A DNA stretch of 63,509 bases, the filler included, from Atractiella rhizophila (lineage: Eukaryota): the NCBI GenBank assembly GCA_021432655.1. It is 7 parts of 7 records of this genome, joined end to end, with 100 filler letters (N's around TTAATTAATTAA, not from the genome) between each part and the next. Parts side by side here need not be neighbours in the genome. Positions count along the whole stretch, not along the records: positions 12,019 to 23,921 come from MU272022.1; 6 more parts are not named here. One strand, written 5' to 3'. The position numbers and the translations under genes were made by a program. Shown piece by piece: positions 1-63,509 of this stretch. The notes beneath the pieces were generated by a model. The model worked only from the letters and a program-made list of their open reading frames with translations. It did no database searches and was not told the origin of the DNA. The stretch's first letter is position 1. Each line of letters starts with the position of its first letter.

Positions 1-27
1 TTTGTGTCTCCACGCTGACAAATTTAG

Positions 28-907
28 TGCCCAATGGGGTTTCCATCCAGGAGGTTGGGGAAAGCCACCAGTCGATGAATACCAGCGACCTCTCTATCGC
101 GATGTCTTAGGAGGATTTCCGATGACAATGGAGAACGATGTGGGTCTTATTGTCTCTGTCCATTTTCAGCCCTTAACGCGCATTCAGAATGTAAACATCG
201 ATAAGGCTCTCTGGGGTGAACTTGAACCTGAAGAGGAAGGTGCGTCAACTCCCCAGTCGATTCTGCAGAGAGGGGTTGATGTCGCCATTTTAGAATCGGA
301 GGAGGAGGAGGAGGAGGAGGGAGAAGAAGTTGTCGAAACGACCTCCGCTTCTCGGGAAACACTTGACGGTATTCAAACGCCGTCGGGGTTGGAGACGCCA
401 TCCGGTCTTGCGTCTGTTACTTCTACCGTCCCGGGAGGACTGGAAACACCAGATTTCCTTGACATCCGCAAACGACGCGAGGCAACTGAAGCCGATGATG
501 GACGAGAAAAATCCCTGTATACGGTCGTACCAGAAAAGAAGGCTTCGATTCAAGGCCTCATGGGCAGTTCGCATGTGTATGACCTTCGACGGAGCAACAG
601 CACCTCAGTTTTGGGAGAGGAACGAGGCACAAAGGTACTTGACGCCGTCTAACCTCTACTCTTTGAGCTTATCAGCTGTGAATAGCGTAAAGCGGGAGTG
701 GACGTCACCTTAAGTGAGACTGAGCTGGAAGGAATGTCGGAAGAGCAGCTAAAGGAGCGGTACGAGTCTGCCAGGAGAGCTGGTTCGACCGTAAATGTGA
801 AACAAGTGGACACTTCCGATGTTTACGTCGAGGAATCGAGGAAACGGCAGAAAAGAGAGGAGTCCAGAAAGGAGAGAGCGAAGGATAAGGATTCCTTCAA
901 GTTTTAG
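28..907 (+). CDS. SF3B2: Splicing factor 3B subunit 2 (SAP145/Cus1), 3' part, spliced
   Basis: WGFHPGGWGKPPVDEYQRPLY motif, TPSGLETP...VPGGLETPDFLDIRK repeats and C-terminal FKF*. Introns at about 140-187, 240-292 and 636-685. The 5' end lies outside the contig. Confidence 0.92.
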
Positions 908-1008
908 CATTCATCACATGTATACACATACCATACTTGGTCTACAGGCACTTTGTACACAGGCAATTTAGTTGCCAGAGATGCGTGGGACATGCTATGG
1001 CTGACATT

Positions 1009-4000
1009 TCATCGCTTTTTCTTGGGAACAACCTTTAACTCTTTCCGTGCTTGAGACAAAGTGACATATTGATGAGACTGAACAGCATGCCGGCCTTTCT
1101 TGAGGTTCGAGTCTTCCTTGTTCGACTTTTTCTTCTTCCTCGATACTTCCATCTGGCCTATCCTGTCAGAGAGTATGGCATCATCCTCCTCCACCCATCC
1201 TCGTTTCTTGCCCGTGATCTTGTTGAACTTGACCACACCACGCTCATTCTTCTTCAAGCCCGACTCGCCCTCAGTTGCTTCTAGAAAAGCGTCGAAGACG
1301 GTAGGACCTTCCACATCCTGTTCTTCGTCATCCCTGATAACCACACGACCGTCTTCCCCAGTCTTGAAATGTGCTCGCTTCTGCCTCATTCGACTTCCTT
1401 CCGCTGCTCGCACAGATATTTTCCCGATCAATCCTTCGTCTAAAAGATCCAGGGGTTCGTCATCATCGTTCAATATGATTCCACCGTCATGCCGTAATGA
1501 CTTCACTTTCTTACCGCTATGCGACGATTTGGCGGGTGTCATCTCGATGTCTGACGTATCCGATTCATCGGTGCTGCCCACAATTTCCTCATACGCTGTC
1601 CTAATACGCTCGCCTTTCCGTGGGGGCTACATTCCAAAAAAAAAATCAGATGGAGCATCTCAAAGTCCCCTACTTACCCCCGCATTATCCAACGTATCCT
1701 CTGTGATCGTCCTTTTCCTCTTAGCTCTGATTTGGCGCTTCTTGATATTGACCAGAAGCTTTTTGTCATCTTCAGGTACAAATTTCTCCACAACCTCAAA
1801 CCCAAATTTGCGAATTAGCCTTTCCAGAATATGTCGAATATTTGATTTGAGATGGTTCTTGTGCTCGTGAGACCAACGGATTATCCTTGGTAGTAACGCC
1901 GGAAGATGTGGCCGGGTAAACTGAGAAGGCAAGGCGACGATGGATACTTTGACAAAACCGACGGTCGATTTTACGACCTCACGGTTGTTTGATTCAAGAA
2001 ACATCAGGACGGTGGACAAGAGATTTTCAAGGGCCGTTGGGGGGAGAGAAGCTGTTGTATGTCAGTACACCCCATGGCATGGAGTTTAAAAAAGCTCACC
2101 GTGAAATTCAAACAACAGCCGAGATAGCGACGTTATGGTTGCGCTGATGCTATGTGCGGACGTGCCAGCCAATCCAGCCGAGACCATGGTGATGTATTCT
2201 TCAATTGATGCTGGTACTAAAGGGAGGCACCCATCAGCCAAGAGGGATAACGCTGCACATTTCCTACCTTCTTCAATAGCCACACCAGCCATGCCCTGAA
2301 CGAGACTCTTCTTCACCGTACCCCCGGTCTCCCCCATCTTCCTCCCCATCTTAATCAGCAGTTCGTAGCTAGCTTCTCGGCCAACCTCATTGGCGTCCTT
2401 CGTGCCCAGGATAGCTTCGGGTATCAACGAAACAAGGAGATGCAGGGAGTCAGAGGGAAGAGCATCGACAAGTCGAAGAAGGAAAATGACCCGGTCCTGC
2501 TCATCTGTCACAATCAATCGGCTACATTGACGGAACAAATCCCATACCTTTTTGGCACTCAAAGAGACAGTTTCTCCGTCTGTGATAATCTTCTCCAATA
2601 TTGACCAGAAGCTTTTTGTCATCTTCAGGTACAAATTTCTCCACAACCTCAAACCCAAATTTGCGAATTAGCCTTTCCAGAATATGTCGAATATTTGATT
2701 TGAGATGGTTCTTGTGCTCGTGAGACCAACGGATTATCCTTGGTAGTAACGCCGGAAGATGTGGCCGGGTAAACTGAGAAGGCAAGGCGACGATGGATAC
2801 TTTGACAAAACCGACGGTCGATTTTACGACCTCACGGTTGTTTGATTCAAGAAACATCAGGACGGTGGACAAGAGATTTTCAAGGGCCGTTGGGGGGAGA
2901 GAAGCTGTTGTATGTCAGTACACCCCATGGCATGGAGTTTAAAAAAGCTCACCGTGAAATTCAAACAACAGCCGAGATAGCGACGTTATGGTTGCGCTGA
3001 TGCTATGTGCGGACGTGCCAGCCAATCCAGCCGAGACCATGGTGATGTATTCTTCAATTGATGCTGGTACTAAAGGGAGGCACCCATCAGCCAAGAGGGA
3101 TAACGCTGCACATTTCCTACCTTCTTCAATAGCCACACCAGCCATGCCCTGAACGAGACTCTTCTTCACCGTACCCCCGGTCTCCCCCATCTTCCTCCCC
3201 ATCTTAATCAGCAGTTCGTAGCTAGCTTCTCGGCCAACCTCATTGGCGTCCTTCGTGCCCAGGATAGCTTCGGGTATCAACGAAACAAGGAGATGCAGGG
3301 AGTCAGAGGGAAGAGCATCGACAAGTCGAAGAAGGAAAATGACCCGGTCCTGCTCATCTGTCACAATCAATCGGCTACATTGACGGAACAAATCCCATAC
3401 CTTTTTGGCACTCAAAGAGACAGTTTCTCCGTCTGTGATAATCTTCTCCATCCACGTAGGATCCTCTGCGACCTTAACTTTGATCAACATTCCATTCTTC
3501 TCCACCAGTTTGACGAGAATACGGTAAAGCTTTTTCTCCACGACAGCATCTTGAGATAACATTGTTTTCTCTGGAGACCCACTCCTCTTCTCCAGTAATG
3601 CAGAAGTTTGGTTCAGAATTTGAACCGCCAGCCTCTGTGTCGACACGCTTGCGAGCGCTATCATAAAATCTAGCATGGAATGCGCCATTGGCTGCGTGGA
3701 TTTCGACGAAGTCGCGTCAAAGGACTGGTCCAATTCTGGCACGAGAATACCGTTGATTCGGGTGTACATGTTCTTTAGGTCCTGATGATAGATTCAGCAT
3801 TCATGAACACGCAAGATGGCGCACGCACTTCCTCATCCATGTTACCTAACCAAATTTCGACACAGTCCAAGACGTAACCAGAACCTGGGGGCATCCGACC
3901 ATAAAGATTGGCTAGAACACCCAAGACAGATATTGCTCTTTTGCTCCCCAAAACACCATCTTTCTTGAAGAGCTCTCGAACCCGTTCCACTGTCCAACCG

Positions 4001-5823
4001 GTCTGTCTCTGTAATGATAAAGATAAGTCGTCCTGCCGGGTAGTTGATTTGTTGCGGAACGGTGCAAATGATTTAACCAATAACCCAAGCCCATTGATGA
4101 TGGCGGGCCTTGTGGTAGGACGGGAGTACAAGATATTGCCCAATGTATTAAGAAAGTCGTTTGACAACTCTTCTTCCAAATCAACAGGCAGAGTGCAATA
4201 ACGCGGGAAGATTCCAAAAATCTGATCGAGCACCAGTTCCAAAGTGGCCTTCAGCTCTGCTCTGTTCTGCGAGTTGGTCCTGCCCTTTGCGTTCGCATGA
4301 CCGTCCGATTTTTCGCACTCTGCGACCAGGTCGAACACTTTCTGGCATTTCTGCATCCAGAACTCTTTAAAGTGCCCAAAGCGTTCATTCTCTCCTCCAT
4401 AGTGTTGAAAAAGAGCCAAGAGCCACGCTCGTTCCGGGGCATCTGCAGACAGCCCAAGGCTCATTTCCACGCCGCCACCTTCTTTAGATAGGGTCCATTC
4501 AATGCCGCATGCGTTGACTATGGCCCCAATTGTCCGCTCGACTTCTTTTCCGAACTCAAACTTGTCAACCTCAGCCAAGTCTCTCATTTTGACAAGAGTC
4601 TGTAGAGAAGGTCTTAAGAGAGAATGTCCCAATGGTGACTTCCGCATCTGTGAAGCGGAGTCCAATGCCGGTCGAAACCGCATTTTAGTCTCTACAAGGT
4701 CCTTCAAAACTTCCAATAAACTTGGAAGAGAGATGGGATTCGAATTAAACTCCAACGAAATGAGACGCGCTCTCAACTGTTCAAGTGACCAGGTTACGAG
4801 CGTTGTCTCCTTTTGCGACGCAATTAGTTCCTCGTCGTCCAAACAAGTCCGTATCATGGTCTTCAGGCAGTTCTCAGATGCCTCACGGGTTTGATTATCC
4901 ACAGAGGGGTTTGGCATAATCGAAAGGATCGCAACAAACTGATCCTTAAAAAGCGCCTTCCCATGAAAACCAACGAAACTCCAACCGGCTTCGACAGAAT
5001 CCAACCAAGCCCGTAATGATCTATCGTCGCCTCGAAGTCGCAAAAGTTGTTTGAATGTGTCCAACAGAAATGCTGCCTTAGCGGTAGAGAGAGCTCCTTT
5101 CGATTGGCACCGGAACACACTATCGAGAAACTGGTATATGCTGTTCTGCACATGGTTGGTTTGACTTCCTGAGGATGTTGACGGAGAAAGATAGTGAGAT
5201 AACAGAGGTACCAGCACCGAGATAAAATTTTGGAGAGTCTAGACAAACTCATCCAATGCTGTCAGAACGAGGATCTAGTGACATACCCGTTCGCGCGGCT
5301 GAGTTGATTCGAGGCAAACCTTGGCCCCTTGCAGCACACCGATGAGGACACTGGGCTCGGCATTCGCTCCCTCTTGTTGAAGCCATTGTAGTGACCAATC
5401 CCAATCCGGAGCGTCTGCTGCAATCTGCCAGGCAAGTTTTCGAACTTTAGGCTGAGCATGGATGAGAGCTGGATTCAAGACAGTAGCTGTCAGTGAAGAG
5501 GGTTTTTGTTCAAGAAAAGAATATATTTTCAGGAGCGCCTTCATCGTTGCGCCGTCAGCAACGGCGAAAGCAGGGTGGTCCTTCATCAGGCGAGTGAGAG
5601 TGTTCGATATTGAATCGGCCTTAGGTTTGAGTGATTGACCGTCTGCTGACGTCAGGAGTATCGACAATAAGTAGATGGCCTCTTTCACAACATCAGTGTC
5701 CTTGAGTGGTGGAGTGAGCAGTGCTGAGATAGCGGTAAGATAGCCTGATGGCTCCACTGATGGAAGTGTGGTCCGAATTGCATTCAGCAATGGCGTAGAG
5801 GGTATAGAAGAAAGGGAGGTCAT
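1009..5823 (-). CDS. RRP12: RRP12-like pre-rRNA processing HEAT/NUC173 protein, spliced, with internal duplication
   Basis: Motifs ERAWLLALF, DQIFGIFPRYCTLPVDL, IPEAILGTKDANEVGREASYELL, MVSAGLAGTSAHSISATITSLSRLLFEF, SNNREVVKSTVGFVKV, HILERLIRKFG and DDEPLDLLD. Confidence 0.92.
1745..3450. repeat. 853-bp direct tandem duplication inside RRP12 (1745-2597 / 2598-3450)
   Basis: The sequence from atattgaccagaagc to gataatcttctcca occurs twice back to back and looks identical by eye. The same peptides are duplicated in the ORF track. Confidence 0.95.
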
Positions 5824-5966
5824 GATATATCCCCCTTTTGACTTCGAGAGTAGAAGCTGAGGTATCGATCGAGTGGTGCCCTGATGCTAGGACGAGGCTG
5901 GGACAAAAAAAATTCGATCCCGCTGTTTGTTATCTTTATTCACGTGATATTACCAGCTTTCGCACT
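5824..5966. promoter_or_regulatory. Probable bidirectional promoter between RRP12 and ARL3
   Basis: Only 143 bp separate the two divergent start codons (5823 on -, 5967 on +). Confidence 0.5.
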
Positions 5967-6707
5967 ATGTTCCATCTACTTCGAGGTCTGTACCAAAAGA
6001 TAACCGCCAAGGATAATTTTCAAGTCCTTATTCTTGGACTCGACGCCGCTGGCAAAACTACGCTTTTGGAACTTATCAAGGCGACATATACCCAGCATCT
6101 GCAGCTCCAGCCCTCTCAAATCGCGCCGACGGTTGGCCAGAACAGTCAGTATCTACTATCACATGTTAACACCAGCTGCTGAACAGTCGGACAGTCGGAC
6201 GTATCACGCTTTCTCGCTCTGACATACTCTTCTGGGATGTCGGAGGGCAAGTAGACCTGCGGCGTCTTTGGACATCTTACTACTCAGCATCTCACGCCAT
6301 CGTTTTTCTCTTGGACTCAGCAGCTCCTCAACGGTTGAACGAGGCCTGGCAAGTGCTAGGTTTGTAACTTTGATGTCAGATAATTCGTTGTCAGACTGCT
6401 CGCTTCCACAGGAGAAATCACGCGAGATTCCCGACTTAGGGATGTTCCGATCCTCGTGTTGGCCAACAAACAGGATGAGGCAAACGCACTGAGTGTAGAA
6501 CAGCTGAAATCCAGCTGGGAAGAATCAGGTCCGCAGTGTCCTTCTATAAACCAGCGCTTGACATGGGGAAACATAGGCGCACGTCCTGAAACAGATATTG
6601 AATTTCTTCCCATCTCTGCCCTGAAAGGGAATGGAGTGCGTGAAGCCGTTGACTGGCTTTTTTTACGAGTACAGAATTCAAGAAAAGCTGAAGATGTTAG
6701 CTGGTGA
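5967..6707 (+). CDS. ARL3: ARF-related GTPase Arl3/ARFRP1, spliced
   Basis: MFHLLRGLY...VLILGLDAAGKTTLLE...PTVGQN, then FWDVGGQ, LANKQD and ISALKGNGVREAVDWL. Confidence 0.92.
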
Positions 6708-6847
6708 GAGCCAGCTTACATTTGACCATTCTTTCAGACTTTCGTTTTTACGTCGACACAGTACAGAGTCATAATAAGACAGTGGTGAGCAATAATGCGT
6801 GCCACTGAGTCGTGGCAAATGCAGAATTGTGATTCTTGCATTAAATA

Positions 6848-7080
6848 CACTGCCAATTCAGTTTCAGATGGTGGTCAGTTGAATCTAAGAACAGTAACCA
6901 TATGATCACAACTACATTGGTCTGAGCTCGACCAGATTCTGCTGTCCAGCCATATCTGAAGCTAAATTCATCTGAATGTGGGCAGCTTGCAGCTGTCTGT
7001 GGCTGGTTGCATCTGAGTAAGTGTCTGCATCTAAATGACACCCATCTGAATCTAGACATGGTGCATCTGAATGCAGTCAG
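6848..7080. mobile_element. Possible CACTA/CMC-like DNA transposon terminus with subterminal repeats
   Basis: Starts with CACTG and is followed by about 7 copies of a CATCTGAA-like motif in both orientations. It marks the switch from genic to TE-like sequence. Confidence 0.35.
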
Positions 7081-10000
7081 TCATTTGACAAAAGAAGATG
7101 CATTTTCTACTGCTTTGGGCTTTTCTCCCTTGTCTTCACATTTCACATACCATTTCTGATTGTTTTTTGGATTATTTTAAAGCTTTGTAGTCCACAGGGA
7201 TTGAATTTGAGAACTCTAGCAAAGATGGCAGTTAATACCATTAACTATCATGGTGTTACGCTGCTGATTATTTCCTGGATTTTCATGAGGCAGAAAACAA
7301 ACTGAGAATGTACGATAGAATTAAATCAATCATCTACATTGTGAATTAAATGCATTTCTCTGTATTATCCTTTACCCCACCCACTTTTCTCACCTCTTCC
7401 ATCACATCCCCTGTAGGTCTTGACACTAGTAGAACCTCTGAAACCTATCTTCCAACCTCTTCTACACTTTTCCATCCAAGCCCATGTTACAATGTATCTA
7501 TCACTGCCGCTCCTCTGCCATTGAGGGGACAGTGATGGGAGTTGACCAAGTGATGCATTGGGGCCCCCATATTGCTTGTTCCACATCTGAAACAGTTACT
7601 GGTAAGTGAACGGATTTCATGAGATAGCAACAAATACTCCACCTGCTTTCCAGATTGAGAAAGCTGCTTGTACTCCTCTTTCCAGTCCGAGTTCCTACCA
7701 GCCCGTTCCTTTTCCCATTGCCTGGACAAAGCAAAATGTTAACCCAATATGCCTTGAGACAAAGCTGGACATGACCTTGAATCCGGTTGAAGATGGTGGT
7801 AAAAAGAGGGCAGCTTCTCCCACATTTGCCTATACACACCTGCCTGTTATCCACACAAATCAGGTCAATAACAAACCGGAGCATGTAGAGATGTAGAACC
7901 TACAGTGATGTTGTTGACTGCCACAACACTGCCAGATGACAGAGCCCGTAGCACAGTTTTCTGTATAAATGGCATTGCAGAAGACAGCACAGGATTGCCT
8001 GTGCATCATGGGTTAGTGTAGTTCCACTTAGTCAAATGGTGTACAAGCTCCTACCGTGAGCTAGAATATTCAACTCAACATTCTATACACTGACAGACCT
8101 CCTGTCAGTCAACACCTTTCAAGAACATCAAAAAGGTATTAAATTAGAAATGCCACCTATTGGTCCTGACTGAATCTGACTTAGGGATGAAGAGTCTATT
8201 CAAAGTAAAGGACATTAGTTGTCACCCTGTGAGCATATGGCCGAGGAGAAGTTGACAAATTGTTTTCATCCGAGACGTTAGAATTCTGTGAAATGCAGCC
8301 AACAGCAATGGAGGTTATGGGAGATGTGGAATTGCCATTCAAATTCCATGATAGAATAGCTGATGATACCTTGAACAGCTATCATGGAGGGCAGAAACTT
8401 TACTAGTCTCACATTTTTTACAAGCCCATTTTGAGGTTAGGCTGAGGAGCTGGCAGTGCTCTGTAAGATAAGACTATAATTTCCTTGGAAGTAGTTGTTC
8501 TATACAATTTTTTGGAAAATTTAAAGAGTTTTATAGAAAAGATGTACAATTGAGAAAAGACTTCAACCCTTCTTTCTTTACTATCTTTACCTTTCATCTT
8601 TACTACCTTCTTCTTCTCTGCTACCTTTTCTTCCAGGCCCAGTTGTATCTGTAATAGTTAGCCCCACACATTATAAGAGATACCAGAACCTTCTAGAACA
8701 TATCAGAACAGTTGAGAACATTGCTCTGTAATATGATAGAACAGTCTAGAACATTCTCTGAATAACCTTAACTACCATCGCTTAGACCATCTGGAAAACA
8801 ATTCCATAACCATATAAAAGGAGCTCAAATGAGCAAGGATACCATACTATTTCGAACGGATTGGAGGGTCACATTGTCACAATGGACCTTTCCACTCCAC
8901 TGTAGTCACGAGTAATAGAGACAAGTTCCCACAGAAACACAGTGTCACGTGCTGCGGCAAGATCAAGTGGAACCGATAGAGCGGAGCCGGCAAGCTGAAT
9001 GGATAGACCACTGCTTGCTTTTCAAGGCAGTGCAGCTTGTCTACCCACAAACATTCTCAACATTTAGAGCGAGCACCTACCAGCTAGCAACTTGGCACCA
9101 GCCACCCCTGAGCCAACCTTCCTGCACTTTTGGGAAAGTTTTGATTCCTGATGAATAATATTGATGTGCTAGGAGCAACAGAGATCTTAACAAATGAGTG
9201 TGCCATTTGATGATTGGTGTGGGTCACTTTTGTTGATTCATATCTATGGAGTTTCTGTAGATGCTGTTCCTACTGCATGCTTAGCACTGAAATCCATGAA
9301 GATTGTACACACTCCACCTTTCCATCCTTGCCTCTGCTTTTTGTTTGGTATAGTATATATGACAAGGTGATCTGCAAAGACCTGCCTCTTCTTTGATCTT
9401 TCCCCCTTTCCCATTGTGTCACCGTTAAGGATGTGGAATGCCAGTAGGGCCGTTGACGATGATTTCCAGAGTTCCCATGTATTTTCTGTTGCACCATAGG
9501 TTCTTTCACAAGATTCCTCTTCCCAGAGGTCACCTTGATCATCAATGAATGAATATGGGACTGGGTTGTCTTCTTTCCACTTGCCCTTGTGGATCCTGAA
9601 GCACTGTCCATCTTCTACCACAGTGTTCCTTTGGCCATTAATTCCATCTCACATTTCATGACAGCCCCAAGAGGTAAGTCAATGTCATAGTCCCTCTCCA
9701 TGGCTTATCTTCATCTACCGCTTCTTCCCCTGCTTGCTCCTCAATATTTTTTCCTGTTTCTGAAGGGATCTGAGGCTGGATAGAGCTAGTGGACAAGTAT
9801 TGTTGGTCAAAGAGGATAGAATTAGTGGTGAAAGACACACCTAGGGACAAGTGTTGGTGGTCAAAGAGGATGACCACCAAACTGTCCCGTAGTGGCAAAA
9901 AACTACGAGATGGCGACAGACAAAAGAGCCAGCTGACCGCATACGTGGCCACACTGCAAGCACCACTATAACCAACACTCCCACCTGGGCAGCTTCTCTT

Positions 10001-10176
10001 AAAGCTCCCACCAAATGTAGACATTGGGCAATGACATAGGAAAGCAAACATATTAGATAGGCATCTAAGAGTGATAGGGAGAGTCTTGCGCCGCTTAAAG
10101 TGGTGTCATATAACCTCTTAGAGAGGGAAGGAATTATTGCGCCCCATAACAACATCAACACTCGGGTAGGGGCGCG

Positions 10177-10364
10177 TGTAAGGATCTAAGGCTAGGAGTA
10201 GTTGGTGGTCAATAATTGAGACATTAGAGAAGTATAGAGAGACATACCTAGGAGTAGTTGGTGGTCAATAATGAACACCAACACTCCTAGGCAGAACTAA
10301 ACTACGTAGTGATGACTCATATGAGTCATACGAGGCAGATGACCAAAACACACTACAACTAACA
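10177..10364 (-). mobile_element. LTR (about 188 bp), solo or 3' LTR
   Basis: TG...CA ends. It is the reverse complement of 11046-11235 and is flanked by gcgcg/gcgca, a near-perfect 5-bp TSD. Confidence 0.75.
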
Positions 10365-11000
10365 GCGCAGACCCACCATTTCACGGAATTTTACAACTCC
10401 AGCGACTGGTAATGCCTTGGTAAGGAGGTCTGTAGGCATGGACTCGGTAGGACAGAAGACTAGGGTGATTTGGCCTGCTTTAACAACATCTCTGAGCCAG
10501 TAGAAATGAAGATCCAAGTGCTTCATGCGTCCATGATGCTCTGGATTCTTGCTGACTTGCAGGGTGCTATTGTTGTCTGGGTACAGCGTTGTAGGACCCT
10601 CTGGAGCAAAACTCATTTCTTGCGAAAGATGCTTGAGACATACCACTTCTTGCCTGCAGATACGGCTGAAATGTACTCTGCCACGTAGTTGAGGGCGTCA
10701 ACAAGGACTACAACTTGCTTCTCCAACTCACTGCCCCTCCCCCAATTGTTAGGACATATCCCCCGGTTGAACAACCGGATACTTGCATCCTGCAAAGTCT
10801 GCATCGCAAAATGCCTTGAAGGGCTGAGAGATAGTGAAGTCTGAAGCAAAATACTCAATGGACAAGTCCTGTATGCCCTTGAGATAACGAAGAAGGTGTT
10901 TAGCAGCTTCCCAATGCTTCTTGCCAGGATTAGAGAGGTCTTTTCCGAGGACAGAGACAGCGCGAGCGATATCTGGACGAGTGGCGACCAAGTTCCTTAT
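10365..11000 (-). mobile_element. Ty1/copia retrotransposon relic (RT C-terminus + RNase H), frameshifted
   Basis: ATRPDIARAVSVL...HWEAAKHLLRYLKG...FCDADFAG, EYISA, and DNNSTLQVSKNPEHHGRMKHLDLHFYWLRD...DLLTKAL. Confidence 0.92.
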
Positions 11001-11045
11001 CAAGTTTCTTCTGCCATTGACGTCCTCCTTGCCTTGTGCCATAGA

Positions 11046-11918
11046 TGTTAGTTGTAGTGTGTTGTGTTGGTCATCTGCCTCTTATGACTCATATGAGGCA
11101 TCACTATGTAATTTAGTTTGCCTAGGAGTGTTGGTGCTCATTGTTGATCACCAACTACTCCTAGGTATGTCTCTCTATACTTCATCAATGCCTCAATTAT
11201 TGACCACCAACTACTCCTAGTCTTAGATCCTTACATGGTAGCGAGAGCTGGTGGCTAGGATTGCACTTTGCCACACCCATCACCTCCCCCCTCCTCCAGA
11301 CCACATTTTCACCCCTCCTGCACTCACATTTTGCTCAATTTCGATGATCAAGACAGATCTGTGATCCTCAGACCTTCCTTTACCACCTCAGAAGGTGTCT
11401 GCTTACTAAGGAATCAAGAAATATCGAAATCTATCACATTACCACCCACTTCCTGCCTCAAAACGCACTTTGCCACCTGGACTCAAATTTTTGACAAATT
11501 TGGACATTATAGGGCATATTTTGATCGTGAAACACTGCGCTACAACTTTACTAGGAACCATCTTGGTTACAATAAGTGAAAATTTCGAGATAGCCACTCC
11601 ATCACCTCCTTCATACCCCCAAAATGCAATTTTCAACTTTTTGGAGTCAGATCTGGTCTGATCTGGACGATTTTATTGCCATTGGATGTACAATAGGCTA
11701 TTCTGCTATCCTACCACAGATTACCTTGATCAGAAGAGTCAAAATTTTGAAATTTGCCACCATCACATCATCATCACATCATCCCCTACCTCCTTTCTCC
11801 ATCACATCAGTGGATCTTAGGACTCAACCACAGGCTCTAGGAGGATGTTTGGGATGGAAATGGCTCTTAATGGGTTGGAATTTGCTGGGCTGAACAGTCT
11901 TGCTGCAGCAAATGATGT
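11046..11918 (+). mobile_element. 5' LTR (11046-11235) + tRNA-iMet-type primer binding site + start of internal region
   Basis: TGTTAG...CCTTACA is followed immediately by TGGTAGCGAGAGC, which resembles the Ty1/Ty3 iMet PBS TGGTAGCG. Truncated at the contig end. Confidence 0.7.
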
Positions 11919-12018
11919 NNNNNNNNNNNNNNNNNNNNNNNNNNNNNNNNNNNNNNNNNNNNTTAATTAATTAANNNNNNNNNNNNNNNNNNNNNNNNNN
12001 NNNNNNNNNNNNNNNNNN
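11919..12018. other. Artificial contig linker
   Basis: N44-TTAATTAATTAA-N44, which gives stops in all six frames. Confidence 0.98.
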
Positions 12019-12097
12019 AACTGGTCGAAAACTGGTCGACCAGTTTTGTGCTGTGGGGAAACTGGTCGACCAGTTTTGAGCAGACTCGCCCAAGGGG
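12019..12097. repeat. Palindromic subterminal repeats, probable DNA-transposon end
   Basis: Perfect palindrome AAAACTGGTCGACCAGTTTT at 12028-12047, repeated at 12059-12076, plus a half copy at 12019. Confidence 0.55.
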
Positions 12098-12292
12098 TCG
12101 GAGTTGGTCGGCGTTTCATGTGTACATGTCTAGTCTTGCATCAAAGTTCAAGGGATTGATTATGAGCTTGAGGTTTGCATCGATGTGGGTCGTATCATGT
12201 CTTCACGATTTGAGCACCACAAGTGCGTCTTGATGCCACAAAGTCTTCTTTGGGGTCAGGATACTCTTTTCATACTCATCCACCTTTTATCA

Positions 12293-12627
12293 TATCTTGG
12301 TTTGTCAAGACATAACACACAGAGGAGGTGCTGACGAGCATATGAGGGCTTTCCATCAGACTCTGCTCAGGACTCAAGCGATAGATTGACTTGTGAGGCA
12401 GAGGTTCCTACCTTCGAGCCATCAGCTTCTGTGTGATGGATTTTGCCTCTGAGATCCAGCTGCACAAGGGTAGCTCCCTTTCCTATCTTGGTTTGTCAGG
12501 ACATAACCATGTAGGGGGTTCAAGCTCCTGTCATGAGGATCTTTGTCCCCAGTCAGGCAGATTGACTTGCAAGGTAGAGGTTACTACCTCTGAGAGTTCA
12601 AATCCTCATGATAGGTCCTTACTACAT
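12293..12627. ncRNA. Two tandem copies of a putative structured RNA motif (unclassified)
   Basis: Conserved block A TATCTTGGTTTGTCARGACATAAC (12293, 12484) and block B AGATTGACTTGYRAGGYAGAGGTTMCTACCT (12383, 12559). Each B block is enclosed by a stem whose sequence differs between copies. Confidence 0.4.
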
Positions 12628-13339
12628 CTCCTCACAAGTGAGGGAGGATTACAAGTGCTTTAGGCGATGTTTTGTTGTGATTTCCTCAGACTCAATCATT
12701 GTCGCTCACTTGTTGTTATAAAGACCTTTTTGAGCCTGACACATGTACAGATGGAGGCAGAGGCGATGAAGCCAACTTCCTTCTGAAGTCTGGGAGGGCC
12801 TGTTCGCTCAGCGCTGCCTCGCCTCAGTTTTACATCCAAGGATGGAGATATTTTTTCTTTTCGTCAATGAAGACACATCTTCCCCCCAATGGGTTCGATG
12901 TAAAGGCTTCTCCTGAGTGAGATCCATCTCACGATCACCTCTAGAAGTGTCTATTGCCAATGTCTCTACGACCTCTTATGAGATGGATGTTACAGCATTC
13001 GGATTACCCCGCCGATTCCTGCTGAGCATACCCGCATCGTCCGGTAGGGTTTTGTGTCCCCCTGACGTGATGACCCCAAGATAAATAGCAAGGTTCCAGC
13101 ACGATCTCTTTACAGGGGCAAACATCTAAGTGTCCCCATTATGCTCAGTAAGTCTCTCGTCAACACCAGCTTCGGGGTGTCCTCGTCGCCAGCTCATCGG
13201 GCGACCGGTTTGGGTGATTCGTTTGTCTTTCATGTCTAGCCTTTCTGCTTTCGCCAGGAGTGTTTTGCCTTTGGTTCTTTTGCATGGTACTTTGTATCTG
13301 TAAACAGCTTTCATTCATTCAGAATCACTACGGAGTTTT

Positions 13340-14333
13340 TTATTCCATCTTGTCATCATCATCCCTGACTTCTTGTCTCTTCCTTTTGCCGATGGCCCTC
13401 TGGGTATCATCGAATTGCCATGCCGCGTGAGACAGGCTCTTCATCTTGAAGATCTCATCATTCCTGATGCAGTCAATTGTGACAACCATCGCAGCATATG
13501 TGTCCACCATTGCGTTATGGTTGTGCGTGAGCTCCCAGTCTGTAATTTCCTTGAAGAGAGTAGCAAGCTTCTGGGGCCAAGGATACTTCTCATATCGGGT
13601 GTTTCTGAGTTTGAGGAGCTGGTAGGGGTCAAAGACCTTCCTCTCGTATGGGTTGAGGTCCACCTCGATTTCTTGGAATTCTCTCATGAGGATGGGCCAG
13701 CCGAATTCCTTTATGTTATAACCAAAGAGTCCGGATGATTTCTTTGTGAAGTGGAGCAGTCGAGTGTCCTTGAAAGTGGCACACCACATGATGTCCTTGC
13801 CATAGATCCCGTGCACATCACTGGCTGGTTTGAGGATGACAAGGTCAGGAAAGACCGTATGTTGAAGGAGAAGTGGCAATCGTGGTGCTTGGGGAGTACA
13901 ATGAGGCCTATCTCAACGATATGTCGCTGAGGGTGCGCAGTCTCGTGGTCTCCAGGTCGATGCAGATGACAAAGTCTTTCCACCTCAGTCCCATTGATGT
14001 GGTGTACTTGACAAGTTTTCTATATCCATCCCAAGGGTGTGTGTCGCCTTGGTTGAGTGGCCTGACGTCCATGGCCTGTTCAAAGTAGCAACAGAAGAGG
14101 TTCTGGCTGCGCGAGTTGAGTCCGTCAAGGTCGAGTGTGTCAACGGCCTCTGGGAGGTCCTCTACGAGGGTGCTGCGTAAGGAGAATCTAAAGGCGTCGT
14201 CTGCCGATTTCGTCGCAAAGCGAAATGCTTCTTCAATATGGTTCTGGAGGGTCCTTGCTCTTGTGTGGTAAGACATGATTTCTTTTTTGGTTTTCTGTTT
14301 GGCAATTTTATCAGCCTTTATTCGTCTGGGCAT
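13340..14333 (-). pseudogene. DEDDh (DnaQ/Pol III epsilon-like) 3'-5' exonuclease, intronless, two frameshifts
   Basis: ExoI VICIDLETT, then HIVEIGLIV, ASDVHGI, ExoII GYNIKEF[G] (Asp replaced), VFDPYQL and ExoIII HNAMVDTYA, spread over ORFs 13908-14333, 13711-13983 and 13340-13879. Confidence 0.8.
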
Positions 14334-14410
14334 AGTTTAGAGGTTCAATCATTGTATTAGTTTTCTGAGGAGTTCTTCCTATACAGATATCATATGCATA
14401 TCTATTAGAT

Positions 14411-15260
14411 TCAGTAGCCCTTGGCTTTTCTAGCTCTGTATACAGCAACGCGTAATTTGGGGGTAGCTTGAAGCATATTTTTGTTCTTTCAGAGATTGAT
14501 GGAGGCATCTCAAGTTCTGTGGCAGTAGAGGCGAATTCATCCACTGGGGGACGAATCCTTTCCCTTTCTGTAAATGGGTTCGACTCCACTTTGAAGAGGA
14601 GTGGGAGGATATCTTTCTTATTCTCCTTCTCTTCTAGATAGTGCAGGCGATCCTTGTGCCTGACCATAGATAGTTGTGAGCTTATGATCTTGAGGGGGTG
14701 TCCTCTACGTTGGAGGTATACTGTGAAGAGTGAGATCATCTGGTCAAATTCTTTGATACTCGAGCATGCCCTAACATATCTGATGGCTTCTCCTTTGATG
14801 AACTCAGTCTTCTTTTTGTGCTCGTGGTATGAGTGAAAGGGAAGGTACAGGTACTGATTCACCTTCGTTTGAAAGATCTTGGTGGCCAGTCGTCCATGAG
14901 AGGACAATTCCTTGTCCTTTATAGGTGGTGAGATCAAGAAAGTCCACAGACTCGGTGGACATATCGTGTGTGTGACTTATCGTGGGGTTCAAAGAGTTGT
15001 ACTCGTTGACAAAGGCTTCTGCTTGATCCCATGTTCCAAGGATGAGGACAAATATGTCAATCGATATATGTCTTGAAGAGTATGAGTTTGTTGGTAGAGA
15101 GCCAGCGTTCGACAAGGTCCATCTCGAGCAGGTGTAGGTACAGATTCACATACTGGACCGCGACTGGAGTCCCCATGGCAGTGCCATTCTTCTGTTGGTA
15201 GCACCTGCCTTGAAACTGGACGTAGGTCTGTTGCAGCACGAATCGTAGCTCCTCCGGATC
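14411..15260 (-). mobile_element. Penelope-like element (PLE)-type reverse transcriptase, 5'-truncated, frameshifted
   Basis: YVQFQGRCYQQKNGTAMGTPVAVQYVNLYL, YID(+1 nt)DIF, SVDFLDL, YLYLPFHSYH...FIKGEAIRYVRACS...YLQRRGHP and ICFKLPP. No GIY-YIG domain follows. Confidence 0.85.
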
Positions 15261-16049
15261 CCAGACAATGGAGGAAGCAAGGGATAACCAGTTAGACGTC
15301 GTGCAGCGAATCTCTCTTTCATTTACAATAAGCAGCACAGGAATTGATAATTGATAGTCCTCTCAAGTCGCAACTTCGCATTGTTCTTGAGCTTTCAAGA
15401 TGCCATCCTTTCATTGAATATACCTCACCCTTCACTCTGTTTGTCTCTCTTCTTTTACCGGTCTTGCTGTTCTTTCAGGCTTTGTGGATGTCTCAGCGAC
15501 GATCAAATAGAACATCAAAGCACTCGCGTCGTTACTTGCTTCATAAGTGTACATTGCTCGGAATGCAACTCCTTGGCCCCCATCCCAAGTTACGTTATCA
15601 TTTAGCTAGTAGAAACTCAGAATAAGACACTTGAAGAATAGTAAGAGGGATCGGCGCGCACCAGTAGCGAATGGGAGAGCACCAGAGTGATGTTCAACAT
15701 GCGAGATGTCCCACAGAACTTTTCAAAAGTTCTGTGGGGTGTCATATCATTGCTAGCGCCTGCATGGTCCTCCTTCATTCACATTCCCTGTGTTTGTGTT
15801 TTGTCCCAATGTGGTGATGATACTCTCTTTCAGTTCTTTCCTTCTTCCTTGTATCTTTAACCTTGCTCCTAAGAACCCCCAAATTTTCAGGCTAACTTGA
15901 TGTGTCAAAGAGATATTGCACTTAGAAAGAATTCATTGCTATAGAGATCTATTAGTACATGTCAATCCCACGTTGGAAATTCCATAGACCCATAATATCA
16001 TCGAAAATGAAGGTAACACAAACTTGATGTGAACCGAGGTAAGATGTGA

Positions 16050-17170
16050 TCATCCACGTGAATAAGGACTCGTAAGATCAGCGAGAGTTTCTTGTCTCAG
16101 CAATAGCCTTGCCGCTTTTCCCACCATGGCTTTGGGGTGCTCTTTTTCCATATACACCTCAGTCAATCCCACAATAGTTCCAGCTTCTTCCCACTCTCCC
16201 AGCTTGATGTTGGCCATGCCTGGAGCATTAAGCCTAAAATAACGATTAAGTCTCTGATTTCGCTTTAATGTCTTGCTGACATTCTCCGTTGTAATGTCGC
16301 ATTCGGTAACCAATGAACTCATACTTTTTACAAGTTGTAGGTTGGATCCAACACCAGGTATAAGAGCTTCTTGACCTGTTCCCAGAGAGACTAAGCAGTG
16401 CAGTTGGCTGTCGTTCGCTAGAAGTTGGTCCTGGTCCAAAGCATAGTAGGTAGGATGGTTATAGCCCAAGCCTCCGTCGATGAAAGTTTGTGCGTTGATC
16501 ATGATGGGAGGAAAGAAAGTGGGTGCAGCTGAGGTTGCATGGGCAGCCTGATATGCCGTACATTTCCTATCGAGTCGAGTTGAGTTACTGAAGTTGGTAA
16601 ACATGTGTGCCGTCCTCACGTTCGCGCCATATTTTGCGACGACAAACATCTTGCAGAGTTCTTCGTGTCCTGGATCATACATATCAAAGTCAGCAGTTCC
16701 AGTAGGAGAGTGCTTTATGAAAATCTCCTTGATTGCTGTCTCGATATTCTCTGGTTTGAATTCGTAGGTTGGAACCATTAATCCAGCGCCAGCATTCCAT
16801 GCTTCGGATATTAGTGGGGTCGCTGGCATCTTCTTCGGAAAGATCTGACTAGAGAGATCGTGTAAGCATCGATGCACTCGTCTACCGCCATTCCAAGTCG
16901 TGCGAGCATAAGAGCTATGAGACTGCCTGTCGAAGTTCCCCCAATGATTTCGAAAAAGTCACAAGGCCTGAGACTTCCCCGAAGACTGTGCCTCAAGTAT
17001 TCCGGCGCTGACAAGATGATCTTCAATTTTGGCCATGATGACTCCTCCCCCATCCAGAGTAAGCAACGGACAAGTTCCTGTTCCTTCGTGTTCAGTTCAA
17101 GCCAGGAAAGAGGATTTCTTTACGAACAACTCGAAGACGGCTCAATAGGGAGGGATTCATTTACACTTCC
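16050..17170 (-). pseudogene. Patatin-like phospholipase (PNPLA8/iPLA2-gamma-like), frameshifted, intronless
   Basis: LLTLDGGGV, PCDFFEIIGGTSTGSLIALML (GxSxG), AAHATSAAPTFF, FIDGGLGYNHP (DGG) and VSLGTG, spread over three frames. Confidence 0.85.
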
Positions 17171-17422
17171 TATAAAAAGGGATTATACATCAAGTGAGTT
17201 CTAACGACTTTACCCTGAGCATTATGGTGGATGGGAATAGTGGTCATGAACAGGAAGATGTTGTCAAGTACCGAAAAAGAAGTCTTCATTCCATATTTTG
17301 ACAGCGCAATGAGACAACATGTACAGCAAATGATGGGAAAAAGTACGGATGGTATCTGAATGGCCAAGCAGAGCTTCGTATGAAGGGACAGGGTAGAGGT
17401 ATTCACAGAACAGAGTTCATTT

Positions 17423-17706
17423 GCTCATCAGTAGGATGGCTCAAAGATGCTAGAGCCCAGATCCAATACAGGAAAATCATAAAGGGTATTGGGATGCAGA
17501 ACAGCTTGTAAAACAGGTGTACCTCTTCTTTCCTCTATCTGCTGTCTGTCTCAATTTTTCTGTAGGTTGAGGAGAAATTTATCCCTGCTTCCGAAGCAGC
17601 ACATGCCGGTAGTGATCAAGCTTTGGTCATGTTTGACAACTCATCAAATCATGGCACCTTTGCAAAAGATACCCTGATTGCAACAAATATGAACCTGAAT
17701 TCTGGT
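17423..17706 (+). mobile_element. Fungal DDE (Tc1/IS630-like) transposase fragment
   Basis: KGYWDAEQLVKQ [intron] VEEKFIPASEAAH...ALVMFDNSSNHGTFAKDTLIATNMNLNSG, which resembles a common fungal DDE-family motif. Confidence 0.6.
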
Positions 17707-18994
17707 TTGTCCTTATAATATCTGAGAAATTTACTAAATGAAACTCAACATCCATAAAAATGATGCAAGTTTATGTCTGGCTACAATGTCCTACTGATGC
17801 CATTAGTTTTTCAGACCTCTCTACAACCTTATACAACTATTCCTGTAGATACAATCACTGGAATCAATAGGAACGATTTGAAAAAGTATTGCCTGGAGGT
17901 AGCAACGAACAAAAAGATTTGGTACATATCCCTAAGGTCAGAGGAGGAGCTCTATGGGTGGCAGAAGAAGAGTGGGTGGAAGCTGGAGTCTAAGACAGCT
18001 AGGAACCAGAGGAAGGTGAAGGAGAGAGCCGCAAAGAAGAAGGCGGAGGAAGCGGAGAAGAATCGACAGATGGCCACATGCCATGCAGATTTGGAGAAAG
18101 CGGCTGCATTAATGAAGGAGGCGGAGTCACTTAAGAAAGGAGTGGCTATGGAAGAGGCTGCCGTCAGGTTGGATGACGCAAAGAATGGGAAGAAGGATAA
18201 GAAGGCGGAGAAGGGGGAGAAGGCAGCAGATATGGAACGGTAAACTTGTGGGTTATGAACAACATGTACTGATTTTCTGCACAGTTTGAGTTCACAGACG
18301 AAGACAAAGATGTAGCACTCCGTTACCTTTTGGACCCTGACAACTACGAGAACTTTCGGAAAAATCAGAACAATGAGTCGTACGAGGTAGGCTTTCCCCA
18401 CTGCAGGTGAAAGTGATTCAGTTGATGAACGGGAATAGGCAGCCAAGCTCGTCAATAGAGCTTACGGAAGAAGAGTGTGCCCTTTTTCACATGTCAAGGA
18501 GTTGTACATGGAGACCCGCAAGCTCTGGTTTGATACGAGGGAAGCTTTGGAGAGGCACACGGGAGGTGGAGATGGGGAGGACATTGATGTTGATGGAGAA
18601 GACTTGGGGGAAGAGGTGAGCATGATCCTGGGTTGACACGCATGTATTCAAGCACTGCTCATCATGGGCAATAGGCTGATGATGTCGGGATCCCAGCAGA
18701 ACATGGATTGCAGCGTAAACGGGCAAAGGAAGTCCTTTGTGCTCGAAAGAAGCTGCGTGGCCGGATGCTTGACTTTTATGATGGACCATTATGGGAATTG
18801 GTTGAAAAGTAAGTTTTAGTGTTGTGTACTTACAACTTTCTCACAGAGCAACCAGTTCTGGCACAGTCCATGACCTTGAGCATGAAGTCAACTTCACAAG
18901 CACTAATTTTACCATTCGTACTGTCTGAAATCCAATCATCCATCGCAGTTTCACCCGAATTTGGTGACTTCACATTTATTGAGGTATCATAACG

Positions 18995-19576
18995 CTACGA
19001 AACGCAACATTCGCCAATTCCAACCGTCGTCTTCCTCAACGAGAGGACTTCGAACAAAGAGACATCTTAGGCTTCGCTAACTTGGGAGCGACAATAAAAA
19101 CGTACCCTCTTGGTTCCGAGCTTCTATTTCCCCCATAATTTCTGCCGCCCCTACCCTTACCAAGTTGCCTTAAAACCAGGCGACATCATCAGCCTTTGAT
19201 AACTTGGCAGCGAAACACAAACGTACCTTCTTGGTTTTGAGCCTCTATTTCTAGAGCTTCTATTTCTCTCATAACTTCTCCCGCCTCCGCTCTCACCAAG
19301 CCACCTTTGAGATTAGGTGACATCATTAGTCTGCTAACTTGGAGCCAAAAATTGAAATGTACCATCTTGCTTCGGATTTTCTATTTCTCGCAAAATGTCT
19401 GCCCTCCTCTTCACAATATCTCTAGCAGGTAGCATCTCCTTGGTCGACGGGTTGAGCAAACCAGTTTTCAGACTATCCCAGGTAAATAGTAGGATTCTCC
19501 CAGTCGGAGAGACCCGGTAGACATAGACTCCTTCAGGAGCCGTGGAGATGCTCAGTTTTTCTAATCTAGCGCTCAT
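18995..19576 (-). CDS. Small lineage-specific protein built from tandemly duplicated exon-intron units
   Basis: Three related exons end in REIENPKQDG, REIEALEIEAQNQEG and GEIEARNQEG. Each is followed by a GTACRT donor and a related intron of about 60 nt. Confidence 0.45.
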
Positions 19577-19717
19577 TAATAGATGAACGTGCGTCTGGTC
19601 AGCACATTCCTTGCATTCTATCCATGTCGGTCAGACTTCGAGCTCAAAGTGGAACTGTAAGGAGGACTGCCATATCCTAGCTTTCCTTTGAACTACTCTT
19701 ATATCTCCCAGCAAAGG

Positions 19718-19872
19718 CCGTTTGATCCAGCGTATTCACGAAACTGACAGTGAACTTCCATTTGATCCAGCATATGTGAAAACCCACCGTTTGATCCAAC
19801 GCACCCATGAAACCGATGCCTTTTGATCCAGTGTATGCGTGAAACCACCGTTTGATCCAGCGTATTCGAAAT
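19718..19872. repeat. Degenerate tandem repeat, 5 units of about 27-40 bp
   Basis: Core CCNTTTGATCCARYGYA...GAAA, which reads PFDPAY in one frame. Confidence 0.75.
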
Positions 19873-21442
19873 TGTATAAGCATCGACTCAAAGCATAACC
19901 AGTTTATGCCCTTCTATGTGCCTTTCTAATGCTATCCAGCACCCTTTGCAATCTAGCGTCTCCTGTCTAGCTACAATCAAATAGGCCGTCGGCGCTAGAA
20001 TGCGGATATCACAGAATATTACAAATGTTGGATGAAGGTGTCTCTCTTAAATCAAGCGAGTACATCACTCCCGGAAGGTCTGTTCAACCCAAGCACATTG
20101 GCTCTTGTACCTATTGCATTGCTGCCTGTAATGCTGTACCCTTTCTCAGGAACGACAGAACTCATATATGAGGTTACCGTGCACCTTCCTTTTGTGCCGG
20201 TAATCCCCCAACCCTGTATGACCAACCTAAGCTGCACCACTAGGCAAGGAAGCTCTGCCATCATCTTGAAAGTCTTGGTGGATGAGAGTCCTTCCCTCGC
20301 TTTGGTGTGATGTTTGGCTACGCGGTTGGCGAAGATCAAGCTTCCCCAACAGTTTATAAGGAAACAGAAAGAGGACGACGAAGCTGAGGCATCATTCGTC
20401 TGAGCTAGATCAGAAAATATATTGTCATTCACCTGCGCTAGATCAAACAGTCATTTATGGATACGTGGCATCAAGCTCACTTCTTGTGGCCACCCTGGTT
20501 GGGTTTTGATTGTGATTGTCTAATCAATTACATCAAAGAAGCAAGACTTAACTGCTGGTCACCGAAATGCATTCACAGCGCCAGAAATAGCGTTGGTACA
20601 CCTGCGGTGTTTAAACCCCGGTAGCAGCATTTGTGTTAAATCATGCACATTGATCTAGGTCAAAGTTGCTGTTAGTTCTGCGAAACTCAAGGTCAACGTC
20701 TTGGCCCCCATCCGTTTGATGCCTTGGGCAGGCATCCTCTAGAATGGCGCTCGATTAGACTACTCTATATGCCAGAAAAATTGTCCTTACGTTCAGCCTA
20801 ATTTCATAGGGGATACCCACTGGCCATATTTCTTCAGAAGATGTCTGATTAGGTTGGGCTCCAACAATTAGGATAACAATTATGTGTAGGTTCAAGAAAA
20901 CATTTAGACAGACCATGGAACTTTGATGTTCGACACTTACCCGTATACATGAACGTTCGGGGTAATCAGGAGAACTATGTCCCAACGATCAACACATGGA
21001 GGAATAGCGAATGAAGGATATACCAGCGATGTGAAATGTGGTTTCTGGAAAGAGAGCAAGAGAACAAGTTCAAGAAGACGAAGGGAAGCGGTGACAACGT
21101 TGGTCACGATGGCAGAGTAAATTATCCGGTGCAGTGTCAGTGTCACACAAGTTTCCCCGCCAGTAGAAAAGACGAACTCGAAGGACGGTGGTGTTGTTGG
21201 TCTGGTGGGTCTGTCGATGCAAATCAGAGAGAAGAGGAGGCTTACAGATGAATTGTAGTCACCTCTCGCCAAGCAGTGCTTCCTGAGAGCGAGAACAAAG
21301 AAAAAACACAGAATACAGTTGAGTGAAGCCGATACAGCGAGTTCGACCGAAGCGCCCTCAATGGGCTCATTACATCATCCATTGGAACGATTATCACTCA
21401 CTAGGAATCATAGATGGAATCCACTTGTTGCCTTTCCACAAA

Positions 21443-22045
21443 CTAGTTGATGCCTTTACCAGAAGTCAAAAGTGCGTTTTATGACTCATGCCAAGAACAC
21501 CTCGTTCCTTGGGCATCCCCCGCCGCCAGGGGCTTTGCCCCTTGGACCCCAGCCTCTGGCGGCAACTGCGTCGAGCTCTTGCCACTGGCAGCCACTGAAT
21601 GGGGCCTCGCCTTCAGCGAGCACATATGTAGATGGGTTTTGGTATGAATCTGTATGATTTCATTATAGGTCTACATTCATCCAATTGTCAAAATTCAAAA
21701 CTTCTCTATACACTGTATTTTCCGTCCTCCTATTCTCTATCCCTTGCACTTGGTGTAAATAAACTCCAAGATTCTTAGCGTTCGAAACGCTAGAAAGTCC
21801 TACGTAAAGTTGCCCACATGCAAAAACTGGTGTGTCCAAATACAATCCAACAGTCTCCACCGGCTGGCCTTGTGACTTGTTGATGGTGAGACAGAAAGCC
21901 AATTTGACAGGGAATTGGAACTGGCGTAAGGTAAACGGGAATGAATTGGAGACCTTGCTATCCAATGCAATGTTGGGATGAGGACTGAGGTGCCCATGAA
22001 TCCGCCTGTAATGATGGTAGCCTCAATGACATGCGAGAGCAGCTA
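21443..22045 (-). mobile_element. Helitron 3' end (PIF1 helicase C-terminus + terminus)
   Basis: QFPVKLAFCLTINKSQGQ...VGLYLDTPVFACGQLYVGLS...TENTVYREVL, GC-rich hairpins, and a degenerate terminal hairpin followed by CTAG|T at 21443-21446. Confidence 0.9.
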
Positions 22046-22079
22046 GGTGATGAGCTCTCAGACAGCTTTCTGGAGAAAG

Positions 22080-23090
22080 AGTACCGCCAAGCTCTTCTTG
22101 ACTGTTACTACAAGTTGAGTGATTACCATTATTGATCTGCCCTCTCTCCATATTACATTTATACGATTAGTGTGTCATTTCTCAAGCCCCACAAAGCTTG
22201 CAACTAACAGATGTACGGAATAGTCTGTCATCATTTCTCAGTGTCTCTTTTCTTGATTCGTCTGTGTACGACTTGGAGCGAGAACAGATGGAGCAACATA
22301 AAAGGAACTTCATTGATCTCTTCCGCTACCACTACTGCAAAGTTCCCAGCACAACCATGCAACTCACTCCATCTCAACCGCACAAGCCGATGAAACAGAT
22401 CATGAATCTGAGAGCCAATTTTCTTGCTGCAATTGGGCACGGTCGGTCCAACACCAGGACCTGATGAGGACGTAGTAATGAGGGCGATCAACTTTTGTTT
22501 AGGCATGAGCCCTTACCATGGGAAGCGGATCCATTAGCATTTTGGAAGTAAGAGTCACCCTACAACTTGCGAAACCTTGGTCATTTCGCTCTAGACATCT
22601 TGAGTATTCCGGGTATGTTTTTCCATTTCTGGATATGTTTCTTATTTACCAATAGGTTGTGCTGTTGGGGTTGAGTGCATCTTCTCTGGCGCTCGAGATA
22701 CGATCGGCCTCCGGCGTTGTCGTTTGGATCCTGAAAGTATTCGTGATCTCATCATGCTTAAGACCACCGTGCGGGTCCAATGAGCTTCTCATCTTGCACA
22801 TCTACGGAGGGAGCTGAAGACGATGGAGGATGAGATTCTCAGAGGGGTTAAATTTATGGCTCAAAGGGAGAGTTGCAAAGATACTCACAACCAAAACTTA
22901 GAATGAATGAAATCATGGTACACTTGACCCGGAATCTGTCGTATCCTCCCGTTTCTTAGTCGTTCTCGTTCGTATTTGGGAATGGGAAACCGATTACGGT
23001 ATGATACGATACGAGTCAGCAACACGTACCAACACATACCGTCCGGAAGTGCTCCTCAGACGACGATACGGTACGATCCACTTCCATATA
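22080..23090 (+). mobile_element. hAT transposase relic (C-terminal dimerisation domain) with subterminal repeats
   Basis: DPLAFWK*...ALDILSIPG [intron] CAVGVECIFSGARDTIGLRRCRLDPESIRDLIMLK, and GATACG repeats at about 22995-23080. Confidence 0.8.
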
Positions 23091-23639
23091 TAAGTTGACC
23101 TTTGTTATTGTGATCATGCTGGTGTCAAAGGTTGACTCCCAGTCGCCCCACACTTTTCCCTTTCATGTCCACAAACAAAGAACAAAGCACAGACAAAGAC
23201 CGCGTGTCCGAATCGACTCCTTTCATCTTCGCCATAGTGCTTTATAACCCGTCTGCCAGTTTCGAGCTACTTTGCAGGTTATCTTAAAACATTACAATCC
23301 GCTTCAATTAACTTGAACGCTCAAGCAATACCATGTTGTCTTCATTCATCGTACGTTACTCGCTGTTGGTTCTTACCCGAATATCTGCTAATTATTGCGC
23401 AGGAGACTTACAGCTGGGATTTTTCTATTCCGGAACTGGAGAGGGAAGCGGATCTCCAACTTATTCAATCGCGTAAAGGGCGCTCAACTCTCTCCAACCC
23501 CGTCGACATGACTTTCGCCGAGGATGGATGGCAGGTTCGCTGGTCTCATCAAATTGCAATTCTTGCTCCTGACGCAAAGTTCGCTGCTTTGTTCATGACC
23601 TAGCTGAGGACAAGCCTTCAGTCGAAGAGAAGATACAAT

Positions 23640-23921
23640 CCTGCAGAAAAAATACGATGAGGCGGTCCATAGGGACTTTTCATCTAGGTCGGCTAGAAAG
23701 TTATACCAGTGCTCACGCTTGCGCGTTTTGACCGCACGACGAAAGGATTGTAAGGCACTTTGCCACACTGCATAGTCCCTTGCATCCTTTGTCTTCTGGA
23801 ATCTATTTCTTCGCTTCCCTGCCATAGCGCTTAGCTGGGAGAGCTCCTCGTCCCACCACCTTTTCGAAAACTTAGACACCTTCGCTTTGGACGTCGATGC
23901 TTCCAGCGTATTTTGGATTGA
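23640..23921 (-). mobile_element. LINE (Tad1-like) ORF2 fragment, EN-RT linker
   Basis: SKRWWDEELSQL...FRRAVKTRKREHWYNFLADLDEKSLWTASSY. Confidence 0.8.
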
Positions 23922-24021
23922 NNNNNNNNNNNNNNNNNNNNNNNNNNNNNNNNNNNNNNNNNNNNTTAATTAATTAANNNNNNNNNNNNNNNNNNNNNNN
24001 NNNNNNNNNNNNNNNNNNNNN
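23922..24021. other. Artificial contig linker
   Basis: N44-TTAATTAATTAA-N44. Confidence 0.98.
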
Positions 24022-25095
24022 GTCGACCACTGCGCCATGCCAATGTGATGCAGAAGAAATGCTCACCTCCTCCCTGTGCTGCAGTGGCAGAGGCAGCGAA
24101 AAGGTCTCCATTGTTTCCTGCTTCCTGCCTATTCGAAGCAATTACGGTAATATGTTGCCGCCAGCTACTACTTTATGGAGAGTTGACAGGTATATGTCGG
24201 CGTCACTTCGATCGATAGCGTGTGAGGTTACGTTATCTACCTGCACTGGCCTACTCGCCCAATACTGCAGAGAGCGATATCCCAGAAAAAGAAAAAAGGA
24301 GGGAAGAGGAGATGGTCGACAGATCGAAGCTAATCGCAATTTCCGCGAGGCGCACATGGCGCTGCACGTTTCAGCCACAAATTTCCGAAACTGGCAATTC
24401 ACTTTCTGGCGCGTTGTTATCGTTGCAATGAAATATTAACCATCAGTGAAATTATGAGCGAAGGGTTGCCAGAAGTGTTGAATGTGCCTACTGTAGTGAG
24501 TGAGCTCGGCGCTTGGGAGAAGGGATCGAGCGTGGGAAACTTTCCTGAAAATGTGTGTGCTTGAATGGTTTGTTGCCAGTTCTCCTCTCCTACTGTCGAG
24601 ATGAGTATGATGCTGGAGTGTCTCCAACTGGCTTCAGTTTCATCCATCTTCCAGTACCCACTTAACGTGTTCTGATTGGCTTCCTCTTATTTAACTTAAA
24701 GGAGAGAGAACAGGAAGGAAGAGTTCAAGTTCGCACACTGTTGATGAGACTCCATCAAAACGTATTTCCAACTATGCGACCATTTTCGGTGTGAATTATC
24801 CGAAGCTGAATGGCCATTGCGACGGCCTCTTCTCATCAACTTAGATATTAAAGTGATAATCAGTAATATTCAACGCGAAAGAGCAAGAATCGCAATTGAT
24901 GATGACCACAGAATGGCTGGTGACGAACAGACCGTTACAATCAGCTACTGGGCGATTTATCACACAATGAGACAAAACTTGGGCCCAAAACATATGATTG
25001 CATTCAACATATTTAATAGAATCAACTCAAACAGCAATTTTGTCTCCGCCCACAAGTCACACGTCGCTTCCAGAGCGACTCATCAGGACTTTGAC

Positions 25096-26088
25096 TCAAC
25101 CACCAATTTTGGCCAAAGCAAAAGCGACGGCTTGGCTTTGGTACGTGCTCACGACGATGAGGTGGTCGTTGACATTCCCGCCGCTTGCGCTATCGAATAC
25201 AACATCACTCGTTAGAACTGGGTGCTGGGTGCGGTGGAAGGCAAAGGCGAGCGCTCACCATACGGGATCGTTCACCAAGCAGTAGCTGGCCAGCACAGAC
25301 GAAAAAGCATTCAGTGCCCCGGAGGCGCGCGGAGAGAGACCGCTCCTGCAGAACTCATCAGATTTATAGAGGAGAGCATCACGTTTCTCACCTGGCTGAA
25401 CCTGTGCCTACGTTGTACGGCTGATTCGCTACATGCGTGGGCTAAAGTTGGTTATGTTGGCGCTTTATACGCCTGATTGGGAGAGAGACTCACGTCAGCG
25501 AACAGCGCGGCTGCTTTAACTGACCAAGTCAACCGCCATCAATACCTTCATTCTTCTCAGCAGGAAATTAGATACTCACTGAGATCCGTTCCTGTGCTCC
25601 TGGACTGCAACACATCGGCTATCACTTGAGCTCCCTGGCTATAGCCCAAGACAACAATCTATTCATCGCTCAGTCGCAGTTGTGGTTGAAGACTGAACGA
25701 AAGAAAAGTCGTACTTTTTGGGAGGGGCAGGTGGTCTTTGCGCTCGCCAATTGCGCTTTCAGCAGCGAGACGCCCTGAGATTCGGACTGATTGTAATTCG
25801 CAAACGTCGCGGGGTAGGGCACGTCGTAGATGGTCATCGTCTGGCTGGACTGGGCGTCGATGGCGCTCTCTACTGCTCCAAGTCGCCCTGGTATGGTTTC
25901 ATCTGACCCTCGGAGCGCTATTTCCATGCATCAATCAGGTAAACATGGAACGTTGAGACGATGGTGGACGTACACAATATCTTCACTGCTGTGCAGCTCT
26001 GTCGTTCTTCGAGCTTGGGAGCAGAAGGAGCACCGCTGCTGACTACGAGGATGGAGAAAACACAGAGGAGAGAACGAAGGGACACCAT
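25096..26088 (-). CDS. Secreted cutinase / acetylxylan esterase (CAZy CE5), spliced
   Basis: Signal peptide MVSLRSLLCVFSILVVSSG, then ALRGSDE, VPYPA, CPSQK-IVVLGYSQGAQV, SYCLVNDPVC and C-terminal DHLIVVSTYQSQAVAFALAKIGG*. TATAAAA lies about 45 nt upstream. Confidence 0.88.
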
Positions 26089-28254
26089 CTTGTCGTTGTG
26101 ATTCGCTACAGGATAAGCAAGAGTAGTCGCTTTTTATACGTTTGCCTCCTCTTCGAGTGGTAAAATGAAAGAACCATGCTCGAGTTCCCTCACACACGTT
26201 GAGGTGTAGGCATGCGGTTGTCCCGCCATCACGACTTCTCTTTACACGGTGGCAGTCGCCTCCTCCTACCCGTCTCCCTCATCGCAACGCGAAAAACCTT
26301 GATCATCAGGGGGAGGTGGAAAAAATGATACCCTTCGGGTTGGAGGGGCAAGTGGCAACGTTGACAGCGGAACAATATACCGCTTTGCTCCATCCATCTA
26401 ACCGCTCCATCACTGCTAGCTGCATCCCCAACAGCATAGCTACGTCAGGCAGACTTTGTCAAAACAGGCGAATTTATCCCTGAAGCGGACGTCACCGTGG
26501 ATTGTGCACGAGGACGGGGATGGCGTGTGGAGCGGACTGAATTGACGGCACAAGCTGCCAAGTGGTGAAGGATCGATTGAATCTACGACCGTCTGGAATG
26601 TGAAGGCTAGCGCTCGCTTCTCCACGGTACTTGGGAGATTGGATCAAGCAGCAACGCCTGTGGAGTGTGCTTACGACAAGTGAGCTATTCAGATGATGGA
26701 CTATCCATCGGTTCGAAGTGTCAACGTTGGCTTCAGCATAGATTGTCGTATGGTTTTTGTGGCACTCCCTGCGGTTTGTGACGGTTTCTCATTGAATCAA
26801 ACACCACTTCGTATTTTAATGATCCAACTTAACCATCTTTTTGTAGCACGACAACAAGAGAAGGCAAACTGGACCCACATTCAAAGAAACAGCACACCGT
26901 CAAGAGCTTTCGCACACTATTGCCTGATGGACCTTGGCAATGGTCAAAAGCCGGTTGTACCGTATCCCGGTTACATCACGCCTGGAAACTGAGGCGTCTA
27001 AGATTAGGGCATTGTTGACGTTCCAGCGCGGGGCATAACCATTCGCCCTCCCGCAGGAGAGTAGTGACATTGCTGCTAGAGTGCAAGAGCGCATATGGGG
27101 AGCAGGAATGATAGATCATGAGGAACGACAGGCAATCGCAGGACTTTAATTTTGATGCAGAGGTGAAAATTAGTGTCAAAGCCATGTCGCAAGGGCGCAA
27201 GGAGTCCCTTGAGTGGAAGGCATTCCAGATCCATGACCGCCAGGAACTGTGTCATTGTCGCTTGAAAGAAACGAAAGCGCGAATACTTTAAAGACAGAAT
27301 CTTATTGACCTTCACATGCTGAATAGTGAGTGCTGAGAATTAGCCATCGAGTTTAAAAGGAGCCAGAGCCTGTCTCGAACCATCAATGCGGACATTGAGT
27401 GAAAGAACAATCGAATTCAGGTAGCCTACGTGATAAGGTGTGGCAGGACACTACGCCCCTAACGAGTTGATTGCGAGATGATGACCAGGATTTCGTTCGG
27501 TAGTCGTTTTATGACCGACAAATGCCATCATCCCTGCATGCAATCAACGCTGAGCGCTGAGCCTTAGTTGTCATCATAAACGCTCACAGTGACTCAGTGA
27601 AGCAATGGTTCTGCTTGTTTAACTTTCGAAGGACCAGCTTCATGCTCGAGAGCAACTAACGATTTCATATTCAGGTTTCATGGCTGCACGTGACGCACCC
27701 TCGTCATGGCGTTGTTACAGACACTGGAGATGCATGCAAAAAGTCATGCACGGCGCATAAATTCACGGATGTCGCAATTCCATATCCGAATGTTCCTTGG
27801 CATTTCGACGACAGGAGCTCTTTCGTCGTCAGCTGTAAAAAGTAATACTTGAATCACGAGCTTCCACTTCGAATTAGGCAGCCTAAGTCGTTGAGTTATT
27901 GGAGGATACATTCTCTCAGACAGGGAAGAACAAAGAAAGTGCGCAGCTGCACCAGTTAAAGGTTTGCTAAGCCGAAAGAGTGGATTGTTTGCCACTGTCC
28001 TATAAGGTGAATCAACGGTTACTACAACATTGTTTTGTTGGAAACATTTCCGAGAAACTAAAAGAGTAGCTCACATTGAAAACACCATTATTCTACACCT
28101 GCCAACCTGTGGGGAGCTATACTTGTCACAGGCGAAGACCTAAGCAGGCCTGAGTACGTACGATTTGGTTTCTCCGTATCGCATGGATGCTGTCAATTTG
28201 GATTAATTTAAGGCTATTAGGCTGACATTTTTTTGTGTGTACTCAGGATAAACC

Positions 28255-31200
28255 ATGCCAGTTGGCACTCGAGAACTCCCACGGTCTACGCGCGCTCCAG
28301 CGTCAGAGGCAGATTCAGCCGGAAGCGCACCATCTGTAAGTCGACGTCTCCTCCTGACCATCCCTGGTGGGAGAGCTCACAGTAGATCAGTTGGCATCCA
28401 TCTCGACGGACGACGAGGGTCCTCCTCCTCGAAATCGTCTATACAGAGCCTCATCTAGTTCTGGTGACGACAAGGATCGTTCTAGGTTCACAGTTTTAGA
28501 TGATGAAGAGGAAGAGGCGGGCGAAAGTGAAATACCCTCGTTAGGTGTACGTGACCATTTTTAGAGCTCAACAGAACCTGAATAGGCTTTTGAAGGATGA
28601 TGATAGCTCGTCATCAGATGCTCCTATTCAACAACTGAAAATTCACCAGTCGCTACCACAGGAGCGCGTTATCCCCAATAGTAACGCACTGCAGAACCGA
28701 TCCAACGGTCATAATGAGTTACCTGGCATGACGGGTCACGAAGAGGTTCAGGATTTTAAAGAATTGCCACTTTTGGAGAGGTTGGTTACGATCTCTACAA
28801 TGTGTTGTTGCTGAGTTGTCTCATTTCAGAGTTACGAGCGCTTCGGAGTCCGCCATCAGCGACCTAGAAGAGGACGTGGTACCCGTCGCGGTGCAACAGT
28901 CTCCTCCGCAGGTTCAACAGCCGACGAGCCCTCAAGTCAACAAAGTGATGGTCTTGTCGGACCTGGTTGCAGAACATATTCCGGTTAAGCCAAAATTGAT
29001 ATTCGCAGGAGCCAAACTGAGGACTTCGTCTGACGAAGAGAGCGAAGGAGATGGTGCAGCGGATGAAGCAGAGCAAGTGAAAGATGAAGAGGGCGATCAT
29101 CCTGGAGAAGAGGATTCCGAAGCCTCTGAAGAAAAGTCTGCAGATTTGACTAAGGAGGCGGAGCCGGCGGTAATCAGCATCGAGGAAGAGAAAGAAGATG
29201 TCCAGCCGAAAGAGGTCAGAATCACCGCGGTTCGCATGGCTTGGGGAGAAGACACAAGTGAAAGTGAAGTGGACGACCCTTCGCCGGAGGATGAGGACGC
29301 TGAGCTAGTAGTCCCTGAGTGGCAGTACGCTCTACTTCACTTCATCTCCCTAAATCTAATCAGTTTCAGTCCCGACCTTCTCAAACCAGACGCTGTTCGC
29401 AACTTCGGAATGCGGGCGATATCTGCATCCATCGTGCAGGGAGGCTATACAAAAGACATCTTAACGTTGCTGCCTCAAGAAAAGGATCGTCTGCAATTCT
29501 TTCTTGCCAGTACGTTGTTTCACGGCAAACGAAAAAGAGTGATTTCATTGTATAGATTGCACGAGACATTTGAGTCGGCTGCTCATCAAAGACACGGCTA
29601 CTCTATCCGAAACGATCACTTATCTGACATTCCATTCTCTCTACCAGTATTTTGTTGTCATGCCTCCTACGCTAATGAGCCCTCGAGTCAGACGGCTCGT
29701 CTCTTGGTGCAATACAACTCAGTACTTGGAAGGAACACTCGAAATGTTGTCCGTCGCGGATCCTCCACCTCCAGAGCAAGGCAATGAGAATTCCCGGAGG
29801 GAACATACCAGCGAAGACGAAGGCGGGAAGTCTGAAGGCGAAGACGATTCCAACATCCTTATCAGAGTCAAGATGACACAGAAACAACGCAAATATGATC
29901 TCCAACAACAAAGGGCTGGGGTCAAACGCCGTTCCGACCCCTTTGCTCAGATCAGAACTGACCCAGACATGTTGCGCCTTTTCAAGCAAGCTGATTCTGC
30001 CATCCCAACAACACCAGAAGAGGCGGGAAGTCTTTTACAACATTGGAAATTCGAGAAGCGTCGTGTGCTCAGGGTCAGTGATCGTTTTATTTGTCAACGT
30101 GAATTTAAGCAAAATCCAGGCTTTCTTCAGAGCTATCAGAACCCCTGAACTGGCTAGATACACAGAAGAGAAGTTTCTTGGCAGCGCGATGGCTACCAGC
30201 GCGTCCACTCTCGGCATCGACGAGCATGTCCCTGACGCAACACTTGAGAACCAGAAGGCGACATCGACTGCTCAAGTCGAGACGAACTATCTCGACGTGA
30301 TTCCTTTCCCAAATATCCAACCGCTGAGAGCTGCGCAGATGGTAGCCTCTTTAGACTCCAAAAGTGCCTTGTACGGAAAATGGAAGATCCAACTAAGTGG
30401 CAGAGCAGGTAGGACAGGAAACTGTTTCCGAAGTGAGCTGAAGTTCCGTTACAGTCCGCGACTTTCGGCAACTTGGGGATCGTAAGGTACAGAAAATCAT
30501 CAGTAATAAGCTCGTGCAGTTGTCGCATGGCCACTTCTCTCCTGACAACCAAAAACGCCTCACACGCAGAGAAGTTTCAAGCAACGACCAAGTCCCAATA
30601 TATGAAGCGAAAGCATCGCGGGATCTTCGAGTCATATATGAAATCGCCCTGAGAGAGGACGTCGATTTGAAGAAGGATACCCAATATATCAGGGTAGGTT
30701 ATTTGAGGCCTTTGCTCAGCTAGTTAACGTCTGATTGACAGGTATGGGGTATTGCGACGCACGCGCAACTTGACGGTACAGTGAAGTAGTTTTTCGACAA
30801 AGCACGGCTGAGCTGTTTTAGATCGCTTGTGGAGCTCTCTCAACAAGGAGAGCCTTCGTCGGACACCAGAATACCTGCGTCGCATCAAGATCCGCTCAGC
30901 TCCACCGAAGCATGGGAAAGAAGTGCGCGATGTTTTCGATCCTGCTCATTTCGAACATCAGGACTTCGACAGGCTAGACATGCTAGATGAAGATAACCCC
31001 GTCCGCCTGCTTACAGATGAAGAGCAATTGGAGGTGAGCGCGGACGACCAGATCTGATTGTATTTTGCTGAACTCAGTTCAGTTGCACGAATTGATTTCC
31101 CTTGAGAAATGGGTCACGCTATCGAAAAGTCTGCTCAGCTCCATCGCAATGAATGAAGACAACGCAGCCCACATATTTGACGTTTCGCCCAAAGAACAAG

Positions 31201-34200
31201 AGGTTATCGATTGTCCATCGTCACTATTCCTTCTAGGCCGTTCCGGAACGGGCAAGACCACCTGCATGCTTTTTCGCCTGATCGGTTTGGAGTGTGCCGT
31301 GCGACAGGAACAAGTAGACGATGCAACTGAAGTCGGGACAACAAGCAATACCAGTATTTTGTTGTCATGCCTCCTACGCTAATGAGCCCTCGAGTCAGAC
31401 GGCTCGTCTCTTGGTGCAATACAACTCAGTACTTGGAAGGAACACTCGAAATGTTGTCCGTCGCGGATCCTCCACCTCCAGAGCAAGGCAATGAGAATTC
31501 CCGGAGGGAACATACCAGCGAAGACGAAGGCGTGAAGTCTGAAGGCGAAGACGATTCCAACATCCTTATCAGAGTCAAGATGACACAAAAACAACGCAAA
31601 TATGATCTCCAACAACAAAGGGCTGGCGTCAAACGCCGTTCCGACCCCTTCGCTCAGATCAGAACTGACCCAGAAATGTTGCGCCTTTTCAAGCAAGCTG
31701 ATTCTGCCATCCCAACAACACCAGAAGAGGCGGGAAGTCTTTTACAACATTGGAAAATCGAGAAGCGTCGTGTGCTCAGGGTCAGTGATCGTTTTATTTG
31801 TCAACGTGAATTTAAGCAAAATCCAGGCTTTCTTCAGAGCTATCAGAACCCCTGAACTGGCTAGATACACAGAAGAGAAGTTTCTTGGCAGCGCGATGGC
31901 TACCAGCGCGTCCACTCTCGGCATCGACGAGCATGTCCCTGACGCAACACTTGAGAACCAGAAGGCGACATCGACTGCTCAAGTCGAGACGAACTATCTC
32001 GACGTGATTCCTTTCCCAAATATCCAACCGCTGAGAGCTGCGCAGATGGTAGCCTCTTTAGACTCCAAAAGTGCCTTGTACGGAAAATGGAAGATCCAAC
32101 TAAGTGGCAGAGCAGGTAGGACAGGAAAGTGTTTCCGAAGTGAGCTGAAGTTCCGTTACAGTCCGCGACTTTCGGCAACTTGGGGATCGTAAGGTACAGA
32201 AAATCATCAGTAAGAAGCTCGTGCAGTTGTCGCATGGCCACTTCTCTCCTGACAACCAAAAACGCCTCACACGCAGAGAAGTTTCAAGCAACGACCAAGT
32301 CCCAATATATGAAGCGAAAGCATCGCGGGATCTTCGAGTCGTATATGAAATCGCCCTGAGAGAGGACGTCGATTTGAAGAAGGATATCCAATATATCAGG
32401 GTAGGTTATTTGAGGCCTTTGCTCAGCTAGTTAACGTCTGATTGACAGGTATGGGGTATTGCGACGCACGCGCAACTTGACGGTACAGTGAAGTAGTTTT
32501 TCGACAAAGCACGGCTGAGCTGTATTAGATCGCTTGTGGAGCTCTCTCAACAAGGAGAGCCTTCGTCGCACACCAGAATACCTGCGTCGCATCAAGATCC
32601 GCTCAGCTCCACCGAAACATGGGAAAGAAGTGCGCGATGTTTTCGATCCTGCTCATTTCGAACATCAGGACTTCGACAGGCTAGACATGCTAGATGAAGA
32701 TAACCCCGTCCGCCTGCTTACAGATGAAGAGCAATTGGAGGTGAGCGCGTGACGACCAGATCTGATTGTATTTTGCTGAAATCAGTCCAGTTGCACGAAT
32801 TGATTTCCCTTGAGAAATGGGTCACGCTATCGAAAAGTCTGCTCAGCTCCATCGCAATGAATGAAGACAACGCAGCCCACATATTTGACGTTTCGCCCAA
32901 AGAACAAGAGGTTATCGATTGTCCGTCGTCACTATTCCTTCTAGGCCGTTCCGGAACGGGCAAGACCACCTGCATGCTTTTTCGCCTGATCGGTTTGGAG
33001 TGTGCCGTGCGACAGGAACAAGTAGACGATGCAACTGAAGTCGGGACAACAAGCACATCAAGGACGAAGCTCCGTCAACTGTTCGTCACCAAATCTCGTG
33101 TTCTCACAGCACGGTAAGAGTTCTTTTTCAATAACGCGTCACTCACATGTCGCATCTTCGAGTGTGCGCGAATATTACCAGAAACTTGATGCAACGCTAA
33201 GAGCGGGAAGCTTATCACCTGAAGAAATAAAGGAGCGAACGAAAAGGTCCAAAGAGCGGAAAGCGAACCGGCTCGTGGACTTAGAAGACGAAGAAGAAAC
33301 TGGAAATAATCTCCCCAGTAAATTCGGCGAACTCAAGGAGGAGCACTTCCCATTATTTGTATCTTTTGACCAACTTTGTAAACTTCTCGAGGAAGAGCTT
33401 CTCTTTGTTGGCGGCCCGTATACCGCCAATGTCCTTGGAGGAGAACGAGTGCGGACTACGGCTACTACCGAGGCTGGCACGCAGTTCATTGATGCTGAAA
33501 TCTTTCAATCCCAATACTGGCCTCACTTCAACCGCCTTCTCACAAAGGGGCTGGATGCGTATCTGGTGTTCTCTCAATTTGGGGTCATTCGAGGAGTGGA
33601 AAGAGATGTGAGTAACTTCATCCTGCTGTTAAAGTGACCTTACCCGAGGTGTAGCTTACAAAGGAAGAGTACCTCAAAGTTTCTGAGCGGTCGCATTCAA
33701 CTTATCGAGAGGCACGGCCTCAGTACGCTCTCTCCATTCTTGATATATGCATCTTACTTTAATTCTCAGGATCTATGAGCTCTTCTTAGCATACACCAGA
33801 AAGAAGGGAGAATGCAGACAATTGGATGCCGCAGATCGCGCCAGGCGCCTCCTCCGATACACAGCTACGCTCCCTCGGGATCTTCAATTCGATTTCATAT
33901 ACGTCGATGAAGCGCAGGACAATAACATGGCTGATTGTATCTTGATCCGAAGCCTTGGTCGAAACGCGAATGGTAAGATATCACGCTGGTGCCGACGGGG
34001 CTCTCACTCTTGCTGAACACAGGCTTCTTCTTTGCCGGAGACACTGCCCAAACAATCAGCTCATCTACTTTTACCTTTGCAGAATTAAAGGCGTCATTTT
34101 ACCGCGCAGAGAAGAACGAAAAATTAGTAAAGATTGGCGCTCGAAAACCTGTCAATCCCAAATTTTACAACCTCAATGTGAATTATCGGTGAGAAACGCA

Positions 34201-35875
34201 CTATTCAGATGCCAACTCCACTTACATCTCTCCTGGTTAGCTCTCACGACGGCATTGTCCGCTGTGCCTCTTCAATTGTAGACCTGATACACAAGTACTT
34301 CCCTTCCTCCATCGATAAGCTGGCCCCCGAAAAGGGCATTGTTCTCGTATGTTCTTTCCTGGGTATTTGCCCTCTAATCTTTCCTTAGGGACCAAAAACC
34401 TACGATGTTCGCTGGCTGGAGATCGGACGAAAATATGGAGTTTGATCAATTTCTTTTCTCTCACGGCAGCCACGCGATAGAGTTTGGAGCATCGTACGTC
34501 CCCCCCCCCCCCCAATTGTCTCTATCGCAGGAGCCCTGAGGAGTTGACGGATGGCTAAGACAATGCATCATTGTCCGGACTGAAGAGGCCAGGGATCGTC
34601 TCAGGGAGAAAATCCAAGATGCAGGGCTGATATTGACAATTTATNNNNNNNNNNNNNNNNNNNNNNNNNNNNNNNNNNNNNNNNNNNNNNNNNNNNNNNN
34701 NNNNNNNNNNNNNNNNNNNNNNNNNNNNNNNNNNNNNNNNNNNNNNNNNNNNNNNNNNNNNNNNNNNNNNNNNNNNNNNNNNNNNNNNNNNNNNNNNNNN
34801 NNNNNNNNNNNNNNNNNNNNNNNNNNNNNNNNNNNNNNNNNNNNNNNNNNNNNNNNNNNNNNNNNNNNNNNNNNNNNNNNNNNNNNNNNNNNNNNNNNNN
34901 NNNNNNNNNNNNNNNNNNNNNNNNNNNNNNNNNNNNNNNNNNNNNNNNNNNNNNNNNNNNNNNNNNNNNNNNNNNNNNNNNNNNNNCAAGCATCCAGCAA
35001 AGAAGAGTGGTTCGAGCAAGGTCAAAACCTCTATGATCAAGGGATCCATAAACACGCAGCCTTCTGCTTTGGTAAGGCAGGAGCCCTGTGGGAGCAGCAA
35101 TTCTGGTGCGTTCATCACCATCAGGCAATCTGAGTATCATGTTAAATGCGTTATAGTTTGGCTTATGTTGATATGAAACAAGCGGACCGTATTCCACTAG
35201 GAGAAGTCGCGAAGCGCAAACAGGCATACTTAACTGCAGCGGAGAAATTCGTGGCCTGTGCGGAAGAGGACGGCGCGTCTAAAGAGTTACGATGGACAGC
35301 TTACAGGAAAGCTGCAAAGTGCTTCAGCTTCGTTGGGGAAGGAAGAAAAGCAGGTCTAGCCTATTCTTCAGGCCAAGAGTTCGACAAGGCTGTCAAAGCT
35401 TTTCTGAGCGCAGAGGCTATAGATGACATTATGCCTATCCTTTCATCACACTCAGACTTCTTGGCGAGGGAGACGAAAGAGGATGCTCGACAAATGGGAC
35501 GACTCTTCTACTTAAAGGTCGGTAGAGTTGAAGCAGCTACCCCCTTGTTTGATGATCCGGATGATCAAATTTCTTTTCTGAAACACTGGGGCTATCTGTC
35601 GAATGATATCCTTCAACAGCTTGGGCGGCATGATCAAATCGCTATCACATTGGAACAGAAGGGCGATTACTTGGCTGCAGCGAGGGAACTACAAAGAACG
35701 CAATCGGAACAGGAGGCTGAACAATCTGTTCTACTTTTTATCAAAGCTTTGTGGCAGTCGTGCTTCACAGATGTTGATTTTTCGACCGTCGTCCGAGAAG
35801 CTGCCGACACGGCAGCAAGGCTATCACCCAATCGTAGAGACGAAATCATGGTTGACGTAAGCATTCTGTACAATG
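28255..35875 (+). CDS. TRANK1/LBA1-like protein: acidic N-terminus, RelE/ParE-like domain, UvrD-type SF1 helicase, TPR repeats (partial, with duplication and gap)
   Basis: Walker A LLGRSGTGKTT, RQLFVTKSRVL, Walker B DFIYVDEAQD, FAGDTAQTI, LNVNYRSH, and TPR-like helices after 34987. A 342-N gap spans 34645-34986 and the gene is cut by the linker. Confidence 0.82.
29642..33055. repeat. About 1.7-kb tandem duplication (29642-31347 / 31349-33055), about 99% identical
   Basis: Duplicated ORFs in the track, with roughly 17 differences counted by eye. Confidence 0.95.
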
Positions 35876-35975
35876 NNNNNNNNNNNNNNNNNNNNNNNNN
35901 NNNNNNNNNNNNNNNNNNNTTAATTAATTAANNNNNNNNNNNNNNNNNNNNNNNNNNNNNNNNNNNNNNNNNNNN
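35876..35975. other. Artificial contig linker
   Basis: N44-TTAATTAATTAA-N44. Confidence 0.98.
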
Positions 35976-36401
35976 GAATTTCTCTTGTAGGAAGAGATCA
36001 AGGTCAGTGATACTCCGAGGACAACATCATGATGAGCTCTTCGAGTTTTCATGCCAATCGTTGCCATTCTTAAACCTGAATTGAGATAGTTGTGATGTAT
36101 GACGCAGGCGTGACGCCTCCGACCCCGAACGTTGTTTCAAGTGCTCTTGATAACCTGACGGAAAGGCTTAAAATCATCTCACGTCTGACTCCAGCCATTT
36201 TCCTGTTGTGTTCTCTCTACAATCTTCTTACCTTTAATTCTCTAGCTAGCTTACGAAGAGGCATCCTCCCACCGAACCATAATGGGTGCCTGAGCTCATA
36301 TTTGAAAGTGCGATGCATAACGACTCGGCTGCGCCACTGTGATATCTGCTGATTGCATTAAACATTCAGCACAGATTTGTTACATTCATTCATATAATGG
36401 G

Positions 36402-37255
36402 CTATTTCAACCAAGCCTCTTTGTTCTGCTCGAAGAATCCTTTCCAAGTGTTAGGTTTCCTAGAGAGGAAATTAAGACTTTTGCCAAAGTCATGTTTCCC
36501 GTAATCTAGACTATTTGTTAGCATTGTTCTTACCTCAAGGGGTGTGACTTACAAGACACCTCGTTGACAGCTGAATAAAAGTCGTTAAAGTCATCCTGGA
36601 TGACAGGAGGCATGTAAGGATAAGCCGAACTTTCTTCAAAACGTGTATAGATGTATTTTGCCTTCTCTCCGGTCGCTTTAGGGATCAGTCAGCATATACT
36701 TTCCTTCCTGGAGCAGAGCAAGTTAACGAACCAGCCGTAAACTGCTCTACGATCTGGTCCATCGTAAGGTCCTCTCCCACTGCTTGGATGATGGATCTGT
36801 CGGGGAATTCCCCAGGATGTTCCAGAGCGGATTGGACGAAAAGTCCATAGTCTGCCTCGATATCGATGGATGCCAATTTCGTGTCGGCTTTCCAGCCAGT
36901 GGACAGAATGAAAACGCCATCTTCTCCCTTTTGAAACGTCATTTGAGGGCCTAGCAAGTTCTGCATATATCCTGCGGGCTATTGTCCAAAAGTCCTTAGT
37001 TCATGCACAGGCAACAAGGGAAACAGGATTTCTCACTTCGACAGAAACCGCTCTTACGTCCTCCCTCTTTTTGCTCTCTTGGAACAGGTAGTCTGTCGCC
37101 CTTGCTTTCCCCTCGAAGTGATAGACCTTTGTGTACTTCCCTCCCGTCAACTTGGCGTAAGAGGGGAGACCCGACCAAAGGAAAGTCTTGACCGTGGGAA
37201 GGGACAAGGCGGCGTCGATCACGACTTTGGTTTCGTTGAAGTCCTGATCAATGTA
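36402..37255 (-). CDS. NmrA-like NAD(P)-binding protein, 3' part (near-copy of 41128-41980)
   Basis: TFLWSGLPSYAKLTGGKYTKVYHFEGKA and IDIEADYGLFV. The 5' end is lost in a 25-N gap. Confidence 0.8.
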
Positions 37256-37280
37256 NNNNNNNNNNNNNNNNNNNNNNNNN

Positions 37281-38750
37281 CGCAAACAGCCAGTTTTCCT
37301 TTTACTTCCGTTAGAACCATGTAGTTTCCATCAGAGAGAAACACACCAACGTCCTTTCCCGCCGCCTTGTACTTTTGGAAAACGAAATGCCCAAGAATAC
37401 TTCCTAACTGGTCCCCTGAGAACTGCTTCCAATTTCCAGTTACAGGATCCTTCTCAGCGGCCGTAAAACGATCAGCATCTGGATCGTTGGCAAGGACGAT
37501 CCGACATTTGTTTGCGTCTGCATGCTTGATAGCGAGATCCTGTATGAAACTCGTTAGGGAAACATGTGCGCGGTTAAGCCAGCGTACCAAAGCCCCCTTC
37601 TCTTCAGGATTTGGGAACTTCACAGTTGGAAACTCAGGATCTGGTTGCGCTTGGGCCTCTACGATGGAAAAAGAGGATTCCTGAAACCCTGCGGCGATGA
37701 AGGCTGCTTTGGCAAATGGCAGACCGACTCCATGCATTGGAGTATAGGCGAACTTGACGGACGATGAGGCATTGAGATGGCTGTTTGAGAAAGTTTTGTT
37801 TCTAAAAACGCTTGAAGGAAGAAGAACTCACTTCTGCTCCGCTGTGACCATCTCGCCTGCCATTTGGTTGTACTTAACCTTCATTTCTTCTGTCCGATCC
37901 TCGCAGTTCTTCGCGACATTGCTGATATCCCATGCTTCATCAGCAATGTCGAGGTTGTTCAAGATGCTGGCTTCAATTTGTGAATCTTTCTGGTGGTATA
38001 ATTTGTACACCGTTGGAAGCGTAGAGTTTGTAACCATTGTCGTTTTTTCGGGTTATGTGAGGCTGCTTTGGCTGTAAATGTGTTGAATTATCACAGGGAG
38101 AGACGCAAGCACCAGTGATCATGATGCCAGCCGTGGCCGTTGAGCTGAAGGACTCCAAACGGCTGATCATATCGTGAGCACGTCTCAAAAGCTCAATTCA
38201 AGACACTCACAACAAGTGGTGTTAGTACCACTCCACGATAAAGGTAAACCTTCCAGCCTTTCCTTAGGAAGACTCCAGCAGCCAGCTCGGCAAACCGCTG
38301 TGAGTTATATCGATGGTCATGCCCAATCACTGCCGATTTGTTTGTGCTATTGGCAGCTTCTAGGTGTGCGACGAGTCCTTGCGTAGCTTGAAGAACAGTT
38401 ACGTCGTTCATCCGCGAGAATCCAGCCTCCATGGCCGCCCTTAAACCTGAGGCAGCATCAGAAAATACTGGAGCTGATGAATTAACAATAAAGATGAACC
38501 AGCTGTTCCAAAACACGATGCGTGTAGATAAACGCTTCCTGAGCTCATCTACATTGTTTGAAGCCCGGAGAGACTCGATCTCTGCTCGTGTGGAGGAATT
38601 CTGTTGTCCGATCAACCTGAGGCGGAAATGAAGGCATGTTTGCACACTCACTTTGCTGAACGATCGATCAGTGATTTGTTATAAAAGAGAAAATAAAGCT
38701 CACTCTAAGGCTAGCCATTGTTGTATGAGTTCTCTGACGGATGAGTCCAT
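37281..38750 (-). CDS. PGM2: Phosphoglucomutase-2 / phosphopentomutase (PGM2-like), 5' part
   Basis: FGTAGLRAAMEAGFSRMN, VIGHDHRYNS, GIMITASHNP..DNGYK, YTPMHGVG, PDPEFPTVKFPNPEE and ANDPDADR. Two homopolymer +1 frameshifts. Truncated at the gap. Confidence 0.92.
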
Positions 38751-39276
38751 GCTGTATATTGCAGGGGAGCTGGACGATGATCTTCCAATGACTGGTCCGA
38801 AGGTCCGAACCTTGCACCAAACCCCACTCCATCACGTCGGCAACAAGAAAATCCCTCTTCGTCACGGTATCACTGAAGGCAAATCGGGGTCTCTTGAGTT
38901 AGACAAATTTTTTCTAACGAGGTAGGCATACAGCCAGGGATGGACTGTCCCAAAAAGCTCAGTCGTTTAGGAGATTGAGATTACTGTGCGTACTTCCTCA
39001 TTCACCCTCCGTATTAAGGAGCTACAAACAACAATATGAAATGTTGCAAATTTAAAATGTTAGGTCTATTTGAACGGGGCTCAAATGCTGATTTACTATT
39101 GCTGTTCCGTTTTCGACGTCCCGATGGCTGATCCAGCGAGCTGCCTCTCTTATTATTGCAGACTGGTTCAAGCCTCTAACCGTACATCTTCTGAATACAT
39201 TTTTTGAATCTGGCAGAATATTTACACGTTGTTTCAACAATTTGTGATCTTTCTAATACACGGAACTGCTTGGTTG

Positions 39277-40537
39277 TTACTTCGCCCAAGTCTTCTTGTT
39301 CAGCTCGAAGAATTTCTTCCAGGTGTGAGGTTTTCGAGAGAGAAAGCCAAGGCTTTTTCCAAAGTCATCCTTCCCGTAATCTGGTTTTGTATGTCTGCCT
39401 TGGTAATGATTTTATGAGGGAATAGACTTACATTCAACCTCATTAATCGCTCCGTAGAAGTCCTTGAAGTCCTCCTGAATGATAGGAGGCATGTGAGAGT
39501 AAGCCGCACTATTCTCAAAAGGCGTGTACGCGTATTTCGCTTTCTCTCCAGTGGCTTTACGTTCCAAAAGAAGGAATGAATGGCTATTCCATTTCTGGAC
39601 ATAAACGAGAAAAACGAACCCGCCGCGAATTGTTCTACGATTTGATTCATTGTGAGGTCCTCACCAACCGCCTGGATGATTGATCCGTTGGGGAATTCCG
39701 TAGGATGTTCCAGAGCAGACTGAACGAAAATTCCATAGTCCGACTGGATATCGATGGATGCTAGTTTCGTATCGGCTTTCCAGCCTGTAGAGAGAACGTA
39801 TACGCCATCTTCTCCCTTTTGGAACTCCATTGGGGGCTGGAGAAAGTTCTGCATATATGCTGCGGGCTATTATTCCACATCTGCTGAGCATCCAAAGCAC
39901 GGAGAAGACACGTCTTACTTCGACAGAAACCGCTCTCACATTTTCCTTCTTCTTGCTTTCTCGGAAAAGATATTCTGTTGCCCTTGCTTTCCCCTCAAAA
40001 TGGTAGACCTTCGTGAACTTTCCTCCAGTCAATTTGTCATAAGAAGGCAAACCCGACCAGAGAAACGTCTTGAGGGTAGGAAGAGACAAGGCGGCGTCGA
40101 TAACGACCTTGATCTCGCCATAGTCCTGCACAGAAGGTGCAGTAATCAGAAACTTGTGACTGGTTGATTTGAAAGAAAGATAGCATTACACGTTCCATAT
40201 CTAAATGATCCCAGAAATTGGTGACCAACTATTGGCACATATGTTTAGTTTCATTGAATCGAAGGAGGAGCAAATGGATGCATACGAAAACTACTTCAGC
40301 CCCATCAAGAGCCTTCTTGACCTCTCCCTCTCCCCCAACTTGGACCGTAGCAGCTCTCATTTCCACCCCCTCCTCTTTGGTAAGAGTGACCGCTGGTTCC
40401 CTGGACAGGTCGCGGGTGATACCAATGACACTGTATTTCTTGGGAGAGGCGCGAAGAGCAGAGAAGACAGAACCACCTTGTTTCCCAGTGATCCCGAATA
40501 TGGCGATCTTAACTGCATCAGGGCCATGAGAGAGCAT
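39277..40537 (-). CDS. NmrA-like NAD(P)-binding Rossmann protein (paralog 1), spliced
   Basis: IAIFGITGKQGGSV...GITRD, VTNFWD, LWSGLP...VYHFEGKA, ending PHTWKKFFELNKKTWAK*. Confidence 0.85.
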
Positions 40538-41127
40538 ACTTGACTATTCTTTGTGTTATGAAAGTGACTTAGACTCCTCAACCTCCTCATCACGACAGCT
40601 TTATATCATACACTCCCTGTAGGAAGCGATCAAAATCGGCAAGCATGAAAGTGATGGGCTTGCAATCGTTGTTCTTGAAATGTGTTAGCTCCTTGTCCTC
40701 TATTCAGTTTCGATGAATTTCTCTTGTAGGAAGAGATCAAGGTCAGTGATACTCCGAGGACAACATCATGATGAGCTCTTCTAGTTTTCATGCCAATCGA
40801 TACCATTCTCAAACCTGAATTGAGATAGGTGTGATGTATGACGCAGGCGTGACGCCTCCGACCCCGAACGTTGTTTCAAGTGCTCTTGATAACCTGACGG
40901 AAAGGCTCAAAATCATCTCACGTCTGACTCCAGCCATTTTCCTGTTGTGTTCTCTCTACAATCTTCTTGCCTTTAATTCTCTAGCTAGCTTACGAAGAGG
41001 CATCCTCCCACCGAACCATAATGGGTGCCTGAGCTCATATTTGAAAGTGCGATGGCTGCGCCACTGCGATACCTGCTGATTGCATTAAACATTCAGGACA
41101 GATTTGTAACATTCATCCCTATCGTGG

Positions 41128-42382
41128 CTATTTCAACCAAGCCTCTTTGTTCTGCTCGAAGAATCCTTTCCAGTTGTTGGGTTTCCTGGAGATGAAATTA
41201 AGACTTTTGCCAAAGTCATGTTTCCCGTAATCTATACATCGTGTTACCATTGTTCCTACCTCAAAGGGTGTGACTTACAAGACACCTCGTTGACAGCTGA
41301 ATAAAAGTCCTTAAAGTCATCCTGGATGACAGGAGGCATGTAAGGATAAGCCGAACTTTCTTCAAAACGTGTATAGATGTATTTTGCTTTCTCTCCTGTC
41401 GCTTTAGGGATCAGTCAGCATACATTTACTTCCTGGAATAGACCAAGTTAACGAACCAGCCGTAAACTGCTCTACGATCTCGTCCATCGTAAGGTCCTCT
41501 CCCACTGCTTGGATGATGGATCCGTCGGGGAATTCCCCAGGATGTTCCAGAGCGGATTGAACGAAAAGTCCATAGTCTGCCTCGATATCGATGGATGCCA
41601 ATTTCGTGTCGGCTTTCCAGCCTGTGGAGAGAATGTATACGCCGTCTTCTCCCTTTTGAAACGTCATTTGAGGGCCTAGCAAGTTCTGCATATATCCTGC
41701 GGGCTATCGTCCAAACGTCGTTAGTCCATGCACTGGCAGCAAGGGAAACAGAATTTCTCACTTCGACAGAAACCGCTCTCACGTCCTCCTTCTTTTTGCT
41801 CTCTTGAAACAGGTAGTCTGTTGCCCTTGCTTTCCCCTCAAAGTGATAGACCTTTGTGTACTTCCCTCCCGTCAACTTGGCGTACGAGGGGAGACCAGAC
41901 CAAAGGAAAGTCTTGACCGTGGGAAGGGACAAGGCGGCGTCGATCACGACTTTGGTTTCGTTGAAGTCCTGATCAATGTAACCATGTGAATTGGTTGCTT
42001 TTTTTCACGGTGAAAAGAACCCACTCTTTCGACATCCAAATGATTCCAGAAGTTGGTGACCAACTGCCACAACGGACGTCTGAATCAGTTCCTGCGCTTG
42101 ACGGAAATCAAGCGAAGGCGGAACGCGTACGAAGACTGCTTCGGCTCCATCGAGTGCTTTCTTGACCTCCTCCTCCTTGCCGACCTCGAAGGTAACAGAT
42201 ATGATCTGCACTCCTTCTTCTTTACTAAGAGCGACAGCGGGTTCCTTGGACGCGTCCCGGGTGAGACCGATGATGTTGTATGCTTTAGGAGAAGCGCGAA
42301 GAGCTTTGAGGACTGAGCTGCCTTGTTTCCCTGTGATGCCGAAGATGGCGACCTTGAGCGCGTCAGAGGCTTGAGAGAGCAT
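41128..42382 (-). CDS. NmrA-like NAD(P)-binding Rossmann protein (paralog 2), spliced
   Basis: VAIFGITGKQGSSV...GLTRD, with the same intron layout as paralog 1. Confidence 0.85.
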
Positions 42383-43054
42383 GTTGAAGTTGTGTGAATT
42401 GAGTTCTCAAATGAGCTGGGCTGTGGATTGTGGTGTTGGATTCCTCATTGCCATCAACCTGCTTTTATAAACTTTTGCTACCTGTCGAATCTCTGAAGCA
42501 GAGCTCGGCATTCCAAGGTGAATCAGCCATTCTCTGTTGTTACAAACATCATTGGGCTGCAAGGGGTGTAGTATGGTACCAAATGCTGAACGATAAAGGT
42601 TCCGAGCTCAATGAATCAGCGCTTACCTCCCCGAAGCACCTCTCATCCAACCCGCAATGGTGAAATGTTTGCACAGTCAGACAGCACCTGAGAGAAACAC
42701 CGAGCTTGATTCAGCGCTTACAACATCTCTGTTCGTGAACTCGGTATGTGCGGAGTGTTGTTCAGGTTGGTTCAGAAGCGTGTGACACACACCCACCACT
42801 GGTGCTTCTGTCTTTCGTGGTTCTTTGTTGAGCGACCGATTTGTCCTCCTCACCTGTCACCTGGGATCAAAGCAAAGTATCTAAATCAAATCAACATTCG
42901 TATCACCGGCACACGTGACTTTCTTACACACAGAACAGGACCAACTTGAAAGCATTCCCTCAAGCTCAGGCTTCAGATCTCCAGACCTTCAGAGTATACG
43001 TCGGTTCAAGCTCAAAGGGCAGTTTGAATAGTTGATTAACAAGGTTATTAAATT

Positions 43055-43700
43055 CTAATTCTGTGTTGCTGGTCGGCGTCTAGGCTTTCCCCTCTGGCCT
43101 TTGCAACGCATCAGTGGATGTGCTCTTCCTGGCAACCCTCTTCTCAGTCCCTCCTCTACAGCCACCGAGCTCAATTTTCTTTCCTGCAAGTTCTCCTCGA
43201 TGCTCAGGCTGTCGCCTTCTGGCCACACCTGGTTCGCCGCCTTTTCCTCTTCTCTCTGTTGCTCTATGGCCCTACTTAACTCCTTCTGGAGCATCCATTT
43301 CTCCTCTTCCAACTTCGACTTCATGAGCAAGAGATAAGCGATTTCGGCGTCTGTCAACTCGTCTTCTTCCTCCTCCTCGCCGGATAGAATGCGGAGGCAA
43401 AAAGAGTGAGCGGATAATGTCAGCTCGAGTTCATGCTCCAGAGATGCAATGAAATCGGACAAAGGACTCGAAGTGGTGAGGAGGGAGTTTGATGGGTGGC
43501 AACAAGACTGTCTGGCAGAACTGGGACCGGATGAAGTCTGGCTTTGTATACCTGATGAGGTTGATGCCGGCGCGCTGGGACCGTTGTATCGCCTTGGGTC
43601 AGAACGAGGAACCTCGCTTGCTCTACCCTGGCTGGAAGGGCTCGAGATTGTGAGGTCCTTAAACGGAGATCGAGTGACTGGTGCTGGACCAAGGAAAGAA
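43055..43700 (-). CDS. Hypothetical protein (Ser/Pro-rich + coiled-coil), structure uncertain
   Basis: ORF 43055-43462 has an acidic/coiled-coil stretch. No family recognised. Confidence 0.3.
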
Positions 43701-44929
43701 AGTAAGTGTTTTCCGGCCTTTCAGGGAAAATAGCTTACTTCTCCCTGGGTCGTGTCTCCTACTCTTTAAAGCATCTGCTGCTGTTGGCTTTCGACTATAT
43801 TCTCTTCTAGGAACTGCCGTTGGAACATGTCACTGTGCATCCTCCAAACAAGACGGAGAGTTTACCGATCGTCGCATCGGAATCCGAATCATCGTTTTCC
43901 GTTCTCCTTCTAGTCGTCCCCATCTTAGAAATCAGACTTCCTACTCGTCAGCGTCCAACATCAGTCAGCTTGGTGGAGAGCTGGAGAAGTTAACATACCG
44001 GAACTTGCCGGATCATGATGAGAGTCTATCCGAACAGGCATCCTGTGCTCTTTCTTTTATCTGGATTTGGCTCTTGAAATCTGATGGGATCGATTGGGAT
44101 ATGGTTGTAGTTATCTGGTGGCGAACGGGCGGAGGGGGAAGTGACGGTACTTATGAAACGGCATCTGCCTTCCCGTCTCTTGCTAGTGCATGGAACGTCC
44201 TTCCCGCCTTGTGTACCGTCGTGGGAAAGTTATTTCCCGCCGCCCGAAACCGTCTCAAACCAGGGACTTCGTCCACTGGCTCACTCAGGTTCGTGAACAT
44301 CGTCAATCTCGGTTCATTAACGCGCTACATGTTGTCGTGGACGTCTCGTTCTTCCGGTTCTGCTCCGGTCAATGGGCAAAGGGTACAAGGGATATTGTAT
44401 CATGATTTCCTACAGCCAATATATAAACAAATAGAATTTATTTCTTGACACGTAATGTTAACGAGATATCATATGGCATATTTATGGTATGGGGAGATTT
44501 CGAAAGACGACTGGCTCAGACACGCGGTGGTGAGTGGCATGAGAGTTGGGCACAGCAATCCTGCTCGTCCGTATTAGTTCAAATACAATCTGTCGGAAGA
44601 AGGAAAATGGAGCGAGGACCAACCGAAGAAAACAATGGTCCCTTGGGTGTTTGGGAGTAGGAAGGGATATGCAATTCATGCAAAGGTCGAAATCGGGGCA
44701 ATTACGGTGCTGGCATTTGTATCGTATACCTAAGCAACAAATAAACGTGAGCTGTGTGAAAAAATGACGAAAAGAATACTAGTGCCCTTCATTGTCTGTT
44801 GACAACCATCACAGGTGATGTTTGGTTGGGTGGAGCTGGGGGCAAAACATGTTAGCTCTGCTGAATCAAGCGAAGCAGAGACGAACTGTTAGGAACTCCT
44901 GTGGATGCGCGACGCGAGGATTATCTACG

Positions 44930-46448
44930 TCCGTCAGAGGGAAAAAAGAATGGCGGGGATGGAAAGTTGAGGCAGTGGGGTAGCAGGTTCCACAAAGATC
45001 GTAGTCTTCACTCAAATTTGAGTAAATTGATGGAAGAAACAATTTCAGCTAAATGGACGAACCAGGGCATTGCATGCTAGTGAGGCTTCGTCAATTGTCG
45101 TTCTGAGAATCGTTAGGAATGATCGCACCATTTGTATCTCGTCCCCACTATCCCATCCCTGCGACACTTGTCGCAGTTCGCATTATGTGCCATGTCCCCT
45201 CTCCTACCTCCCCCAGCACTAGATTCCGATCTCGAATGACCCAATCGCATATCTCTCGGTCGCGACGTGGTGGCAATCCCCGTGGGGCTCAAGGTTCCAT
45301 TCACACCCACACTCGTCGGCTGATTGGTCAATCTCTCGACCAAAGCTTCAAATGTTTCCATTCCATTATTCTTCCATCTGGCGAGCTCAGCACCTTGTCT
45401 CCTAACCGCCGCACGCGTCCTCCTCAACTCTCTTTCCAGCGCCTCGATCCTCCCAACATGCTCCACCCCATTCGAACCATCATGCCCATGACCATCAAAG
45501 CTCCGTTCCGCCTCCTCACACTCCCTCTCCAAATGCTTCACTATGTCAGCCCGGCGCAGTTCGAGGCCGCAGCCGAGGGGACAGATGCAGATGAGGTCGT
45601 CGAGGAGGGAGGAGATGAGTTTTGGGGCGGAGACGAGGTGGGAGGATAGCAGGGGACGGCGGCAGGTTGGGCAGGTGGAAGACGGAGAAGTAGAGTTGAT
45701 CCAGGGTTCGATGCAGGCGCGGCAGAAGTAGTGGTCGCAGGGAGTGGAGACGGGATCTTGGAATGGTTCCCTGCGAAAATATTTAGTGTGCCCATTTGAC
45801 AATCTAGGATAAATGATTGGAAGAAAAGTTTAGAAGCCGAATAAACGTCCACTAATACTGTTGCACATCTTATAAGCGTGCACTTCTTTGAGCAACTACT
45901 GCTTCGAACAAATGCACCTGCAGATCTCTCCCTTTCGGCTCGATTCTACACATTCCACTTCGCGCGTAACACTCCTGTGCAGCCCAAAAGAGCGCGAGTT
46001 AAAGCCCCATCACTCCGCAGAAGTCTCACAGAAACAGTTATTGCACATCTACCGCATTGACGGACAAGGAAAAGGATTGAGGGAGAACCTCGATTGATTG
46101 TGTAGAAGAAGAACACACGTCCTTTCGAGAGAGTTCCAAGAATTCCAATTCTCATTCAACACCTTCTCAAGTTCAACCGGGCAGGAAGCCCTCACATGTC
46201 AACACAAGATAAATGCTCCCAAGCATACTCCACCTGCATCACCATCACCATCCCGAGCACAAAACCAAAAGACGAATAAAAGAGCAAAAGGAAAAAGGAA
46301 AGGAAAGGACGCACTCGCAAAAGCACATCAAATGGGGACTGATCCCCTCCGCGTCCTTATAAAAGTATCCACAGCTCCTCAACAGCTCCTGGACCTGCTC
46401 CACTCTCCCTTCGTCCACCTGCGCGCTCGGCATCCGCTGTGCTTCCAT
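44930..46448 (-). CDS. RING-HC + TRAF-type zinc finger + ZZ-domain E3 ligase-like protein, spliced
   Basis: YFYKDAEGISPHLMC..., EPFQDPVSTPCDHYFCRACI...CPTCR, CPLGCGLEL...HLEREC, and ZZ motif HNANCDKCRRDGIVGTRYKC...DYDLC. Exon boundaries are approximate. Confidence 0.72.
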
Positions 46449-46916
46449 CCTGCCCTTGCTCCTGGAGCTCGGTATTGTGTTGACTCTGGTGAATGACTTG
46501 ACGGGGGGTTGAGGTTAGGGGAAGCCGGAATTGAGGATTTGAGTACGTGCGACTTGGGTTGGTTGATTCGACTCGAGGCCTTGAGGACTGGGGTTGGAGG
46601 TGTTGGGAAATGGGTAAGGGGAGCTATATGAGGAAAAGGAGGACGTTGGTGGGTCCAATGGGTTGGTCGATCTAATCTGTGTTTCCTCAATTTCGATTTC
46701 GATCAAGGGGTTCGCATTTCGCAACCTTCAACCTCCAATACTAAGGCTAAGACTAAGGAGGGAAGTAGGGGAGAGTCGATGGAGAGAGAAGAGAGAGTGA
46801 ATGGACAAGGTGCATGGTATTATACCGATTCGAGATACTGTATTAATCTATCCACGACTCAAAGCAAAAGCCAAAAGCCAAAGCCAAACTCTCCTCTGAG
46901 GAAGAGAAAGAGAAGG

Positions 46917-47752
46917 CTAAAGATTCCCTCCTCTCGACTTCGCCTTCAAAGCGTCCTTCAAAGTATCCACCCGATCCAACATATCCTGCACCCTCTTAAC
47001 ACCGGCCTTCCTCTCCTTCCTCGCCTCCTTAAACTCGGTCGAAATCTCAATCGAGTCCAATTTGATCAATCCCTGCAACAACGTCTCACCCAAAAACATC
47101 GCCCTCTGGTTCGGAGGAGTGGGAGAAGTGGACTCCAGGACGCCGTTCACTTCGCGTTCCAATTCGTCCAGTTTGAGGGATAAGGGTTCGACGGAGTCAG
47201 ATAAGACTTTCGAGATCCGTCGAAGCATCTCTTCCTCTCCACCTCCATCCCCTCCGCCTCCTCCTCCTGCTGACCCTGATCCTCCTCCTCCTGCCGAGCC
47301 AGTTGCAGCGGTGGACGCCTCCTCTTGAGCATGAGCTCTCAAGTCCGGACGATCGGTGACCCTCTCCCCGGGCGCGCCGATCAACGTGATCCTCTTCTCC
47401 TTCTTCTTCTGCGCGCCACCCCACCCCCACCCGGAGAATCCCCAACTAGAAGCAGAATTCGAGTCCGCGGAGGCGTCGTCGAAGAGATGGTAGGCGGAGA
47501 GAGGGGCGGAGTCGTCTTTGAGCACGGCGCCGGAGAAGATTAGCTTTTGGTGGTGCGGGAGGACGCCGGTGCGGTGGGCGATGAGGGTGCGGAAGTTGGA
47601 CAGGGGGGTGGAGGGCGGTGGGAGGGGGAGTTGGAGGCTATCCTCTTCTTTGGTCCCGATGACATGTTGTGCGAAGAGGGAGAGACGTACCGCTCTTTAC
47701 CCCAACAGAGGAGAAAGTTACCGAAGCCGTACTCGCCTCCCAGTCCTGCTCC
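46917..47752 (-). CDS. BAG1-like Hsp70 co-chaperone (ubiquitin-like + BAG domain), 5' truncated
   Basis: UBL segment TGVLPHHQKLIFSGAVLKDDSAPLSAYHL and BAG segment LGETLLQGLIKLDSI...ARKERKAGVKRVQDMLDRVD. Confidence 0.85.
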
Positions 47753-47852
47753 NNNNNNNNNNNNNNNNNNNNNNNNNNNNNNNNNNNNNNNNNNNNTTAA
47801 TTAATTAANNNNNNNNNNNNNNNNNNNNNNNNNNNNNNNNNNNNNNNNNNNN
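47753..47852. other. Artificial contig linker
   Basis: N44-TTAATTAATTAA-N44. Confidence 0.98.
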
Positions 47853-50778
47853 CTTGAGGTGTTCTGCGACGGCTTCGGCCTGGTCTCAGATTAGGTGATG
47901 CACCTGGAATCCTTTTCCGAGGTGCACTTACTGTGAGAGTCTGCAAATCGTGTCATCAGCTACTCATGCGCACGAAGTCAATGACAAACCTTTCCTGTTC
48001 CTGGATTGCCATGCTACACGCTCTTCGTCAGTGACAACGTAGTTGCAGAGTAAAAGGATTAACCAAAACGACGATAGCACCACCACTGTAACACGTTCTC
48101 GTCAAACACCAGCCTGCATGCAATGGAATACTGACCCTTTGCCCGAAATCACATCTGTTACGATCTTGTTAGTCTTATTCTCCCCTGCTGTCGCGTCCAC
48201 GAGGCACTTGATCATGTCCTATTGTCAACCGCATCAATGTGATATAGTCTGCGTGACAATGCGAGATACAGACCTTATGATCCTCATCGAGCACAAGATG
48301 CTCATAAGCATCCTCATCAAAAACAATCTCCTTCACTTCGTCAACCTTGATCTCTCCCCAATCCTTCAATACCAAACTGAAAGCGTAAATCGTTGGAGGG
48401 GTCAAGCATAGGTCCTCATCTGCGATGTTAGAACCCAACAGGGAATTCTCGCCCGCATCCTCGTCGTCGCTAATTTTTCGACGGCTCGATGATTTCCCTC
48501 CCGGGCCTGAGCGAGAGCGGGCGTACCAAGATCGTGACCAAATGTCTTTCGTGGGATTCATGCGTCGATCTGCAAACACAAACTTCGTCATAGAGAGCTC
48601 AGAAGGACGTGTAGAGTTAAAGGACGAACAGCTTTTCACGTCCACGACAATTCGACCTTCAGCCTAAGTTCTCTGTTACCCGCTTATTCACGGAAGAGGA
48701 CAAGATACCAACCCTCAATTTGATGATTCGCCTCTCCATGCCGTGCCCTTCCACTCTGCTCAACACTCCTGTGTAATGGAGATACTTTGGTGTTCCAGCG
48801 AGCTGAAAGCGGATTCGTCAGTATTTAAGAAGAGATCTCTCGTAAGTTGAAGAGACACGACCTTGGCGTAGAGTCTCCCACGCTCTTCGTCATGCTACTC
48901 AGAATTCTGTCCATCAAGAATAGAGGCTCGCACCTGTCAATTCTTTCTTGAGTTCATCCGTCATTGGAAAAGCCATCAGGGATGAAATTTTCCTCAATCC
49001 CTTCCACTTCAGTAGCCTAACCTCATGCCAGGTTCTGCTGAATTTCTTTCCGTTCCACTCCAGCTTCTGCCCTTGCAAGCTCACAAACTTGTATTGACCA
49101 TTGTCTAGCACCACGTAGGTCAAATGCTAAGTTCAAGTGGAGAACGCATACCAAGATAGGAACAACTCTTGAGCTTGAATGCCATCTGTTTCTCCTCCGT
49201 TAGCCACGGGATGCGGGTCAATTATTCGGCATACAGGTTCACCAGAAACCTCGTCTATAAATGCATCTCGATGAGCCTGCACTCAGAATGGAACAAAAAC
49301 TCACGATAGGTGACAACGTTGTCCTGAGGTTTGAAAATACACCAAAGTAAGTTCCAGCTAATCTGATTGTCAGGCAGAAGTCTGTCGAGTTTCTTCGACC
49401 TATTGGCTCCGATCTCAGCGTCCTTTCTATCTCCCAATCACAAGTTGTGAGAGAACCGACGGACACGTTATCAAACGCCTCTTTTACGAATTCCACGAGC
49501 TCCTTCAATGCATCTACCGTCTTCTTCAACCTCTCAACATCCATGGCATCCAACTCTTTCTCTCTTTCCTTCTGTCTCTCCACCTCTCGCTCTGCTTTCG
49601 GGTCACTCGGCTTCTCTTCTGCCCCTTCCTCCTTCTCTCCTTCGTCAGAAGCACCGAGAGAATGCGATACAAAGCTACTGCGAGGGTGAATCTCGTTCTC
49701 ATTCGAGGAAACGGATGTTTCTGTTTCGGCAAGTTGAGAGGAGGTGGAAGCGGATGAAGAAGATGAGGAAGTAGACGACGCAGCGGATTCGGAAGCAGTG
49801 ACAGTGATCTGCGGTCCTGTTGAGAATATTGAAAAAATTGACCCTTTCTCTCCTCCTTTTGAACGGCGTTCGATGTATTCCTCTCGTTTCGCAATGAGCT
49901 CCTTCAGTCCTTCAATATGGAGGAATATGTCTTGTGCGTCAAGTTGTGGCTTATCCTACAGGTGGCATAGATGACCTATAATTATTTTTCATTTTGGAAA
50001 GGGAAAGTAACGACGAACCTCATAAATCGCCTCGACCTCTGTCAGCTGCGTTCTACACGGTAGGGGATTGATATCGAGGAAATAGATGCAGAACGGAATA
50101 CAGACCTCAAATCCTTCACCAGTTGCTCGTCCAGGACCTCAATATGCCAATAATCCTCTGCTTGCACCTATGACCCCAAGCCAACTGTCAAGGCTTGCAT
50201 GGGCTCGAAAAAGGAAAGATTACTTGGTGTTTTGGCAAGAGAGTACGATGATTTGCAACAAACAGACAACCTTCATTCATCTCCTCCGTCTTCTTTGGCG
50301 GCACATGAGTTCTCGTTTGCCAGCTAGAAGTCTGCTCGTTCCTATATAGTCAAGTCCAAACGTATATGAGGAGAAGTATTAACAGCAGCGTCCGCAAGCG
50401 TGATAGAAAGACAGTAAACGGTAAAACTGACCAGTATTGCCTACAAGTCCTATAGGACTTCCCTTCATCTGGTCCTTTTCTGTTCGCATCCTTCTCTTTC
50501 TCCTTCTCCTTCGGGTCGTCCTTCGTACTGCCGCTTCCGCTAGCAACAGCCTTCGAAGACCCTGACGCCTTCTTCGAGTTCGTATTCGCACAGTGCTCAC
50601 ACTCTTTCTTCCCACTCGGCGCAGTAGTACTCGTGCTGGTGGTGGTGGAAACGTGTACGAGGGGTGGAGGAGCAGGAAGTTGAGGTGCGTATTGAGTTAG
50701 GTAGTAGGTCGCAATGCCTAGAGTCGCGAATGAGGAGACGGCTGACATGATGAGTGATTTTCGTAAAGCCGGATCCAT
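47853..50778 (-). CDS. Fungal AAA+ ATPase with N-terminal hydrophobic segment, 3' truncated, many introns
   Basis: LTPPTIYAFSLVLKDWGEIKVDEVKEIVFDEDAYEHLVL, DVISGKG, and Walker A HGNPGTGK-T-LT-AEAVAEHL split by introns. Confidence 0.82.

Positions 50779-63509: not shown

Follow-up and report, generated by a model that had tools for sequence, protein, structure and literature searches.

On the minus strand of the Atractiella rhizophila window (the whole analysed stretch of 63,509 nucleotides, filler included, along which all positions are counted), positions 12019-15605 read as a decayed retroelement, in which the pieces of a reverse transcriptase (RT) are followed by a DEDDh 3'-5' exonuclease gene, a small basic frame and a 3' region with repeats (Table 1). 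A patatin-like gene adjoins this copy. Position 12019 is a contig end, because the blocks of N are artificial contig linkers, and the repeat family to which the copy belongs extends downstream as far as this end. Although the motifs are real, nothing in the copy is intact, and the stretch is one dead member of a multi-copy family of retroelements from an Atractiella-like basidiomycete. The pairing of RT and exonuclease appears to be undescribed in fungi so far.

Table 1. Features of the element reading at 12019-15605, in the order of its sense strand
Feature	Position	Strand	Evidence or remark
RT-like N-terminal piece, WDGGQG and MFYLIV...RTARPV	15432..15605	-	three-frame translation; no family match
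Three in-frame TGA stops of the RT frame	15434-15432, 15413-15411, 15365-15363 (15363..15434)	-	translation
RT piece F1: DYQLSIPV, QQKNGTAMGTPVAVQYVNLY, YID then stop	15057..15362	-	translation, weak RT-HMM matches, ESM Atlas
RT piece F2: DIFVLILG...NSLNPTISHTHD...VDFLDLTTYKGQGIVLS, motifs 5-7	14894..15058	-	translation; no family match
RT piece F3, thumb-like: ATKIFQTKVNQYLYLPFHSYH...IRYVRACSS...RRGHP and C-terminal tail without GIY-YIG	14311..14898	-	translation
Exonuclease, first frame: 125-aa N-terminal extension, then ExoI ICIDLETT (13961-13944)	13908..14333	-	75% identical to P0002
Exonuclease, second frame: HIVEIGLIVLPKHHDCHFSFNIR, between frame changes near 13923 and 13855	13856..13923	-	translation, alignment with P0002
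Exonuclease, third frame: DVHGI (13819-), ExoII GYNIKEFGW, ExoIII HNAMVD (13519-13502)	13343..13855	-	phmmer, NCBIfam, alignments, Foldseek
Small basic frame, 62 codons, ATG start	13126..13314	-	probably no gene; no Pfam match
Non-coding 3' part of the repeat unit	12724..13125	-	paralog contigs; record 12 of run X2 spans 12889-13535
Terminal-repeat-like 3' region, running off the contig end at 12019	12019..12723	-	loose end at 12723 in a paralog, repeats, fold

Reading frames of the reverse transcriptase

The RT-like reading runs from 15605 to 14311 and is interrupted three times by an in-frame TGA stop and twice by a change of frame, as seen in three-frame translation; thus it goes on upstream well past 15340, where the first-pass annotation had let the element end. 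The motif strings named in that annotation (GTAMGTP, YID/DIFVL, VDFLDL, YLYLPFHSYH, IRYVRACSS and RRGHP) are all present on the minus strand, and the translation allows RT motifs 3-7 and a thumb-like stretch to be read, with DGG at the DKG/DKN position. We assume that WDGGQG may be a decayed DKG/DKN motif, and we take MFYLIV...RTARPV to be RT1/2-like. The YIDD motif is indeed broken by one nucleotide, since an extra base near 15059 separates YID from DIFVL, and a second frame change follows near 14897. Recoding of the three TGA codons (as selenocysteine, as in Naiad Penelope-like elements) was considered and dropped, because the copy also carries four frame changes, two in the RT and two in the exonuclease. 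The RT frame, thought to close at about 14411, stays open to its stop at 14313-14311, and instead of a gap of about 80 nt between the two genes there is an overlap of about 20 nt with the exonuclease ATG at 14333 on the same strand. The pieces of both genes show decay of equal kind and extent.

We take the series AMG / YIDD / FLD / YLxFxSxH...R..RxCS...RG(H/Y)P to be the signature of Penelope-like elements (PLEs), and the order and wording of the motifs in the window fit it. The assignment of the RT to PLEs is nevertheless a weak one, drawn from these motifs, two language-model look-ups and weak RT-HMM matches, and no alignment statistic ties the RT to PLEs. The HMM matches, which fall on motif 4, were obtained with piece F1 against PADLOC (RT_UG26, E 0.0012) and NCBIfam (group II intron RT, E 0.043). 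In the ESM Atlas, F1 reached 0.94 to Rotifera clusters, one of them with RVT_1 on 14% of its members, and all 30 matches of F3 fell in PF26215 HTH_animal clusters; the best of these scored 0.98, but the recognition of F3 was low (1647, where most real families reach 2300), and this value is therefore weak evidence. For both pieces the nearest clusters were dominated by Rotifera. Pfam matched none of the RT fragments even with E relaxed to 10, RVT_1 and PF26215 included, and homologue searches with three RT queries (F3 in its 'longer' and 'near' lengths, F1 in its 'longer' length) were empty, which for searches of the word-index type is a weak negative. The RT pieces found either nothing or chance matches among PDB sequences (a p53/S100 fusion, E 0.01), no relative of F3 was confirmed in IMG/VR, and a single-sequence AF2 model of the thumb piece was unusable (pLDDT 44).

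None of the 10 frames scanned with Pfam at E<=1 contained a GIY-YIG domain, the 5' end of the element being missing or decayed, and the window copy is probably truncated at this end. An RT with PLE-type motifs and without a detectable GIY-YIG in the frames scanned agrees with what had been proposed. The idea that YAYDICIGRT or SYHTRARTLQNHIEE could be a GIY-YIG remnant was dropped because the spacing is unfit and Pfam silent. Rfam detected no hammerhead ribozyme at the gathering score anywhere in the window, nor any in 11000-17500 when the threshold was relaxed to E<=5, and of the two CUGANGA cores in 12019-13400 neither has GAAA within 90 nt, in a repeat that runs off the contig at 12019. According to the available part of PMC8557442, a hammerhead motif lies in the flanking repeat of every PLE clade apart from Naiads and most Chlamys. 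The fungal hammerheads are type-I variants whose helix III is long (PMC4209133). A mir-299 match at 15696-15754 was judged to be a chance hit on a perfect hairpin (26.7 bits against a gathering score of 67).

The exonuclease gene and the 3' region

The downstream gene is a true DEDDh domain of the DnaQ/RNase T/TREX fold, as had been recognised from DLETT, HIVEIG, DVHGI, GYNIKEF and HNAMVD, all of which read on the minus strand. However, the single ORF of about 330 aa in a compact intronless cassette is not there: DLETT, HIVEIG and DVHGI...HNAMVD each occupy a frame of their own, and the reading ends with a stop at 13342-13340. The view that this copy is decayed is borne out by this split, together with the TGA codons and frame changes of the RT. 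Nor does the window copy have all DEDDh motifs, since ExoI DLE and ExoIII HNAMVD are present but the Asp of ExoII is replaced by Gly (13702-13700). A second exonuclease copy, P0002, annotated as a hypothetical protein of A. rhizophila and 82% identical, has the Asp, therefore the family has the full set and the window copy lost one residue.

When a 190-aa piece was compared by phmmer with 1.84 billion representatives, 72 proteins matched at E<=0.001, with bacterial-type exonucleases at 6e-8. Among them were the window's own annotated protein of 149 aa (P0001) and P0002, and all other relatives were prokaryote-type proteins, 26-41% identical. The Pfam family RNase_T (PF00929) was found in P0002 (33 bits against a cut-off of 24, E 1.1e-7), for which RNase_H_2 also passed, and in 9 of 9 further phmmer matches scanned; the broken pieces of the window itself gave no RNase_T match. 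NCBIfam PRK06309 matched the window exonuclease with E 9.6e-5, which is below the family cut-off, and the ExoI, ExoII and ExoIII columns align with the relatives. A model built from the alignment (pLDDT 67.4, with the ExoI strand absent) retrieved 43 PDB chains with Foldseek at E<=0.001, TREX2 and TREX1 being the top matches (E 5e-6, TMq 0.44-0.51). The 125-aa N-terminal extension had no Pfam match and no GIY-YIG. In JGI metagenome contigs, scans with P0002 and with the exonuclease alignment gave 183 and 357 pattern matches, respectively, none of which was confirmed, and the alignment confirmed no relative in IMG/VR either.

All 10 substitutions listed against a paralog in 13358-13478 are at third codon positions, nine of them synonymous and one a D>E change, therefore the C-terminus of the exonuclease was under purifying selection. 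The small basic ORF fared differently. A 62-codon frame with an ATG start does exist as claimed, but it does not hold up as a gene: among its four listed differences from the paralog, one introduces a stop (13281) and another exchanges K for E, and because of this stop the ORF is not conserved.

The description of the region beyond it as structured non-coding repeats was partly right. It contains two families of short direct repeats, 176-191 nt apart, internal direct repeats (12290-12418 and 12481-12594) and a perfect palindrome pair, with palindromes at 12028-12077, and its RNA fold has a z-score of -4.4 (against 20 shuffles).

Repeat family and telomere junction

The cassette is part of a multi-copy repeat. 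On 12100-16100 we found 130 contigs in run X1 and 84 in run X2, many of them 80-95% alike; counted by identity (99+, 95-99, 90-95 and <90), they number 45, 27, 27 and 31 in X1 and 22, 15, 23 and 24 in X2. In the metagenome runs X3 and X4 the stretch was represented by 3 and 2 short contigs, respectively. In every bin of 12100-15315 the summed depth, which is not a copy number, exceeded that of the one contig by which 15316-16100 is covered (533.9 in X1, 99.2 in X2). The two bins over the RT/exonuclease junction are no exception, with summed depths of 995 and 969 in X1 and 208 and 253 in X2, where the window-identical contig itself has 578 and 103, respectively. Both genes lie within one multi-copy repeat unit, as judged by the paralog contig cover. 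Among the contigs listed, the window-identical one is alone in bridging the junction, and for this reason the linkage of the two genes in other copies is suggested by depth and continuous paralog cover rather than by single molecules. P0002 lies on a contig of 4.5 kb, which is typical of repeats.

The window itself contains no telomere repeat. There is a loose end at 12723 (record 10, depth 829.5 versus 82.4 for the window-identical contig), and in one contig of one run (X2), a paralog about 90% like 12414-12723, position 12723 is followed on the plus strand by 26 letters of TTAGGG repeats. On the sense strand of the element these are (CCCTAA)n in front of it, and with C-rich repeats on its 5' side the ORFs point away from the chromosome end. 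This orientation would fit that expected for endonuclease-less PLEs, and it matches the one described for Coprina-1_Alen (PMC13159263) and for 5'-truncated Terminons under telomere caps (PMC6431247). A paralog abutting telomere repeats agrees with the endonuclease-less, Coprina/Athena-like kind more closely than the first-pass annotation could foresee.

Interpretation and comparison with known systems

The layout of the family, with an RT that combines PLE motifs with a thumb and lacks GIY-YIG, and with a terminal repeat and a telomere junction, is that of an endonuclease-less, telomere-associated PLE. We favour, with a probability of roughly 0.6, the reading that the window holds a decayed copy of a variant telomeric endonuclease-less PLE of the Coprina/Athena kind that carries a DEDDh exonuclease gene. 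This variant is probably new.

The strongest competitor, which we consider unlikely, regards the two genes as subtelomeric neighbours: the DEDDh gene would belong to a host family, perhaps from bacteria, in duplicated subtelomeric DNA, where PLEs landed beside it and both were copied together by segmental duplication between chromosome ends. Such duplication is common in telomere-linked repeats, and purifying selection is as compatible with a host gene as with one of the element; moreover, among the contigs listed, both genes were seen on one molecule for the window copy alone. In the accessible part of PMC6431247, host genes are often trapped between elements in Terminon arrays. Against this, both genes lie on one strand and the start of the exonuclease falls within the final stretch of the RT frame, which leaves the exonuclease no space for a promoter of its own; the two have also decayed alike, and paralog cover is unbroken over their junction. 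Also, the close relatives among the 1.84 billion representatives are limited to the window's own protein and P0002 from Atractiella, thus there is no sign of a wider fungal host family.

Less probable still is that the PLE-like motifs were over-read and that the RT is of another class (non-LTR, a domesticated rvt-type gene, a retroplasmid or an endogenised virus). Its sole HMM matches fall in RT families of bacteria, its placement has no backing from HMM or alignment statistics, and the ribozyme was found neither by Rfam nor by the core scan. However, the motif series from AMG to RG(H/Y)P is taken to be a PLE signature, two separate pieces both reach rotifer RT/HTH_animal clusters in the ESM Atlas, and a correctly oriented telomere junction is, in the available texts of PMC8557442 and PMC13159263, a trait of endonuclease-less PLEs. 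For the retroplasmid or endogenised virus-like unit put forward in the first-pass annotation we found no evidence in that direction. That two unrelated pseudogenes lie side by side by chance is very improbable, since, even with a single locus seen in full, they share a strand, overlap at their ends and fall within one repeat family with continuous paralog cover, and P0002 occurs on a repeat-type contig.

The mobile elements most closely related to telomerase are endonuclease-less PLEs, whose priming on chromosome ends is poorly understood. In the preferred reading of a telomeric PLE with its own exonuclease, active members would copy their RNA onto chromosome ends with the telomeric G-overhang as a primer, and the exonuclease might prepare or edit the 3' end for this copying. 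One possibility is that it removes unpaired nucleotides of the overhang, which would bring a paired 3'-OH onto the template; others are that it shortens the RNA at its 3' end or takes out misincorporated bases.

More tentatively, there may have been two or more recruitments of a DEDD 3'-5' exonuclease by endonuclease-less telomeric PLEs, of the DEDDy type in rotifer Athena/Terminons and of the bacterial DEDDh type in this basidiomycete lineage. If so, 3'-end trimming of the telomeric primer or template RNA would be a working part of endonuclease-free terminal retrotransposition, comparable to the cleavage of primers that has been reported for telomerase, and the exonuclease not a passenger gene. 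A second independent pairing of RT and 3'-5' exonuclease, here in a fungal host, with another exonuclease subfamily and with a codon-level sign of selection, would make 3'-end processing in terminal retrotransposition directly testable. It would probably also exemplify the capture of a bacterial-type gene by a retroelement of eukaryotes. Were the linkage only positional, the locus would be an ordinary decayed subtelomeric repeat.

The bacterial DnaQ-like/ExoX-like DEDDh exonucleases (about 250 aa) share 26-41% identity over the core, with the three Exo motifs aligned; among their best 80 genome loci, most bear Bacteroidota names. They differ in their C-terminal FGKHKG (ExoX-like_C) part, which is absent from the fungal protein, whereas the 125-aa N-terminal extension and the setting in a eukaryotic retroelement are particular to the latter. 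One source names these relatives 'DNA polymerase III subunit epsilon'. KolobokD DNA transposons are likewise eukaryotic mobile elements with an accessory DEDDh (DnaQ) exonuclease, as described in the part of PMC9587614 available, but they are animal elements with a DDD/E transposase and no RT, and their exonuclease resembles TREX, ERI1 and exuperantia.

Coprina elements resemble the window element in their fungal host, an RT with a thumb-like region and without GIY-YIG and a size of a few kb, and would resemble its family in a terminal repeat abutted by telomere repeats and ORFs directed away from the chromosome end, as far as the accessible parts of PMC13159263 and PMC8557442 describe them. 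In Coprina-1_Alen the ORFs are directed towards the centromere and repeats lie at both ends (PMC13159263, same part). This source gives Coprina one ORF and no nuclease, or in A. lentis two ORFs (a coiled-coil ORF1 and the RT in ORF2), where the window element has a DEDDh gene after the RT. Also unlike Coprina, the part of the element present, which ends at 12019, shows neither a hammerhead ribozyme nor the 3' reverse-complement telomere repeat.

Athena/Terminons are, in the excerpts of PMC5408684 and PMC6431247 available, endonuclease-less, telomere-attached PLEs with accessory 3'-5' exonuclease ORFs, a combination that the family of the window element would share, and 5'-truncated Terminons are capped by telomere repeats (PMC6431247, same excerpt). 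The earlier statement that DEDD exonucleases accompany PLE RTs in bdelloid Terminons is right in substance, but by the same excerpts the bdelloid enzymes are of the DEDDy, RNase D-like type and not DEDDh, whereas that of the window, with the His of HNAMVD, is DEDDh and nearest to DnaQ-like proteins of the Bacteroidota type. Terminons reach up to 40 kb with many ORFs, and the window unit, at about 3.6 kb or more, in a different kingdom and with a DEDDh rather than a DEDDy exonuclease, falls outside them. Their hosts are rotifers, and it is mostly in rotifer clusters that the ESM Atlas neighbours of both RT pieces of the window are found.

Reading of the RT region and its surroundings

Translation recovered, on the minus strand, all the reverse transcriptase (RT) motifs reported by the first-pass annotation, spread over several frames as listed in the table. 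The boundaries it had drawn had to be moved, since the RT frame does not end at 14411 but has a tail that stays open up to its stop, and the RT-like reading extends about 260 nt beyond the upper limit of 15340. A scan of 10 frames gave no GIY-YIG. The element (12019-15605) lies at the left end of an 11,903-bp contig (12019-23921) and is cut off at 12019, and self-comparison of the window revealed no second copy inside it. Six identical linkers, each 44N + TTAATTAATTAA + 44N, are artificial; the window accordingly consists of contigs strung together, and sequences flanking a block are not genomic neighbours; plain N gaps occur separately from these linkers. Upstream of the RT-like reading, on the same strand and separated from it by a few hundred bases, a patatin-like phospholipase gene ends, thus this retroelement copy adjoins an ordinary gene and not a telomere. 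The window also has a perfect hairpin (14+14 nt stem, 1-nt loop), where a weak Rfam match to mir-299 on both strands (26.7 bits versus a gathering score of 67) is probably due to chance. On another contig than the retroelement, a minus-strand frame resembles the C-terminal region of Ty1/copia polymerases, and Pfam gave no match for it at E<=0.001.

Features of the element and of other parts of the window
Feature	Position	Strand	Basis
RT first stretch, WDGGQG...MFYLIV...RTARPV	from about 15605	-	single frame
RT in-frame stops, three TGA	15434, 15413, 15365	-	translation
RT stretch DYQLSIPV...QQKNGTAMGTPVAVQYVNLY...TYID	downstream of TGA stops	-	frame shifted by one extra base near 15059
RT stretch DIFVLILG...NSLNPTISHTHD...VDFLDLTTYKGQGIVLS	after shift near 15059	-	second shift near 14897
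RT last stretch, ATKIFQTKVNQYLYLPFHSYH...IRYVRACSS...RRGHP + tail	up to stop 14313-14311	-	translation
Exonuclease first frame, 125-aa extension, then ICIDLETT	from ATG 14333 to frame change near 13923	-	translation
Exonuclease second frame, HIVEIGLIVLPKHH	between frame changes near 13923 and near 13855	-	translation
Exonuclease third frame, DVHGI, GYNIKEFGW, HNAMVD	after frame change near 13855, stop at 13340	-	translation
Patatin-like phospholipase gene, two frames	16050-17119	-	Pfam PF01734, E 2.4e-9 and 3.2e-6
Hairpin	15710-15738
Ty1/copia-like frame	10749-11081	-
Linkers	11919-12018, 23922-24021, 35876-35975, 47753-47852, 59587-59686, 61619-61718
Plain N gaps	34645-34986, 37256-37280

The exonuclease gene

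The ATG of the exonuclease lies inside the 3' end of the RT frame. The length of about 330 codons agrees with the ORF of about 330 aa described before, but the reading runs through three frames instead of one. A phmmer search of 1.84 billion representatives with the last 190 residues yielded 72 proteins at E<=0.001, of which only two were close, P0001 (149 aa, the window's own annotation, recorded on a contig likewise of 11,903 bp) and the 82% identical P0002, a 224-aa hypothetical protein of Atractiella rhizophila encoded on a 4.5-kb contig. P0002 passes Pfam RNase_T and RNase_H_2, and looks like a gene model spanning another imperfect copy, because it skips DVHGI and its end is out of frame. 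The other 70 matches were 26-41% identical to the exonuclease piece; RNase_T was present in all 9 that were scanned, together with a weak, sub-cut-off ExoX-like_C in two (P0003 and P0020). The sole named cluster member among the relatives carries the name DNA polymerase III subunit epsilon. When prokaryote genomes were scanned with the exonuclease alignment A3, 492 of 600 candidate stretches were confirmed, and the best 80 loci were 26-33% identical, most with Bacteroidota names; since the search pattern was built from the same phmmer matches, this shows the domain's resemblance and not its origin.

The ExoI, ExoII and ExoIII columns align between the exonuclease and its relatives, the ExoII Asp being Gly in the window copy and Asp in P0002. 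For a structure model from A3 (pLDDT 67.4), the fold match was to TREX2/TREX1, with E 5e-6 and a TMq of about 0.5. The exonuclease domain is real, and it is of the DEDDh type, as the His of HNAMVD shows. For the 125-aa N-terminal extension no relatives besides P0002 (75% identity) were found. Contigs of both sequencing runs, X1 and X2, contain a third variant of this extension, in which 76 nt at 14163-14240 are swapped for 27 other letters.

Seventeen substitutions were read between 13258 and 13478, using only the best-supported differences of this one stretch. Among the differences listed, all 10 in the exonuclease frame fall on third codon positions (9 synonymous, 1 D>E). One of the 4 in the small basic ORF (13126-13314) creates a stop. 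One paralog lacks 13 nt at 13340, which just pushes its exonuclease stop 8 codons further downstream. In this stretch, selection thus preserved the exonuclease during the divergence of the copies, but not the small ORF.

Copies of the element and the telomere junction

The two runs are from one organism; of the words sampled from the stretch, 94% and 80% occur in them, and their contigs were placed on the window at 80% likeness. Across all identity bands, 130 and 84 contigs fell on 12100-16100. Every bin of 12100-15315, including the RT/exonuclease junction, was deeper than the single contig alone covering 15316-16100, although depths summed in this way do not give copy numbers. As, in addition, no paralog contig among those listed bridges the junction, linkage of RT and exonuclease in other copies is only likely. 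In X1, A in the window stands against G in paralog contigs at 68 places, and T against C at 57 (reverse cases 31 and 38), thus G>A and C>T changes are apparently over-represented in the window copy, which looks like the outcome of cytosine deamination or a RIP-like process. Each of the three stops interrupting the RT frame is a TGA.

In a 346-nt X2 contig, about 90% like 12414-12723, TTAGGG repeats of 26 letters in total follow position 12723; the mean word depth of this contig was 829.5, and that of the contig identical to the window 82.4. In the sense direction of the element it reads C-rich repeats, then the 12723->12019 segment. Coprina-1_Alen is described with the order telomere repeats, terminal repeat, centromere-pointing ORFs, terminal repeat (PMC13159263), which is the arrangement of this paralog contig, and Terminon copies capped by telomere repeats are arranged likewise (PMC6431247). 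We interpret 12723->12019 as a 3' terminal-repeat copy. Its fold is more stable than that of shuffled sequence (z -4.4, 20 shuffles), and short direct repeats lie within it. It also holds two copies, 30 nt apart, of a perfect 18-19 nt palindrome (AAACTGGTCGACCAGTTT) at the extreme end of the contig (12028-12077), where the assembly may have broken.

Placement of the RT and comparison with known elements

For the RT pieces, Pfam (all pieces) gave no match, three homologue searches no relatives and PDB searches empty or chance matches, and the predicted structure of the thumb piece was unusable. The motif-4 stretch matches RT_UG26 (E 0.0012) and a group II intron RT (E 0.043). In the ESM Atlas, all 30 matches of the thumb piece lie in clusters of HTH_animal (PF26215), mostly from Rotifera, with a best score of 0.98 but low recognition, and the motif 3-5 piece reaches 0.94 to Rotifera clusters, in one of which 14% of members carry RVT_1. 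The motif series appears to match the consensus of Penelope-like elements (PLEs). With the HMM matches of the motif-4 stretch, the ESM Atlas and the motif series as the sole positive evidence, the RT would be placed among PLEs only loosely. Against the PLE reading count the missing telomere repeats, of which there are none within the window, and the missing hammerhead ribozyme, for which the search covered only the part of the repeat left by the contig end. Hammerhead ribozymes are present in PLEs of all clades except Naiads and most Chlamys (PMC8557442), with a long helix III in fungal PLEs (PMC4209133).

The copy at 12019-15605 is decayed, and its family, provided that the linkage and the RT placement hold, is a telomere-linked, EN-less, PLE-like one in which a DEDDh exonuclease gene has been under selection. 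In the literature searched, mostly outside subscription journals, such an exonuclease was not found described for any PLE or fungal retroelement. Athena/Terminons and Juno/Vesta elements carry DEDDy exonucleases (PMC5408684), in the case of Athena/Terminons in contrast to the DEDDh of the Atractiella element, and Coprina is described without an exonuclease (PMC13159263, PMC8557442), unlike the Atractiella element with its DEDDh gene. KolobokD shares a DEDDh exonuclease with the Atractiella element, but is a DNA transposon (PMC9587614).
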